Shown here in pieces: positions 1 to 64,000 of a DNA stretch of 64,000 nt. Positions within the stretch are counted from its first letter, which is position 1; every line of letters starts with the position of its first letter. The DNA is from Dissulfuribacterales bacterium (GTDB lineage Bacteria > Desulfobacterota > Dissulfuribacteria > Dissulfuribacterales > DYLC01). The position numbers were made by a program, and so were the translations under genes. Below the pieces are notes generated by a model. That model was not told the origin of the DNA and ran no database searches. It saw nothing but the letters and a program-made list of their open reading frames with translations. The DNA lies in NCBI GenBank assembly GCA_041287365.1, contig JBEULL010000018.1, forward strand, positions 240,908 through 304,907, given 5' to 3'.

Positions 1-299
1 ACATCACCACAGAAGATGGAAGTTTGGGTGAAAAAGGTTTGGTGACAACGAGTCTTATCGGTCTTTTGAGACAAAAAATGCCTGATGCAGTGCTGAGCTG
101 CGGCCCATGGCCCATGTTAAAGGCAGTAAATGCCTCTGCTCAACAACACAACATTTCTTGTGAGGTTTCTTTGGAGGCGCACATGGCCTGCGGAGTCGGA
201 GCCTGTCTGGGATGTGCCATAAAGGCCGCTGGCGAGGGGTATCTACATGTGTGCAAGGATGGCCCGGTGGTAAACTCAAAACTGGTGGACTGGAGCTGA
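1..299 (+). CDS. pyrK: dihydroorotate dehydrogenase (class 1B) electron-transfer subunit, C-terminal fragment; 5' end lies outside the window
   Basis: Frame is open from nt 3 (ITTEDGSLGEKGLVT...). The tail MACGVGACLGCA...HVCKDGPV has the Cys cluster typical of the PyrK 2Fe-2S site. pyrD follows 4 nt later. Confidence 0.8.
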   Translation, partial: ITTEDGSLGEKGLVTTSLIGLLRQKMPDAVLSCGPWPMLKAVNASAQQHNISCEVSLEAHMACGVGACLGCAIKAAGEGYLHVCKDGPVVNSKLVDWS

Positions 300-303
300 C
301 AAA

Positions 304-1212
304 ATGAAATCCCCTGACCTTTCCATAAAATTCTGCGGCTTACACCTTAAAAATCCAATACTTTTGGCATCTGGCACCTGCGGCTATGGAGCAGAGATAG
401 CAGACTTAATAAATCTTGACTCTCTGGGCGGCATAATCGTAAAAGGAATCTCGCTTCGTCCCAAACCAGGAAATCCACCGCCTCGCATTTTTGAGACTGC
501 CAGTGGACTACTCAATTCCATCGGACTTGAAAATGTAGGGCTCGAGGCATTTATACGCCACAAACTGCCTTGGCTTCGCACGTTAAATACACACATTCTC
601 GTAAACATCTTGGGAGATACTGTTGAAGAATATGCAGAGCTTGCCAGGACATTGAACAAAGAACCTGGAATAAGCGCTCTGGAGGTCAATATCTCCTGCC
701 CTAACGTCAAAAGCGGAGGGGTTGCCTTTGGCACAGACCCTGTTGCAGCTGCCGAGGTGACGCAAGCGGTCAAGGACTGCACGCAACTACCTGTAATAGT
801 AAAGCTTTCGCCAAATGTCACGGACATCACAGCCATTGCAAAGGCTGTGGAAAAGGCTGGTGCAAACGCCGTATCCCTTATTAACACACTTTTGGGCATG
901 GCCATAGACATTCATAGGAGGAAACCCGTGCTGGCCAATGTATTTGGAGGCCTTTCAGGCCCTGCCATAAAACCAGTGGCCCTGCGCATGGTCTGGCAGA
1001 CGGTGCGGGCTGTCTCCATACCTGTTATGGGCATAGGCGGCATAACAACCGCCTCGGATGCACTGGAGTTTTTTCTGGCAGGTGCCAAGGCCATACAGAT
1101 AGGCACTGCCACACTGGTCAATCCCAAAGCAGCGGTTGAGGTCATCGATGGCATAAAAAAATATATGAAAGAGACAGGTATGACTTGCATAGAGGACTTG
1201 CACATTTTGTGA
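304..1212 (+). CDS. pyrD: dihydroorotate dehydrogenase catalytic subunit (class 1B)
   Basis: 302-aa ORF with DHOD TIM-barrel motifs (ASGTCGYG, NISCPNVK, GGLSGPAIKP, GIGGI). Sits directly after the pyrK fragment. Confidence 0.9.
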   Translation: MKSPDLSIKFCGLHLKNPILLASGTCGYGAEIADLINLDSLGGIIVKGISLRPKPGNPPPRIFETASGLLNSIGLENVGLEAFIRHKLPWLRTLNTHILVNILGDTVEEYAELARTLNKEPGISALEVNISCPNVKSGGVAFGTDPVAAAEVTQAVKDCTQLPVIVKLSPNVTDITAIAKAVEKAGANAVSLINTLLGMAIDIHRRKPVLANVFGGLSGPAIKPVALRMVWQTVRAVSIPVMGIGGITTASDALEFFLAGAKAIQIGTATLVNPKAAVEVIDGIKKYMKETGMTCIEDLHIL

Positions 1213-1259
1213 CAATATGTATGAATTTAACGAAGAGCCTTTTTAAAAGGAGGCAGGTC

Positions 1260-1811
1260 ATGAAAGCCCTTTTTTGCTGTGCGACTTTATGCCTTTTTAT
1301 CTCGTGTGTAACTCAAATTGGCATTACAGGCCAAAAGGAGGAAGGTATGAAGCTCTTTTCACCAGCCTTTGAAAACGAAAAGGGGATTCCCAAGCGTTAC
1401 ACTGCCGATGGCCAAGACATCTCTCCTCCCCTGTTTTGGGAAGGAGTGCCCAGCAAGGCCAAGTCCTTGGTGCTCATTGTGGATGACCCTGATGCCCCGG
1501 ACCCCAAGGCACCACGCATGGTCTGGGTGCACTGGGTGCTTTACAACATTCCACCAAACGTTCAGGGACTTTCAGAAGGTATTAAACCTCAAGACCTGCC
1601 TTCAGGCACTTTGGAAGGCTTGAACGACTGGAAGCGCACTGGTTATGGAGGGCCGGCACCGCCCATAGGCAGACATCGCTATTTTTTCAAGCTCTATGCA
1701 CTGGATACCGTGCTTTCGAACATGAAAGCCCCCACCAAATCCACACTACTTGAGGCCATGAATGGCCATGTGATAGCTGAGGCAGTTTTGATAGGGACAT
1801 ATAGCAGGTAA
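1260..1811 (+). CDS. YbhB/YbcL (PEBP, Raf-kinase-inhibitor-like) family protein, probable lipoprotein
   Basis: PEBP signatures DDPDAPDP, WVHW, GPAPPIGRHRYFFKLYALD. I place the start at ATG 1260, which has AGGAGG 6 nt upstream and an N-terminus MKALFCCATLCLFISC that looks like a lipoprotein signal. The track start at 1185 overlaps pyrD. Confidence 0.8.
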   Translation: MKALFCCATLCLFISCVTQIGITGQKEEGMKLFSPAFENEKGIPKRYTADGQDISPPLFWEGVPSKAKSLVLIVDDPDAPDPKAPRMVWVHWVLYNIPPNVQGLSEGIKPQDLPSGTLEGLNDWKRTGYGGPAPPIGRHRYFFKLYALDTVLSNMKAPTKSTLLEAMNGHVIAEAVLIGTYSR

Positions 1812-1818
1812 CCAATAA

Positions 1819-2586
1819 TTATTTTCCTCTCAAGGTTTTCAGCATGTCCCTTCTATCAGGGCTTTTTACTAATGTTTCGCCTATGAGAGCGGCCACAATG
1901 CCGGCATTTTTTAATTGCTGCATGTGGTCAAAAGTGGCGATACCGCTTTCGCTTACCATTGGTATGGACGCTGGTGCTATTTTTCTGAGGCGAAAGGTGG
2001 TCTCAAGGGATACCGTGAAGTCCTTAAGATTGCGGTTGTTTACCCCTATGAGCTCTGCATCGGATTTGATGGCGCGCTCCAGTTCCTCCTCGTCGTGCAC
2101 CTCGGTGAGGCAATCCATGCCCAATTCCTTTGCATGCGCCATAAACTCCTGAAGCTGCATGTCGCTCAGGGCAGCAACGATGAGTAAAATGGCATCAGCG
2201 CCCCAGATTTTGGCCTGTTCTATCTGAATGTGGTCGATGATGAAGTCCTTGCGCAAGAGAGGCAGGCTGACCTGGCTACGAATAAGTGGAAGAAAGGAGA
2301 TGCTTCCCTGAAAGAAGCGCTCATCGGTCAAGACTGAGATAGCCCTTGCACCACCTTCTTCGTAATCCCGGGCCATCTTCACTGAATCGAAATTAGGGCA
2401 AATGAGCCCCTTGGATGGAGATGCCTTTTTGACCTCTGCAATGATGGAGACCTCATCCTCTTGCAACAACGCCTTGATAAACCCGCGTGGTGAATCCACA
2501 TGGATAGCCGGCTCGGTAACCCCTCTTTTTTTAATGGCTTCAATCTCTTCTTGTTTGTGTTGCAGTATGACATTCAGTATGGACAT
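1819..2586 (-). CDS. trpC: indole-3-glycerol-phosphate synthase
   Basis: 255-aa ORF. IGPS-like sequence (IIAEVKKASPSKG, LRKDFIID, ILLIVAAL, IGVNNRNL, VSESGI). Last gene of a trpE-G-D-C run. Confidence 0.9.
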   Translation of the reverse strand: MSILNVILQHKQEEIEAIKKRGVTEPAIHVDSPRGFIKALLQEDEVSIIAEVKKASPSKGLICPNFDSVKMARDYEEGGARAISVLTDERFFQGSISFLPLIRSQVSLPLLRKDFIIDHIQIEQAKIWGADAILLIVAALSDMQLQEFMAHAKELGMDCLTEVHDEEELERAIKSDAELIGVNNRNLKDFTVSLETTFRLRKIAPASIPMVSESGIATFDHMQQLKNAGIVAALIGETLVKSPDRRDMLKTLRGK

Positions 2587-2590
2587 ATTA

Positions 2591-3619
2591 CTATCCCCTT
2601 CCTGCTGCTATGAGTTCATTCAATTTTTCGAGGCCTTTTCCAGAGGCCAATATCTCTTGAGCCAAGGCGATTCCCTTTTTGAGATCAGCCGCCTTACCCC
2701 CCAAATAGATGGCTGCACCCGCATTCAGTGCCACCACATCTGCAGCAGGCCCCCTTTGGCCACTCAATACTGCCCGGCATATATCTGCATTTTCCTGGGC
2801 ATCCCCGCCTTTTATGGCATCCAATGGTGCCTTATTCAACCCCACTTCCTCACAAGAAAATTGGAAATCACGGCAATCAGTTCCATTCCACTCTGCAACG
2901 GTATTTGAGCCTGAAAGCCCCAGTTCATCCATGCCATTGGGGCCATGTACCACCCAGGCACGTCTTGCCCCAAGGCCTGCCAATGCCCTTGCAATGGGCA
3001 TACATAGGCTTGAGTCATAGACACCCACGAGCTGCACATTGGCACTTGCTGGATTGGTCAGTGGACCCAAGAGATTGAAGAGCGTGCGAATGCCCAGCTC
3101 ACGCCTGGGCACAGCTGCATGCCTCATGGAGGGATGTAGGGCCTGGGCAAAAAGAAAACCAATGCCAATGGTTTGAATACACTCTGCCACTTGCTCAGGA
3201 GACATGGCGATATTTACTCCCAATGCCTCCAGCACATCAGCACTTCCAGAACGGCTGGAGACAGCACGATTTCCATGCTTTGCCACCTTTATGCCGGATG
3301 CAGCCACTACAAAGGCAGCGGTAGTGGAGATATTGAAGGTAGATGCGCCATCCCCGCCTGTTCCACAGGTATCCAACAGCACCTCATCTTTGGAAAGCTG
3401 GACTGAAATGGACTGAGAGTGTCTGCGCATTACACGGGCTGCTCCGATGATCTCGTTTACTGTCTCTCCCTTCATGCGTAAGGCCACCAAAAAACCAGCG
3501 ATCTGAGCAGGAGTGGCCTGGCCTGACATGATAACCTCCATGACCTCAGCCATCTCCTCTTGAGCCAGGTCCTTTTGCTCCATGACCTTTAACAAGGCAT
3601 TCTTTAAGGAATTTTGCAT
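2591..3619 (-). CDS. trpD: anthranilate phosphoribosyltransferase
   Basis: 342-aa ORF with the TrpD motifs DTCGTGGDG, KHGNRAVSS and GPLTNPA. Confidence 0.9.
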   Translation of the reverse strand: MQNSLKNALLKVMEQKDLAQEEMAEVMEVIMSGQATPAQIAGFLVALRMKGETVNEIIGAARVMRRHSQSISVQLSKDEVLLDTCGTGGDGASTFNISTTAAFVVAASGIKVAKHGNRAVSSRSGSADVLEALGVNIAMSPEQVAECIQTIGIGFLFAQALHPSMRHAAVPRRELGIRTLFNLLGPLTNPASANVQLVGVYDSSLCMPIARALAGLGARRAWVVHGPNGMDELGLSGSNTVAEWNGTDCRDFQFSCEEVGLNKAPLDAIKGGDAQENADICRAVLSGQRGPAADVVALNAGAAIYLGGKAADLKKGIALAQEILASGKGLEKLNELIAAGRG

Positions 3620-3621
3620 AG

Positions 3622-4191
3622 TTATTTCCCTAACTTCAAAAAATTATTCAAAAGTTTAAGGCCGTCTTGAGTCATGATGGATTCGGGATGAAATTGCACA
3701 CCCTCAATGAGAAATTCTCTATGCCTCATACCCATGAGCTCATCGTTTTCAGACCATGCACTGGCCTCAAGGCACGGAGGCAGGGAAGACTCCTCCACCA
3801 GCAAGGAATGATAGCGCATGGCCTCGAATGGATTGGGCATCTCTTTGAATACGCCCTTACCGTCATGCCGTATCATGGAGGTCTTGCCGTGCATGAGTCT
3901 GTCAGCCCGAATCACCCTGCCGCCAAAGGCAGCTCCAATGGATTGATGCCCCAAACACACTCCAAGAATGGGAATCTTTCCGGCAAAGTGCTGAATAGCG
4001 GCCACAGATATGCCGGCCTCATTGGGTGTACAAGGACCTGGCGATACGAGCAACCGGTCCGGGTTCAGAGAGATAACCTGTTCCAAGGTCAACTCGTCGT
4101 TTCTGATGACCTTCATATCGGCTCCAAGCATGCCCAGCATCTGTACGAGATTGTAGGTAAAAGAATCGTAATTATCGATTACTAACAACAT
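3622..4191 (-). CDS. trpG: anthranilate synthase component II (glutamine amidotransferase; TrpG/PabA type)
   Basis: 189-aa class-I GATase: [24 protein letters not shown] (catalytic Cys), FHPES. Lies between trpE and trpD. Confidence 0.85.
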
Positions 4192-4194
4192 TAT

Positions 4195-5685
4195 TTAATT
4201 TCCTTTATCAAGTATTTCATCCTGTGCTTTATCTATGGCCTTCATCAGGGCCTTGCCTTTGTTGATGGTCTCCTCCCATTCCTTTGTGGGATCTGAATCG
4301 GCGACTATCCCTGCTCCGGCCTGAAGATAGAGTTTATTTCCTTTCTGGCAGAGGGTGCGAATGGTGATGGCCATGTCCATATTGCCTGAAAAATCTAAGT
4401 ATCCCACGGCTCCGGCATAGGGGCCGCGTCTTGCGTGTTCCAGCTCTTCTATGATCTCCATGGCCCGAATCTTTGGTGCCCCGGATACGGTTCCAGCAGG
4501 GAAACATGCCTTCAGGACATGAAACATATCCAAACCATTCCGGAGTTCTCCTGTAACATTGGAAACTATGTGCATCACATGGGAATATCGCTCTATATGC
4601 ATGAGCTCGCTCACCTTCACTGTGCCGATCTTTGCCACACGGCCCACATCGTTTCTGGCCAGATCCACCAGCATGAGGTGTTCAGCCCTTTCTTTGGAAT
4701 CGGCCAGCAGTTCCTTTTCCAGCTGTTTGTCCTCAGCGTCGTCCCTTCCCCTTGGGCGTGTCCCTGCAATGGGCCGCAGCTCGATTTGTCTGTTAGTGAG
4801 CCTGACCAGTATCTCAGGGGAAGAACCTGCCATGGATTCATCGCCCATCTGAAAAAAATACAGATAAGGAGATGGGTTGATACACCTCAACGTCCTGTAT
4901 ATATTAAAAATAGGTATATGATTCCTACCGGAAAAACGCTGGGACAGCACTACCTGAATGATGTCTCCAGCGCGAATGTATTCCTTGGCCTTTTTGACAT
5001 TCGCTTCGAACACAGACTGTTCCACCTCAGGTGTGAGATAAGTCTTTTTTGTAACGGAATCAGAGGGATATGGGCAGCCCTGTAACAGACGCTCTCGAAC
5101 CTGCCTTACCTCTTCCACGGCCTTTTCATATATCTTATTTAACGGAGAGCCGTCGATTCGGGACCAGCAGATTATTTGAAGGGTATGCTTGATATTATCA
5201 TGGGCAAGCACCAATCGTGGCACCATGAATACACTGTCGTTGAAACCGGTGTTGTTTGTGAGACGTTCCGGCAACCGCTCTATGAAACGCACCATATCAT
5301 AACCAAGATACCCCACGGCCCCGCCTGAAAATCGAGGCGGCTCGGCCAGAGGTATGTGTGCCGGCTTGAACTGCGCCAGTATCCTCTGAAAATCCTTCAA
5401 GGGATCGGTGGAATCATGCCATTGCCTCTCCTCTCCAGCGTATTCCTGAAATACTTGTTTGCCTTTTGAACCAAAGACAAGAATGGGAGAAAGGCCGATA
5501 AAACTGTAACGTCCCCATTTTTCACCACCTTCAAGGCTTTCCAGCAGAAAGGAGTACGAACCTGACGCCACCTTGAGATAAATGGAGATGGGCGTATCCA
5601 TATCCACTGAAACTGTGTCGGTTACAGGCGCCAGATTGGCGTCATGAGCGACGGCCTCAAACTCTTGAAATGTCGTAAGCATCAT
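4195..5685 (-). CDS. trpE: anthranilate synthase component I
   Basis: 496-aa chorismate-binding enzyme: LLESxxGG-type motif (FLLESLEGGEKWGRYSF), GTVSGAPK, GPYAGAVGY, GAGIVADSDP. Confidence 0.9.
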   Translation of the reverse strand: MMLTTFQEFEAVAHDANLAPVTDTVSVDMDTPISIYLKVASGSYSFLLESLEGGEKWGRYSFIGLSPILVFGSKGKQVFQEYAGEERQWHDSTDPLKDFQRILAQFKPAHIPLAEPPRFSGGAVGYLGYDMVRFIERLPERLTNNTGFNDSVFMVPRLVLAHDNIKHTLQIICWSRIDGSPLNKIYEKAVEEVRQVRERLLQGCPYPSDSVTKKTYLTPEVEQSVFEANVKKAKEYIRAGDIIQVVLSQRFSGRNHIPIFNIYRTLRCINPSPYLYFFQMGDESMAGSSPEILVRLTNRQIELRPIAGTRPRGRDDAEDKQLEKELLADSKERAEHLMLVDLARNDVGRVAKIGTVKVSELMHIERYSHVMHIVSNVTGELRNGLDMFHVLKACFPAGTVSGAPKIRAMEIIEELEHARRGPYAGAVGYLDFSGNMDMAITIRTLCQKGNKLYLQAGAGIVADSDPTKEWEETINKGKALMKAIDKAQDEILDKGN

Positions 5686-5734
5686 GTGATTGTCTTTCAG
5701 AATCCCTTTGATTGAAATTAGAGCTCAATGTTCC

Positions 5735-5763
5735 TTGACATTATATCCAAAATCCCTTATTAA
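5735..5763 (+). promoter_or_regulatory. candidate sigma-70 promoter for tRNA-Gly
   Basis: TTGACA (5735-5740), a 17-nt spacer, then TATTAA (5758-5763). It ends 16 nt before the tRNA 5' end. Confidence 0.4.
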
Positions 5764-5768
5764 ATAAA
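5740..5768 (-). promoter_or_regulatory. candidate promoter for trpE, back-to-back with the tRNA promoter
   Basis: On the minus strand there is a perfect TATAAT (plus-strand ATTATA, 5740-5745) and a weak -35 TTTATT 17 nt upstream. It lies about 55 nt upstream of the trpE ATG. Confidence 0.35.
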
Positions 5769-5779
5769 AGGTTTTTTTT

Positions 5780-5855
5780 GCGGGCGTAGCTCAGCTGGTA
5801 GAGCACAAGCTTCCCAAGCTTGGGGTCGCGGGTTCGAACCCCGTCGCCCGCTCCA
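5780..5855 (+). tRNA. tRNA-Gly (anticodon CCC)
   Basis: Hand-folded cloverleaf. Acceptor GCGGGCG/CGCCCGC, D-arm GCTCAGCTGGTAGAGC, anticodon stem CAAGC/GCTTG with loop TTCCCAA, T-arm GCGGGTTCGAACCCCGT, discriminator U, encoded CCA. Length 76 nt. Confidence 0.9.
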
Positions 5856-6002
5856 GAAAAACGGCCTGTAATCACCCTATTTGAGGTTGGTCTTTTGTAT
5901 CATAGCCCATCGGCCTGGGCTTGGCCATTACTTCGATTAGTGGAGAAATGTATAGTGAATGAATTGTGAAAAATTCAAAAAAAATACACTCTCTGCTATT
6001 TG

Positions 6003-6029
6003 AAGTGGGCTTATGCCCACTTTTTTATT
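6003..6029 (+). terminator. intrinsic terminator / possible attenuator just upstream of rimP
   Basis: Perfect 8-bp stem AAGTGGGC / GCCCACTT with loop TTAT, followed by TTTTTTATTTT. Confidence 0.6.
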
Positions 6030-6033
6030 TTAT

Positions 6034-6495
6034 ATGATCGAAAAAGAAACGCTGGAAGAAAGACTGATAAAATTATTACAGCCGGTTATCGACAATTCAG
6101 GATATGAATTAGTTGACCTCACTCTTGTAAAGGCCCAAGGCGGCATTACCCTGCGTATTTTTATAGATAAGCCGGAGGGAGTGACATTGGCTGACTGCGA
6201 AAGAATAAGTCGTTTGGCAGGGGATATACTCGATGTGTATGACCCCATATCGAGTCATTATATTCTGGAAGTCTCCTCTCCTGGCATAAACCGTCCGCTC
6301 AAGAAGCTGGCGGACTTTCAGAGATTTGTAGGTCAGAAGGCCCTGATAGAGACCAAAATCCCCATCTCGGGCCGCAAGAGATACAAAGGACTGCTTGCAG
6401 GGGTTGAGAATGAAAACGTCGTTATTTCTGTCGATGGAGCCGATCACTGTATACCAATCGAACAGATCAGAAAGGCCAGATTGGATATTTTATAA
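6034..6495 (+). CDS. rimP: ribosome maturation factor RimP
   Basis: RimP-like sequence (YELVDLTL, ITLRIFIDKPEG, LEVSSPGINRPL) directly upstream of nusA. Start chosen at ATG 6034 because the track start at 6013 lies inside the terminator hairpin. The start remains uncertain because no clear SD is present. Confidence 0.8.
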   Translation: MIEKETLEERLIKLLQPVIDNSGYELVDLTLVKAQGGITLRIFIDKPEGVTLADCERISRLAGDILDVYDPISSHYILEVSSPGINRPLKKLADFQRFVGQKALIETKIPISGRKRYKGLLAGVENENVVISVDGADHCIPIEQIRKARLDIL

Positions 6496-6515
6496 TATAT
6501 AAAGGGCAAAGAGAT

Positions 6516-7772
6516 ATGTCTTTAGAATTGAAACGAATCATAGATCAGGTCAGCAAGGAAAAAGGGCTCGATAAGAACATCCTGATTTCTACCATCGAGG
6601 ATGCCATTATGTCAGCCATCAAGAAACAGGCCGCCAATCCAATGGATATAGAGATCAAATACAATCCCGATGACGGAGAGATAGATGTATTTCAATATCG
6701 AACTGTTGTAGAAAAGATTTCCAATAAAGATATGGAGATATCCCTTGAAGAGGCTCAGCGGCTGGATCCTGAAAGCCAACTGGGTGACAGTATCGGCATC
6801 AAGCTGGACATATCCGCCTTCGGCCGCATAGCTGCACAATCAGCCCGTCAAGTAATTATGCAGAAACTCAGAACAGCGGAACGCGACCTCATCTATGAGG
6901 AATTCAAGGACCGTGTCGGTGAAATCGTCAATGGCATCATTCAGCGTGTGGATTCTTCGGGTGCCATCATCAATCTCGGAAGGACGGACGCCTTGCTTCC
7001 TGTATCCGAACAGCTTCCTCACGAAAATCTCAGAAGAGGCGAGCGCATTCGAGCATATATCATGGAGATTCGAAAGGGCGCCAAGGACCCGCAGGTCATA
7101 CTGTCACGCACATGTCCGGAATTCTTGGTCAAACTGTTCGAATTGGAGGTGCCTGAAATCGCTGACGGCACCATCAAGATCATGGCGGTGGCAAGGGACC
7201 CTGGCAGCAGGTCGAAGATATCTGTTTCATCCAACCTTTCGGACGTGGACCCCATCGGAGCATGTGTGGGTATGCGCGGCTCCAGAGTGCAGGCAGTGGT
7301 TCAGGAACTCAGGGGTGAACGTATAGATATCGTGCTCTGGAATCCGGACCCCGCCAGATATGTCTATAATGCCCTTGCACCCGCTGAATGTTCCAAGGTG
7401 ATTGTGGATGAGGACAATCATGTCCTTGAAATCATCGTTCCTGACGATCAGCTCTCCCTGGCCATCGGTAAGCAAGGGCAGAACGTCAGGCTGGCAGGCA
7501 AACTCCTGGGCTGGAAGATAGATGTCAAGACTGAAACCAGACATGCCAACCTCGAAAACCCAGAATACCATAAACTCCTGAAGCTGAGTGGAGTCACGGA
7601 AAATATCGCCGATAAACTGTTTGCCGCCGGTATAGATACCGTGGAAAAGATAGCGCAGATGGACGCTGTGGAACTGGCACATATCTCCCACATGAAAAGG
7701 GATATGGCCAAGGCGGTTATCGAGGAGGCTAAGGGCGGTATCTCCTCTGACAGTTATGAATCAATCAAATGA
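6516..7772 (+). CDS. nusA: transcription termination/antitermination factor NusA
   Basis: 418-aa ORF with an S1-like region, KH-region sequence (PIGACVGMRGSRVQ, LAIGKQGQNVRLA) and a C-terminal HhH-like tail. Confidence 0.95.
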   Translation: MSLELKRIIDQVSKEKGLDKNILISTIEDAIMSAIKKQAANPMDIEIKYNPDDGEIDVFQYRTVVEKISNKDMEISLEEAQRLDPESQLGDSIGIKLDISAFGRIAAQSARQVIMQKLRTAERDLIYEEFKDRVGEIVNGIIQRVDSSGAIINLGRTDALLPVSEQLPHENLRRGERIRAYIMEIRKGAKDPQVILSRTCPEFLVKLFELEVPEIADGTIKIMAVARDPGSRSKISVSSNLSDVDPIGACVGMRGSRVQAVVQELRGERIDIVLWNPDPARYVYNALAPAECSKVIVDEDNHVLEIIVPDDQLSLAIGKQGQNVRLAGKLLGWKIDVKTETRHANLENPEYHKLLKLSGVTENIADKLFAAGIDTVEKIAQMDAVELAHISHMKRDMAKAVIEEAKGGISSDSYESIK

Positions 7773-7797
7773 ATATACGGTCTCTTGAGGTAATAAT

Positions 7798-10700
7798 ATG
7801 AGTAAAATTCGGGTACATGAGTTGGCAAAGGAGTTTTCCATTGCTCCAAAAGAGATGGAGACATGGATTAAAAACCATGGCTATCCCATAAAAAATTACA
7901 GCAGCACGCTTGAGGACCATGAGGTCCAGGAAATAAGAATGAAATTTCGTGAAGAACGGGCCGTACAGTCTGCATCTTCGGCGGTTACAGGTGAAAATTC
8001 CGACTCCAAACGCCCGAATAAGACATCGGATAACACGGCTGACAACATATCCGCCAGGGCAACAACCGTCATCAGACGCCGCCCTGGCATCAGACTCACC
8101 AAGATCACTCACAACGATGAGACGACCACACAAGAACCATTGAAAGAGACCGCTTTCACAGGCCATGAAGAACAGGCTGAAATCACGGAAGAATCATTTA
8201 TTTCTGAAAGGCCGGAGGCCAGGCCTGCCGCCACAGGCGAACCGAGCCTAAAACATGTGCAGCCAGCGCCTCCCAAATCCTATGTAAAGGTCATTAAAAA
8301 AGAGACTCCGGTGGTTGCGCCTAAGAAGATTCCGTCTTCTGCGCCCCCTGAATCCACTGACAAAACCGTTGTGAGAGCCAAGGCGGAACCAGAGACAATC
8401 AAAATGCAACCTCCTCCAAAAAAAGAGGAGACCGTCAGACAGCCTGAAACATCCTCTGAAAAACCTTCTGATGTGCCTGTGACAAAGCCTGCTGTATCGG
8501 AAAAGACAGCAGGGCCGCAAGAGACGCTTGCCGGAACTATGTCGCCGGTCGAAGCGCATACGGCCGAAAAGACCGAGAGCAAGGAAGAGAAGAAACACCC
8601 TCTTCGAGAGGTTGTAATGGGCAAGCGTGAAAAAGGTCATGAAAGACATGAAACATCCCCTCAAAAAACCGCCCAGCAGCCCAAAAGTTATGTAAAAATA
8701 GTGGATAGACCACGTATCGTTCTGCCGCAACCCCAACTTCCTGCATCAAAACAGCAGCCAAAGCCCTCTTCGCACGGTGGAGCCGGGGCGCCCGGCGCTT
8801 ATTCAGGAAAAGGCCGTAGACCTGAAACACCACAGCCGGCCTCCTCCTTTCCTGACAGAACTGTGCCGCGCATTGACATGACGGTCCCAGTACTCGAACT
8901 GGATAAAAAGACCAAAAAGAAAGACATGTCCAAGCGGGTGGTACAGGTCTCCGAAATGGAAGAGGTTGCCAGGAGACGCAAGGCCGCAGCCAAAAAGATC
9001 GAAAAGCTCAAGCCGATAACCAAGTTGCTGTCCGAGGAACTGGACAGCGATTTAAATGTTACGGATGCCCTGCTGCCTGAAACATCCGTTTATGAAGCAG
9101 TCCTTGAGCCTGTTGTTTTCAAGACCGTACCAAGTAAGTCAGGAACCGGCAGAAAAAAAACAACCAGACCGATTTCCGCGCCTCAATCCGAAGCAGCTTC
9201 TGGGGCCTTCGATGCACAGGCCGGCAGAAGAAGGCTCATACTCAATGAGGCCATACAACTGGGTGACCTTGCTAAAAAAATGGGTGTAAAGATTGGAGAT
9301 GTCATCGGTAAGCTCATGGGCATGGGGGTTATGGCCACCATCAACCAAACCATAGATTATGACACTGCCGCGCTTCTCGCATCCGAGTTCAATTTCGAAG
9401 TGGAGAAACGCACTGTCGCAGAGGATATGTTGATGGAATTTGAACCTCAGGGTTCAGGCGAACAGGTATTGCGTCCGCCTGTGGTAACGGTCATGGGTCA
9501 CGTGGATCACGGTAAGACCTCACTTCTGGATGCGATTCGCGAGGCGGATGTGGTATCCAAAGAGGCCGGAGGCATCACTCAGCACATAGGCGCATATCAT
9601 GTAACCCTGTCATCCGGACACGATGTGGTCTTTCTGGACACACCAGGCCATGAGGCCTTTACAGCCATGAGGGCCAGGGGTGCTCAAGTAACCGATATCG
9701 TGATACTGGTAGTGGCGGCTGACGATGGGGTTATGGCCCAGACAAAAGAGGCCATCGACCACGCAAAGGCAGCGAAGGTGCCCATCATCGTGGCCATCAA
9801 CAAGATCGACAAACCCAACGCTAACATCGATCGCGTCAAAAGAGAGCTGGCGGAATACGGTCTTGTGCCGGAGGAATGGGGTGGAGACACCATATTCGTC
9901 AATATCTCTGCCAAAAAACGTATAGGCATAGAGGAATTTCTGGAGATGCTGGCTCTGCAATCCGAGGTGATGGAATTGAAAGCCGATCCCAACAGGCCTG
10001 CCAAGGGTCATGTGGTGGAGAGCAAGCTGGACAAGGGCCGAGGCCCTGTGGCAACCCTGCTCATATCCAACGGTACGCTTCGTGTGGGAGACAGCCTGGT
10101 CTGCGGCATGCACTATGGAAAGATTCGGGCCATGAACAACGACAAGGGATTGCCCATCAAGTCAGCAGGGCCATCCATACCAGTGGAGGTGCTAGGCCTC
10201 TCCGGAGTGCCTTCTGCCGGAGATGAATTCGTTGTGCTGCCTGACGAGAAAAAGGCGAGAGAGGTGGCGGAATACCGTCAGAGAAAACACCGTGAGGCAG
10301 AACTTGCCAAAGGTTTTCATAAAGTAAGTCTCGACAATGTCTTCGACCGTATAAAGGCCCAGGACATGAAGGAACTGAGTATCGTCCTGAAGACCGATGT
10401 CCAGGGCTCGGTTGAGGCCATATCGGACGCACTCAACAAGCTCAGCACACCGGATGTCACGCTGAAAATAGTTGCAAGCGGCATAGGCGCTATCTCCGAA
10501 TCGGATGTACTGTTGGCATCCGCCTCCAATGCCATAGTTATCGGTTTTAACGTGAAACCCAATCCGCAGGCCAGAAGTCTGGCGGAGCAGGAAAAGGTCG
10601 ACATACGTTTTTATGATGTCATCTTCAATCTCCTGGATGATATCAAAAACGCCATGACCGGCCTGCTCGAACCTGTGTTCAGGGAAAAGACCCTTGGCAG

Positions 10701-10986
10701 GGCACTGGTAAGGCAGGTTTTCATGGTACCCAAGGTAGGTGCTGTGGCCGGCTGCGCCGTAACCGATGGAGTGGTGCAGAGAAACTCCAAGGCTCGGCTT
10801 CTGCGGGACAATGTAGTGGTATATACGGGCAAGATTATCTCGTTACGCAGATTCAAGGAAGACGTCAAAGAGGTCGGTACCGGTTACGAATGCGGTATCG
10901 GGCTGGAACGTTTCAATGACATCAAAGAAGGCGATGTGATAGAGTCGTTTGTCATGGAAGAGACCAAACCCGTGCTTGCAAGCTGA
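7798..10986 (+). CDS. infB: translation initiation factor IF-2, with a long low-complexity N-terminal region
   Basis: 1062 aa. The GTPase core has [21 protein letters not shown] and NKID. The N-terminal ~480 aa are rich in P, K, E and T. Confidence 0.95.
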
Positions 10987-10993
10987 TTACAGG

Positions 10994-11308
10994 ATGTTTA
11001 CTGGAATATTGCGTATCACTTTGAGTTTACCTGAAAATCATTCGTTGAAGGAAAAACGCCGAGTGGTAAAGAGTATTTTACAGCAGATAAAAAACCGTTT
11101 CGAAGCCGCTGCATCGGAGACAGACCATCACGATTTATGGCAGACTGCTGAACTCGGGGTTGCAGTCGTGGGAAACAGTGCAAGCGTACTGGATTCGGTG
11201 CTGAATAAGATAATAGATTTTGTTGAAAGTATCGGTATCGCCGATCTTGTGAATGCAGAGATGGAAATCATCAACATGGGCAGACATGAAATTCGCAGCA
11301 ACAGATGA
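10994..11308 (+). CDS. DUF503 (YlxP-like) protein
   Basis: The small ORF starts MFTGILRITLSLPENHSLKEKRRVVKSI, typical of DUF503. It sits between infB and rbfA, like ylxP in Bacillus. Start set at ATG 10994, not the track start at 10949 that overlaps infB. Confidence 0.7.
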   Translation: MFTGILRITLSLPENHSLKEKRRVVKSILQQIKNRFEAAASETDHHDLWQTAELGVAVVGNSASVLDSVLNKIIDFVESIGIADLVNAEMEIINMGRHEIRSNR

Positions 11309-11343
11309 TGTGCTCATAAAAAATCATTTAGGTATATAATAAT

Positions 11344-11772
11344 ATGGCGCATAGATTCCCAAGGGCATACAGAATAGCGGATATGATCAAGAAGGAACTG
11401 GCATATCTGCTGCTTGGCGAGATAAAAGACCCTCGCATACACGGACTCGTTACTGTCATGAATGTAGAGGTATCCACCGATCTCAAGTATGCGAAGATAT
11501 TTGTGGCGGTCGCAGGCTCGAATCAGGACAAAAAAGAGGTGCTTAAAGGGTTCAAACAGGCCAAGGGCTTCATCAGAACCATGTTGGCCCATCGTATAGA
11601 GATGCGACAGATACCAGAATTGCATTTCTTGCTCGATACCACCCTTGAACGGCAGCTGCATCTGGAGGATGTTTTGGCGACCATTCCGCACTCATCCACT
11701 CTTGCGGAGGCCATTGAGACACCTCCTGATGAAACCAGTGCACCGAATCATATCGAAAATAACGGCAAATGA
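11344..11772 (+). CDS. rbfA: ribosome-binding factor A
   Basis: RbfA-like sequence (RIADMIKKELAYLL, DPRI, VEVSTDLKYAKIF, PELHFLLD) in a conserved operon position. Confidence 0.9.
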   Translation: MAHRFPRAYRIADMIKKELAYLLLGEIKDPRIHGLVTVMNVEVSTDLKYAKIFVAVAGSNQDKKEVLKGFKQAKGFIRTMLAHRIEMRQIPELHFLLDTTLERQLHLEDVLATIPHSSTLAEAIETPPDETSAPNHIENNGK

Positions 11773-11794
11773 TATTTTTGACCTATGATTATAT

Positions 11795-12853
11795 ATGATA
11801 AAAAACGATCAGCAGCTTAAAAAGATAGCGAAACTTATAGACAGCGCTCAAAATTTCCTGATTACGGCACATCAGAAACCGGATGGAGACGCCGTAGGTT
11901 CGCTGCTGGCCCTTTATCTGGCCCTGACTCAGGCAGGCAAGACTGTCACACCATGTCTCGCCGACCCAGTGCCGCAGCACCTGCTCTTTTTACCGGAAAG
12001 CGGCTCCATTATATCTGCTTCGGAACTGGCTTCCAGTAAATTGATAACCCATCAAACAGCCCATCAGGCCCCTACCCTTTCACGGGATACGATCCTGATC
12101 GTGCTGGATTGCAACGAGCTGCAACGCACCGGTATCCTTCCATTTTTACCCGAGCATCTATTTGAGACAGCCGTTGTACTCGATCACCACATAGCCAGGT
12201 CGAACCCACTTTCGGAGTTTACAGACATCTTTTCAAAGGCTCCTCTCCTCTATATCGACACAGAGGTATTTTCAACGGCCGCTCTGGTCTATTGGCTGCT
12301 GGAGACCATGAATCGCCCTCTAACTCCGGAGATAGCCACCAATATCTATACTGGGGTGGTCACTGATACCGGTTCTTTCTGTCACAGCAACACCAATGCG
12401 GAGGCATTGGAAATGGCTGCGGCCCTGGTGAGGGCAGGGGCAAATCCACACAGGATTTCATCACAACTTTTTCAGCAATATCCTGTATCCAGACACAGGT
12501 TGCTGGCCATGGCCTTAAATACCCTTGAGCTCAAGCATGAAGGCAGAGTGGGTTTTATGCATGTATCGCCTGATATGTTCATACGAAGCGGCGCCAATGA
12601 AGAGGATGCTCATGATTTTGTGGGTTATATCAGATCAATAGATACAGTGGAACTGGCGGTTTTTATCAAAGAGACCAGCAACGGTCAGAGCAGTGTGAGT
12701 CTGCGCTCTAAAAGCTATTTCAATGCGGCTGAGTTGGCTGCCTCGTTTGGAGGAGGTGGTCATTTTCATGCAGCAGGGTTTCGAATGAACAAACCCATAG
12801 CGGAGATCAAAGACATGCTGCTCGCAAAGCTGGCTGACGTAACGTGGCAATGA
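11795..12853 (+). CDS. nrnA: DHH/DHHA1-family phosphoesterase (NrnA-like nanoRNase / pAp phosphatase)
   Basis: Motifs HQKPDGDAVGS, DCN, LDHH, TDTGSF, and the C-terminal GGGGHFHAAG (DHHA1). It has the rbfA-nrnA-truB placement seen in other bacteria. Confidence 0.75.
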   Translation: MIKNDQQLKKIAKLIDSAQNFLITAHQKPDGDAVGSLLALYLALTQAGKTVTPCLADPVPQHLLFLPESGSIISASELASSKLITHQTAHQAPTLSRDTILIVLDCNELQRTGILPFLPEHLFETAVVLDHHIARSNPLSEFTDIFSKAPLLYIDTEVFSTAALVYWLLETMNRPLTPEIATNIYTGVVTDTGSFCHSNTNAEALEMAAALVRAGANPHRISSQLFQQYPVSRHRLLAMALNTLELKHEGRVGFMHVSPDMFIRSGANEEDAHDFVGYIRSIDTVELAVFIKETSNGQSSVSLRSKSYFNAAELAASFGGGGHFHAAGFRMNKPIAEIKDMLLAKLADVTWQ

Positions 12854-12854
12854 T

Positions 12855-13577
12855 ATGGAATTGAACGGCGTTTTAGTGATAGACAAACCCCTGGGAATGA
12901 CCTCTTTTCAGGTGATAAAGCTGACCAGAAGGCTTCTGAACATCAAAAAGATCGGGCATACAGGCACCCTTGACCCATTGGCCACGGGTATATTGACCCT
13001 GTGCATAGGCAAGGCCACAAAACTCTCCGAAAAGCTCATGCAAGGTCACAAACGCTATGACGGCTTGATGCAGCTTGGTATGGAGACAACCACTTACGAC
13101 AAAGAGGGTGACATTGTATCGGAACAACCAGTTCCTCCTCATCTGACCCTGGAAAGGCTACAACAACTCGCCGATACCTTCATCGGCAGACTGTTTCAGG
13201 TACCTCCGGCCTTTTCCGCTGTAAAACACAAGGGACAACCCTTATATAAACTGGCCAGAAAAGGGATATTCGTTCAAAAAGACGCTCGTGAGATAGAGAT
13301 ATTTTCCTTTGTCGTGACATCATGGGAACCGCCCGTAATGGGTTTTTCACTACACTGTTCCAAGGGCACATATGTCAGGACCCTGGCCCATGATTTCGGC
13401 CAAAAAGCAGGATGCGGCGCCTGCCTTACAAGGCTTCACCGCACTCAAAACGGTATATTTCACATGGACCATGCCGTTTCCATGGATGACATCAGAAAGG
13501 CTGTGAATACCGATACCATGGAAGGACTGCTGATTCCAAAAGAACTGTTGGACATTACCCCTGAACTTTCAGGGTAA
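12855..13577 (+). CDS. truB: tRNA pseudouridine(55) synthase
   Basis: [13 protein letters not shown] and the catalytic-Asp motif [14 protein letters not shown]. Confidence 0.9.
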
Positions 13578-13612
13578 TCATCATAAAAAACAATCAAAGG
13601 AGGTTTACCAAG

Positions 13613-13882
13613 GTGTCATTACAACCAGAACTCAAAAAGGAACTCATCGAGAAATACAAACGCAGCGACGCGGACACAGGCTCGCCTGAGGTGCAGGTTG
13701 CGCTTTTGACAGCTCGTATCAACAGTCTGAATGAGCACTTCAAGTCCCACAAAAAGGACCATAGCTCCAGAAGAGGTCTGCTCAAGCTGGTCGGACAGAG
13801 AAAGAGTTTGCTGGACTACCTCAGAAACAAGGATATGGACAGATACAGAACCCTTATCTCTGAATTGGGCCTGCGTAAATAA
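13613..13882 (+). CDS. rpsO: 30S ribosomal protein S15
   Basis: 89 aa with [13 protein letters not shown]...HLK..KKDHHSRRGLL-type sequence. GTG start with AGGAGG about 9 nt upstream. Confidence 0.95.
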
Positions 13883-13909
13883 TCTATGCAAATGAATGGA
13901 GTAATGGAA

Positions 13910-15994
13910 ATGACTCGAAAAGAGGCGATACTGGGAGGACATACGATCAGTCTGGAAACAGGCCGAATAGCCAAACAGGCAAATGGATCGGTAATAGTCA
14001 GGGCCGGAGATACAGTGGTTGTTATAACTGCCGTAGCCTCCAAGCAGCCCAGGGAAGACATGGATTTTCTGCCACTCATGGTGGACTATCAGGAGATGTT
14101 TTATGCAGCAGGCAAGATACCGGGCAGTTACTTTCGCAGAGAGATAGGACGGCCCAGCGAAAAGGAAGTGCTGACCTCTCGATGTATCGACAGGCCCATT
14201 CGCCCGCTGTTTCCGGCGAACTATCATCATGACACGCAGATTATAGCCACCGTCCTCTCCATGGACCCTGAGATAGACCCTGATGTCTTGGCCATCACCG
14301 GCGCCTCTGCCGCCCTTTCCATTTCTGATATTCCTTTCAATGGCCCTATTGCAGGCGTTCGTGTGGGCAAGATAAACGGTCAGCTGGTCATAAACCCCAC
14401 AAAGACTCAGCTTGCGGAATCGGAATTGAATATCATAGTGGCCGGCAGTAGGGATGCAGTGGTGATGGTAGAGGGCGGAGCGGCCGTTCTGCCTGAAGAA
14501 GACATACTGGAGGCCATCTTCTTTGCACACAAAGAGATGCAGCCCCTGATAGTCCTTCAAGAGGAGCTGGCCAAAGAGCTTGGCAAACCAAAGTTCGACC
14601 TCGCCCCTGAAAAGGAATTGCCTGAACCCCTGCAAAAGGCCCTTCAGGAGTATGAAGCCGCCATGCGTCAGGTAATCACCACTCCTGACAAACAGCAGCG
14701 AGGCAAACTGAAAGATGCCATCGAACAGGAGTTTCTCTCCAGATTTGCTGATGAGCTGACCGGCTATGAAAAGGTCTTTAAGACCGCTCTCAAAGAAATG
14801 GAAAAAAACATGATGCGTTCCATGATAGTCCATGAGAAACGCCGTATAGACGCCAGAAAATTCGATGAGATACGGCCCATTTCATGCTCCATCGGCGAAC
14901 TGCCTCGCACTCATGGCTCAGCGGTCTTTACACGTGGAGAGACCCAGGTACTTGCTGTGGCCACTCTGGGCAGTGCTGACGATGAACAGCGTATCGATGC
15001 CATCGGCGGCGAATTTTTCAAGCACTTCATGCTGCATTACAATTTTCCTCCATTTTGTGTGGGTGAGGTCAGACCCCTCAGGGGTCCGGCCAGACGCGAT
15101 ATAGGTCATGGAGCCCTGGCTGAACGCGGTATAGCGGCAGTCATTCCTCCTCCTGAGGACTTTGTATATACCATTCGTGTCGTATCTGAGGTAATGGAAT
15201 CCAACGGTTCCTCCTCCATGGCGACCGTATGCGGCGCCACTTTGGCCCTCATGGATGCAGGCGTGCCTATTCGTGATATGGTGGCAGGTGTGGCCATGGG
15301 CCTTATAAAAGAAGGCGACGAGGTGATAATCCTGTCCGATATTCTCGGAGACGAGGACCATCTCGGGGACATGGACTTCAAGGTGGTCGGTACCCATGAG
15401 GGCGTGACCTCCATTCAGATGGACATTAAAATATCAGGCCTCACACCTGAAATAATGCAAAAAGCCATGCTTCAAGCCAGAGAGGGCCGAAAATTCATTC
15501 TCGGTAAGATGAAAGAGGTCATCTCAACGCCTAAAACCGAATTGAGTCAATATGCACCAAAGGTCTTTTCCATACAGATTAATCCTGAAAAGATAAAAGA
15601 CCTCATAGGTCCTGGCGGCAAGAACATCAAAGCGGTGGTGGCTGCATCTGGTGCCAAGGTCGATGTTGACAATGCAGGCAAGGTCAAGATATTTGCATCA
15701 TCAGGGGATTCCGCACAAAAGGCCATACAGATGATCAAACAGCTTACAGCCGAACCTGAAGTCGGCGTGATCTATGACGGTGTTGTTAAGAAGATTATGG
15801 AATTCGGCGCCTTTGTTGAGATAATGCCAGGCACGGACGGCTTGCTGCATATTTCACAGATAGATACCAAACGAGTCAATTCAGTGCAGGATTATCTCAA
15901 GGAAGGCGACACCGTGCGTGTCAAAGTGATTGAAATAGACAAACAAGGCAAAATAAAGCTAAGCCGCAAGGTATTGCTGGAAGAAAATCAATAA
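13910..15994 (+). CDS. pnp: polyribonucleotide nucleotidyltransferase (PNPase)
   Basis: Two RNase PH-like halves followed by KH (IGPGGKNIK) and S1 ([18 protein letters not shown]) regions. In-frame ATGs occur at 13886, 13892, 13904 and 13910. I favour 13910 because GGAG lies 8 nt upstream. Confidence 0.95.
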
Positions 15995-16025
15995 GATATA
16001 CAACTTGCTGATCCATTTTTCAAAT

Positions 16026-17153
16026 ATGAACGAACTATCTGAAATTATTCGAAACAATACCATGCCGCCTCTTGAAATCGGTGACATCTCCGTTCCGGTT
16101 CCCATAATACAAGGCGGTATGGGCATAGGTATTTCCATGGCAGGATTGGCATCCGCCGTAGCCCGTTCCGGCGGTATCGGAGTTATAGCCGCTGTCATGA
16201 TAGGTATAACCGAACCCCATTGGCAGCAGGACCCCATGGGCACAACCCGGACCGCTCTGGCAAAACAGATAGCCCTTGCCAAAGAACAGGCCAAGGGTGG
16301 TGTCATAGGCGTAAATATCATGGTGGCCCTTCAGGATTATGATGAACTGGTAAAAATCGCTGCCGATGCAGGCGCCGACCTCATAATCAGCGGCGCAGGA
16401 CTGCCTCTAAAACTGCCAGGCCTGTTACCCTCAGGTTCTACAACCAACCTGGCCCCCATCGTCTCATCCGGAAGGGCGGCGCAACTCATCTGCCGCAGAT
16501 GGAAGGAACACTATTCCAGGCTTCCTGACCTCATTATAGTCGAGGGCCCTGAGGCCGGAGGGCACCTCGGTTTCAAGAAGGATGAGTTGAACGCACCCAA
16601 AAACCGACTGGAAAACCTGGTGACGGATGTCATACAGGCTGTTGAGCCTTTTACTCAATTCACTCGGAATGGCAAGCCTATTCCAGTTGTGGCGGCAGGC
16701 GGTGTATATACAGGGGCCGATATCTATCATTTCATTCATGATATCGGCGCAGCCGGAGTGCAGATGGCCACTCGCTTTGTGGCCACATACGAGTGTGATG
16801 CCTCCGATGCCTTCAAGGAGGCGTATCTCAAGGCCAGAAAGGAAGACATCACCATCATCAAGAGCCCGGTGGGTCTGCCGGGTAGGGCCCTCAAGGGTAA
16901 GTTCATCGAGATGATGGCTGAAGGAAAAAAAAGGCCATTTAAGTGCCCCAACAAATGTCTCGCTCCATGTGACTACAAAACAGCGCCGTATTGCATAAGC
17001 ACCGCCCTCATCAATGCACAGCGCGGAAACATCGACGCGGGTTTTGTGTTCTGTGGTTCAAATGTTTGGCGGGTGGACAAAATAGTACATGTGCACGAGC
17101 TGATTCAGGAACTGGTGGATCAATACAGAGCGGCTGAACAGGCAAATCAATAA
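16026..17153 (+). CDS. NAD(P)H-dependent flavin oxidoreductase, nitronate monooxygenase / FabK-like family
   Basis: PIIQGGMG, a TIM-barrel FMN-type pattern (GAGLPL, VVAAGGVYTG, GVQMATRF), and a Cys-rich C-terminal insert (FKCPNKCLAPCDY). ATG 16026 preferred over TTG 16005. Confidence 0.7.
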   Translation: MNELSEIIRNNTMPPLEIGDISVPVPIIQGGMGIGISMAGLASAVARSGGIGVIAAVMIGITEPHWQQDPMGTTRTALAKQIALAKEQAKGGVIGVNIMVALQDYDELVKIAADAGADLIISGAGLPLKLPGLLPSGSTTNLAPIVSSGRAAQLICRRWKEHYSRLPDLIIVEGPEAGGHLGFKKDELNAPKNRLENLVTDVIQAVEPFTQFTRNGKPIPVVAAGGVYTGADIYHFIHDIGAAGVQMATRFVATYECDASDAFKEAYLKARKEDITIIKSPVGLPGRALKGKFIEMMAEGKKRPFKCPNKCLAPCDYKTAPYCISTALINAQRGNIDAGFVFCGSNVWRVDKIVHVHELIQELVDQYRAAEQANQ

Positions 17154-17199
17154 CAGGCCTGACGGTGACAGGCTGTTGGTAAAAATGCAATAAAAACAG

Positions 17200-18048
17200 C
17201 TACTTTTCAAAAAAGAAGATTATATTGTCCACCTCCCGCTGAATGGAGCCCATTATCTCTTCCTGTTTGTCGATTATCGAAAACGGAAGCATGCTTCTCT
17301 TTTGGTCAGGTGTGAGATTTTTGTCCACAAGCGTATGCGCCCAGATCAGAAGCCGAGTCAGGCCGTTGGGAAATCGTCTCTTGTCCTTCATGTGGTGATT
17401 CGCTATGGCTGTAACCATCTCATTCGGCATAGACCAGCTTTTGGCCAGATATGCGCCTATATCGACGTGAGTTACCTTGAACCTGATACCTTCATACGCA
17501 AGGGCTCTGTCTCCGCCATTTACGGCATTCTTTGAGAACTCGGCCAGTTCAGCCTCTTTTTTCTCGTTTTTCAGATATTGCAGCAGAACGAGCTTGCCTA
17601 TGTCGTGTATAAGCCCTGTGGTAAAAGCACGAGCCATGGGTGTGATGAATATGTTCAGTTCTCGAAGCATAGTCTGCATGGCGTATGCCACCTGCAGACT
17701 ATGCTCCCAGATGTCGTATTCAACTGTCGAGAATGTCTTGCCAAAGGATTCCTGCAAGGATGACGCCACGATGATATCCAGCACCCTTCTGCTGCCCAGA
17801 ATGGAAACAGCCTGAAATACTGATTCAATCTCCTTGTTGAGACCATAGGCGGCAGCCCGAGTGGCATCAAGTAGCTTGGCGGACAACACAGGTTCAAAGC
17901 TGAGTTTTCTGGCCAGGTCCAGAAGAGAAAGGTCTTCAAGAGAGGTATTGGTCACTATTTCGAGCACATAAGGCGAAATGGGCTTGATATTTTTTATGGC
18001 AGTCTGTATTCCAATAGGTATGGAAGAATTTGATTGTTTTTGCTGCAT
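17200..18048 (-). CDS. HDOD-domain signalling protein (stand-alone)
   Basis: HDOD-like sequence (LSLLDLARKLSFEPVLSAKLL, AVSILG, GLIHDIGKLVLL, ANHH). Start moved to MQQKQ at 18048, which has GGGGA 8 nt upstream. Confidence 0.75.
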   Translation of the reverse strand: MQQKQSNSSIPIGIQTAIKNIKPISPYVLEIVTNTSLEDLSLLDLARKLSFEPVLSAKLLDATRAAAYGLNKEIESVFQAVSILGSRRVLDIIVASSLQESFGKTFSTVEYDIWEHSLQVAYAMQTMLRELNIFITPMARAFTTGLIHDIGKLVLLQYLKNEKKEAELAEFSKNAVNGGDRALAYEGIRFKVTHVDIGAYLAKSWSMPNEMVTAIANHHMKDKRRFPNGLTRLLIWAHTLVDKNLTPDQKRSMLPFSIIDKQEEIMGSIQREVDNIIFFFEK

Positions 18049-18136
18049 TGTGATTCCCCTATAAAAATTGATGGTATCGTAAAAAGTAGAGTATGGCTGC
18101 GGCAAAAACGCCGAATGCAAGGTGCACAAATTAATT

Positions 18137-18164
18137 TTGAATATTGAATGCTGAATGTTGAATT
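18137..18164. repeat. four tandem heptamers TTGAATA / TTGAATG / CTGAATG / TTGAATT
   Basis: Read directly from the sequence in the divergent HDOD / rarA spacer. The last copies form one arm of an 8-bp inverted repeat: AATGTTGA 18154-18161 against TCAACATT 18191-18198. Confidence 0.6.
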
Positions 18165-18325
18165 ATGGTGGATTTGTCACAAGTTAACACTCAACATTAA
18201 AAACTAAACATTGTGAAAGGTAGCAGCCGGCAACTTTTTACGACGCTATCATAATTGCCATTAAATGGATTTATTATAATACAGATAAGCCACTTGAGAA
18301 GCAAGGAGACATAAAAAGTTAGAAT

Positions 18326-19627
18326 ATGCACAATTCACCCCTCGCTGAGCGCATGAGGCCGCGACATATCGATGAATTTCTTGGGCAGAAACACCTCATC
18401 GGGCCAGGCAAGCTCCTGACAGGTCTGCTGGAGCGCGGTAAACTGCCATCGCTGATTTTATGGGGGCCGCCGGGCTGCGGCAAGACCACTCTGGCCAGAT
18501 TGCTATCAAGTGTCTCAGGAATGCATTTTGTTGCATTTTCCGCCGTCCTATCCGGCGTAAAAGAGCTGCGCTCCATCGTTGAAGATGCCAAGAAAAGGGC
18601 TGAAAGAGGTATTGGAACCACCCTTTTTGTGGACGAGATACACCGTTTCAACAAGGCCCAGCAGGATGCCTTTCTGCCTCATGTGGAAAGCGGGCTCATC
18701 ACCCTCATAGGCGCCACCACAGAAAATCCATCCTTCGAAATTATAGCCCCTCTTCTTTCCAGATGTCGAGTGCTGACACTTCAGCCCATGGAGACCTCTG
18801 ATCTGCATATACTTCTGAACAGGACGCTGACCGACACCGAACGTGGGCTTGGCAAAGTGGGACTCACAATAACGGCACGGGCTGCAGACTATCTGGTGGG
18901 CACAGCCGATGGAGATGCACGTAACCTTTTGAATAGTTTGGAAGTGGCTGCTGAACTCGCTATCTCCAGTGATACCAAAGAAATAGATATAGAGTTGCTG
19001 AAGGAGGCCTTGCAACAAAAGGCCCTGCGCTATGACAAGTCAGGTGAAGAGCACTACAATCTCATCTCCGCCCTGCACAAAAGTCTTCGAGGAAGCGACC
19101 CTGATGCAGCCCTCTACTGGCTGGCCAGAATGCTGGCCGCAGGCGAAGACCCCCACTACATCGCAAGACGCATGATTCGCTTTGCATCTGAGGATATCGG
19201 CAATGCGGACCCCAATGCCCTGACACTGGCCATATCAGGGCTGCATGCCTTTGATTTTTTGGGTTCACCCGAGGGGGAGCTGGCCCTGGCCCAAGTGGCA
19301 GTCTATCTGGCCACGGCCCCTAAAAGCAACGCCACATACACAGCCTTTGGCGAAGCTATGGCAGATACCAGAAAATTCGGCACACTGTCTGTTCCGTTAC
19401 ATCTCAGAAATGCCCCTACTCGACTCATGAAGGAATTGGGGTATGGAGAAGGCTATCAATATGCCCACGACATGGAGGATGCTGTGGTCACGCAAGAACA
19501 TCTGCCGCGTGAACTGCGAGAACGTATCTACTATCGTCCCACGACACGAGGCCATGAGCAGGTAATAAAGGAACGTCTGGAAAAATGGCGGCGCATTCAG
19601 GCACAGAGAAAGGCCATTCACCGCTGA
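18326..19627 (+). CDS. rarA: replication-associated recombination protein A (AAA+ ATPase)
   Basis: PLAERMRP...LDEFLGQ-type N-terminus, Walker A GPPGCGKTT, Walker B FVDEIHRFNK, and the C-terminal MgsA region (YDKSGEEHYNLISALHKS, DPDAALYWLARML). Confidence 0.9.
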   Translation: MHNSPLAERMRPRHIDEFLGQKHLIGPGKLLTGLLERGKLPSLILWGPPGCGKTTLARLLSSVSGMHFVAFSAVLSGVKELRSIVEDAKKRAERGIGTTLFVDEIHRFNKAQQDAFLPHVESGLITLIGATTENPSFEIIAPLLSRCRVLTLQPMETSDLHILLNRTLTDTERGLGKVGLTITARAADYLVGTADGDARNLLNSLEVAAELAISSDTKEIDIELLKEALQQKALRYDKSGEEHYNLISALHKSLRGSDPDAALYWLARMLAAGEDPHYIARRMIRFASEDIGNADPNALTLAISGLHAFDFLGSPEGELALAQVAVYLATAPKSNATYTAFGEAMADTRKFGTLSVPLHLRNAPTRLMKELGYGEGYQYAHDMEDAVVTQEHLPRELRERIYYRPTTRGHEQVIKERLEKWRRIQAQRKAIHR

Positions 19628-19628
19628 T

Positions 19629-20588
19629 ATGCCTCAAAAGACCTGGCAGGAAATAGAAAAAATCGGCCGACTGCTCTATGACGGCCTGAAGGAGTGCAGA
19701 CTATGTCCAAGGCAGTGCGGAGTGAACAGACTGAAGGGCAAACTGGGATTCTGCAGGGCCGGAGCTGCTGCCAAAGTGGCCAGAAGTGTGCCGCACATGG
19801 GAGAAGAGCCTCCCATTTCAGGGACACGAGGGGCTGGGACCATCTTCTTTTCCCATTGTCACATGGCCTGTATCTACTGCCAGAATTACCAGATCAGCCA
19901 TCTTCACCATGGCAGAGAGGTAAGTGTAGAAGAACTGGCAGGACTCATGTGGAAACTGGCTCAAAGAGGCTGTCACAACATAGAATGGGTCTCTGTCACC
20001 CATTTTCTGCCTCATGCAGTCCTTGCCTTGGCGGAGTGCATGAAAAACGGACTTGATCTGCCGGTAGTCATGAACTCGGGTGGCTACGAATCTGAAGACA
20101 CCCTGAGACTTCTGGAAGGTATAGTTGACATATATCTGCCTGATGCCAAATATGGAAACCGCAGATACGGCGTCAACTTTTCAAAAGCACCGGATTATCC
20201 AGCAATAAATCGAACCGCCCTGAACGAAATGATACGGCAGATAGGAGCGGAACTCGTGATGGACTCCTCCGGCATCGCAAGACAAGGTATAATCATTAGG
20301 CATCTAGTGCTGCCGGGTTGTACGGAGGACTCCAAGGATATATTGGAGTACATAGCCTTCCGCTATGGTGGGAATGTGCATGTCAGTCTCATGTCTCAGT
20401 ATTTTCCTGCCTTTCGAGCCAAAGAAGATGCGATGCTCGGCAGACATCTCCTGCCGCAGGAATATGAGGACGTCTTGAAATTTGCTGAGATATGCGGCCT
20501 GAGCAATGGGTGGTTTCAGTCCCATGAGCCTTTGAAGAAGGATTATTATCCTGATTTTCTGGACAATTCAATTGCCGTGATGTTATAA
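19629..20588 (+). CDS. radical SAM protein, PflX-like (pyruvate formate-lyase activase homologue)
   Basis: N-terminal CRLCPRQCGVNRLKGKLGFC plus a CxxxCxxC-type cluster (FSHCHMACIYCQNYQIS). Starts 1 nt after the rarA stop. Confidence 0.75.
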   Translation: MPQKTWQEIEKIGRLLYDGLKECRLCPRQCGVNRLKGKLGFCRAGAAAKVARSVPHMGEEPPISGTRGAGTIFFSHCHMACIYCQNYQISHLHHGREVSVEELAGLMWKLAQRGCHNIEWVSVTHFLPHAVLALAECMKNGLDLPVVMNSGGYESEDTLRLLEGIVDIYLPDAKYGNRRYGVNFSKAPDYPAINRTALNEMIRQIGAELVMDSSGIARQGIIIRHLVLPGCTEDSKDILEYIAFRYGGNVHVSLMSQYFPAFRAKEDAMLGRHLLPQEYEDVLKFAEICGLSNGWFQSHEPLKKDYYPDFLDNSIAVML

Positions 20589-20696
20589 TTCGAAATCCCC
20601 GTAAACCGGTGTTCGAGAGCCATTTCAGAAGGGAGTCCGCCGAATTCGGTTTGCTCGCATGGAGTTATGAAATCAGGCATGAAAAGGAGCTGATAT

Positions 20697-21887
20697 ATGT
20701 TTAAAAAATTACTACAAAAGCTCAAGTGGCCCGGCCAGACGGACTCCGAGGAAACACTTACGCAGGAAGGCGCTCAAAACGCCGAACAGGTGAAAGAACA
20801 GGCTTCTTCAGCGGCTTCATCTGCACCTGATACCTCGATTCATTCAAATGAAGGCCAGGCTCAGGCAATCGTACCAGTCGAACAGATTCCATTGAAAGAG
20901 ATTTGTGAACAAGAACAATCCCTGAAACAACCGATTGAACAGCAAATAGAAGATGAGCCGGAGCCCGAAGGTTTTTTTGCAAGATTGAAGAAACAGCTCA
21001 CCAAAAGCAAAGAGGGGTTTGTCCGCCGCATGGACGAACTGCTTTTGGGCAAAAAGGAGATCTCACCAGAGATATTAGACGAACTGGAGGAGATTCTGGT
21101 CACCGCTGATGTAGGAGTGAAGACAGCGGAAGAGATATTTGAGCAGATTCGCGCTGAGGTAAAACGCAAAGAATTGAATGACGTGGATGCGTTGCGAGAC
21201 CGCATCAAGTCGAAACTTTTAGAGTTGTTGCGTGTGAATGCACCTCCACTCACCTGGCACGGCGACCCCTGTGTAGTGTTGATAGTGGGTGTAAACGGCG
21301 TGGGAAAAACTACAACCATAGCCAAACTGACTCATTTTCTGCAGGAACAAGGTAAGACCTGCCTTCTGGCCGCCGCCGACACCTTCAGGGCTGCTGCCAT
21401 AGAACAGCTTGACACATGGGGACAGCGCCTTAATGTCCCTGTAATCAAACACAAACATGGAGCCGATCCATCGGCTGTGGCCTTCGATGCCATAGAGGCA
21501 GGCATAAAACGCAAAGTGAATGTGGTTATTATAGATACGGCCGGCAGACTTCACACCAAGACCAATCTCATGGAGGAGCTCAAGAAGATACGCCGTGTCA
21601 TTGCCAAAAAGATTGCAAATGCGCCTCACGAGACCTTTCTTGTGCTGGACGCCACCACAGGTCAGAACGCCCTATCTCAAGCCAAACTCTTTCAGGAGGC
21701 CACAGATCTTACTGGCATAGTGCTCACCAAGCTGGACGGGACCGCCAAAGGCGGCATAGTGGCGGCCGTTGCCCATCAAATGAGACTTCCCATCCGTTTC
21801 ATCGGCATAGGAGAGAAGATGCACGACTTAAGGCCATTTGACGCCAGAGACTTCGTAACCGCCCTGTTTGAAAACGAAGAAGGTTAG
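20697..21887 (+). CDS. ftsY: signal recognition particle receptor FtsY
   Basis: Acidic N-terminal region, then an NG domain with GVNGVGKTTTIAKL, DTAGR and TKLDGTAKGG. Confidence 0.9.
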   Translation: MFKKLLQKLKWPGQTDSEETLTQEGAQNAEQVKEQASSAASSAPDTSIHSNEGQAQAIVPVEQIPLKEICEQEQSLKQPIEQQIEDEPEPEGFFARLKKQLTKSKEGFVRRMDELLLGKKEISPEILDELEEILVTADVGVKTAEEIFEQIRAEVKRKELNDVDALRDRIKSKLLELLRVNAPPLTWHGDPCVVLIVGVNGVGKTTTIAKLTHFLQEQGKTCLLAAADTFRAAAIEQLDTWGQRLNVPVIKHKHGADPSAVAFDAIEAGIKRKVNVVIIDTAGRLHTKTNLMEELKKIRRVIAKKIANAPHETFLVLDATTGQNALSQAKLFQEATDLTGIVLTKLDGTAKGGIVAAVAHQMRLPIRFIGIGEKMHDLRPFDARDFVTALFENEEG

Positions 21888-21889
21888 AC

Positions 21890-23266
21890 CTATCCTATAG
21901 GCTCATACCAGAATGGCAGCAAAATGATGTAAGTGGCGCCCATGCCATAGACCAGGAGTTCGCACAGCCTGTGCCTGAGCGGGCTGACAAGCCCATAAAA
22001 ATCCCCATATACCAGCCGGTGCAGCACATGAAGGCCTGCCACCACACTGCTTATAACCAGAAACAGGTCCATGCCAGGATAAAACCAGGAAGGCACATGA
22101 AATTCCCAATGCGAGAGGTCAAATCCAAACTGTCTGCCCAAAGTCGGAAAAAAGAACTGAGACTCGTATACTGCATAGTTCAGACGACAGACCAGTTCGC
22201 CGGCAAAGGCCGTGGGTACGAACACCGGCACCATGGGAGAGAATTTGCCGAAGAGTTCGTCTTCTGTAGTGCCAAAGATGCGCGCCCCAAGTTTCAAAAA
22301 CAGCATGGCAATCACGAACCAGAAAAACAGCAGGGCGGAAAACATGAGCATTCTATACACCAGGGTCTCCGTTGCAGGCGTAAATGCCTTGAGAAGGCCA
22401 TAATCCATAAAACGAGCCAGCTGTGAGGCTATCAGCAGGGGGATGATATAAGAACAGGTGATGTAGCGACCTTTACTCGTAATCAACTCGGCAAACGGGC
22501 TTCTGAAATTGATACGTGGGGAATTTTTGTCACATAACGACACGCATCGACCGCAGATGAGGCAATCCAGGTTATTGACCACACCAAATGCGCCCAGATA
22601 CACAGGGCATCCACGCTGTCCGTCCCTACCCTTCTTGCATGCAAAGGTCTTGCATTCTCTGCAGATGTTGTGGTCAGGCCTGAACTCCGTCATGGACATG
22701 GTGGAGGCCACGCCTGTGATGCGTCCCATGGGGCAGAGATAGCGGCACCAGGCCTGAAGCGGGTACAATATGGAAAAAAACGTGGCGCCTCCCAAAATGG
22801 CCAGAATCAGCAAGGCCGTGGCTCGAGGAGACTCCTTTATGCCCATACTCTCTTCCAGCCAGATAATGACGGCAAACAAAAAGACCGCCCAATATATACC
22901 GTATTTTTGCAGCCAACTGGGAATAGGCCTGTATTTAACCCAGCCCAGACGCTGAAAGACCCTTCCAAGCCCGGGGAAAGGACAGAAACCACACCACATG
23001 CGCCCCACAAAAAACCAGCTCAAGACCATGCTGGGCCACCATAGACCCCATGAGAGAAAAATGACCACATTTTCTCGAGGATTTTGAGGGCCGAACAGAC
23101 CTGCCAGGATAATGAAGGCAAAGACCAGGTCGCCCACTGTCCTAATGGAGGCATGCAGTTTTCTGCGTTGCAGAACATGCTTGACGGCAGGAAAGACCTG
23201 AAACAGATTCATGCGCTCATTGGGATATTGATCGAAAAATATGCCTATAACACGCTTGAGTTGCAT
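21890..23266 (-). CDS. polytopic membrane 4Fe-4S-binding protein (NapH/MauN-like N-terminal half plus additional C-terminal TM helices)
   Basis: Multiple hydrophobic helices with the Cys motifs CGFCPFPG, CRYLCPMG, CRECKTFAC...CPV and CLICGRCVSLC. Start probably MQLKR at 23266. The stop lies only 2 nt from the convergent ftsY stop. Confidence 0.65.
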   Translation of the reverse strand: MQLKRVIGIFFDQYPNERMNLFQVFPAVKHVLQRRKLHASIRTVGDLVFAFIILAGLFGPQNPRENVVIFLSWGLWWPSMVLSWFFVGRMWCGFCPFPGLGRVFQRLGWVKYRPIPSWLQKYGIYWAVFLFAVIIWLEESMGIKESPRATALLILAILGGATFFSILYPLQAWCRYLCPMGRITGVASTMSMTEFRPDHNICRECKTFACKKGRDGQRGCPVYLGAFGVVNNLDCLICGRCVSLCDKNSPRINFRSPFAELITSKGRYITCSYIIPLLIASQLARFMDYGLLKAFTPATETLVYRMLMFSALLFFWFVIAMLFLKLGARIFGTTEDELFGKFSPMVPVFVPTAFAGELVCRLNYAVYESQFFFPTLGRQFGFDLSHWEFHVPSWFYPGMDLFLVISSVVAGLHVLHRLVYGDFYGLVSPLRHRLCELLVYGMGATYIILLPFWYEPIG

Positions 23267-23491
23267 CTTTCCCGCCCTGTTATCTATTGAAAATTCAAAA
23301 AAGTATAAATAAAATTCGTTCAATCAGGCTGTTCACACTTTTTGTGATTTTAAGCATAAACACCAAAACTTGTCCAGAAAATTTATCGAACGCAAAACTG
23401 AAGCAATGGCGATTTAACCTAAGCTTCAATTGACTTTTTGGGTTTTTGTAATAATAACGAACTTATTTCAAAAACAATAAACGGAATCAAT

Positions 23492-25990
23492 ATGAAACAT
23501 CCATTGTCTCTGGCCCTTGTATCAGGCCTTTGCATCTTTTTGCTTGGATACATATATCTCGACAACGAACTTCAACAGGAAATCGCACTGCACGAACATA
23601 CGCACATCACCCTTCAAAAAGGCCTGCTGGACACCATAGCGGCCAAATTACGAAAAGACGCCGAAATTCACTTTCATCTCTTTGTGCTGCGCAATGAGGT
23701 CATTGAACGCATGAAACACGCTGCAACTGCAGATATAGCTGACAGACAGGCGCTGCAACAGGATTTACAGGAGCTGCTGAAACCGGTCTATGCGCTGCTC
23801 AAACCCATGGGCATGAAAGGTCTGTACATATACGACGCGCACTCCATGCACATGCTGCAACTCCATGAGGACACAGTAGTCGATACGAAACCGCCCGCCG
23901 CCGAACGACCTGAAATGGTGCGGGCAGACATGGAGAAAAGGCCGGTAACCTGTTTCAGGACATGGGAAAGCGGAGTGATGCTGTGCAATATCTTTCCCAT
24001 TCTGCTCGACAACAGTCTCATCGGCCATGCTGAGTTCATATTTTCTCACGATTATATTCTGAAACAACTCAAAGATATCAATGCAGGCTTTGCAGTACGC
24101 ACAGATTATGACATCATTATAAAAAAGGGTCTGTCTGCTGCTTGGCAGAAACGTAAAAAACCTCAGGAATATAAAGAAGCTTTTCGCATGCCGGACTGGC
24201 TCATGCGTCGAAACGATTCAGATTCATTCAGAGAGTACGGCACCACCTTAGACGACCTGTCGAATGCAGTCTTTGCCGCCGGCCACGGAAATGAATTACA
24301 GCGCAGATTGACTGAGGCCAAACCATTCGCCATTCATGCCCCATTCGGTAACGGCGCGGCATCCCTCATATTTCTTCCCATTCTGGGCATACAGGACGAA
24401 CTTCAGGCGTATACAGTCATTTTCATTCCAAGGGATTTGGAATACATGAAATTACAAGATGACTACAAAACAAGGCTTATCTTTCTCTGCGCCTTTGCCA
24501 TGCTGTTTGCATTTCTTGCGTATTTAACGGCCTTTTCATACCAAAAACAGCGTAAGACCACCAATTTTCTTTCCGCCCTGGTGAGTAACATACCTGATGG
24601 TCTTCTGGTGATAGACTCCGAATGGAGAATACAGGAATCCAATGAAACCGCCTGCCGCATTCTTGGGTACTCGAGAGAGGAACTGGTTGGACAGAACCCC
24701 CACTATCTTCTGCACTATTATGAAGGCCACACCATCGCCCAGAAGGACTGCCCGATTTATAAAATAGTAATGGAAATAGGTAGTTATACTGGGGAAACAG
24801 AGTTAAAGACCAAAAACGGCAAGATTGTTTCCATGCACGTCTCGTGCAGTATGTTTCAACAGGGCAACAAACGCCATAAAAATACCGTAATGGTCTTTCG
24901 GGATATATCCTCTCAGAACGCTGCCCGTCGCGAATTACAGGAAAGCGCCGGATTTTACGCCATGCTCATGGATATCACCACCCTGTTTCTCACCAACGAC
25001 CACAAACGCATGGACGAAACCATCGTCTATGCCATCGGGCAGATAGCCCGTTTTTTTGAGGCAGACCGCTGCTACCTCTGCCACTTTTCTGAGGACTATG
25101 AGTTTCTCACATCCACCTATAGCTGGCATCGAGAAGGGTTAAGTGACACTGGAGTTTCCTGCCTGGAGGCCGTCAAGAAGTGCGGCTGGTTCGTGGACAA
25201 GCTATTTCGTCATCAGCCGGTATATGTCTCAAATATAGATGAGCTGCCTGCAACCGCCTACTGTGAACGGGATTCCATGATCAAGGGCCAAATAAACGCC
25301 CTTGTGCTTTTGCCTGTCATGGATAATGCCATCACCACAGGCTGCTACGTCTTTGAATACAATAGGCCGTACAAATTTACAGAAAACTTCATAACCCGTA
25401 TGCTTTTTGCTACGGACATTGTTACCAATGCCCTTTACAAATTCAGATTCGAAAAACAGATGGTGCATCTGGCCACTACGGATGGGCTTACAGGGCTATT
25501 CAATCGCAGACATTTTCTTGAACTGGCCGAAAAAGAGATACACATAGCCCTGCGTTACAAAAATCCTCTATCCATGATCATGTTCGATATAGACCACTTC
25601 AAGCGTATAAACGACTCCTTTGGCCATGCCATAGGTGATGAAGTCCTGCGAGAACTGGCAAGACGAGTAAAACAAACTCTGCGTGAGACCGATTTCGCCG
25701 GCAGACTGGGTGGAGAGGAGTTCGCTGTGATATGCAGGGCCCTGCCAAACGAGGCTTATATCCTGGCGGAAAGGCTGAGAAAGGCCATGAAAGACAAAGC
25801 TGTAGTGTGCGGAGAGACGAACATCCCCTTTACCATCTCTCTGGGCATAGCAGGGCTACAAGACGGCGTGCAAGACATCACGGAGCTGCTCAAGCGGGCG
25901 GACGACGCCCTTTATAAGGCCAAAAACGCGGGCAGGGATCAAGCAAAAGTCTGGAGTGAAGATACATACAGCCTTGAACAGACTTTATGA
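23492..25990 (+). CDS. membrane-bound diguanylate cyclase: periplasmic sensor region, PAS, GAF-like and GGDEF domains
   Basis: Two TM segments flank a ~300-aa extracytoplasmic region. PAS (GLLVIDSEWRIQESNETACRILGYSREELVGQ). GGDEF with an intact GGEEF and an RETD (RxxD) I-site 5 residues upstream. Start set at MKHPL (23492). Confidence 0.85.
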   Translation: MKHPLSLALVSGLCIFLLGYIYLDNELQQEIALHEHTHITLQKGLLDTIAAKLRKDAEIHFHLFVLRNEVIERMKHAATADIADRQALQQDLQELLKPVYALLKPMGMKGLYIYDAHSMHMLQLHEDTVVDTKPPAAERPEMVRADMEKRPVTCFRTWESGVMLCNIFPILLDNSLIGHAEFIFSHDYILKQLKDINAGFAVRTDYDIIIKKGLSAAWQKRKKPQEYKEAFRMPDWLMRRNDSDSFREYGTTLDDLSNAVFAAGHGNELQRRLTEAKPFAIHAPFGNGAASLIFLPILGIQDELQAYTVIFIPRDLEYMKLQDDYKTRLIFLCAFAMLFAFLAYLTAFSYQKQRKTTNFLSALVSNIPDGLLVIDSEWRIQESNETACRILGYSREELVGQNPHYLLHYYEGHTIAQKDCPIYKIVMEIGSYTGETELKTKNGKIVSMHVSCSMFQQGNKRHKNTVMVFRDISSQNAARRELQESAGFYAMLMDITTLFLTNDHKRMDETIVYAIGQIARFFEADRCYLCHFSEDYEFLTSTYSWHREGLSDTGVSCLEAVKKCGWFVDKLFRHQPVYVSNIDELPATAYCERDSMIKGQINALVLLPVMDNAITTGCYVFEYNRPYKFTENFITRMLFATDIVTNALYKFRFEKQMVHLATTDGLTGLFNRRHFLELAEKEIHIALRYKNPLSMIMFDIDHFKRINDSFGHAIGDEVLRELARRVKQTLRETDFAGRLGGEEFAVICRALPNEAYILAERLRKAMKDKAVVCGETNIPFTISLGIAGLQDGVQDITELLKRADDALYKAKNAGRDQAKVWSEDTYSLEQTL

Positions 25991-25994
25991 AGAT

Positions 25995-28430
25995 TTAGCC
26001 CCTTTTCATCAGAGATGCTATGGCCTCGATGAGATCTGTAATTCCAAAGGGCTTTTGCAGAAATGCAATGTTTTTCTGCTGCAATACCGCCATATCCCTT
26101 TCTTCAATGGCAAAGCCTGACATGAATATGGCCTTAATGTCACCATATACGGATGAGAGTTCTCTCCAAAGTTCTATGCCGCTGATGCCTGGCATTGCAA
26201 TGTCTGTAACGACTATATCCACTTCAGGCCTTTCTTCATTTATGACTCGCAGACACTCCTTCGGATCAGTGTAAGTCTTGACTTTATGGCCGTGGGCTGA
26301 AAGCACCATGGAAACCATGGAGACTATGTGTTCGTCGTCGTCCACCACCAGAAGGTTCAAACCTTTTTCCTCGCTGACCTGCTTGTCTGGTTGCAACTGA
26401 GCAGGAGCCTCAGCGGAGTTACATGCGCTGTCTGAGTCCATCGCAGGAAATGTAATGGTGAAAACTGTGCCCTTTCCTACCTCGCTCTTTACGCTTATCT
26501 CTCCGCTATGCTGTTTCACAATGCCATAGACAGTGAATAGGCCCAGGCCGGTTCCGTGTTCAGGCCCCTTTGTGGTGAAAAACGGGTCGAATATGCGCTC
26601 CTGAACCGCCATGCTCATACCACAGCCCGTATCGCTCACTTGCAAAATCACACGTCTGCAACTGCCCTCATGAGACTGTATCTCCTCGTTTCTGGTCTCT
26701 ATGGTGACTGTCCCGCCTTCAGGCATGGCATCCCTTGCATTCAGAAGCAGGTTCATAAGTATCTGTTCCATCTGCCCTTTGTCCGCCAGTACAGAAAAGA
26801 GATTTGAAGCCAATTTCGTTTCAATCCGTATATTTTCTCCCAAAAGATGAAACAGACCGTTTTTAAGCTCCATGATCACGGAATTCAAATCTATTTTTTT
26901 CGGCTCTGATTCCGTTCTTTTGCCGAAGGCCAATATCTGTTTTACTATTTCGGCAGCCCGCTTCGCAGCCTTCTTGATCTCCAGCAGATAGGCATGCATT
27001 TTTTCATGGGTGGATACCATCTGAAGCCCCATCTCAGCATATCCAAGCACCGGCATGAGAAAATTGTTGAGGTTATGGGCTATACCGCCCGCAAGCCTGC
27101 CAACTGCCTCCAGTTTATGAGCCTGCATCAGTTGTCGTTGAATCTCCATGGCCTGATTCAATGCCCTTTTCTTGTCCGTGATATCTCGAGACAGAATGAT
27201 GAAATGAGGCTGCTGTCCTTTAGGCATCTTTTTGGGTACCACATTGAACTCGAACCATCTCAGGTTCCCATGCACCTCCAGTGAATATTCACCTGTGGAG
27301 CGGCCAAGGGTCAAGGCTGTTTGAAGTCCCCTCATACCGGCCTCCGCCGCTTCGGCAGGCAGGCAATCCACAAGGGTCTTTCCTATAAAATCTTCTTTGG
27401 GAACCAAAAGAAGTTCAGGACTCGAGGAGTGAAAGTCATAAAAACGGCCCGAGATGTCCACCTCGAACAGCAGGTCTGGAAGTGCATTCAGTGTGGCCTC
27501 CAGATGGTTTTTGATACCTGTCAATTCTCGCGTGCGGCGGACTACCATGTAACGCAGGACAAGCACCATCATGCACAGGATAACGACCGTTCCTGCTCCA
27601 ATCCACATGAGCAGCAAGAGTCTGTCGTTCAAGGGCGTTGCTATGGGTCTTCCCATCCATTTGTTTCGAATCTGCTCATATTCCTGCGAAGTAATGGCTG
27701 CAAAACCCTTTTGAACCGTATTGAAAAGCTCTTTGTCTCCCTTTCTGACTGCCCTGTGAAACTCACCGCTATATAGAGGAAAGGCATATCGAAAGTCATC
27801 CTTCGCCTTTTTCTTATAAATCAGAAAATTGGCAGGCGGTTCATCCATACAGAACACCTTCAGCCTTTTCTCCACAGCCTCATTTATTATGGCCTCATAA
27901 CTGGAGTAAAGACGAATGTCCTTTATACCATGGTCATTAAGCCAATCCACACAGGCATCGCCTGCCTTGACCCCGACCACAAAACCCCGTAGGCTGGTGA
28001 GGTCCGTAATGCCTGCAATATCTCTGTATATATAGATGGCCACAGGTATGGGCTCATGAGGCGGCAAAAAGTCTAAAAAGGTCTCTCTTTGCTGCGTTCT
28101 AAAGGTGGTATCTATCACATCAGCCTTTCCTTCAGCCATAGCCCGCAGACAATCGGCCCAATCCATGCCTGTGAGCACAACGGTGATGCCGGTCTTCTCC
28201 TGCCACAGTTTCCATTCGTCCACCAGCTTGCCCACCAATTTGCCCTGTTCATTTCTAAAGACATAAGGCGGATAGTTGTCGTCCAAGACCACGGTTATGG
28301 AGGAGCGCTCGCCATAACTCGCAGCATCGATAAGAGGCAATATAGCCAGAAAAATGCCGATGGCCAGAAAGAATAACCGATATGACCCATATCCACGGTA
28401 TCGCCTTGAATCTGGGCATCTGCCCCTCAT
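25995..28430 (-). CDS. hybrid sensor histidine kinase: periplasmic solute-binding (SBP family 3-like) domain, TM, PAS, HisKA, HATPase and receiver
   Basis: N-terminal amino-acid-binding-protein-like domain (VLDDNYPPYVF, DVIDT). H-box GGIAHNLNN, N/G boxes (LLLNARDA, DTGCGM, GTGLGL), and a C-terminal REC (LLVVDDDE...TDIAMPGISG). ATGA overlap with the upstream PP-loop gene. Confidence 0.85.
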   Translation of the reverse strand: MRGRCPDSRRYRGYGSYRLFFLAIGIFLAILPLIDAASYGERSSITVVLDDNYPPYVFRNEQGKLVGKLVDEWKLWQEKTGITVVLTGMDWADCLRAMAEGKADVIDTTFRTQQRETFLDFLPPHEPIPVAIYIYRDIAGITDLTSLRGFVVGVKAGDACVDWLNDHGIKDIRLYSSYEAIINEAVEKRLKVFCMDEPPANFLIYKKKAKDDFRYAFPLYSGEFHRAVRKGDKELFNTVQKGFAAITSQEYEQIRNKWMGRPIATPLNDRLLLLMWIGAGTVVILCMMVLVLRYMVVRRTRELTGIKNHLEATLNALPDLLFEVDISGRFYDFHSSSPELLLVPKEDFIGKTLVDCLPAEAAEAGMRGLQTALTLGRSTGEYSLEVHGNLRWFEFNVVPKKMPKGQQPHFIILSRDITDKKRALNQAMEIQRQLMQAHKLEAVGRLAGGIAHNLNNFLMPVLGYAEMGLQMVSTHEKMHAYLLEIKKAAKRAAEIVKQILAFGKRTESEPKKIDLNSVIMELKNGLFHLLGENIRIETKLASNLFSVLADKGQMEQILMNLLLNARDAMPEGGTVTIETRNEEIQSHEGSCRRVILQVSDTGCGMSMAVQERIFDPFFTTKGPEHGTGLGLFTVYGIVKQHSGEISVKSEVGKGTVFTITFPAMDSDSACNSAEAPAQLQPDKQVSEEKGLNLLVVDDDEHIVSMVSMVLSAHGHKVKTYTDPKECLRVINEERPEVDIVVTDIAMPGISGIELWRELSSVYGDIKAIFMSGFAIEERDMAVLQQKNIAFLQKPFGITDLIEAIASLMKRG

Positions 28431-29149
28431 AGCAAATATTCCTTTCTCACGTTGGATAGCCCCTTGAAGATGTTGTCTCGAATGCGGCGATCAGTTTCAT
28501 ATAGATTCGTCAGCAAGGATTTTATACCCTCGCGGCGTGTTTTACCAGCGGACGGGCAAGGATTTTGTGACACAGGCAAACACAATTCCATTGCCATGCG
28601 TTCAATCTTGTCCTTGGAAACCAGTGCCAAAGGACGAATGAGAGTGAGACGTCCTTGAAACATCTCCTGTTTTGGAACCATGGTGCTCATCTCACCGGCA
28701 TAACAGAGGTTCAGGAAAAATGTTTCTATGAGGTCATCCTGATTGTGCCCCAGGGCCAGTTTGTTGCAACCGAGAGCGGCAGTCAACTGAAACAGCCGCT
28801 TTCTGCGCCATAGGGAACAGAGAAAGCACGGGCTTTTGCCTCGATTAAATGCAGAATGCGCCAGAATGCCGTAGTCCGTATCCTCCATGTGAAAAGAAAG
28901 GCCCATTTTGCGAAAAAAGTCCAAAAGTAGCCTTCTGGCCTGGGATTGAAACCCCATATCCAGATATACAGGAATGATAGTGTATGAAATGGGCGCCTTC
29001 TGAAGCCAGTGGCGCAGAAACCATAGAAGCAGAAGGCTGTCCGAGCCGCCGGAAACAGCCACGAGAATGCGGTCGCCGTCCTGCAGCAACCCGTATTGGT
29101 GTATGGCCTGGCCCACCAGATGATTTACACGTTTTTTCAAAAATCCCAT
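28427..29149 (-). CDS. PP-loop ATPase, TtcA-family tRNA thiolase-like
   Basis: SGGSDS PP-loop, CFLCSLWRR CxxC motif, LALGHNQDD. Start set at MGFLKK (29149) to avoid overlapping ispDF. Confidence 0.7.
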   Translation of the reverse strand: MGFLKKRVNHLVGQAIHQYGLLQDGDRILVAVSGGSDSLLLLWFLRHWLQKAPISYTIIPVYLDMGFQSQARRLLLDFFRKMGLSFHMEDTDYGILAHSAFNRGKSPCFLCSLWRRKRLFQLTAALGCNKLALGHNQDDLIETFFLNLCYAGEMSTMVPKQEMFQGRLTLIRPLALVSKDKIERMAMELCLPVSQNPCPSAGKTRREGIKSLLTNLYETDRRIRDNIFKGLSNVRKEYLL

Positions 29150-29169
29150 AATACGTGAATCAGGGCCGT

Positions 29170-30438
29170 TTAAGACACCTGTTTTGCCACAAGCACTGTG
29201 GCATAACAAGCCATTCCCTCGCCTTTTCCAGCAAATCCCATGCCCTCAGTGGTAGTGGCCTTTATGTTTATACATGCGGCAGGTGCAGCGCAGATTTCAG
29301 CTATATTGCCTCGCATTTCTTGAAAATAAGGGGCCAGCTTGGGGGCCTGGGCCACCAGAGTGATATCTGCGTTTTCCACAGAAAAACCTCGTGCATGGGC
29401 CAGTTTCACCACCTCTTTTAAAAGCAGAAGACTGGAGATGTCTTTATATCGCATATCGGAATCAGGGAAATGACAGCCTATATCCCCTTCTCCCATGGCG
29501 CCCAATATGGCGTCGCACAGGGCGTGAGTCAGCACATCCGCATCAGAATGGCCGTCCAGACCAAAATCAAAGGGTATCTCCACTCCGCCCAGAACCAGCC
29601 TTCTGCCTGCTGTCAAACGATGGGCATCGTAGCCCATGCCCACTCGTATTCTTGGCATTTCGCAAGGGCTCGCTGCCTTGTGTGCAGGAAATGAAAGGTG
29701 AGCACGCACTTGGGCTGTACTTGGGAATTTAGTGGTGTCTTTCGTTTTTTCGCTATTACGGGCCTGTAGAATCAATTCAGCCAGTTGAAGGTCAACCGGC
29801 TCCGTTATCTTGAGATTGGTCCAATCAGAGCTCATAACCGCAACTGGAACACCTATGAGCTCCAAAAGCCCTGCCTCATCCGTAAAAGAAAGTCCTTTTT
29901 TGTCCGCCTCTTCATAGGCTCGAAGCAGGTCTGCCTTTTTGCAAACCTGAGGGGTCTGAGCCAGAAAAAGCCGATCACGAGGAATAGTGCGAAGTATCAA
30001 GCCGTCTTCGTCTGTCTCTTTAACAGTATCCATCACAGGGGCTGCAAGCAGGGCAGCGCCCAAATCCTTGGCCAGAATACATAGTTCTTCTATGACATCA
30101 GGTGTTACAAGAGGCCTTGCACCGTCGTGCACCGCCACCCAATTCAGAGCAGGGTCAGTGGCAAGCAGGGCGTTTTTTACAGACTCCTGACGGGAAGCCC
30201 CTCCCTCCACCAGCCTCACAGGCTTTACTGACATGAGGTCCTGCATGGCAAGGGTCGCCTGTTCCATGTAATCTGTATGCACAGCCACTACCACCTCTTG
30301 AATGAAATCAGCCAAAAGCATGGCATTGACGCTGTGATAGAGCACAGGTCTGCCATTTAGGGGCAAAAACTGCTTGGGCACCACAGAGCCAAAACGCACT
30401 CCCATGCCTGCCGCCGCGACTATTCCGGAAACCCTCAT
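29170..30438 (-). CDS. ispDF: bifunctional 2-C-methyl-D-erythritol 4-phosphate cytidylyltransferase / 2-C-methyl-D-erythritol 2,4-cyclodiphosphate synthase
   Basis: N-terminal IspD (VAAAGMGVRFG, KQFL) and C-terminal IspF (RVGMGYDAHRL, GHSDADVLTHA, ATTTEGMGF), joined by a ~35-aa linker. Confidence 0.9.
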   Translation of the reverse strand: MRVSGIVAAAGMGVRFGSVVPKQFLPLNGRPVLYHSVNAMLLADFIQEVVVAVHTDYMEQATLAMQDLMSVKPVRLVEGGASRQESVKNALLATDPALNWVAVHDGARPLVTPDVIEELCILAKDLGAALLAAPVMDTVKETDEDGLILRTIPRDRLFLAQTPQVCKKADLLRAYEEADKKGLSFTDEAGLLELIGVPVAVMSSDWTNLKITEPVDLQLAELILQARNSEKTKDTTKFPSTAQVRAHLSFPAHKAASPCEMPRIRVGMGYDAHRLTAGRRLVLGGVEIPFDFGLDGHSDADVLTHALCDAILGAMGEGDIGCHFPDSDMRYKDISSLLLLKEVVKLAHARGFSVENADITLVAQAPKLAPYFQEMRGNIAEICAAPAACINIKATTTEGMGFAGKGEGMACYATVLVAKQVS

Positions 30439-30456
30439 ACTACCCCCTATCTACCA

Positions 30457-31848
30457 TCAGATATCAAAAATCTTATCAGGATTTAATATCCCTTTGACAT
30501 CGAAGACCTTTTTTATATTTTTCATAAGAGACACGACCTCTTTGCCCAGTTCCTTTTCAAGAAATGCCTTTTTGGTAAGCCCTATTCCGTGTTCTCCGGA
30601 GATGGTGCCACCCAAATCAAGGGCGGTCTGAAATATTTCTGTCATAACCTGTTGAATCTTAGGGCTTTCAGGCCCTTCTTGAAACAGACAGTTGACGTGA
30701 AGATTGCCGTCTCCAGCATGGCCGAAGCTCAGAATATACACATCGTATTTCTCTCCCAGGGCATGAAGACGTTTAATTGTCTCTGGCAGGGCATGCCGTG
30801 GAACACAGATATCCTCGCTGATTCGACTGCAATACGCCAATCTTTTTATGGCAGGAGATATGCCTCGACGAACGGACCAGATTTTCTGCACGTCCTGCTG
30901 ACTTTCAGCCGATTTGTAATAGACGGCCCTGTTTAACTTACAACACTCCAGCACTGTTGCAAGCTCGTATGCGACTCCATCCTGAGTACCGTCCACCTCC
31001 AGAAGCAGCATGGCCTTTGCGTCGGCAGGCACTGAATCGGGCATATCCTTTGATACACACCGAAGGGAGACTTCGTCCAAAAATTCGGCGGCGCGAGGCA
31101 GTATTCCGACATTAAATATGGCAAGCACGGCATTCATCGCTGAAGAGGTGTCTGAAAAAAAGGCGAGCAATGTGCCGACTCGCTGAGGTCTTGGAATCAG
31201 GCGCAGAAACAGCCTGGAGAACACGGCCAAGGTCCCTTCGGAGCCCACCAGAAGCCTGGTCAAGTCATAGCCTGCTACGCCCTTTGCGGTCCTTACACCG
31301 ATATTTACGACATCACCGTTTGCCAGTACCACCTCCATTCCCCGCACATAATCTCTAGTTACGCCGTATTTCACGGCACGAGGCCCTCCTGCACAGGTGG
31401 CGGCATTTCCTCCCAGCGTGCAAAAGGCCAGGCTTGCGGGATCCGGCGGATAGAAAAGCCCACGGCCCTCAACTACTCTCTGAAATTCACCTGTGACCAC
31501 GCCAGGCTCCACCTCTGCCAGCAAATCCTCGTTGGATACGGAAACGATGCGATTCATGCGTGTAAGCGCCAGGGCGATTCCATTGTGAGGTACACTGGCG
31601 CCTGTCCTGCCGCTTCCGGCCCCTCGTGAAAACACAGGCACCCCTTCTTCATAGGCCAGTTTCAGACAACGGGCTATCTGCTCTGTGGAAACAGGGGTCA
31701 GTACACAGGCTGGATATGAGGTTATTCCGCTGGAATCATAAGAATAACAGGAGAGACTAAAGGGATCGCAGTAAAGATTTTCAGGACCTACGGCCTGCTT
31801 CAGGGCATCGAGAAAGTAGGGTTTAAGGGTATTCATACAGCGATTCAA
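30457..31848 (-). CDS. FAD-linked oxidase (GlcD / D-lactate dehydrogenase-like)
   Basis: PCMH-type FAD-binding domain (RGAGSGRTG, VEPGVVTGEF) and a C-terminal GEHGIGLTK motif. Confidence 0.8.
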   Translation of the reverse strand: MNRCMNTLKPYFLDALKQAVGPENLYCDPFSLSCYSYDSSGITSYPACVLTPVSTEQIARCLKLAYEEGVPVFSRGAGSGRTGASVPHNGIALALTRMNRIVSVSNEDLLAEVEPGVVTGEFQRVVEGRGLFYPPDPASLAFCTLGGNAATCAGGPRAVKYGVTRDYVRGMEVVLANGDVVNIGVRTAKGVAGYDLTRLLVGSEGTLAVFSRLFLRLIPRPQRVGTLLAFFSDTSSAMNAVLAIFNVGILPRAAEFLDEVSLRCVSKDMPDSVPADAKAMLLLEVDGTQDGVAYELATVLECCKLNRAVYYKSAESQQDVQKIWSVRRGISPAIKRLAYCSRISEDICVPRHALPETIKRLHALGEKYDVYILSFGHAGDGNLHVNCLFQEGPESPKIQQVMTEIFQTALDLGGTISGEHGIGLTKKAFLEKELGKEVVSLMKNIKKVFDVKGILNPDKIFDI

Positions 31849-31857
31849 AAGGCGCTG

Positions 31858-33213
31858 TCATTTTCCACGCCACCTCATCTTCTCCAGTTGAGTGGAAAGA
31901 AAATCGATCTCAGCCTTTAATTTCCCGCCGTCTTTAATAATTTGCTGCACCTGTTTGACCGCATGTATAACCGTGGCATGGTCCCTGCCGAATGTCTTGC
32001 CTATTATCTCGAGGGATTCACATGTATATTGCCTGGCCAGATACATGCCCAACTGCCGCGGCCACAGCACGCTTCTCTTTCTGCTTTTGGATGTGAGTTC
32101 AGCCGTAGTCAGTTTATAAAAACGACACAACATCTCCTGAATGGCCTGAATATTCAGGTCAAGGGGCTGCCCCACCATATCTCCAAGCACCTCCTGTGCC
32201 AATTGAAGCGTGACCTCTTGTTTCATCAAGGTGGTGCGAGTCAAAAGCCCCGCCACAGCCCCTTCCAGCCGCCTCACATCCCCGAACAGGCGTTCAGCCA
32301 GATAATCCAGCACAATGTCAGGCACAACAAGACCGTTTCTCAATGCCTTTACCGCCAATATGTTGCGTCTTGTTTGCTGATCGGGCTCATCTATATTGGC
32401 CATTATGGCGGCATTGAGACGGGAGCCCAGCCCTTCATGTAGATTTGCAAGCTGTACCGGAGGCTGATTGGCGGTCATGACAATGGTCTTTCCGCTCTCC
32501 ATGAGTGTGTCTATTATCAGAGACAGTTCTGCCTGCGTGCGCTGCCTTCCAGAGAGGCAATGCACCTCTTCCAATAACAGGATATCGCATTCCTGCTGAT
32601 ATTTCTGCTTAAAACCATCGAATTGTCCGTCCTTTGCAGCCCGCACCACCTGATTGGTCAATTCATTGGCGGAAAGATAGGCTATGCGCATGGACGGCCT
32701 GTTTTCAAGAATAAACTGGCCGGTAGCCTGAGACAGATGGCTTTTGCCAAGACCTGAAGGCGAATGCAGATACAGTATGTGTCCCTGGCTTATTTCACCG
32801 CTTGCAATGGCCTTGCAGACGTCATGGGCATATCTGTTACATTCTCCGACCACGAATTCATCGAATGAATAATGTCTGCTGAAACGCAGGGCCGCAGGTT
32901 TTCTGGGGTTGAAATCCGGTAAGATGGCCTGCTGTGCTTGATTTTCCGGCTGTTTCAGGAATGCCTCCGCAGAATTTTCCTTTTTATAATCACAGGTCAG
33001 ACGGATCATACGATTTTCGAGCTCAGGGCAGCGAGAGAGCAGAGGCAGATAGTGTTCCTGCACCCACGAGGCGAAAAAACGGTTGGGACATCCGAGAATC
33101 AGGGTGTCTTCCTTTACGTCCACTACCTGTATAGGTTCTATCCAGACCTCGAAGCTGCTTTCAGAAACATGGGAACGCAGATAGTCCTTGACAGTATTCC
33201 AGACACTCTTCAT
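31858..33213 (-). CDS. dnaA: chromosomal replication initiator protein DnaA
   Basis: N-terminus W..VKDYL...FEVWIEPI. AAA+ core with YSFDEFVVGECNRYAH, Walker A SPSGLGKSHL and LLLEEVH. Domain IV with FGRDHATVIHAVKQV. Confidence 0.9.
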   Translation of the reverse strand: MKSVWNTVKDYLRSHVSESSFEVWIEPIQVVDVKEDTLILGCPNRFFASWVQEHYLPLLSRCPELENRMIRLTCDYKKENSAEAFLKQPENQAQQAILPDFNPRKPAALRFSRHYSFDEFVVGECNRYAHDVCKAIASGEISQGHILYLHSPSGLGKSHLSQATGQFILENRPSMRIAYLSANELTNQVVRAAKDGQFDGFKQKYQQECDILLLEEVHCLSGRQRTQAELSLIIDTLMESGKTIVMTANQPPVQLANLHEGLGSRLNAAIMANIDEPDQQTRRNILAVKALRNGLVVPDIVLDYLAERLFGDVRRLEGAVAGLLTRTTLMKQEVTLQLAQEVLGDMVGQPLDLNIQAIQEMLCRFYKLTTAELTSKSRKRSVLWPRQLGMYLARQYTCESLEIIGKTFGRDHATVIHAVKQVQQIIKDGGKLKAEIDFLSTQLEKMRWRGK

Positions 33214-33530
33214 ATAGATATCTCTCCCATTTTCAAAACTTCCCTAAACGGCGTTCGCCGTCAGCATGAAGTCACTATGTCTTATTCAAAAATGATGCTT
33301 CAGATTCATACAAGACCGTCACTTAACTGTCAAACAATGGTGCTTGTTATAAAATCACTTATCAGAAAAAAAGAAACAGCACTGCAGAATAGGACATAAC
33401 GATTTGTTTTATTTAGCTATTTGAAATAGATTTTGATAACTTCCTAAAATCCAAGCCTTTTTTGTTAACAAAAAATCAAATAAATCAAGTTAGTTACAAT
33501 AGCATAATTTTTGGACAAGTTTTCAACATT

Positions 33531-33550
33531 CTATTTTCTCCTATTTTCTC
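33531..33550. repeat. tandem 10-mer CTATTTTCTC x2 inside the AT-rich dnaA-upstream spacer
   Basis: Read directly from the sequence. It is followed by ATTTTTTT. Confidence 0.6.
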
Positions 33551-33666
33551 ATTTTTTTGAAGTTTTTCTAGTTGTTATGTCTTAGCTCATTATTATTTTG
33601 CCCGTCTTTTAAAAACTCTTGCAAAACCCCTCTGTTATTTTCAAAGGGCCTTGCTATGATATAAAC

Positions 33667-34764
33667 ATGCAACAGTCTCGAGATGTTTTTCCCATGTTGA
33701 ACAGGGCCGTTGAGGCCAGGCTCTTTCCGGGCTGCTCCATCGCAGTATGGCATCGGAATGAAACAACATTCGTGAATCACGGCAGGCTCACCTACAATGG
33801 AAGCTCTCCGCAAGTAACTTCAAATACATATTACGACCTGGCATCCCTGACCAAGCCACTGGTTACAAGTCTTTCCGTGTTGTATCTGTGCAGTACAAAT
33901 CAGATTCAACTGGAATGGCCCATTAAAAAGGTATTGGGTCGTCGTTCCGGAAACCTGGCTGATATTCCGCTGAAATACCTGCTCTGCCACTCTTCAGGCC
34001 TTGCCGCCCATCTGAACTTATACGAGATATTGGCAGATATTGAACCGGCTCAAAGGAAGGACGCCTGCCTGAAACTGATCTCCTCCCTTGCCCTGAATGC
34101 GCCGGTCCCCACATACAGCGACCTCGGATTCATTCTGCTGGGTATTCTGCTGGAAGAACTGACCGAAACGCCGCTGAATGTGTTTTTTGAAGAACGGATA
34201 TGCCCTGAACTCGAAACAGACCAATTGTTTTTTTTACCCATCAAAGGGAAACGGAATGAGACGGCCCCCCACCGAAATACGGCCTTTGCTCCTACGGGCT
34301 ACTGTCCAGTGAGAAAGACCATGGTCACTGCCCAGGTAAACGACCTAAATGCCTGGTGGCTTGGTGGTGTGGCAGGACATGCCGGCATCTTCGGAAATAC
34401 ACACGGCCTGCTTAAGGCCCTTGTGCAGCTTATGGGCATTCATAACGGCCGCATCGATTCGAAGCGTATTCCTCGCACTTGGCTGAAGACATTTTTCACA
34501 CCGGTTTCAGGCTCGCATACCAGGGCGCTTGGCTTCGATACACCCTCCATGCACTCCGCATCGGGCAGATATTTTTCCAGACATACAGTGGGGCATCTGG
34601 GCTGGACAGGCGTTTCCTTCTGGATGGATCTGAAACAAGAAGTTATAATTATTTTTTTATGCAACAGACCGTTTCCTCGTGCAGACAATACACAAAACTT
34701 AGATGCCATGCGTGAATTCAGACCGGCCATACACGATCTGTTATGGGAACTTTTTATAAAATGA
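33667..34764 (+). CDS. serine hydrolase of the beta-lactamase (class C / esterase) family
   Basis: S-x-x-K motif in DLASLTKPLV, later HSSGL and AGHAGIFG. ATG 33667 preferred over TTG 33619. Confidence 0.75.
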   Translation: MQQSRDVFPMLNRAVEARLFPGCSIAVWHRNETTFVNHGRLTYNGSSPQVTSNTYYDLASLTKPLVTSLSVLYLCSTNQIQLEWPIKKVLGRRSGNLADIPLKYLLCHSSGLAAHLNLYEILADIEPAQRKDACLKLISSLALNAPVPTYSDLGFILLGILLEELTETPLNVFFEERICPELETDQLFFLPIKGKRNETAPHRNTAFAPTGYCPVRKTMVTAQVNDLNAWWLGGVAGHAGIFGNTHGLLKALVQLMGIHNGRIDSKRIPRTWLKTFFTPVSGSHTRALGFDTPSMHSASGRYFSRHTVGHLGWTGVSFWMDLKQEVIIIFLCNRPFPRADNTQNLDAMREFRPAIHDLLWELFIK

Positions 34765-34779
34765 AGGAAATACCGTTAA

Positions 34780-36261
34780 ATGCAATACATACTTGAAGTA
34801 ATTTATGAAGTCATTAAAAACCATGAACCATATCTGGCAGGCGGGGCTGTCAGAGACCTGCTGCTGAAAAGGCCGATAAAGGACATGGATATAACCGTCA
34901 GAAGCAATGCCATGCAACTGGCCCGTGAGATTTCGGCCCGCCTGAACGCCGCCTTCGTGCCTTTGGATGTGGAAACAGACACGGCGCGAGTAGTGGTCTC
35001 CAGAGAACTGGTTGCAGATTTAAGCTCCTTTCGCGATGGCGCTGCAAGCATCATCGAAGACCTGAATGCCCGCGATTTCACCATCAATGCCATGGCCACA
35101 CCCTTTGAGAACGCCATGGCATTGATTTGTTCATCGTCTGTGGGGAATCTTGAAAGCTTGAATGAAACCATGAAGGCCGACACACCAAATCTCCTCATAG
35201 ATCCATTGAACGGCCTGCATGACCTGAATCAAGGCATCATTCGTGCGATAGATCGAAAAAACCTGTTTTCAGACCCGTTGCGTTGTATCAGGGCCTACAG
35301 ATTCACCGCACAACTGGGCATTGTTATTGAGCCACAAACAAGAAACTGGATACACGAGGCCATGCACCACCTGGACAATGTTGCATGTGAACGTATACAA
35401 CGAGAGATGAGCCTGATTCTTGGTGTGCCTGATGCACACTCCACAATTCACCAAATGGCCGATGACGGCATCCTTTTTCATATCCTGCCGGAACTCGAGG
35501 CAGGAAAAGGAATGGAACAGCCCGGCTTTCACCACCTGGATGTGCTGAGCCACAGCCTCGAGACCCTGAAATGCCTGGAATCCGTAATTCAAGACCCGAC
35601 ACATAAATTTTCACCATCCGAGCCTATAACAGCATGGCTCGATACCAATCCATCCCTCATAGAGGCATTGAAATGGGCTGCCCTTCTACACGATGTGGCC
35701 AAGCCCGTGTGCAGGTCTGAAAAAAACGGCAGGACCACCTTTTACCAGCACGACAGTCATGGCAACAGCATGATCAAGGGGATAGCAGCCCGACTGCGCT
35801 GGCCAAGGCACACCACGCTCATGGCATCCACACTTGCCGCCCTGCATATGAGACCATTTCATCTGCTTACGGATATGGAGCGCCGTAAGACTCATCCCAC
35901 CAAACGGGCCATGCGCAGACTCTTGAACCATATGAAGCAGGACTATCCAGCCCTGTTTCTTCTGGCCATGGCGGACAGCATGGCAGGCTGCGGCCCTCTG
36001 AAGCCAGCTGATCTGGACGAACGACTCTCCAGACTCTGGTGCATAGTGCATCACTTCTATGTAAAGGAACTGCATCCCCTTCAAACCCGCAAACGGCTGT
36101 TGACAGGAAAGGACATACAAGAAATTCTACGGATTTCGCCAGGCCCTGAAATAGGCAAGGCGCTGAATGAACTGGAGATAGCGGAGTTGGAAGGCAGGAT
36201 AACGACTCGTGAGCAGGCATCGAACTGGTTGAAAGACTGGTATGTATCTCACGCTGAATGA
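34780..36261 (+). CDS. cca: CCA-adding enzyme / poly(A) polymerase-family tRNA nucleotidyltransferase with HD domain
   Basis: GGAVRDLLL...DMDI nucleotidyltransferase head, RDFTINAM, and a C-terminal HD region (LLHDVAKP, HDSHG). Confidence 0.8.
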   Translation: MQYILEVIYEVIKNHEPYLAGGAVRDLLLKRPIKDMDITVRSNAMQLAREISARLNAAFVPLDVETDTARVVVSRELVADLSSFRDGAASIIEDLNARDFTINAMATPFENAMALICSSSVGNLESLNETMKADTPNLLIDPLNGLHDLNQGIIRAIDRKNLFSDPLRCIRAYRFTAQLGIVIEPQTRNWIHEAMHHLDNVACERIQREMSLILGVPDAHSTIHQMADDGILFHILPELEAGKGMEQPGFHHLDVLSHSLETLKCLESVIQDPTHKFSPSEPITAWLDTNPSLIEALKWAALLHDVAKPVCRSEKNGRTTFYQHDSHGNSMIKGIAARLRWPRHTTLMASTLAALHMRPFHLLTDMERRKTHPTKRAMRRLLNHMKQDYPALFLLAMADSMAGCGPLKPADLDERLSRLWCIVHHFYVKELHPLQTRKRLLTGKDIQEILRISPGPEIGKALNELEIAELEGRITTREQASNWLKDWYVSHAE

Positions 36262-37117
36262 ATATCTAAAAAATATATTTGGAGGTCGTGTTCAGAAGAT
36301 CCCGCTGGATGCAGGCCTCACCTGCCCAAACAGAGATGGTACCAAGGGAAAGGGCGGCTGTATATATTGCAACGAGACAGGCTCAGGTACAGGGGCCTTT
36401 TCCATGGGTAAAGACTTACACCAACAGATGGAAGACGGCATGAAATGGGCCAAGAGACGTTACAATGCCCAAATGTTCTTGGCATATCTTCAATCATTTT
36501 CAAATACATATGCGTCTATGGAACATCTGGCCGATATATATCGCGCTGCCTTAACGCCGGACGAGGTGGTGGGAATGAGTATAGCTACAAGACCTGACTG
36601 CATCGACAAGAAATGCCTGATGCTCATAAAGGAGATAGCCGGCCGAAAGATGGTCTGGATGGAGTATGGGCTTCAGAGCGCCAGCAACGCCACATTGAGG
36701 CGCATAAACCGCGGACACACATTTGAAGACTTCGTGCATGCGGTAACCATCACCCACGAACTCGGAATACCCGTTTGTTGCCACGTGATCTTCGGGCTGC
36801 CAGGTGAAACACAAGAGGATATGCAATACACCATAGAACGAGTGCGTGAATTGAAGGTGGATGGCATAAAATTTCATCAACTCTCGGTATTGAAGGGCAC
36901 ACCGCTTCAAAGACTGTGGGAGCGGGGCATATACCGGCCCATTTCTCAAGAGCTCTACACAGACCTGGTGACATGGGCCGTAAGACACCTCGGCAGCGAA
37001 TGTGTGATACACAGACTGACAGCCGACCATTCCGCAAACGTCCTGCTCGCCCCTGTCTGGTCCTTACAAAAGCATGAAATAATTAGAACAATACACAAAA
37101 AATTAGCATTGTCATAG
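36242..37117 (+). CDS. TIGR01212-family radical SAM protein
   Basis: GLTCPNRDGTKGKGGCIYCN motif and a family-typical length of 291 aa. 20-nt overlap with cca. Confidence 0.8.
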   Translation: MYLTLNEYLKNIFGGRVQKIPLDAGLTCPNRDGTKGKGGCIYCNETGSGTGAFSMGKDLHQQMEDGMKWAKRRYNAQMFLAYLQSFSNTYASMEHLADIYRAALTPDEVVGMSIATRPDCIDKKCLMLIKEIAGRKMVWMEYGLQSASNATLRRINRGHTFEDFVHAVTITHELGIPVCCHVIFGLPGETQEDMQYTIERVRELKVDGIKFHQLSVLKGTPLQRLWERGIYRPISQELYTDLVTWAVRHLGSECVIHRLTADHSANVLLAPVWSLQKHEIIRTIHKKLALS

Positions 37118-37188
37118 ACACAATATTTGTTTGACTATATGTGGTGTCTTTGATATCTTAAATTTCAGGATATATTTGGAGACAAAAG

Positions 37189-37278
37189 ATGAAATCCATC
37201 GGATTGTTATACATATTTCTCTTTTTACTCTACACCGGCATTGAAGCAGTCGAGTCCAGGGATATCCACCTTACATAG
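37189..37278 (+). CDS. possible 29-aa hydrophobic micro-ORF (MKSIGLLYIFLFLLYTGIEAVESRDIHLT)
   Basis: ATG with GGAG about 9 nt upstream and one predicted TM-like stretch. There is no other support. Confidence 0.2.
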   Translation: MKSIGLLYIFLFLLYTGIEAVESRDIHLT

Positions 37279-37500
37279 GAGGATAGAGACCACCCTTACA
37301 GCGGCAGTAATAGGTTTAGCTTACTGGGACAGATGCACTATCATCAGAAAGGCGCGAATACGGCTGTATGCTAAATAGAAGACAAATGGCGGCTAAACGA
37401 GCTCGTAAAAGCGCTAAGGCACTTGCCCCGCAGCGCTAAGGCCTTGCAGCCCTGCTGAAGACATTTCATATACGTTAACTGCACTATACCAAAACACTCA

Positions 37501-38844
37501 ATGGAAGAGATTCGACTTGTACATATAGGTGACTGCCAAGTCACTAAAGACCCTGATACCATACTCGAGACATGTCTTGGCTCGTGTGTAGGCATAGCCA
37601 TATACGACGCAGTCAGGCGTGTCGGCGGCATGTGCCACATTCTGCTGCCTGATGGCCCTGCTGAAAAGAAACATGCCAATCCCACCGCCTATGCCACTAC
37701 AGCGGTTCCATTCCTGCTGAACGCCTTTGAAGAGCTGGGAGGCGAGAGAAAAACAGCCGTCACTGCCATTGCGGGCGGCGCATCCATAATGACAAAGCAT
37801 TCAGGCGCAGACCTCAAGATAGGTCAGCGGAATCTGCTCGCTGTAATGGAAGGCCTGAGACATGCAGGTATCAAGATTTCATATGAACACGTGGCAGGTA
37901 ATCTGGGGCGTGTGATGCGCCTGTATATGCGAAACGGCCAGATTCACGTTCGCACATCCAGAATGCCCACACCAGAAGAGGCAGGGAGGCAGATAAATGA
38001 AAAATGGAATGCCAACGCCTTGTGCGCCTCAATCCTGCAGGGCGCTGAAGACATCAGGCCCAGTTCCAATGTGGCCATTCGCGCCCTTCAACTCGCCAAT
38101 GGCGAGGACACCAGCATTATTGAACTGGAACAGCTCATTCTTCATGACCAGGTGCTGGCTGCCAACATACTCAAGGAGGCCAATTCCGCCTACTACGGAC
38201 TTTCCAGACAGGTACATACCATCTCTCAGGCCATCGCATACCTTGGCATGAGGACCTTCAAAAAAATAGTTATGGATACATGTCTTGCTGACATGTACGC
38301 CAGGTGTATAAATACCTATGATATGGAAGAAGGGGCGTTTTTCTATCACTCCGTTACATGTGCCCGCATAAGCGAGACTATAGCCAAAGTAACGGGTCGC
38401 GTGGAGCCGGAGACAGCGTATCTGGCCGGTCTGCTGCATGACATCGGCAAGATCGTGATCGAACGTTACGGTACAGATCTGTTCACACAGGTTACGAGCA
38501 GGGTGCTGTTGAAAAACGAATCCTTCGTGCAGGCCGAAAAAGACGTGTTCGGCCTGGACCATGCGGCCATAGGCCAGTATATCGCTCGAAACTGGCAACT
38601 TCCGATGGCACTGGAGGAGGCGATAGCATTTCATCATGAGCCCGAAAACATGAATGTAATCTCACCTCTTCCCTGTATAGTTCATATCGCTGACCACATC
38701 TGCAATATAGCCGGAATAGGACTTTCCAACGATTCCATGATCAACGGACTGAGCCAAAGGGCCATCACAGCCCTGGCCCTTGATGAAGGGGCGATAGAGG
38801 ACATCCTTTCCGCTGTCCCGCGCATAATCCATGCACACTCATAA
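37501..38844 (+). CDS. cheD: CheD (chemoreceptor glutamine deamidase) fused to a C-terminal HDOD domain
   Basis: Residues 1-~155 are CheD-like (VHIGDCQVTKDPDTILETCLGSCVGIAIYD, VGGMCHILLPDG, with catalytic Cys and His contexts). Residues ~190-447 are HDOD-like (LHDQVLAANILKEANSAYYG, AIAYLG, GLLHDIGKIVI, AFHHEP). Confidence 0.8.
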   Translation: MEEIRLVHIGDCQVTKDPDTILETCLGSCVGIAIYDAVRRVGGMCHILLPDGPAEKKHANPTAYATTAVPFLLNAFEELGGERKTAVTAIAGGASIMTKHSGADLKIGQRNLLAVMEGLRHAGIKISYEHVAGNLGRVMRLYMRNGQIHVRTSRMPTPEEAGRQINEKWNANALCASILQGAEDIRPSSNVAIRALQLANGEDTSIIELEQLILHDQVLAANILKEANSAYYGLSRQVHTISQAIAYLGMRTFKKIVMDTCLADMYARCINTYDMEEGAFFYHSVTCARISETIAKVTGRVEPETAYLAGLLHDIGKIVIERYGTDLFTQVTSRVLLKNESFVQAEKDVFGLDHAAIGQYIARNWQLPMALEEAIAFHHEPENMNVISPLPCIVHIADHICNIAGIGLSNDSMINGLSQRAITALALDEGAIEDILSAVPRIIHAHS

Positions 38845-38849
38845 CGGAC

Positions 38850-39713
38850 ATGGAACCTGATCGCATCAATCATCTTAAACATCTTGTAGAACAACGCACG
38901 GGTTGCAGGTTTTCCAGCTACAATCCAGGGACATTTCAAAGAAGGCTTTTGCGGCGCATGTCCGCCCTCGGCATACACGACATAGACGCTTACGAGGCCT
39001 ATTTGCAAAAAAATCCTTCTGAATACCAGACACTTCTTCACTCCCTCACCATAAAGGTCAGCGAATTTTTCAGGGACACCGAGATTTTCAATCACATCGA
39101 ACAGCATATCATACCTGAAATCTTTGAAAGACACGCCCAGCAAAACGATCGCAACATCCGTATCTGGAGCACTGCCTGCGCCTATGGAGAGGAGGTGTAT
39201 TCCACAGCCATTCTGCTCTTTGAATACCTTCAGCGTATGGAGGAGCAGGAAAGAAAAAAATGGAATATCACACTACTGGGCACGGATATAGACCAAATGG
39301 CCGTAGAAAAGGCCAGGGAAGCCGTTTATAACATCAAATCCATGGAAGATGTTATCTCAGCACACCCAAACGCCTTTCAGCGCATCATCGGTATGCCTGA
39401 ACACATACAGGTCATTCCAGAGATTCAGGCCATGGCGCAGTTTGTATGTTTCGATATCACCACAGTGAAATATCTTGCACCACCCGTCGGCATCTTCACC
39501 GAGTACGACATCATCTATTGCAGAAACGTGCTCATCTATTATGATTATCAGCAGAAATTCGATACACTGCACAGACTTTATGAATGCCTGAATCCAGACG
39601 GTTATCTGGTGCTGGGGAAAGCGGAAAGCATGCCGGATGAACTTTTGAAATGCCTTGTCCCTGTGAAACATGGAATAAAAATCTATAAAAAAGGATTGGC
39701 TGCACATGGATAA
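38850..39713 (+). CDS. cheR: CheR-type protein-glutamate O-methyltransferase
   Basis: N-terminal helical domain (FQRRLLRRM, TIKVSEFFRD) and SAM-binding domain (IRIWSTACAYGEEVYS, DIIYCRNVLIYY). Starts 5 nt after cheD-HDOD. Confidence 0.85.
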   Translation: MEPDRINHLKHLVEQRTGCRFSSYNPGTFQRRLLRRMSALGIHDIDAYEAYLQKNPSEYQTLLHSLTIKVSEFFRDTEIFNHIEQHIIPEIFERHAQQNDRNIRIWSTACAYGEEVYSTAILLFEYLQRMEEQERKKWNITLLGTDIDQMAVEKAREAVYNIKSMEDVISAHPNAFQRIIGMPEHIQVIPEIQAMAQFVCFDITTVKYLAPPVGIFTEYDIIYCRNVLIYYDYQQKFDTLHRLYECLNPDGYLVLGKAESMPDELLKCLVPVKHGIKIYKKGLAAHG

Positions 39714-42525
39714 CAGCCCATTTCAGATATACGACGACCATGTTCTTGCCTATGAAGCGGTTTATCAGCTCTACATGCGCGCACCCACACCCATTCGCAT
39801 GATGGACATAAACTGTCATGTGCTCACTCAGAATCCTGCCATGGATGCCATGGTGGATATGAGCAATCCGGAAAGCCTTGGTAAAAAATGTTTTGAGATC
39901 ACTCATGCAGCGGGCTTATGCCACACGGAAAACTGCCCTCTTCGGCAGATAGCCTGCGGAGAGAACAAAAATCTCCTTTTGTTCTATGAATGTGAACTCT
40001 GGAATGGAACACAATTTCCGGCCAGAGTCATTTCATCGCCCTTCTACGATCAGAACGGCCATCTGGCTGGCATAGTGCAGACCATTCAAGACGACAGCCA
40101 TTATGTGGCCATGGCAAACGCCCTTGAACGAAAAAATCAGGAACTGGCCGCCAACTATCAGACACTGGAAAATCACTATAAGATCATAAGGCTTCTTCAC
40201 GAGGCCAATGAACTTTCAGAAATGGCACAGCGGCTTTTAACTATTCTCATCGAAAATACATCATCTGCAACGGGTGTGTTTTATATATGGAACCATAAGC
40301 GTGAAGTTCTGACCCCTCTGGCCTCTTACGCCTTATTCACAAATCCGCCTGAATTTAGCATGGGCCAGGGCATGCCAGGTCAGGCCGCCCAGTCAAAACA
40401 CACCCTTCTGCTGCAGAATCTGCCGGCTGACCATCTCAAGCTGAAAACCGGCGCCATGGATGCACAGCCATTCTCCATCATCTGTATTCCAATGTTTCTG
40501 CAGGACAAACTACTGGGAGTAATGGAGCTGGGCTCCTTCAACGACCTCTCCCTTCATAAGGACTATCTGGAAAACATACTGCCTCAGACCTGTCTTGCCA
40601 TTCAGAACGCCCTTAACACACAGGAGATTCTTCAACTCTCCAACACCATGAAGCAGCAAAACGAACAACTGAACGCCCAGAACGAGGAATTGCAGGCGCA
40701 GAGCGAAGAACTGCTGGCGCAAAGCGAAGAGATTCAGGCCCAGACAGAGGAACTCATGGCTCAGAGGGACGCCCTGGAAAAGAAGACCAAGGAGGCCGAA
40801 GAGGCCAATCGCATGAAGTCTATATTTCTCTCCAACATGTCCCACGAGCTGCGCACACCTCTCAATTCCATTCTCGGTCTGGCTCGTCTCATGCTGGACG
40901 ACTATCAGGTCACGCAGGACCAGCGTCACAAGGAATACCTGAATATCATACTCAGAAACGGCGAAAATCTGCTGGAGCTTATAAACGATATCCTGGACCT
41001 CACACGCATCGAATCAGGTAGAGAAGAGATGCGCTTCACTCCGGTCAAAACCAGAGACCTCATAGAAAAGCTGGGGCTTTCCATGGCTCCATTGGCCCAG
41101 AAAAAGGAACTCGCCTTTGAAATACAGACGGACGAAGCGCCTGAAACCATCGTGACAGACCAGCGGAGGCTCAACCAAATACTGACAAATCTCCTGGGGA
41201 ATGCCGTCAAATTCACGGAAAAAGGCAAAATAACCCTGAAATGCACGAAAAAAACAGCGGAAGATAGGGATTATATCGTCTTTTCGGTGATAGATACAGG
41301 CATAGGCATTCCCAAGGGATATGAAAAACTCATCTTCGAGCCCTTCAAACAGGTGGACGGATCATATACACGCAAATACGGCGGAACAGGACTCGGACTG
41401 AGCATATCACAGAAACTGGCTCAGATGCTGGGAGGTGAGATATCCGTCTTCAGTGAACTGGGCAAAGGCAGCAGCTTTACACTCACACTGCCTGTGGACA
41501 GACGCAGCAAGAACAGATTGCCCGACGAGGTCTGGAAAAAACGACTGAAGGCAGCCCTGCTGCCCAATATAAACAAATCGTCTGCAACACCTTCCACCAC
41601 TCCTGATACTACGAATGCAACAAAGGCAACGACTGCTCCAATCCCTTCTGGAGCGGACGTTTCATCTCTGCAGACTGCAAAAACCACTGAACGGCCTGTA
41701 ACATCGGCCATCACAAAGGACACGAACGGCCAAAGAATCTTACTGGTGGACGATGATATGCTGGTACTGAAGGAATTGGGGACTCGGCTCAAGTCATACG
41801 GCTATGAGGTATCCTATGCATTTGACGGCAATCTGGGGCTGAAACTCCTTTTGGATGAAAAACCAGGGCTTGTCCTGCTAGATCTTACCATGCCGGTCAT
41901 GGACGGATTTTCGTTCCTGCACGAGATGCAGAAACTGCCGGATGTATCTGAAATCCCTGTGATAATCCTGAGTGCGGCGGACATAGACAGTGATATGGAA
42001 AAACTGTTTCCGCCAAACGTCAAGGGTGTTTTGCAAAAAGGCAACATAAAGAGTCAGGAACTCATGACCTTCCTACAGAATACATTGTGCAGCGATGAAA
42101 AGCAGACAGAGGCGAACAAATCAGCCGATGATCCGGTAACGACTGACTGCAAACAAAACAGTAAAAAGATATTGATCGCTGAAGACAATCCAGACAATAT
42201 GTTTTTATTAAAAGAACTCTTGACGCCAAGAGGTTATATGGTGTTACATGCCGTAAACGGCAATGAGGCGGTGCAGATGGCTATGACTCAGCGGCCTGAT
42301 CTCATTCTCATGGACATTCAAATGCCGGAACTGAATGGACTGGACGCCACAAAGGCCATAAGAGAAAACGGCCTCAAGACCCCCATTATCGCCCTGACGG
42401 CAAAGGCCATGAAGGGCGACCGTGAACAGATTATAGAGGCCGGGTGTAATGATTATATATCCAAACCATTCACTCCAAATTCTCTTCTGCGCACTATCAG
42501 TTACTGGTTGAACCTAGAGCAATAA
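39706..42525 (+). CDS. hybrid sensor histidine kinase: Cys-rich PAS, GAF, heptad-repeat coiled coil, HisKA, HATPase, T/S/P-rich linker and two receivers
   Basis: H-box [11 protein letters not shown] boxes [26 protein letters not shown]1 LLVDDDM...DLTMPVMDG and REC2 [10 protein letters not shown]...[10 protein letters not shown]...LTAKA. Its ATG overlaps the cheR stop by 8 nt. Confidence 0.85.
40675..40764 (+). repeat. in-frame 21-nt periodic coding repeat (heptads AQNEELQ / AQSEELL / AQSEEIQ / AQTEELM / AQ)
   Basis: The units gcccagaacgaggaattgcag, gcgcagagcgaagaactgctg, gcgcaaagcgaagagattcag and gcccagacagaggaactcatg were read directly. Codon 324 of the kinase starts at 40675. Confidence 0.9.
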
Positions 42526-42541
42526 AAACACAGGACAAGAA

Positions 42542-43744
42542 ATGGAAAGTATTCTTACACCCTCGCTATCTAATATCAATACCGCCCAAAAGCGCCCCTG
42601 TATTCTGGTGGTGGAAGACCAACCGGACAATCTGTTTATTCTAAAAGAGGTGCTGGAACGCGGCAACTTTCAGGTCATAACAGCGAGAACCGGCGAAGAG
42701 GCCCTGGAAAAGATTCGCAATTCACGCGAAGAGATAGATCTCGTACTCTCCGACATCATGATGCCAGGCATCTCCGGCATAATGCTCTGCGAGACCATCA
42801 AGACGGATGTTGCCTCATCCCATATACCGGTGATGCTCATCACGTCCCTTTGTCTGGACGAAAAAGACGAAATCAAAGGCCGTGAGGCAGGCGCGGAGGA
42901 TTATCTTACCCGTCCCATCAACCCTGATCTGCTGCTTAAACGCATCAAGCGAATCCTGGAAACCAAAAAGACTATAGACTTCTGGAAGGGGGCCTATGAA
43001 GAAAAGGATCAGGCCCTGACCTCTCAGGAATGGAGCACCCGCATGCTAATCCATGACCTCAAAAACCCGCTTACAGGTGCAAGCGGTTATCTGACCCTTC
43101 TGGCCATGGACCCTGACATCACACCCAAACAGCGCAATCTCATTCAGAAGATACAGGTGGCATTACAACAGCAGACGGAGATGCTTCAGGACATGCTTTC
43201 CCTGGCCGCAGCCAAATTCGGCAGGCTCAGCCTGGAAAAGGAAACCTTTTCCCTTTGTGATGTATTGAAGGAAAACGTCTTTATGCAGCAAGGAGCGGCC
43301 ATGCAAAAGGGCATGGCCCTGCACACAGAGATATCGAAAGGCGCATGTATGGTCAAGGCGGACCGCAGACTCATAAAACGCGTCATAGCCAATCTGATCA
43401 TGAATTCCATCAAATATGGAGAACCGAACACTCCCATAGAGATACATCTGGGCGAGCAAAATGACAATCCATTCCTGCGGCGCCTGCCAGCGAACGATCA
43501 TATCTGGTTCAGCATCTCCAATGAGGCGCCTGTAATATCTCAAGAAGATCAGAGACGTATCTTCAAGCCCTTTGAACAGCAGCATGCCGGATCCGAGCAA
43601 AAATACGGACTCAAGGGCGCCGGCCTTGGCCTATGTTTCTGCCATGAGATCATAAAACTCCACGACGGCGAATTAGGCGTCATTTCACCTGTTCCAGGCC
43701 GGGACTCGGGCGTGGTCTTTTATTTCAGCCTTCCAAGGACATAA
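42542..43744 (+). CDS. response-regulator / histidine-kinase fusion (N-terminal REC, HisKA, HATPase)
   Basis: REC (ILVVEDQPDN...SDIMMPGISG...TS). H-box-like IHDLKNPLT. ATPase region (NLIMNSIKYG, GAGLGLCF). Confidence 0.8.
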   Translation: MESILTPSLSNINTAQKRPCILVVEDQPDNLFILKEVLERGNFQVITARTGEEALEKIRNSREEIDLVLSDIMMPGISGIMLCETIKTDVASSHIPVMLITSLCLDEKDEIKGREAGAEDYLTRPINPDLLLKRIKRILETKKTIDFWKGAYEEKDQALTSQEWSTRMLIHDLKNPLTGASGYLTLLAMDPDITPKQRNLIQKIQVALQQQTEMLQDMLSLAAAKFGRLSLEKETFSLCDVLKENVFMQQGAAMQKGMALHTEISKGACMVKADRRLIKRVIANLIMNSIKYGEPNTPIEIHLGEQNDNPFLRRLPANDHIWFSISNEAPVISQEDQRRIFKPFEQQHAGSEQKYGLKGAGLGLCFCHEIIKLHDGELGVISPVPGRDSGVVFYFSLPRT

Positions 43745-43759
43745 TTCCTCAACCCATCA

Positions 43760-45106
43760 GTGATGCTCAAAAGCCGGTTCAACCCATCCCAGATACTACT
43801 GTTGGGCTTTACAACCATCATCGGAGTAGGTGCCATTCTTCTTAAATTGCCGATTTCCACTCGACACGGTATCTCAACTGTGGATGCCCTTTTTACTGCA
43901 ACCTCTGCTGTCTGTGTCACTGGACTTATAGTCAAGAACACGCCTGTAGACTTCACTCTGTTTGGCCAGATAGTGATACTGCTGCTCATTCAGATAGGCG
44001 GCCTCGGATACATGACCTCCACCACCCTGATTTTTTTGATGATGGGAAAGAAAATCGACATCAAAGACCGTTTTCTCCTAAAGGAATCCATGAATCTCAT
44101 AAGCATGGAAGGCGTGGTCAAATTCGTAAAGCATGTGCTGACCGTTACCTTAATCATAGAACTTCGTGTACTTCTACTCTCTTTTTGCTTTCTACCCTAC
44201 ATGCCTTGGCGAAAAGCAGTTTATTACGGCCTATTCCATTCCATATCCGCCTTCAACAACGCCGGATTCAGCCTATTTCCCGACAATTTAATGAAATTCA
44301 AAACAAGTATGAGCATAAATCTGATTATCTCGCTGCTCATCATTGCAGGTGGAATAGGCTTTTTAGTGCTATGGGAACTCAAAAACAGATGGAATCTTCG
44401 AGCAAAGGACAGAGAACTGCTCTCCATGCACGCCAAAACCGTTTTGGGCACCACCGGCCTGCTGATTCTCGCCGGCGCTGTGCTGATTCTGCTTTTCGAA
44501 CGCAATAATCCAGACTCCATGGCCGGCCTTTCTCTGCCGTATCAATTTCTTGCCGCATTTTTTGCTTCAATTACGGCGCGAACCGCTGGTTTCAACACAT
44601 TGGACTATGCCTCCCTTACACCGGAGACTCTATTTCTCACCATAGTTCTTATGTTCATAGGCGCCTCTCCTGGTGGCACAGGTGGAGGTGTCAAGACCAC
44701 CACTATTGCCGTGGTGCTGACAAGCATGTTCGCCACCATTCGAGGAGAGGAACAGACAGTACTCTTCAAAAGGGCTGTTCCTTCAAGTGTTATCTCAAAA
44801 TCCATGCTTATAGTGGTACTGGGGGCCATCTTTGTAATCGTTGCATCTATCTTGATTCTGCACTTTGAAAACAGCCGCTACCTTTCCATTCTCTTTGAAG
44901 TGACATCGGCCATAGGCACTGTGGGACTTTCCGTGGGGGATGGAGGTGTGCGCAGCCTTTCGGCCACATTTTCTCCACTTGGAAAAATGATAATCTCATT
45001 TATCATGCTTGCAGGTAGAATCGGACCCTTGACACTTGCATGCGCCTTTTTTGAACAAAAAGGCAAACGATATCGATATCCGAAAGGAAGGATTGCCATA
45101 GGATGA
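43760..45106 (+). CDS. TrkH/KtrB-family potassium transporter membrane subunit
   Basis: Polytopic protein with repeated selectivity-filter-like motifs (TGL, IGGLG, NAGF, TAGF, GGTGGG, GTVGLS). Starts 15 nt after the REC-kinase gene. Confidence 0.85.
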   Translation: MMLKSRFNPSQILLLGFTTIIGVGAILLKLPISTRHGISTVDALFTATSAVCVTGLIVKNTPVDFTLFGQIVILLLIQIGGLGYMTSTTLIFLMMGKKIDIKDRFLLKESMNLISMEGVVKFVKHVLTVTLIIELRVLLLSFCFLPYMPWRKAVYYGLFHSISAFNNAGFSLFPDNLMKFKTSMSINLIISLLIIAGGIGFLVLWELKNRWNLRAKDRELLSMHAKTVLGTTGLLILAGAVLILLFERNNPDSMAGLSLPYQFLAAFFASITARTAGFNTLDYASLTPETLFLTIVLMFIGASPGGTGGGVKTTTIAVVLTSMFATIRGEEQTVLFKRAVPSSVISKSMLIVVLGAIFVIVASILILHFENSRYLSILFEVTSAIGTVGLSVGDGGVRSLSATFSPLGKMIISFIMLAGRIGPLTLACAFFEQKGKRYRYPKGRIAIG

Positions 45107-45771
45107 AAAAACAATACGCAGTCATCGGGTTGGGGCGTTTCGGTTATTCCGTTGCAAAGACCCTGACAGAACTCGGTGAAGACGTGATTGCCATAGACAA
45201 CAACGAGGAGCGAGTGCGAAAGATAGCCGATTTTGTAACCGAATCGGTGGTGATGGACGCCCTGGATGAAAAGGCATTGCGCTCCATCGGTTTACAGAAC
45301 GTGGATGTGGCCGTAGTCAGCATCGGTGAAAATATAGAGGCCAGCATTTTAGTAGTAATGATTCTCAAGGAGATGGGTGTGCAAAACATCATAGCCAAGG
45401 CGGTCACATCCCTGCATGGCAAGGTGCTCGAAAATTTGAACGTAACTCGCATCGTATATCCTGAAAGAGACATGGCCGTGCGTGTAGCACAGCAACTGGC
45501 CAGGCCCACCATTTTGGAACACTTGGAACTTTCTCCTGAATACAGTATCATCGAGATTCCAGCCCCTTCCTTTGTAGCCGGCCGCATGCTGAGAGACACT
45601 GGGCTGCGCAACAAATATGGCATAAACCTCATAGCGATTCGTCGCAGGAAATCAGAGACTGGCCTCACTGAATGGAATGTCAATCCGGCGCCAACAGACA
45701 TCATTCAACCTGAGGACATTCTGGTGGTCATAGGCTCCAATACCGATCTGGAGCGGCTGAACAACGCCTGA
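45103..45771 (+). CDS. TrkA/KtrA-family K+ uptake regulatory subunit (RCK N- and C-domains)
   Basis: Rossmann motif VIGLGRFG followed by a TrkA-C-like C-terminus. ATGA overlap with the membrane subunit gene. Confidence 0.85.
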   Translation: MKKQYAVIGLGRFGYSVAKTLTELGEDVIAIDNNEERVRKIADFVTESVVMDALDEKALRSIGLQNVDVAVVSIGENIEASILVVMILKEMGVQNIIAKAVTSLHGKVLENLNVTRIVYPERDMAVRVAQQLARPTILEHLELSPEYSIIEIPAPSFVAGRMLRDTGLRNKYGINLIAIRRRKSETGLTEWNVNPAPTDIIQPEDILVVIGSNTDLERLNNA

Positions 45772-45806
45772 TTTTCAATGATTTTGAAAGGAACTGTATC
45801 AAAAAT

Positions 45807-48533
45807 ATGTCACTCTCAACTGACTTGACAACAACGGACACACAAACAAATTCCTCTAAACCCACTGCACTCCAAACCGCTCCTATTGATAAATCTTATG
45901 AATTTCAGGAAGTTGAGGCCAAGTGGCTGAATGACTGGGCTCAGGCAGGGCTCTCGATAGCCACCATGGACTCAACCAAACCCTGTTTTTCCATGGTCAT
46001 TCCACCTCCCAACGTCACAGGTGTGCTGCACATCGGGCATGCCCTGAACAACACGCTTCAGGATATCTTGATTCGCTACAAGCGCATGGATGGATATAAT
46101 ACCCTCTGGGTACCAGGGACCGACCATGCAGGTATCGCCACTCAAAACGTCGTAGAACGGCAGCTGGCTCAGGAAGGTCTTTCTCGTCATAAATTGGGTA
46201 GAGAGGCCTTCATTCAGCGGGTCTGGGAATGGAAGGCCAAAAGTGGAGGACGCATTCTCGAACAGCTCAAGCGACTGGGCTGTTCCTGCGACTGGTCACG
46301 CGAGCGCTTCACCTTTGACGAAGGTCTGTCATTAGCCGTAAAAGAGGTCTTTGTGCGGCTCTACGAAGAAGGCCTCATTTATAAAGGAGATTACATAATC
46401 AACTGGTGCCCCCGTTGCCACACGGCCTTGGCGGATATAGAAGTGGAACACGAACCACAGGAAGGCTGCATCTGGCGCCTCAAATACCCTCTCAAGGATG
46501 AGACCGGCTATGTGGTAGTGGCCACCACTCGGCCAGAGACCATGCTGGGAGACACCGCTGTGGCGGTAAATCCCAACGATGCCAGGTATGCTCATCTCAT
46601 CGGTAAAGAGCTGATGCTGCCTCTTGTCAACAGGCCCATTCCCATCATAGCCGACGATACGGTGGACATGGAATTCGGAACAGGTGCCGTGAAGATCACA
46701 CCGGCCCATGACTTCAATGACTTTGAAACAGGACTGCGCCACAATCTGCCTGTGATCAACATCTTTGACACCTCTGCACACGTCAATGAAAACGGCGGCA
46801 AATACCAGGGGATGGACCGCTACGAGGCCAGAAAACGCATTTTGGAAGACATGTCGGCCATTGGTCTGTTGGAAGCAGAGGAAAAACATAGCCTTGCCAT
46901 CGGCGGATGTTACCGCTGCAAGACAGTGGTGGAGCCTCGTATCTCCAAACAGTGGTTCGTGCGCACTCAACCCCTGGCCCAAAAGGCATTGGCGGCAGTA
47001 AGAGAGAAAGAGACGGTCATACTGCCTGCATCCTGGGAAAAGACCTACGAGGAATGGATGACCAACATCAAGGACTGGTGTATCTCCCGTCAGATCTGGT
47101 GGGGGCATCGCATTCCTGCCTGGACATGTAAGACCTGCGGCGAGACCATAGTGGCCAAAGATACTCCAACTGCCTGCACAAAATGCAACTCCACAGACCT
47201 GGAACAGGAGACGGACGTGCTGGACACCTGGTTCAGTTCCGCACTTTGGCCGTTTTCCACTCTGGGATGGCCTGAAAAAACCAGGGAACTGGAAATGTTT
47301 TATCCAACCTCCGTGCTCATCACCAGCTTCGATATCCTCTTTTTTTGGGTGGCACGCATGCTCATGATGGGCATTCATTTCATGGAGGAAGTGCCGTTCA
47401 GGTATGTCTATCTCCATGCCCTGGTAAGAGACAGCCAGGGGCAGAAGATGAGCAAATCCAAAGGCAATGTCATAGACCCCTTGACGGTCATGGAAAAATA
47501 CGGCACAGACGCGGTGCGCATGACCCTTACCGCTCTGGCTGCTCAAGGCAGGGACATCAAGCTGGCGGAGGACCGTATCGAAGGCTACCGCCACTTCATC
47601 AACAAGATATGGAACGCCACTCGTCTGGTACTCATGAATGTAAATGACTCATTTGAACCGTTGAAAGACCCTGAATCATTAATTCCAAGAGCTTTGAAAG
47701 ATAAGTGGATCTTGGCCAGACTCGGCAAACTCATTCAAAGCACACGCCACAATCTGGACAACTTCGAGTTCGACGAGGCTGCGCGAGGATTGTATCACTT
47801 CTTCTGGCACGAATACTGCGATTGGTATCTGGAACTGGCAAAACCCGCATTTCAAAGCCTGAACGACCAGGAGAGAAGGATTACGCAACAGACGGCCATC
47901 ACTGTGCTCGATATCTGTCTCAGACTGCTCCACCCCATTATTCCTTTTGTAACAGAGGAATTATGGCATAACCTACCGGGTTCATCAGGCCACATCATGA
48001 CAGCGGAATTTCCCAGACCTGTGCCTGCCTGGCAAAATGAGACTGCTGAGGCGCAAATGCAGGAGCTCATCGAGATCATCACCGGCATTCGCAACCTGCG
48101 CTCCGAATTCAACATACACCCTGGTATCAGGCTCAAGGTTCAGGTTTTTCCTCATGATGATGGTATCCGTGAGCTGTTTTCCGCACAAAAAACGCATCTG
48201 TTAGCATTAGCTAAACTTGAGACCATAGATTTCTATGATACCTCGCAGCCAAGGCCCAAAAACGCCGCATCCGTGATTCTAAAGGACGTAGAGATATTCA
48301 TTCCCCTGAAGGACGTGATAGATCTGGCTGGCGAATTGAAAAAACTGCAAAAAGAGGAAGAAAAGCTGCTGAATGACCTGCAAAAGACACAGGCCAAGCT
48401 GAACAATGCGGACTTCATGGCCAGGGCGCCTCAGGAGATTAGAGAAAAGGAGCAACAGCGCTTTACTGATATAGAGACCCGTTTGAAACGCATTAAAGAT
48501 CATAAGGCCACATTGAGCACCATCGAGACATGA
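45807..48533 (+). CDS. valS: valine--tRNA ligase
   Basis: HIGH (PPNVTGVLHIGHAL), KMSKS, an editing-domain insert and a C-terminal coiled coil. 908 aa. Confidence 0.95.
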   Translation: MSLSTDLTTTDTQTNSSKPTALQTAPIDKSYEFQEVEAKWLNDWAQAGLSIATMDSTKPCFSMVIPPPNVTGVLHIGHALNNTLQDILIRYKRMDGYNTLWVPGTDHAGIATQNVVERQLAQEGLSRHKLGREAFIQRVWEWKAKSGGRILEQLKRLGCSCDWSRERFTFDEGLSLAVKEVFVRLYEEGLIYKGDYIINWCPRCHTALADIEVEHEPQEGCIWRLKYPLKDETGYVVVATTRPETMLGDTAVAVNPNDARYAHLIGKELMLPLVNRPIPIIADDTVDMEFGTGAVKITPAHDFNDFETGLRHNLPVINIFDTSAHVNENGGKYQGMDRYEARKRILEDMSAIGLLEAEEKHSLAIGGCYRCKTVVEPRISKQWFVRTQPLAQKALAAVREKETVILPASWEKTYEEWMTNIKDWCISRQIWWGHRIPAWTCKTCGETIVAKDTPTACTKCNSTDLEQETDVLDTWFSSALWPFSTLGWPEKTRELEMFYPTSVLITSFDILFFWVARMLMMGIHFMEEVPFRYVYLHALVRDSQGQKMSKSKGNVIDPLTVMEKYGTDAVRMTLTALAAQGRDIKLAEDRIEGYRHFINKIWNATRLVLMNVNDSFEPLKDPESLIPRALKDKWILARLGKLIQSTRHNLDNFEFDEAARGLYHFFWHEYCDWYLELAKPAFQSLNDQERRITQQTAITVLDICLRLLHPIIPFVTEELWHNLPGSSGHIMTAEFPRPVPAWQNETAEAQMQELIEIITGIRNLRSEFNIHPGIRLKVQVFPHDDGIRELFSAQKTHLLALAKLETIDFYDTSQPRPKNAASVILKDVEIFIPLKDVIDLAGELKKLQKEEEKLLNDLQKTQAKLNNADFMARAPQEIREKEQQRFTDIETRLKRIKDHKATLSTIET

Positions 48534-49387
48534 AACCATCCCGTCCACACTCTTCCACTTATAGCCACCTGATTCGGCAGGCGCTGGCTGAAGATATGCC
48601 CTTTGGAGACATCACCACCTCCTGCATTATGGACCCCGATGCACAGGGGAGGGCCGTCATTCTGGCCAAGGAGGACTGTGTGGTGGCAGGGCTGTTCGTG
48701 GCCCAGGAGGTCTTTGCGCATGTGGATGACCGCGTCGTCTGTAATATCATGTTCGATGAGGGGGCAGCGGTTCACACCGGCGAAATACTCATGGAGATTG
48801 AAGGCAGCCTTGCCTCCATTCTCATGGGAGAACGGGTTGCATTGAACCTGATTCAACGGCTCTGCGGCATAGCGACTTTGACTGCGGCCTTCGTAACGGC
48901 GCTGACCGGCACCAACTGCCGTGTGCTGGATACACGCAAAACCACCCCTGGTCTGCGTGTATTGGAAAAATACGCCGTGCGCGTGGGAGGCGGCCACAAT
49001 CACCGTTTCTCCCTGTCCGATGGAATACTCATAAAGGACAACCACATAGCCGCCTGCGGTTCCATTACCGAGGCGGTAAGACGGGTGTATGAAAATGCAC
49101 CGCATACCATAGCCGTTCAATGTGAGGTCTCAAACATCAAGGAGCTGCAAGAGGCCTTGAATGCCGGCGTTAACGCGGTGTTGCTGGACAACATGGACAC
49201 TGATGCATTAAAAAAAGCGGTTGAATTCATAAGAAAGACTGCACCTAATGTGCTAATCGAGGCATCGGGTGGAGTTACCATCAACAATGTCAGGGAGATA
49301 GCCCTTACAGGTGTGGATATGGTCTCAACCGGCAGTATTACACATTCGGTAAAGGCTGTGGATATCAGCCTGCGCATTCTGAGATGA
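48530..49387 (+). CDS. nadC: nicotinate-nucleotide diphosphorylase (carboxylating)
   Basis: QAPRTase-like sequence (ALAEDMPFGDITT, LDTRKTTPGLR, GGGHNHR, DNH, EASGG). Confidence 0.9.
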   Translation: MKPSRPHSSTYSHLIRQALAEDMPFGDITTSCIMDPDAQGRAVILAKEDCVVAGLFVAQEVFAHVDDRVVCNIMFDEGAAVHTGEILMEIEGSLASILMGERVALNLIQRLCGIATLTAAFVTALTGTNCRVLDTRKTTPGLRVLEKYAVRVGGGHNHRFSLSDGILIKDNHIAACGSITEAVRRVYENAPHTIAVQCEVSNIKELQEALNAGVNAVLLDNMDTDALKKAVEFIRKTAPNVLIEASGGVTINNVREIALTGVDMVSTGSITHSVKAVDISLRILR

Positions 49388-50175
49388 CCGTCAAAAAACG
49401 TCTGGATGTACTGGTGGTAGAGCGAGGTATTGCAGACTCTCGAGCAAAGGCGCAGGCCATAATCACGGCTGGTCAAATACAAGTAAACGGCCAAATCCTG
49501 GACAAATGCGGTCAGCAGGTGCCGGAGAATGCAGAGATATGTCTTTTAAGCAATCCATGTCCTTATGTGAGCAGAGGCGGATTGAAACTGGCGCACGCCC
49601 TGTCGTGTTTTCAAATAAATGTCAGGGGAATGGTCTGCATGGATGTGGGCGCATCCACAGGCGGCTTTACGGACTGTCTGCTGCAATACGGGGCAATGCT
49701 GGTGTATGCAGTGGATGTGGGCTACGGCCAACTGGATTGGAAACTCCGAAACGACAGCCGAGTGGTGGTATTGGAAAAACAGAACATCCGTAACATAGAC
49801 CACACATCGATTCCGGAACCCATAGACCTGCTGGTGATGGACGTCTCCTTCATCTCCTTGAAAACGGCTCTGCCACCTGCCCTGCCCTTTCTCAAACCCT
49901 GCGGAGCCGTGATCGCACTGATCAAGCCGCAATTCGAGGCAGGCAGAGAACAGGTGGGAAAGGGAGGTGTGATCAGGGATGCAAAGGTACGGGAGGAAGT
50001 GGTACAGGGGCTTCGGACATTTTTCAGTCAGGAACTGAAGCTGGAGATAGCTGGTCTGGTTGCATCACCCATTCATGGGGCGAAGGGCAACGAAGAGTAT
50101 CTGATCTATATGAAAATTAATGGAGGATACAAGGAGCATGGGAGAACGGAAGTCGAGTTGGAGGGAAATCGATAA
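49384..50175 (+). CDS. tlyA: TlyA-family rRNA (cytidine-2'-O)-methyltransferase
   Basis: S4-like N-terminus (RLDVLVVERGIADSRAKAQAII), YVSRGGLKL, DVGASTGGFTD, LIKPQFEAG. Confidence 0.85.
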   Translation: MTVKKRLDVLVVERGIADSRAKAQAIITAGQIQVNGQILDKCGQQVPENAEICLLSNPCPYVSRGGLKLAHALSCFQINVRGMVCMDVGASTGGFTDCLLQYGAMLVYAVDVGYGQLDWKLRNDSRVVVLEKQNIRNIDHTSIPEPIDLLVMDVSFISLKTALPPALPFLKPCGAVIALIKPQFEAGREQVGKGGVIRDAKVREEVVQGLRTFFSQELKLEIAGLVASPIHGAKGNEEYLIYMKINGGYKEHGRTEVELEGNR

Positions 50176-50608
50176 ACGCAAGAACAAGTCCGGTTCTTCG
50201 AGTAAAGGGATGAAGAGCCGTTTGGAAAAGGCTCTGGAAAATCCTGCCCTGAAGAAATATTACCTTCAGGAGGTGGAAAAGCTCTTCAGCGGTTCAAAGG
50301 ATGCAGAAAAAGAACGCAGCCTGACAGCGCTTCGAGAACTGTACGGCAGCGCTGCCTTTGAGGAGACAGCCTTGAAATATCACGAACTTTACGGCCTGCC
50401 ACAGGATTGGAGCGGGCTTTTGATGTTTCTGGACCTCAAGGACCAATCGGAAATCGTCACCAAGGCCATGGAACTCCTTGTAGGCATGGCAGCCGAGAGA
50501 AATACACTAGAACGCAACAATCTCAAGGCCAAACTCCGATTTCTGGGCATGACCACAGAGGATACCGACATTCGAGACAAGGCCAACGAATACCTCAAGA
50601 CCATGTGA
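50138..50608 (+). CDS. hypothetical protein with a lysine/serine-rich N-terminus
   Basis: The ORF is co-directional and sits tightly between tlyA and xerD. I recognise no motif. The start is ambiguous (50120, 50138 or 50210), and the first two options overlap tlyA. Confidence 0.45.
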   Translation: MGERKSSWREIDKRKNKSGSSSKGMKSRLEKALENPALKKYYLQEVEKLFSGSKDAEKERSLTALRELYGSAAFEETALKYHELYGLPQDWSGLLMFLDLKDQSEIVTKAMELLVGMAAERNTLERNNLKAKLRFLGMTTEDTDIRDKANEYLKTM

Positions 50609-50614
50609 ACTCCC

Positions 50615-51535
50615 ATGGATTCCACAATAAAATCCGATACAAACACTTGGTTCAGACTCATAGACGACTTTATAGCCCATCTTCGCATTGAAAAAGGGCT
50701 TTCCGGCAATACCAGTGAGGCCTACGCCACAGACTTGAACTTCTTTGTAACTTATGTGACGGATATCGGCATTTACGAACCGGCTGAACTCACACTCACA
50801 GCCATCCTCTCTTGGCTCGTCAGGCAAAAGACGCAAGGCATGCACGCCCGCACCATCTCCAGACGTCTCTCCAGTCTGAGGTCATTTTTCAATTTTCTAC
50901 GTCTTGAACGCATAGTCACATCCAATCCAGTCACCACCATTCAAAATCCGAAGATAGGCCTGTATCTACCGGATGTCCTGAGCGTGGAAGAGGTGGAAAG
51001 GCTTCTGAACGCACCGAATACCAATACTCACCTCGGCATGCGTGACAGGGCTATTCTGGAACTCACCTATGCCTGCGGTCTTCGGGCATCCGAGGCCGTA
51101 ACTTTGAAACTCCATCAGATAGACATGAATTTGGCCTACCTACGCGTCATAGGAAAAGGAAACAAGGAGAGGGTCACCCCCATTGGGGATGTGGCCGTTG
51201 AGATATTGAAGGAATATCTACTGAAGGCCAGACCGCAATTTCTAAGGACAGCGGGCAGTGAATTCCTGTTTCCCAGCCGGAACGGACGGCCTCTCACCCG
51301 CCAGCGCTTCTGGCAGATATTAAAGACTCATGCGTTACAGGCAGGGCTGAAGTCTGAGCTATCCCCTCACTCCCTTCGCCACTCCTTTGCCACGCACCTG
51401 CTGGAAGGCGGGGCCGATCTGCGCGTTGTGCAGATGCTTTTGGGCCATTCCAGCATCACCACCACACAGATATACACACATCTCGACCTGCAACACCTGC
51501 GTGAGGTGCACAAGCGATTCCATCCCAGGGCATAG
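50615..51535 (+). CDS. xerD: tyrosine recombinase XerD/XerC family (XerD-like)
   Basis: N-terminal SAM-like domain (FIAHLRIEKGLSGNTSEAYATDL) and catalytic region (RDRAILELTYACGLRASE, HSLRHSFATHLLEGGADLRVVQMLLGHSSITTTQIYTH). Confidence 0.85.
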   Translation: MDSTIKSDTNTWFRLIDDFIAHLRIEKGLSGNTSEAYATDLNFFVTYVTDIGIYEPAELTLTAILSWLVRQKTQGMHARTISRRLSSLRSFFNFLRLERIVTSNPVTTIQNPKIGLYLPDVLSVEEVERLLNAPNTNTHLGMRDRAILELTYACGLRASEAVTLKLHQIDMNLAYLRVIGKGNKERVTPIGDVAVEILKEYLLKARPQFLRTAGSEFLFPSRNGRPLTRQRFWQILKTHALQAGLKSELSPHSLRHSFATHLLEGGADLRVVQMLLGHSSITTTQIYTHLDLQHLREVHKRFHPRA

Positions 51536-52164
51536 AGAAGCCCTCGAAGGGCACAGGACTTCTGTGGTTCGAATGGTTCGGGTTCAATGCAGGCAGCGCA
51601 TTGGCCGCAAACGGGCTGGCTGGAATGGCCTTCTTAAACACCAATACAGCCGCTGCGGCAGCCGCCCTGGCCTGGATGGCTATGGACTGGCTCTTCTATA
51701 AAAAATGCACTGTGCTGGGCATGGCCTCCGGCGCTGTGGCAGGGTTGGTGGGCATCACGCCTGCGGCAGGTTTTGTTGACATAGCCGGAGCCTTTATAAT
51801 CGGCATAGCGGTAGGCGTGATTCCGTTTCTGATAATCGCAAAGATCAAACCACGACTTGGCTATGACGACACACTGGATGCCTTTGGCATACACGGTGTG
51901 GCAGGTTTTATGGGAGCGATACTGACGAGCATTTTGGCTAATCCAGCCATAAACCAGGCAGGTAAGGGTGTAATATACGGAAATGGTAGTCAATTTCTTA
52001 CACAATTTCTTGCAGCAGGCGCGACTTTTGTGTATTCTGGCATAGCAACCCTAGTCATACTGGTAATTATAAAAGCGACCATTGGCATTCGAGTGGAAAA
52101 CGAAGAGGAGATCAAGGGGCTTGACGAGACACAGCACGGCAAAACCGCCTATTTTTTCCTCTAA
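51536..52164 (+). pseudogene. amt: ammonium transporter (Amt) gene remnant: C-terminal half only
   Basis: The reading frame is open from the base after the xerD stop. It reads ...KGTGLLWFEWFGFNAGSALAANG..., which is a mid-protein Amt signature. It continues through DDTLDAFGIHGVAGFMGAIL to a normal Amt C-terminus. About 200 N-terminal residues are absent. The first in-frame start is TTG 51601. Confidence 0.75.
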
Positions 52165-52191
52165 AGTAAAATTACAAAGACATGAGGCATC

Positions 52192-52530
52192 ATGAGAAAG
52201 ATAGAAGCGATTCTAAAACCATCCAGATTCGAGCAGGTAAAGGACGCCCTGAACAAAATAGGCGTAAAGGGCATGACAGTATCGGAAGTAAAGGGCTATG
52301 GCAGACAAAAAGGTCACAAAGAGGTCTATCGCGGCACTGAATATGTAGTTGATTTGATTCCGAAGATCAAGATTGAGATTGTAGCCGAGGCTGCACAGAT
52401 TCCCATGATTATCGATACGATCATCGCAGAGGCCAATACAGGCACCATAGGCGATGGCAAAATATTCGTTATGCCCATAGAAGATGTAATAAGGGTGAGA
52501 ACAAAGGAACGCGGTAAAGAGGCTATATAG
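52192..52530 (+). CDS. glnK: P-II nitrogen regulatory protein (GlnK type, Amt-linked)
   Basis: 112 aa: MRKIEAILKPSRFEQVKDAL...GVKGMTVSEVKGYGRQKGH (T-loop Tyr context)...TGTIGDGKIFV. Confidence 0.9.
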   Translation: MRKIEAILKPSRFEQVKDALNKIGVKGMTVSEVKGYGRQKGHKEVYRGTEYVVDLIPKIKIEIVAEAAQIPMIIDTIIAEANTGTIGDGKIFVMPIEDVIRVRTKERGKEAI

Positions 52531-52561
52531 TGCAATTCGCAACGATAAATTAACATTGATT

Positions 52562-52601
52562 CAATAGCGTATTCATATCAGACATGAATACGCTATTTTT
52601 T
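52562..52601 (+). terminator. intrinsic terminator after glnK
   Basis: 14-bp perfect stem AATAGCGTATTCAT / ATGAATACGCTATT with a 7-nt loop, then a T-run (TTTTTTT). Confidence 0.8.
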
Positions 52602-52624
52602 TGAATTGACAACAGACAGATATT

Positions 52625-54586
52625 ATGAAAAATCTACAACTCAGCACAAGATTCGCACTTATAACAGGTGGAATATGCGGTTTATTCTATCTATTATTCG
52701 TATTGTTGAGCTATAATTATTTAAAAGAACAAACCCTTCGCGTGGGATCAGAAAAGGCACATATCATTCTCGATATCATGAACGGCATCGATGCCTATAT
52801 CAATCAGACTCTAAGGCCAAAAATTATGAACCTGATGCCTGACATACAAGAAAATCCACATGCATTCATTCCGGAGATACTTTCCACCACTAAAATCAAA
52901 AACATAGTACTCGAAAAGGCTAAACTCGAAAATTTTCAATTCACATATAAAAGGATGTCTATAAATCCACGCAACAAGGATAATGGATTAAGTGAATTAT
53001 ATGCCGAAATACTGACAGTATTTCAAAAAAATCGAGAGATGAATGAATGGCAGGGCATAAAATCCATAGATAAACATAGATTTTTTATCCTTGCGAAACC
53101 GATCTATATAAAAGAAAATTGTTTAAGATGTCATGGCGATGCAAATCAAGCGCCTGTCGGACTTATTGCAAAATATGGAAGTGAAGCCGGATTCAGGTTC
53201 AAGACAAATGATTTGATGGGTCTGGAAGCGGTTTCCATTTCCATGGATGTAATATGGAATGAAATCATTCAGACAACCATAAATATCTGTACAATAGGCA
53301 TTATAATAATAGTTCTGTTGTTCATAGCTATTGAAGGTGGTTTTATCAGACTTGTAGGACATCCACTGAAAAAAATAGCCCAACACTTTACTAATATCAG
53401 TCAAAATATGTTGTTAGACACAGCAACCTTAAAAGTAAAGAAACATGATGAAATAGGCGAATTGATACAATCATTCAATCTAATGATAGAAAATCTCAAA
53501 CAAGCCTATGAAAACATCAAATCAAATGCAACAATTTTACAGACTATAATCAATGGAATAAGTGATCCACTTGCACTGATAGGGAAAGATTGCAATATGA
53601 TAGCCGCAAATAACACATATCAGGAATGGATATCCAAAAACAAAAAAATAGTGTTAAATACCATAGAAAAAGAACAACAAAATTGCAATTCAGAAACAAT
53701 AACATGCCAAAAAATCAAAAGACTATTAAACAATAAAGAAGAAATTATTGAAGAGTATAAAACAGAAAATGATGAATATTATTTAATACATTTATATCCA
53801 ATCAAAAACAACCAAAATGAAGTCATAAAAATAGTACATTATATTCAGGATATAACGAAACAAAAAAGATTGGAATTACAGATGGCACATGCTGAAAAAA
53901 TGGCAACAATCGGCCAGATGGCGGCAGGATTTGCTCATGAAATCAACAATCCATTGAGTATAATCCAGTGTTATACAAAATTATTGATCAAGAAATTTCT
54001 AAACGATCAGGAAACAATAAACGATCTCAAAATAATAGAGAAACATATCAATTCATCAAAAAATATAGTGGAAAATCTATTATATTTTTCAAGACACAAA
54101 AAAACAATTTACGAACAAATTAATATAAACAACATTATATTCGAAACCATTTCAATAACTAAAATACAATTCGAAAAGAAAAACATCATTATCACAAAAA
54201 GATTTCAAGAAAATCTTCCGATGATTTACGGCGACCGTGAAAAGCTGAAACAGGTGTTGCTCAACATTCTACTCAACGCGGAACAGGCCATCTCAAGTCA
54301 TGGCGAGATCACCATCACAACCGGTTTCGATGAAAACCGGAACGATGTGTATATCTCAATAAAAGACACTGGCTGCGGCATTTCAGCGCAGCACCTGAAT
54401 CATGTGTTCGAACCATTCTTCACCACAAAGCCACCCGGTGAAGGGACGGGGCTTGGACTTTTCGTGTCCTATGGTATCATTCGCGAACACAAGGGAGATA
54501 TCCTTCTAAAGAGCACAGAAGGTCAAGGGACGGAGATATTCATCACACTACCCGGCCTATTATATGAAAACCAAACTGACGTATGA
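52625..54586 (+). CDS. sensor histidine kinase with a periplasmic CxxCH (DUF3365/Tll0287-like, putative c-type haem) domain, HAMP, PAS, HisKA and HATPase
   Basis: TM1 at residues ~10-30, CLRCH at residues 166-170 (nt 53120-53134) and TM2 at ~215-240. HAMP-like (HDEIGELIQSFNLMIENL). H-box FAHEINNPL. N/G boxes LLLNAEQA, DTGCGI, GTGLGL. Confidence 0.85.
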   Translation: MKNLQLSTRFALITGGICGLFYLLFVLLSYNYLKEQTLRVGSEKAHIILDIMNGIDAYINQTLRPKIMNLMPDIQENPHAFIPEILSTTKIKNIVLEKAKLENFQFTYKRMSINPRNKDNGLSELYAEILTVFQKNREMNEWQGIKSIDKHRFFILAKPIYIKENCLRCHGDANQAPVGLIAKYGSEAGFRFKTNDLMGLEAVSISMDVIWNEIIQTTINICTIGIIIIVLLFIAIEGGFIRLVGHPLKKIAQHFTNISQNMLLDTATLKVKKHDEIGELIQSFNLMIENLKQAYENIKSNATILQTIINGISDPLALIGKDCNMIAANNTYQEWISKNKKIVLNTIEKEQQNCNSETITCQKIKRLLNNKEEIIEEYKTENDEYYLIHLYPIKNNQNEVIKIVHYIQDITKQKRLELQMAHAEKMATIGQMAAGFAHEINNPLSIIQCYTKLLIKKFLNDQETINDLKIIEKHINSSKNIVENLLYFSRHKKTIYEQININNIIFETISITKIQFEKKNIIITKRFQENLPMIYGDREKLKQVLLNILLNAEQAISSHGEITITTGFDENRNDVYISIKDTGCGISAQHLNHVFEPFFTTKPPGEGTGLGLFVSYGIIREHKGDILLKSTEGQGTEIFITLPGLLYENQTDV

Positions 54587-56007
54587 AACCAGAGCCAGTT
54601 ACTCCGCAAAAACTATTGATAATTGACGACGAACCGGACCTGTTGCTGGGTCTGAAGCGTCTGTTGCAGCCTTATTTCAGGCAGGTTCAGGTAATGACAG
54701 CCGAATCGCCTCACACCGCATTGGAACTCATTAAAAATGAGACCGTGAATGTAGTACTGAGCGATATTCGTATGCCAGGCATGGATGGAATGGCCCTGCT
54801 TCAAATGCTGAAGAAGAACGCAGCTCCTCCTACCGTAGTGCTCATGACCGCCTATGGCACCATAGATCTGGCCATCGATGCCTTAAAGCAGGGTGCCTAT
54901 GACTTTCTCACCAAACCATTGGACGAAGACAGGCTTGTTCACACTCTGCAAAAGGCCCTGGAGCGCCAGCAACTGCTGGAAAAGACCTCGCTTCTGGAAA
55001 AAGAGTTGCATCAAAGAAAAGGACTTGCCGATACATTCATCGGCACCAGCCCTGCCCTCAAGAAGGCTATAGATACCATCGCCCTTGCCGCCGGAACCGA
55101 TGTCCCTGTGCTCATAACCGGCGAAAGCGGCACAGGAAAAGAACTGGCTGCAAAGGCCCTGCATTCATGGAGTAACCGCAGCGCCCACGAATTTGTTGCC
55201 ATCAACTGCGCCGCCATGCCCGCAGAACTCCTGGAAAGCGAGCTCTTCGGTCACAAAAAAGGGGCATTCACTCATGCCATAGCCGATAAAAAGGGGCTTT
55301 TCGAACTTGCCGATAAGGGTACCCTCTTTCTCGATGAAATAGGAGATATGCCCCTTACGCTTCAAGCCAAACTACTGCGTGTGCTGCAAGAGGGAGAGAT
55401 TCGTCCCATTGGAGACAACCACACCAGAAAGGTGGATGTTCGAGTTATAGCTGCTACAAATAAACCCATCAAAACCATGTTGGAACGAGAGGAATTCCGG
55501 CAGGACCTCTTCTTCAGGCTCAATGTCATCGAGATACAGATGCCTCCATTGCGAGAGATGCGGGAAGACATTCCCATCCTGGCGCAACACTTTTTGCAAC
55601 AATTTTTGAAGGAAACCGGCATGCCTCCCAAAACCTTTTCAAGAGAGGCCCTGATTCAGCTTTCCACCTGGCATTGGCCTGGAAATGTCAGGGAACTTCA
55701 AAACTTGGTGAAACGGGCTGCCATTTTCAGCTCAGGTGACACGATTCTACCGGAAGACCTGCAGATTCCAGCCAAACGCGGCTGTGCCGGCGGAGACTTA
55801 AACGGCCTGGTGAACATGCAGTATCATGAGGCCAAAGAAACGGTCATGCGTACCTTCACAACGCAGTATCTCACTCAAATACTGAGGTCCACCAACTGCA
55901 ACATCACACTGGCCGCCAAGCGCTGCGGCCTCGAACGCCAGTCCCTGCAACAGCTCATTCGACGCTATGGAATCAGTGTGGACGAAATAAAAAACACTGC
56001 AAACTAA
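54583..56007 (+). CDS. sigma-54-dependent response regulator (NtrC family: REC, AAA+ and Fis-type HTH)
   Basis: REC (LLIIDDEPD...SDIRMPGMDG). AAA+ with GESGTGKE, the GAFTHA (GAFTGA-like) loop, and ELFGH. C-terminal HTH. ATGA-type 4-nt overlap with the kinase. Confidence 0.9.
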   Translation: MKPEPVTPQKLLIIDDEPDLLLGLKRLLQPYFRQVQVMTAESPHTALELIKNETVNVVLSDIRMPGMDGMALLQMLKKNAAPPTVVLMTAYGTIDLAIDALKQGAYDFLTKPLDEDRLVHTLQKALERQQLLEKTSLLEKELHQRKGLADTFIGTSPALKKAIDTIALAAGTDVPVLITGESGTGKELAAKALHSWSNRSAHEFVAINCAAMPAELLESELFGHKKGAFTHAIADKKGLFELADKGTLFLDEIGDMPLTLQAKLLRVLQEGEIRPIGDNHTRKVDVRVIAATNKPIKTMLEREEFRQDLFFRLNVIEIQMPPLREMREDIPILAQHFLQQFLKETGMPPKTFSREALIQLSTWHWPGNVRELQNLVKRAAIFSSGDTILPEDLQIPAKRGCAGGDLNGLVNMQYHEAKETVMRTFTTQYLTQILRSTNCNITLAAKRCGLERQSLQQLIRRYGISVDEIKNTAN

Positions 56008-56161
56008 ATCTTGCACTGCAAATAAAAAAATACAGCAATACCCCTGTTACAGCACCCTAACCTTTGAGATCTGACTGGAAATCAAGCGGATTTCATGGGG
56101 TTTTCAAGGCATTTCACACAATTTTCCATCATATTCCATATAATTTTCCAATTTTAGTTCA

Positions 56162-56177
56162 AGGCACAACTGTTGCA
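56162..56177 (+). promoter_or_regulatory. sigma-54 (-24/-12) promoter
   Basis: AGGCACaactgTTGCA matches TGGCAC-N5-TTGCA at all positions except the first T. GG is at 56163-4 and GC at 56175-6. It lies about 173 nt upstream of the 56350 ATG and directly downstream of a sigma-54 activator gene. Confidence 0.6.
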
Positions 56178-56240
56178 ATTTGAAGCCATGCAGCGACATC
56201 TTGCGGCCTGTTTTCATTTCTATTGCAAAGGAGGGCGACC

Positions 56241-56249
56241 ATGGCATAA
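56241..56249 (+). promoter_or_regulatory. minimal leader ORF (ATG GCA TAA) behind a strong SD
   Basis: AAGGAGGG (56228-56235), 5 nt, then ATG-GCA-TAA. It lies within the predicted sigma-54 transcript leader. Confidence 0.3.
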
Positions 56250-56349
56250 GATTTCACTTCATTCCGGCGTTTTTTAAATAAATTTGACAAGATTTTTTTA
56301 CAAAACCATCACCTTTCATTATCGACACAACTGCACAGAGGAGGTTTCC

Positions 56350-58101
56350 ATGGCAGAAATCGAAGAAAAAAAGGGATTGATCAGTGAAGATTGGCTGTCC
56401 TTGATTCTGGGCCTCATCGTCTTTGTCCTCTCACTTGGAGTCTTTCAGAACATGGACATTCTTGGCTGGGGCGTCACAACAAAGATGTGGACGAATCCAG
56501 GAAAAATAAACGGTGTGGTCTCCAAGGTCTATCAGCCGCTCAAGGGTGAAATAACCAAGATAGACGGCAAGACCCTGGTCATCAAAAAATCCGATGGCAA
56601 GGAGGAAAAGGTAACGGTAGAAGACGTATCCCGCTATAAAGTGGGGGACAAGTATGAAAAAGACGGTATCTCCGGCAATACCGCCCTGTTTCTCACCTTT
56701 TTGGCCATGCTGGTCTTGATGGGCTTTGGCGCCCTGCTCTTGGGTGCAAACCTGTCTCGCTTTCTCATAGGCTTTACAGCAGTCTTCTGGATCAGCTATC
56801 TATGTTGGGTTTTGGGGCACTGGGCCTACATAGCAGCCACCAAGGCGGATCTCGCCAAGTTCAATATTCCATGGTCACTCAGCATGACCGGTGAGTTCGG
56901 CTTCATCATCGCCCTGGTTGCAGGCCTCATCATCGGCAATTTCGTGCCAAAATTGGCCGACTTTATGAAAGAGGCCGCGCGTCCAGAACTCTACATCAAG
57001 ACAGCCATCGTCATTATGGGCGCTACACTTGGACTCAAAGCCGCTCAATCCTTCGGTCTGGCCACCAACATCATGTTTCGCGGGCTTTGCGCCATAGTGG
57101 AGGCATATCTCATCTACTGGGCATTCACCTACTGGGTGGCCAGAAAATACTTCAAATTCAGCCGTGAATGGTCGGCGCCACTGGCCTCGGGCATCTCCAT
57201 CTGCGGAGTCTCGGCTGCCATAGCCACAGGCGGAGCCATTCGAGCCAGGCCTGTGGTACCCATCATGGTCTCTTCCCTGGTGGTTATCTTCGTGGCCATT
57301 GAAATGATCATCCTGCCGTTTATCGCTCAGGTCTTTCTTTGGAAAGAACCATTGGTGGCAGGCGCATGGATGGGTCTGGCAGTGAAATCCGACGGTGGTG
57401 CCATTGCAAGCGGCGCCATCGCAGACTCATTGATTCGTGCCAAGGCCATGGATATGACGGGCATCAACTATGCAGAGGGATGGATCACCATGACCGCAAC
57501 CACGGTCAAGATGTTCATCGACATCTTCATAGGCGTGTGGGCCTTTGTACTGGCCATCATCTGGTGCACCAAGATCGATTGCAAACCAGGCCAGAAGACC
57601 AGCGCCATTGAGATATGGAACCGCTTTCCCAAGTTCGTTATAGGCTATGTACTCACATTCTTCATTCTGCTCTTTATATGTTGGCCGGCAGCCAAGACAG
57701 TAGGTCCTACCACTGACCAGATGAACAAACTGAAGGTGGAGATACAGAGCATCGAAAAACAGGTGAGCGGCGCGGCGGCGGAGAACAAGGCAGCCCTTGA
57801 GGCCAAACTGACCGATGCCAAGGCCAAGATAAAAGATATGGAGGCCAGCATCAAGGAACCCAAAAAACTCCTTGATACAGCCAGGCTTTCCACAGAGGAA
57901 GGAGATACCTTCAGAAAGCTCTTCTTCCTGCTCTGCTTCTTCACCATCGGCCTGGTATCCAACTTCAAGAAGCTCATGGAGGAAGGCATCGGTAAACTGG
58001 CAGCTGTCTACGCCGTGTGCCTGTTCGGATTCATAATCTGGATCGCCCTGCTGATCTCCTGGCTCTTTTTCCACGGAGTGAAGCCGCCGGTAATAACCTG
58101 A
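56350..58101 (+). CDS. polytopic membrane protein, YeiH/UPF0324-like (putative sulfate-exporter family) with extra N-terminal soluble insert and C-terminal coiled-coil insert
   Basis: Many TM helices and an SGISICGVSAAIATGGA motif like the UPF0324 ICG-SA signature. Start at ATG 56350 (GGAGG 6 nt upstream), not TTG 56284. The family call is from memory of the motif only. Confidence 0.6.
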   Translation: MAEIEEKKGLISEDWLSLILGLIVFVLSLGVFQNMDILGWGVTTKMWTNPGKINGVVSKVYQPLKGEITKIDGKTLVIKKSDGKEEKVTVEDVSRYKVGDKYEKDGISGNTALFLTFLAMLVLMGFGALLLGANLSRFLIGFTAVFWISYLCWVLGHWAYIAATKADLAKFNIPWSLSMTGEFGFIIALVAGLIIGNFVPKLADFMKEAARPELYIKTAIVIMGATLGLKAAQSFGLATNIMFRGLCAIVEAYLIYWAFTYWVARKYFKFSREWSAPLASGISICGVSAAIATGGAIRARPVVPIMVSSLVVIFVAIEMIILPFIAQVFLWKEPLVAGAWMGLAVKSDGGAIASGAIADSLIRAKAMDMTGINYAEGWITMTATTVKMFIDIFIGVWAFVLAIIWCTKIDCKPGQKTSAIEIWNRFPKFVIGYVLTFFILLFICWPAAKTVGPTTDQMNKLKVEIQSIEKQVSGAAAENKAALEAKLTDAKAKIKDMEASIKEPKKLLDTARLSTEEGDTFRKLFFLLCFFTIGLVSNFKKLMEEGIGKLAAVYAVCLFGFIIWIALLISWLFFHGVKPPVIT

Positions 58102-58146
58102 TTCACACTTCTAACGTTTCAGGGCAGCCGACTGGTATTCTGGAAT

Positions 58147-58167
58147 GGGCAGGCACATGGCCTGCCC
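58147..58167 (+). other. GC-rich intercistronic stem-loop (no T-run)
   Basis: GGGCAGGC / GCCTGCCC, an 8-bp perfect stem with loop ACATG, lying between the membrane-protein gene and the microprotein ORF. Confidence 0.4.
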
Positions 58168-58225
58168 CTACATAAGATGATATGTGTTAACCTCACACAA
58201 AAATTCTCTTGAAAGGAGTAGCTAT

Positions 58226-58387
58226 ATGGCAGAGGATACCAAACTTGTAGAAGAGATAAAAAAGATGGAATATGAGCCGTTACTTCCAGCGGAAATTCAG
58301 CTCATCCGTTGGAGCATAGGCATAGGCGCAGGTGGGCTGCTGTTTCTCTACTGGCTGTCCCAGGTCCTGTTTCCAGGCGGGCATTGA
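58226..58387 (+). CDS. 53-aa single-TM microprotein
   Basis: MAEDTKLVEEIKKMEYEPLLPAEIQLIRWSIGIGAGGLLFLYWLSQVLFPGGH. GGAG lies ~9 nt upstream of ATG 58226. It is followed by a terminator. Confidence 0.5.
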   Translation: MAEDTKLVEEIKKMEYEPLLPAEIQLIRWSIGIGAGGLLFLYWLSQVLFPGGH

Positions 58388-58456
58388 ACAAAGATCATCG
58401 AAGGCATGATGTTAAAATACATCGCGACGTGATTGAAAATACATCATCGCAATAAG

Positions 58457-58482
58457 AAAGGCGGCTCTCAAGCCGCCTTTTT
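58457..58482. terminator. bidirectional intrinsic terminator between convergent genes
   Basis: AAAGGCGGCT / AGCCGCCTTT, a 10-bp perfect stem with loop CTCA. It is T-rich on the plus side and TTTCTTATT on the minus side. Confidence 0.7.
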
Positions 58483-58506
58483 ACGATTCACTACATTTTA
58501 TATTTA

Positions 58507-60966
58507 TTACCTCACACCTTTTTCCGCCAGAAACGGCCCGTATTTTTTGTCTGTAATGCAGATATGGTTCTGCAGCCAGTTCTTGAGAAAATTCAGCAGC
58601 TCCAAATCCACTGTGGCGTAACCTTTCTCGAACTTCTCCTTGAAGGCAAGCACCTTTTGCACCAGGTCTGCGTGAATGGCCTTGTGGGCATCGGTGTCTG
58701 GATAGCCGTGCTTGTCGAAATAATCCTCTTCAGTCTTGAAATGAAAGACCGTGTATTCCGCCAGTTCATTCAAGACCTTGGCTGCGGCATCCTTTCCTAT
58801 GCCTTGCTTTATACCGGCATAAATGGTGTTCACCATGGCCACCAGCTTCTTGTGCTGTTCGTCTATGGAAGGAATGCCCACACTCAAATTCGGACTCCAC
58901 GGCATGAATTCAGCGGATTGTGAAGGGTTATGTAACTGCCTCTCCGCCTGCGGCTGTGCTGAAGATGTGCGCCTTCTTGAGGTGGGTTCGGCCTTCATAC
59001 CCTGTAATGCATGACCTCCTGCGCCTTCACTGCCATTTTTTGGGTCTTCAAGAATAGTCAACAATGAATGTAACAAAGAGATAGTCTGCTGGAAAAATGG
59101 GTCTATCTGGTTTTTGAAATAATCCAACATACGATCCCGTTCACCCGCCGCGATCATGCGCTGCAACTCCACAACATTGCGATGCATGGAGTCATGCACG
59201 GGCTGCAATTTCAATATTACATCCGCTATGCGAGAAGATGCAGGCTTATAACCGTCCAGAAAACGTCCAAGGCCACAGCGATGAGGATCGGTCTCCACCT
59301 CAAAGGGCACAAACTCGATCACGCCTGCAATTACCTTATCCCTCCACTGCATGTGCTGGTAAATAACGGCCTTTATACGGGCGCTGTCCGCCAGGCTTGC
59401 AAGCAATGAGGAAAGCAGACTCGGCTCCACTTTGATCTGAGACATCAACACAGCGGTCTCTGCTACAACGCTTTCCATACCATAGGCATTGGCCTCTATC
59501 TCCCTGCGCATTCTCGAGAAACGAGAGGCCTGTTCCAAAAGCACCTCAGAGTCCTTCATCACACTTCTGGCGCCTTCAGCGGCCCTTTCGATATTGTGTG
59601 TGATTTCAGAGACAGTGGCGGTCTGTTCCTCCGTAGCGCTGGCAATGGTGCTAGCCAGGTCATTCACCTCGCTTACAGCCTGTGTAATACGCTCCACTGA
59701 ATCCACTGCGTGCTGAGTATCGGCTTGTATCGTGGTGATCATACGGGTGATCTCCTCCGTGGCCCCTGCCGTCTGCTTGGCCAGTTCCTTCACCTCATTG
59801 GCCACTACCGCAAAACCCTTGCCTGCCTCACCTGCACGAGCGGCCTCGATGGTGGCATTCAGGGCCAAAAGATTGGTCTGAGATGCTATGTTGTTGATAA
59901 CTCGAATGATATCACCGATCTTTTCTGAACTTGTGGACAGGCTCTGAATAGCCGACTGCGCCTCGGCGGTCTGAGTCTGGGCGTCGTTGGCCTTCTGCGC
60001 TGTAATTGCCACGCTGTGCGCTATCTCATTGGTGGCGGTGGACATATCCTTGGTGGCCTGAGCGATGGTCTCGAGGTTGCTGGAGGAGGTCTGGGCCGAC
60101 TGCTTCACCTTATGAGAGACGGCCAGGATCTCATCCGCATATTGAATAAGCCGGTCTTTATTTTTATTGAGAATAGAGGCCACGCTCTCCACCACTGCAT
60201 TTTGGGCATTCATGGTGTTGAACTGTCCGATCATGGTGGAGGAAAGGGCGTTACACGCAGATGCAAGACGCTGCACCTCCGAAGGCCCTTCTACGGGCAG
60301 ACAGGTCTGAAACCTACCCTGACCTGCCTCCTGAATGGCGATCACTACCCTTTCCAGAGAGGCGATCATGAAACGCCTTACAAAAAAGGTGACCAAAATA
60401 ATGAAACATATACCACCTGCAAGAGTGACATACTGAAAATATTGGGCGTATCGGTCTTTTTGAAGAGAAGATGCCTCAAATGCCTTGGTCACTGCATCCG
60501 CCTGCTTAAAAAGGGTACCGTTGGTCTCGTTCATGGCTGAAACTGCCTTTTTTACATCTTCCGCATTTGGCTTTTCATTTAGAACAACAGCGATATGGGC
60601 TGAAAACGGCTTCCACAGCCCTTCCAGTTTATTGAGCTCGGAAAACAATGCCTCATCAGTCACAGCAGATAACCCCAGTTCTGAACTGCCGTTTTTGAGC
60701 CCTTGTAACGATTTTTCAAAGAGCTGCGAGGCATTCTTCAGTTCGTTCAGGTGTGAGGCATCGCCTGTTACCATGTAGGCATTGGCGGCCTTGGTCATCT
60801 TTTGAGAGAGCATGCGCTCACGGCCAGCTATGTTTATGGCTATGGTATCCGAGCCATGTAGATAAATGAGAAAAAAATTGAGGGAAACGGTGACAATAGT
60901 GGCCACAAACATGATGGCCACCAGGGCCGGGACCAGAAATGAAATAGAGTAAAAACGCCTGAGCAT
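58507..60966 (-). CDS. methyl-accepting chemotaxis protein with N-terminal PilJ/NarX-type sensor, HAMP, MA domain, CZB-like module and C-terminal hemerythrin domain
   Basis: [16 protein letters not shown] (nitrate/PilJ-type P-box), MA hairpin region ([37 protein letters not shown]). CZB-like H..W...[11 protein letters not shown]...HDSMH at nt 59053-59382. Hemerythrin-type ligand residues ([15 protein letters not shown]...H, WL.NHI..D) at nt 58510-58911. Confidence 0.9.
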
Positions 60967-61033
60967 TCACTTCCTCCTTACAAAAAAAGTCATTGACAGA
61001 TTTCTTTAATACGTATCATGACATTGCGCAATA

Positions 61034-61078
61034 GGAAAACCACACTGCCCCTATGGGGCACCCCTCTACAAGAAGGGG
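61034..61078 (-). terminator. candidate terminator after fliW (two adjacent short hairpins, then GGTTTT)
   Basis: The minus strand reads CCCCTTCTTGTAGAGGGG, then TGCCCCATAGGGGCA, then GTGTGGTTTT. The stems are short and the T-run is weak. Confidence 0.35.
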
Positions 61079-61154
61079 AATACTCAGATTCTGCATTCTG
61101 CGCTTTACCGAGTTACGAAATAAAAGGAGGATAAGAAGAAAATAAGGAAAAGAA

Positions 61155-61604
61155 TCAGGCGCATTTTTCCTTCTGACACTCAGAATTCAGGGGATACTGT
61201 ACTGGATAACTATTGGGATCCAAAACCACCTGCATGCCCAGCCGCTTTTCTGTATTGATCACCACAGGGCCCAGCAGATTAGCCGTGATGCATTTTGGGT
61301 TGTCCTTTGGAATGGTTACAATGAGCAATGTCTCGGCCTGTTCAGCAGTTGTCATTTCCAGTTCCTCCTGAACATTATCGGGTATATCGAACACGTAGTC
61401 GGCCAGACACACAGAAGGGGTGATGGCCACAAATGCCAGTTCAGGCATGTCCACGCTCTGCAACCAGAAAAAAGGAGAATCTTGTCTGTGCGGAATGAGC
61501 ACATAACGCTTCTGTTCAGGGAAACCAAGTATACCGTGTTTGAACAGAATGATGTCCTGGTCAGTGATATCGAGTGTGCCAAAACGCATTGTTTCTAGTT
61601 TCAT
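61155..61604 (-). CDS. fliW: flagellar assembly factor FliW
   Basis: MKLETMRFGTLDITDQDIILFKHGILGFPE...FFWLQS. AAGGAGG SD upstream of ATG 61604. The track start at 61661 would overlap csrA. Confidence 0.85.
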   Translation of the reverse strand: MKLETMRFGTLDITDQDIILFKHGILGFPEQKRYVLIPHRQDSPFFWLQSVDMPELAFVAITPSVCLADYVFDIPDNVQEELEMTTAEQAETLLIVTIPKDNPKCITANLLGPVVINTEKRLGMQVVLDPNSYPVQYPLNSECQKEKCA

Positions 61605-61605
61605 T

Positions 61606-61839
61606 TCATTCCTCCTTTGTGGAAACGATGGCATCCAATGCCTGAATATCCGCTGGGGCATCGGCCGCCAATCTGTTCTGTTCCTGAATACGAAGATAAA
61701 TCTCGTGTCTCAAAATAGATGTATTGGATGGAGCGATTATTCCCAACTTCACCTGGTTGTTTCGAATCTCCAGCACCTTGATCTCTATGTCATCACCTAT
61801 GCAAATCTTTTCCTCTACCTTTCGTGTCAATATCAGCAT
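61606..61839 (-). CDS. csrA: carbon storage regulator CsrA (FliW-partnered type)
   Basis: [37 protein letters not shown]...ILRHEIY. Confidence 0.9.
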
Positions 61840-61866
61840 GGCAGCCTCCCTGCTTCCATTATGGTC

Positions 61867-62766
61867 TTATTTCAGATAGTCTGCAAGGCTCAATCCCATC
61901 ACCTTGGAGGCGGCGCCAAGGGCTGCCTGATAACTCACCTGTTTTGTCTGAAGATCGGTAACGGCCTTGACCATGTCAGTCTCTTCTATATTTGACAACC
62001 TTTCCTTGTTGGTAAGAGAGAGTGTGAAGGCCATATCCGTTTTGTTGGTTAGGGTGTTGTCCTGAGCGCCTATCTGAGAGATCAGAGAATTGACCTTTTC
62101 TATGGCAGTATCTATGTCTCCCAGCGCAACCTCTATGTCTCCTCGGCTGTTGGCGTTCAGACCGTCGTTTAGCAGTTTCAGACCATCGAACACACCGGTG
62201 GCCATAAAGGCGCTGTGACCGTCGATATTGATCTTCTGCGTGGTGCCGTCAGCCACCGTGATCTTCAGGTCGTCCTGATTGCCATTATATTCCACTGTGC
62301 CGTCCTTGTTCAGCATCAAAGGCGTCACACCGGGCGGATAATCCGTGGTGCGGGACCCGGCCAGTATGTATCTGCCGCCCAATTTGGTGTTGCCCAGAGT
62401 CGCCACTTCTTCCATTATCGTCTTGATTTCAGCTGCAATGGCCTTTCTGCTTTCCGCGCTCTGACTGTCGTTGATGCCCTGAACCGCCAAAGACTTGGCC
62501 CGCAAAAGCCGGTCCTGTACCTGCGTAAGCGTGGTTTCCGTGGCAGTGGTCCATGCCTTGCCATAGGTGATATTGCGCTGATACTGATCTGTGTCAGAAA
62601 TGGCGTTGCGAATGGCCTGAGCATGGGTCATGGCTACGGGCTCGTCCGATGGTAGTCTATATATCTTGCCCGAGGATATGGAGGCATTGGTCTTGTCCAG
62701 ACTCTCCGTCAACCGGTTCAGATCGGTATTGATTCTGCTGTAGATACTATTCAGAGTGATTCTCAT
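61867..62766 (-). CDS. flgL: flagellar hook-associated protein 3 (hook-filament junction)
   Basis: Flagellin-like N-terminus (MRITLNSIYSRINTDLNRL) and C-terminus (DMVKAVTDLQTKQVSYQAALGAASKVMGLSLADYL). Confidence 0.85.
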   Translation of the reverse strand: MRITLNSIYSRINTDLNRLTESLDKTNASISSGKIYRLPSDEPVAMTHAQAIRNAISDTDQYQRNITYGKAWTTATETTLTQVQDRLLRAKSLAVQGINDSQSAESRKAIAAEIKTIMEEVATLGNTKLGGRYILAGSRTTDYPPGVTPLMLNKDGTVEYNGNQDDLKITVADGTTQKINIDGHSAFMATGVFDGLKLLNDGLNANSRGDIEVALGDIDTAIEKVNSLISQIGAQDNTLTNKTDMAFTLSLTNKERLSNIEETDMVKAVTDLQTKQVSYQAALGAASKVMGLSLADYLK

Positions 62767-62782
62767 GTTAATTCACCTCCTG

Positions 62783-64000
62783 TTACTTGGTTTCCAATAT
62801 GGTGACGAACATCTCGTCCGCCATCTTTATGAGCTTGGCTGACGCTGTATATGCCTGCTGAAAACGAATCAAATTGGCCATTTCCTCGTCCAGAGACACG
62901 CCTGACACGGAGTCGCGGCGCTGTTGCAGCTCGTCCACCTGTGCCTTGCTGAAGTCGTAATCCTGCTGAAAACTGCGAGACTGAATACCTATGGTTCCAA
63001 CTATTCCATGATACGCCTCGTTCAAGGTCGCATCGCTCAGATTAACTACGGCATGTTTAGAAAGGTCACGCATGGTCAAGGCATTTAGGTTGTTGGCCCT
63101 GGCCAGAATGCCTCCAGGAGGAGTGGAAAGCCCTGTTTTAGCAAGAAATCCCGAAATTCCAGGGGCATCGGTGGTATCATCCGCCAAAACAAACTTGGCC
63201 GCCTGCCCCTCTGTTTCTATGTGCAGTCTGCCGTCAGGCTCTATCCATGCCTTCACATCGTTTAGATCGTTCAAACGTTTGGCGATATCTGAGAGGCTGT
63301 CGTATTGAGGATTGACCTCGATGTTGTGCACACCCATGAACTGCCCGTTGTTGTCATACAGGTAGATATTGAAAGTGCCTGCATTCATGTCTGACTTTAT
63401 ATTATTGAGCGGCTCAGCCATTCTGTCTGTCTTGAATGACCCGGCCAACTCGGGCTGCACATAATTCAGGCCAAGGGCGTTCAGAATGCCGCTGGTATCC
63501 TCGGAAAGGCTCATGGTCTGGCCGGTGGCTGTATTGGTCAATGACAGATAATGCTGCGTCTGACCCTGAATGGTAACGGTGGAAAGCGAAGCGCTCACGC
63601 CTGGTATGGCATTTAGAGCCGTTACCAGATCATTTAAGGTCATTGTACTGGGATTCACTTGAATCTGCCGAGAATCGATGTTGTTTCCGTCTGCATCGAA
63701 GTGATTCACCACAAAGGAACCCACTTTCAATTTCTGAAACTGGGCAAGACCGGATGCAGCTGTGCCAAGAGGCTTAGTTGTATCAGTAACTGAGTTGATG
63801 GCATTCATGGGCTGTGTACTGGAAAAGCCAGCTCCAACCCCCAGATATGCCAAAAGCCCTGTAGTGTCATCGCCAAGGGCAACTGATGCCCAATGCTGAG
63901 AATTATTTGCCGGTTCGGGTTGTTCCTGCTCCAGACGCACTCGCAGAATGCCGTTATCCATCTCGGCGTGCAGGCCGTCGATGGCATCTATCGCTGCAAT
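62783..64000 (-). CDS. flgK: flagellar hook-associated protein 1, C-terminal part; N-terminus lies beyond the window
   Basis: The frame stays open to nt 64000. The C-terminus SGVSLDEEMANLIRFQQAYTASAKLIKMADEMFVTIL is the conserved FlgK rod/hook C-terminal motif. Confidence 0.85.
   Translation of the reverse strand: MAAIDAIDGLHAEMDNGILRVRLEQEQPEPANNSQHWASVALGDDTTGLLAYLGVGAGFSSTQPMNAINSVTDTTKPLGTAASGLAQFQKLKVGSFVVNHFDADGNNIDSRQIQVNPSTMTLNDLVTALNAIPGVSASLSTVTIQGQTQHYLSLTNTATGQTMSLSEDTSGILNALGLNYVQPELAGSFKTDRMAEPLNNIKSDMNAGTFNIYLYDNNGQFMGVHNIEVNPQYDSLSDIAKRLNDLNDVKAWIEPDGRLHIETEGQAAKFVLADDTTDAPGISGFLAKTGLSTPPGGILARANNLNALTMRDLSKHAVVNLSDATLNEAYHGIVGTIGIQSRSFQQDYDFSKAQVDELQQRRDSVSGVSLDEEMANLIRFQQAYTASAKLIKMADEMFVTILETK

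Follow-up and report, generated by a model that had tools for sequence, protein, structure and literature searches.

Closest described receptors

DcrH of Desulfovibrio vulgaris, a transmembrane methyl-accepting chemotaxis protein (MCP) that ends in a bacteriohemerythrin (2AWC, 2AVK, and 2AWY), was reportedly described in 2000, and the question of how a C-terminal hemerythrin (Hr) signals to an MCP is said to date from then. By its published description, DcrH comprises HAMP, MCP, and Hr only, and its Hr domain is a sensor of O2 and redox state with a redox-dependent N-terminal loop (PMC9388753). The CZB domain is likewise a sensor of redox state, O2, or zinc in chemoreceptors (PMC8262984; bioRxiv 10.64898/2026.07.03.735341). 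It follows the MCP signaling domain in TlpD of Helicobacter pylori and McpA of Salmonella, and these proteins share a 3His/1Cys motif and a helical bundle with DgcZ of Escherichia coli, which defines the CZB fold (3T9O and 4H54). A census of CZB architectures distinguishes seven subgroups, none of which contains a hemerythrin; chemoreceptors that are membrane bound and end in a CZB form one of them (PMC8262984). For the periplasmic side of chemoreceptors, the relevant comparisons are the sensor domains of NarX/NarQ and McpN, the nitrate chemoreceptor of Pseudomonas aeruginosa (6GCV), whose nitrate-binding N-box has the consensus [IVL]-[ND]-x-A-G-x-Q-R-M-L-[ST]-Q (PMC6381276).

We analyzed a 64,000-nucleotide stretch of contig JBEULL010000018.1 from a Dissulfuribacterales bacterium (the window), in which a first-pass annotation, made from sequence alone, had proposed a chemoreceptor with three stacked sensory modules. 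This receptor carries both a C-terminal Hr, as in DcrH, and a C-terminal CZB on one chain, an arrangement that bears on how each of them signals to the MCP.

Membrane, periplasmic, and signaling regions

From its N terminus, the receptor consists of TM1, a PilJ-type periplasmic domain, TM2, HAMP, the MCP hairpin, CZB, a disordered linker of ~45 amino acids, and a bacteriohemerythrin (Table 1). The layout of TM, sensor, TM, HAMP, and MA originally proposed for its first part is supported by hydropathy and by the PilJ and MCPsignal scores. Two clear hydrophobic segments, at about residues 4 to 38 and 176 to 205, enclose the PilJ domain, and HAMP, although correctly placed, is marginal, with a score slightly under the Pfam cutoff; homologs scored 24.2 to 25.1 bits. 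Pfam recognized PilJ (PF13675) at residues 39 to 138 with 57.3 bits, and the PDB matches of the periplasmic domain were PilJ (7ZJR; E = 1.4e-9) and the ligand-binding domain of McpN (6GCV; E = 8e-4), which together identify it as a single four-helix-bundle ligand-binding domain of the PilJ type. The signaling domain and its conserved hairpin tip (residues ~365 to 382) place the protein among the MCPs, and a motif scan marked a methylation-like site at residue 442.

TABLE 1 Features of the receptor gene and its immediate upstream region, in window coordinates
Feature	Position	Strand	Residues	Basis or remark
Receptor gene	58507..60966	-		819 codons plus stop; ORF list
C-terminal bacteriohemerythrin	58510..58911	-	686-819	
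Disordered low-complexity tether	58912..59046	-	641-685	AlphaFold pLDDT <50 for residues 646-683
CZB helical bundle	59047..59388	-	527-640	AF2 helices, pLDDT 88-97
Zinc-ligand motif HMQW..x22..CGLGRF..x21..HDSMH	59182..59355	-	538-595	
MCP signaling core	59572..60009	-	320-465	Pfam MCPsignal PF00015, 126.6 bits (cutoff 34.6)
Probable HAMP	60256..60384	-	195-237	Pfam, 23.2 bits (cutoff 25); expected place after TM2
TM2	60373..60441	-	about 176-198	Hydropathy
Periplasmic PilJ-type four-helix-bundle ligand-binding domain	60442..60858	-	37-175	
N-box-like motif	60802..60837	-	44-55	Regex; 11/12 positions of the McpN nitrate-binding consensus
TM1	60859..60945	-	about 8-36	Kyte-Doolittle windows >1.6 starting at residues 4-20
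Shine-Dalgarno sequence AAGGAGG	60973..60979	-		Strong; 6 nt upstream of the receptor ATG; direct sequence reading
Terminator-like GC hairpin, then T-run	61046..61060	-		Between fliW and the receptor gene; consensus scan

With McpN, the periplasmic domain shares not only the single PilJ-type bundle but also much of the N-box. The key arginine is present (R51), as are the Gly and Met contact positions. McpN has four contact residues, and three of these (G, R, and M) are thus retained; the fourth, A59, corresponds to Arg49 at a variable x position. The consensus glutamine is replaced by glutamate, and the strict N-box is therefore absent. Within the family, P0021 has a perfect N-box, INVAGRQRMLTQ, and P0263 has a degenerate one; in P0018, no N-box was found, and the domain scan gave no PilJ score. 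Given the replacement of glutamine by glutamate and the extra arginine at a variable position, the ligand could be an anion other than nitrate, or there could be none. McpN also differs from this receptor in having no cytoplasmic sensor modules.

An assembly or frameshift artifact was rejected as the origin of the fusion, given a single unbroken open reading frame, an identical layout in independent assemblies and cultured genomes, and clear conservation of the ligands. Two orthologous MAG loci, 81% and 76% identical over the full length, keep the whole layout and every ligand, with divergence confined to the linker. The receptor gene was said to adjoin a fliW-csrA-flgL-flgK block, and indeed genes for FliW, CsrA, an FlgL-like protein, and an FlgK-like protein lie upstream on the same strand. 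A terminator-like hairpin after fliW suggests that the receptor gene may have its own promoter, but the number of such sites in the consensus scan was not above shuffle expectation, which makes it weak evidence. A promoter scan returned one weak sigma-70-like site, below shuffle expectation and uninformative.

Identification of the CZB domain

The initial reading placed a CZB domain at nucleotides 59053 to 59382 (residues 529 to 638), and both its coordinates and the residues quoted for it proved accurate. Against the CZB model itself, the result is formally borderline: Pfam CZB (PF13682) matched residues 538 to 600 over 62 of 64 model positions (E = 4.5e-5), but its 24.2 bits fall short of the gathering score, 29.4. 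This shortfall is outweighed by stronger evidence from motif, ligands, profile, fold, and the scores of homologs. The candidate zinc ligands, H538, C564, H591, and H595 (3His/1Cys), exactly match the published motif Hxx[WFYL]x21-28Cx[LFMVI]Gx[WFLVI]x18-27HxxxH, which appeared in none of 20,000 shuffles of the receptor protein. Together with W541 and G567, these four residues are invariant in 13 homologs, some of them just 32% identical. A family profile of the module, searched against the PDB, returned the DgcZ CZB (3T9O_A) as its top match (E = 7.6e-9) with the ligands in register, whereas a single-sequence phmmer search against the PDB did not find DgcZ, which was reached by the family profile alone. 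The NCBIfam DgcZ model also matched residues 530 to 639 (E = 9.3e-6). In a Foldseek search with the AlphaFold model, 3T9O_B was the best non-Hr match (TM score of 0.69 over 114 columns; probability of 1.0), at a sequence identity of ~18% in that alignment. The module is thus a homolog of the DgcZ CZB, and its predicted fold corresponds to the bundle solved for that domain.

Scores at or above the Pfam cutoff were obtained for the CZB of several homologs, namely P0019 (32.0), P0021 (29.4), P0023 (38.1), P0024 (30.7), P0027 (40.9), P0031 (37.2), P0084 (57.6), and P0263 (31.3), while the CZB of the query, P0017, P0018, P0020, and P0029 fell below it. Altogether, sequence comparison and the predicted fold confirm this segment as a CZB domain despite its subthreshold score.

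Linker and hemerythrin

The low-complexity linker reported to follow the CZB is present and predicted to be disordered; it is poorly conserved among orthologs and varies in length across the family from ~5 to ~55 amino acids. For the C-terminal hemerythrin, the extent claimed by the first-pass annotation (134 residues) was accurate. All seven diiron ligands (5 His, Glu, and Asp) are present as H705, H742, E746, H761, H765, H801, and D806 and are invariant among the homologs compared. Pfam Hemerythrin (PF01814) matched residues 698 to 813 with 64.2 bits, and the NCBIfam bacteriohemerythrin model NF033749 gave 150.8 bits against a cutoff of 84. The best PDB match was DcrH-Hr (E = 2e-22), and Foldseek superimposed the predicted domain on 3WAQ (DcrH-Hr) with a TM score of 0.92 and a root mean square deviation of 1.4 Å. 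At 38 to 39% identity to DcrH-Hr, and by its score, ligands, and four-helix bundle, the domain belongs to the bacteriohemerythrins of the DcrH-Hr type. Even Ile119 of DcrH, which follows the last His ligand and is the site of the I119E and I119H mutants, is also isoleucine here (I802).

The receptor is therefore like DcrH in being a transmembrane MCP of a Desulfobacterota-type anaerobe with a C-terminal Hr, yet its architecture is a different subclass. The MCP and Hr are not joined directly but are separated by the CZB (~115 residues) and the disordered linker (~45 residues), and the PilJ-type periplasmic domain with its N-box-like motif is a further difference from DcrH. The departure from known C-terminal CZB receptors is of another kind: there, the CZB is terminal, whereas here the chain runs on into the tether and hemerythrin. 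Moreover, TlpD and McpA are soluble and come from bacteria associated with hosts, in contrast to this membrane receptor of an environmental anaerobe.

Recurrence of the MCP-CZB-Hr architecture

An exhaustive homolog search recovered at least 11 clusters (50% identity) with the MCP-CZB-Hr architecture, from Desulfobulbaceae-like MAGs, Dissulfuribacter, Dissulfurimicrobium, Thermodesulfatator, Desulfomicrobiaceae, Desulfonauticus, and Magnetococcales. Cultured carriers are Dissulfurimicrobium hydrothermale (P0263; WP_237888106.1), whose protein, 55% identical from end to end, contains all of the modules in the order PilJ-MCP-CZB-linker-Hr, and Dissulfuribacter thermophilus (P0018; WP_067619882.1), in which a cassette 47% identical to that of the query follows the MCP domain, also as CZB-linker-Hr. 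The database labels of these two, as of the other tandem proteins, are only "bacteriohemerythrin" or "methyl-accepting chemotaxis protein." In the 11 tandem clusters, the CZB lies between the MCP and Hr domains, and the reverse order never occurs. A CZB-Hr pair is also found without an MCP in Magnetococcales (P0142), and a second layout combines a periplasmic CZB with a C-terminal Hr. Plain MCP-Hr receptors are much more common, accounting for 41 of the best 150 clusters.

Index-based homolog searches gave only MCP-Hr and single-domain Hr proteins. Since they missed a close family at 73% identity that the exhaustive search found, their apparent lack of tandems was given no weight. Among candidates for the tandem, P0006, P0008, and P0015 (518 aa, covering 88% of the query) were set aside as having no CZB, their coverage being a coiled-coil alignment, and most homolog matches in two stretches were rejected as tandem hemerythrins.

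Several points speak for selection on the fusion: the modules are conserved despite a diverged linker, CZB and Hr have diverged in a correlated manner within the family (Mantel r = 0.68; p = 0.018), and the CZB-Hr cassette is joined to at least five kinds of N-terminal half. D. hydrothermale P0263 has a paralog, P0115 (WP_237888265.1), that is 89% identical to it and ~100% identical from TM2 through the end of the CZB. Their periplasmic domains are different, and only P0263 has the linker and Hr; P0115 is a complete PilJ-MCP-CZB receptor gene without Hr. No standalone Hr gene, as expected of a split-gene version, was found after P0115, which is followed by a PAS histidine kinase. The occurrence of near-identical paralogs with and without Hr makes Hr a modular add-on.

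The novelty originally claimed for this architecture holds in one respect only. The layout recurs in databases, in at least 11 clusters from several lineages of anaerobes and microaerophiles, and is thus not unique; the rarity implied for it is not supported. However, our literature search found no description of a CZB-hemerythrin tandem: among ~8 million papers, just two name both domains, and neither of them concerns a tandem. The supplementary text of the CZB census, in files that are perhaps incomplete, likewise contains no mention of Dissulfuribacter, Thermodesulfatator, or hemerythrin, which is a weak negative. The MCP-CZB-Hr layout is recurrent yet undescribed in the literature searched.

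Coupling of the sensor modules to the signaling hairpin

We think it probable that this protein is a functional transmembrane MCP in which three sensor modules feed one kinase-control hairpin. The ligand of the PilJ-type bundle is probably nitrate or a similar oxyanion, held at the dimer interface, and the bundle would signal through TM2 and HAMP. The CZB continues directly from the C-terminal helix of the MCP coiled coil, which would put it close to the HAMP end of the hairpin, next to the membrane. If it behaves like TlpD, McpA, and DgcZ, its putative zinc occupancy would depend on the labile Zn2+ pool and on whether Cys564 is oxidized, and this occupancy may toggle the bundle between an ordered and a disordered form and thereby bias control of CheA. 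On its flexible tether of ~45 residues, the predicted diiron Hr would be converted by O2 from the deoxy (FeII-FeII) to the oxy/met form, as in DcrH, adding a direct O2 and redox input to the receptor. The direction of the individual responses is a matter of inference, as is the choice between an Hr that acts in parallel with the CZB and one that acts through it. The earlier functional reading, in which an external ligand is integrated with zinc or oxidant and O2, is a reasonable proposal. Most likely, the receptor combines a number of cues from redox state and electron acceptors so that cells can be positioned at oxic-anoxic interfaces, and its combined inputs would place the host anaerobe relative to electron acceptors and oxidants there.

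The route by which Hr would reach the hairpin allows an alternative in series, in which Hr acts on the CZB and not directly on the MCP. In that case, Hr would serve to convert O2 to oxidant and the CZB would be the only transducer, its specificity extended to O2, which on this view it would sense poorly alone. The position of the CZB in all 11 tandem clusters and the MCP-less CZB-Hr pair of P0142 would fit such a relay, as would those members in which only ~5 to 10 residues separate the last CZB helix from Hr. In a mechanical version, redox-dependent ordering of the Hr N-terminal loop would pull on the last CZB helix, and it is known that CZB passes zinc occupancy through its terminal helices (PMC8262984). 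However, the individual domains of our AlphaFold models, which were monomers from shallow alignments, are confident, while the orientation of CZB and Hr is not (pTM of 0.47 for the query and 0.52 for the short-linker P0024). With no confident interface, there is no structural support for a specific coupling route. A disordered tether of 45 residues further argues against rigid mechanical transmission from Hr, and the variable length of the linker is awkward for it.

For a chemical version of the relay, a flexible tether is enough. Hr would autoxidize in O2 and release H2O2 or superoxide near the Cys564-Zn site, leading to sulfenylation and release of zinc; docking of Hr that depends on its state might likewise bring about oxidation or zinc loss at this site. 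The CZB cysteine is reactive toward oxidants (PMC8262984), and bacterial sensor hemerythrins autoxidize within about a minute (PMC9388753). Against this, a 2026 preprint argues that at physiological oxidant levels CZB responds mainly to the labile Zn2+ pool rather than to direct oxidation of its cysteine (bioRxiv 10.64898/2026.07.03.735341). Furthermore, the family with a periplasmic CZB and a cytoplasmic Hr keeps the two domains on opposite sides of the membrane, where no contact is possible, and their co-occurrence thus does not require contact. On balance, we regard a relay of either kind as unlikely and favor three modules that feed one hairpin.

It is more improbable still that the CZB is a merely structural, zinc-stapled dimerization or spacer bundle, with Hr the sole cytoplasmic sensor of what would be a DcrH-type receptor with an adaptor. 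Such a role might account for the divergence of the CZB in the clade of the query, where it and the four homologs named above score below the Pfam threshold, and the abundance of plain MCP-Hr receptors indicates that Hr can work with an MCP without a CZB. Nevertheless, all four ligands, the reactive cysteine among them and thus more than a structural His/Cys set, are invariant across deep divergence, and Hr-less genes such as P0115 indicate that a CZB functions on this chassis without Hr. The C-terminal CZB domains of TlpD and McpA are, moreover, demonstrated sensors (PMC8262984; bioRxiv 10.64898/2026.07.03.735341). Least probable of all is a tethered Hr that is protective or buffering and not a signaling input. 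Such an Hr would scavenge O2 or oxidants, or store iron, so that the CZB thiolate or the receptor array of an O2-sensitive anaerobe stays reduced. A nonallosteric role would agree with the length and flexibility of the tether and with models that predict no interface, and single-domain hemerythrins reportedly shield O2-labile Fe-S enzymes in Campylobacter (PMC4257069). However, with one stoichiometric diiron site in each receptor, the capacity for scavenging is negligible, MCP-Hr is the most frequent hemerythrin fusion architecture (PMC4919030), sensor hemerythrins regulate partner domains in DGC and HD-GYP fusions (PMC9388753), and the nearest solved relative is the DcrH sensor domain.

Implications

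If a relay were true, it would be the first mechanism for signaling from a C-terminal hemerythrin to chemoreceptors and would explain why the CZB is always interposed. The MCP-CZB-Hr family provides natural controls in the form of D. hydrothermale paralogs with and without Hr, linkers of ~5 to ~55 residues, and a sister family with a periplasmic CZB. These controls make parallel and series coupling directly testable. Current annotation conceals such multisensor receptors, as they are labeled "bacteriohemerythrin" and their CZB often falls below the Pfam threshold. Carriers of the cassette are concentrated among sulfate reducers, sulfur disproportionators, and magnetotactic microaerophiles, organisms that inhabit steep gradients of O2, sulfide, and nitrate. 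Given this way of life, the cassette could plausibly be dedicated to locating the interface.

Gene layout and neighborhood

The gene encodes a chemoreceptor in which a chemoreceptor zinc-binding domain (CZB) is followed by a hemerythrin domain (Hr), as confirmed by its single open reading frame and by domain scans (table below), and the nucleotide coordinates that the first-pass annotation had assigned to CZB, linker, and Hr all convert to the correct residues. The flagellar neighbors that it named were likewise recovered, with FlgK-like, FlgL-like, CsrA, and FliW genes lying upstream on the same strand. A terminator-like hairpin lies in the gap between fliW and the receptor gene, but it is weak evidence for a terminator, as such sites are no more numerous than expected from shuffled sequence. 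Taken as its longest ORF, fliW shares 56 nt with the end of csrA (window 61606-61661, minus strand), and the csrA-fliW overlap is also present in L001, an ortholog locus from another genome. Since the Pfam FliW match begins at residue 38 of this ORF, the true start of fliW is probably an internal Met (MKLETM...).

Several other genes in the window were noted. A 605-aa Cons_hypoth698 (YeiH-like) membrane protein (56284-58101, plus strand) has an insertion, charged and coiled-coil-like, near the C-terminal third, and an ORF of similar size (608 aa, known by length alone) adjoins the receptor gene in L001 (9694-11520, minus strand). At 52625-56007 (plus strand), a histidine kinase (Tll0287-like sensor, HAMP, PAS) overlaps a sigma-54-dependent response regulator by 4 nt, and the two are probably a two-component pair; an approximately regulator-sized ORF (478 aa, known by length alone) lies near the receptor in L001. 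An unusual chemotaxis-related fusion of 447 aa (37501-38844, plus strand) joins CheD (chemoreceptor deamidase/CheC partner) to HDOD and HD.

Features of the receptor gene and of two paralogs in Dissulfurimicrobium hydrothermale
Feature	Position	Strand	Score or remark
Receptor ORF	58507..60966	-	single unbroken frame, 819 aa
Shine-Dalgarno AAGGAGG	6 nt 5' of receptor ATG	-	strong
TM segments	~residues 4-38 and 176-205		hydropathy
PilJ	residues 39-138		Pfam 57.3 bits
HAMP	residues 195-237		Pfam 23.2 bits (cutoff 25)
MCPsignal	residues 320-465		Pfam 126.6 bits
CZB	residues 538-600		Pfam 24.2 bits (cutoff 29.4), E 4.5e-5
Hemerythrin	residues 698-813		Pfam 64.2 bits
P0115 (WP_237888265.1)	L005 4001-5944		647 aa, PilJ-MCP-CZB; complete gene, ends after CZB
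P0263 (WP_237888106.1)			834 aa, PilJ-MCP-CZB-Hr; all domains above Pfam thresholds; long linker before Hr

Sensory modules

Scoring of the middle module against the CZB model, set beforehand as a refuting test, had a mixed outcome: the Pfam cutoff was formally missed, but five independent lines of evidence support CZB. The published zinc motif, Hxx[WFYL]x21-28Cx[LFMVI]Gx[WFLVI]x18-27HxxxH, matches residues 538 to 595 exactly and occurred in 0 of 20,000 shuffles of the receptor protein. In an alignment of 13 CZB-linker-Hr cassettes with identities as low as 32%, the columns that never vary in the first module are the ligands H538, C564, H591, and H595 together with W541 and G567. The NCBIfam equivalog model for DgcZ, the E. 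coli protein that defines the CZB fold, matches residues 530 to 639, and a profile of the module alone found the DgcZ CZB crystal structure as its top PDB hit (3T9O_A, E 7.6e-9; 4H54, 3.4e-6), with His, Cys, and HxxxH in register with the DgcZ ligands. In an AlphaFold model of residues 519 to 819, the CZB part is confident (pLDDT 88 to 97), and the best nonhemerythrin structural match is 3T9O_B (TM 0.69 over 114 columns, probability 1.0). Finally, the homologous segment exceeds the Pfam threshold in eight relatives (P0019, 32.0 bits; P0021, 29.4; P0023, 38.1; P0024, 30.7; P0027, 40.9; P0031, 37.2; P0084, 57.6; P0263, 31.3). Together, these lines of sequence and model evidence indicate that the middle module is a divergent yet genuine CZB and a putative zinc binder.

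All seven diiron ligands are present in the Hr domain (H705, H742, E746, H761, H765, H801, and D806) and are invariant across the family, and the domain reaches 150.8 bits with the NCBIfam bacteriohemerythrin model (cutoff 84). The nearest solved structure is the Hr domain of the Desulfovibrio vulgaris chemoreceptor DcrH (E 2e-22, 38 to 39% identity), and the two folds superpose closely (TM 0.92, rmsd 1.4 Å). Residues 646 to 683 are predicted to be disordered (pLDDT < 50) and are the region least conserved among orthologs. Family members differ in the length of the spacer that joins the last CZB helix to the N-terminal "FMPW" loop of Hr, from ~5 (P0024, P0029, P0084) to ~55 residues.

The periplasmic domain is a single PilJ-type bundle that matches Pseudomonas aeruginosa PilJ (7ZJR, 1.4e-9) and, at 8e-4, the nitrate-binding domain of McpN (6GCV). 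McpN-type nitrate binders have as their defining feature an N-box, [IVL]-[ND]-x-A-G-x-Q-R-M-L-[ST]-Q, and in McpN itself Arg61 is the key nitrate ligand, with further contacts from G58, A59, and M62 (PMC6381276). Residues 44 to 55 of the receptor match 11 of the 12 positions, with Glu replacing the consensus Gln, and thus depart from the strict pattern. The Arg, Gly, and Met contact positions are kept, while A59 falls at the variable position of the motif and corresponds to Arg49. Given this N-box-like motif, its identity in orthologs, and the perfect N-box of the family member P0021, nitrate or a related oxyanion is a reasonable candidate ligand.

Distribution and conservation

The first-pass annotation had the anatomy of the receptor right, but the rarity that it implied did not hold. 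We ran an exhaustive phmmer search with the C-terminal 300 residues over 1.84 billion representatives of 50%-identity clusters and classified the best 150 clusters by motif and Pfam. The top matches (P0017 to P0021) aligned across CZB, linker, and Hr as one stretch. Among the best 150 clusters, 11 from several lineages carry the C-terminal MCP-CZB-Hr tandem, 41 are plain MCP-Hr, 2 are MCP-Hr-Hr, and 1 is MCP-CZB without Hr (P0115). Named sources of the tandem are Dissulfuribacter thermophilus (WP_067619882.1), Dissulfurimicrobium hydrothermale (WP_237888106.1), Thermodesulfatator atlanticus, Desulfomicrobiaceae, Desulfonauticus, and Magnetococcales. The N-terminal halves bearing the cassette vary, from PilJ with or without an N-box to a TM hairpin lacking a periplasmic domain, a soluble form, and a large ligand-binding domain. 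At least 11 tandem clusters with such varied N-terminal halves indicate that the architecture is recurrent and no one-off. In a word-index protein search, all matches were MCP-Hr or single-domain Hr proteins; its negatives on rarity are unreliable, since it never returned relatives even at 73% identity that are present in the exhaustive library.

Other arrangements were also found among the best 150 clusters. In a second MCP family of ~700 to 719 aa (6 clusters: P0044, P0060, P0061, P0105, P0139, P0143), CZB lies between TM1 and TM2 and hence in the periplasm (46 bits in P0044) and Hr at the cytoplasmic C terminus, so that the two co-occur without possible contact. A single cluster, P0142 (421 aa, Magnetococcales MAG), has CZB (59.5 bits) and Hr without an MCP domain, and its N-terminal 170 residues had no Pfam match; the CZB-Hr pair therefore exists outside chemoreceptors too. 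Chemoreceptors with two C-terminal Hr domains include P0025 (Pseudodesulfovibrio piezophilus WP_015416071.1), P0041, and P0028, and multi-Hr proteins without MCP account for 42 clusters.

The finished D. hydrothermale genome (CP085041.1) encodes both paralogs listed in the table. Their overall identity is 89%, rising to ~100% between TM2 and the final CZB helix, and they differ in the periplasmic domain and in the presence of linker and Hr. No Hr gene was found directly after P0115, where a PAS histidine kinase lies instead. The N-box is present in P0115 and degenerate in P0263 (ITLGERERVLSQ), which is 55% identical to our receptor over its full length. Because such near-identical paralogs occur with and without linker and Hr, Hr is a modular C-terminal add-on, and we infer that the MCP-CZB chassis also functions without it.

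Two full-length orthologs in GTDB genomes, from a Deltaproteobacteria MAG (81% identity) and an uncultured Desulfobulbaceae MAG (76%), keep every module and ligand, with drift confined to the linker, and the flgK-flgL-csrA-fliW block is also upstream in the 81%-identity locus. Pairwise divergences of CZB and Hr are correlated across the family (Mantel r 0.68, p 0.018), consistent with joint inheritance. On these sequence comparisons, we regard the fusion as real and selected.

Proposed signaling and relation to described receptors

The MCP hairpin would run from HAMP down to a tip near residue 379 and back up, so that whatever is attached to its C-terminal helix would lie close to the membrane-proximal end. 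If CZB behaves here as in TlpD, McpA, and DgcZ, its zinc-bound form would be an ordered bundle, and zinc loss, whether from depletion of labile Zn2+ in oxidizing conditions or from oxidation of the Cys ligand, would disorder it and alter kinase control. On the model of DcrH, O2 would take the diiron site from deoxy to oxy/met and order the Hr N-terminal loop. Hr may act either in parallel with CZB or in series, through it. A series or relay arrangement is favored by the invariant MCP-CZB-Hr order, the occurrence of CZB-Hr without MCP, and the short linkers of some members; however, the long, disordered tether of this receptor, the absence of a confident CZB-Hr interface in AlphaFold predictions (pTM 0.47 and 0.52), and the sister family with periplasmic CZB argue against a contact-dependent mechanism. 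Since sulfide, we infer, governs labile Zn2+ in sulfidic habitats, CZB could report the sulfide/oxidant balance there.

The claim that the tandem is undescribed stood. We found no description of MCP-CZB-Hr in a searchable literature of some 8 million papers, which excludes subscription-only papers and figure content; "CZB" and "hemerythrin" co-occur in only two of them, a c-di-GMP sensory review and a Campylobacter CheO paper, as separate domains. A census of 10,140 CZB sequences sorted them into seven architecture subgroups, and hemerythrin occurs in none of these (PMC8262984). A hemerythrin survey named MCP-Hr and HAMP-MCP-Hr as the most frequent fusions, its text making no mention of CZB (PMC4919030), and a 2022 review of hemerythrin sensors gave DcrH as the sole MCP example, with its signaling mechanism stated as unknown (PMC9388753). 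The tandem thus appears undescribed, though public databases already contain it, labeled generically. The receptor joins two known kinds, CZB chemoreceptors and DcrH-type Hr chemoreceptors, and is undescribed rather than rare. As a natural system that comes well controlled, the tandem family lends itself to two unsolved signaling questions and is of moderate interest mainly on that account. With a nitrate-like periplasmic input added to CZB and Hr, the receptor would combine multiple cues on electron acceptors and oxidants, which would suit bacteria living on steep redox gradients.
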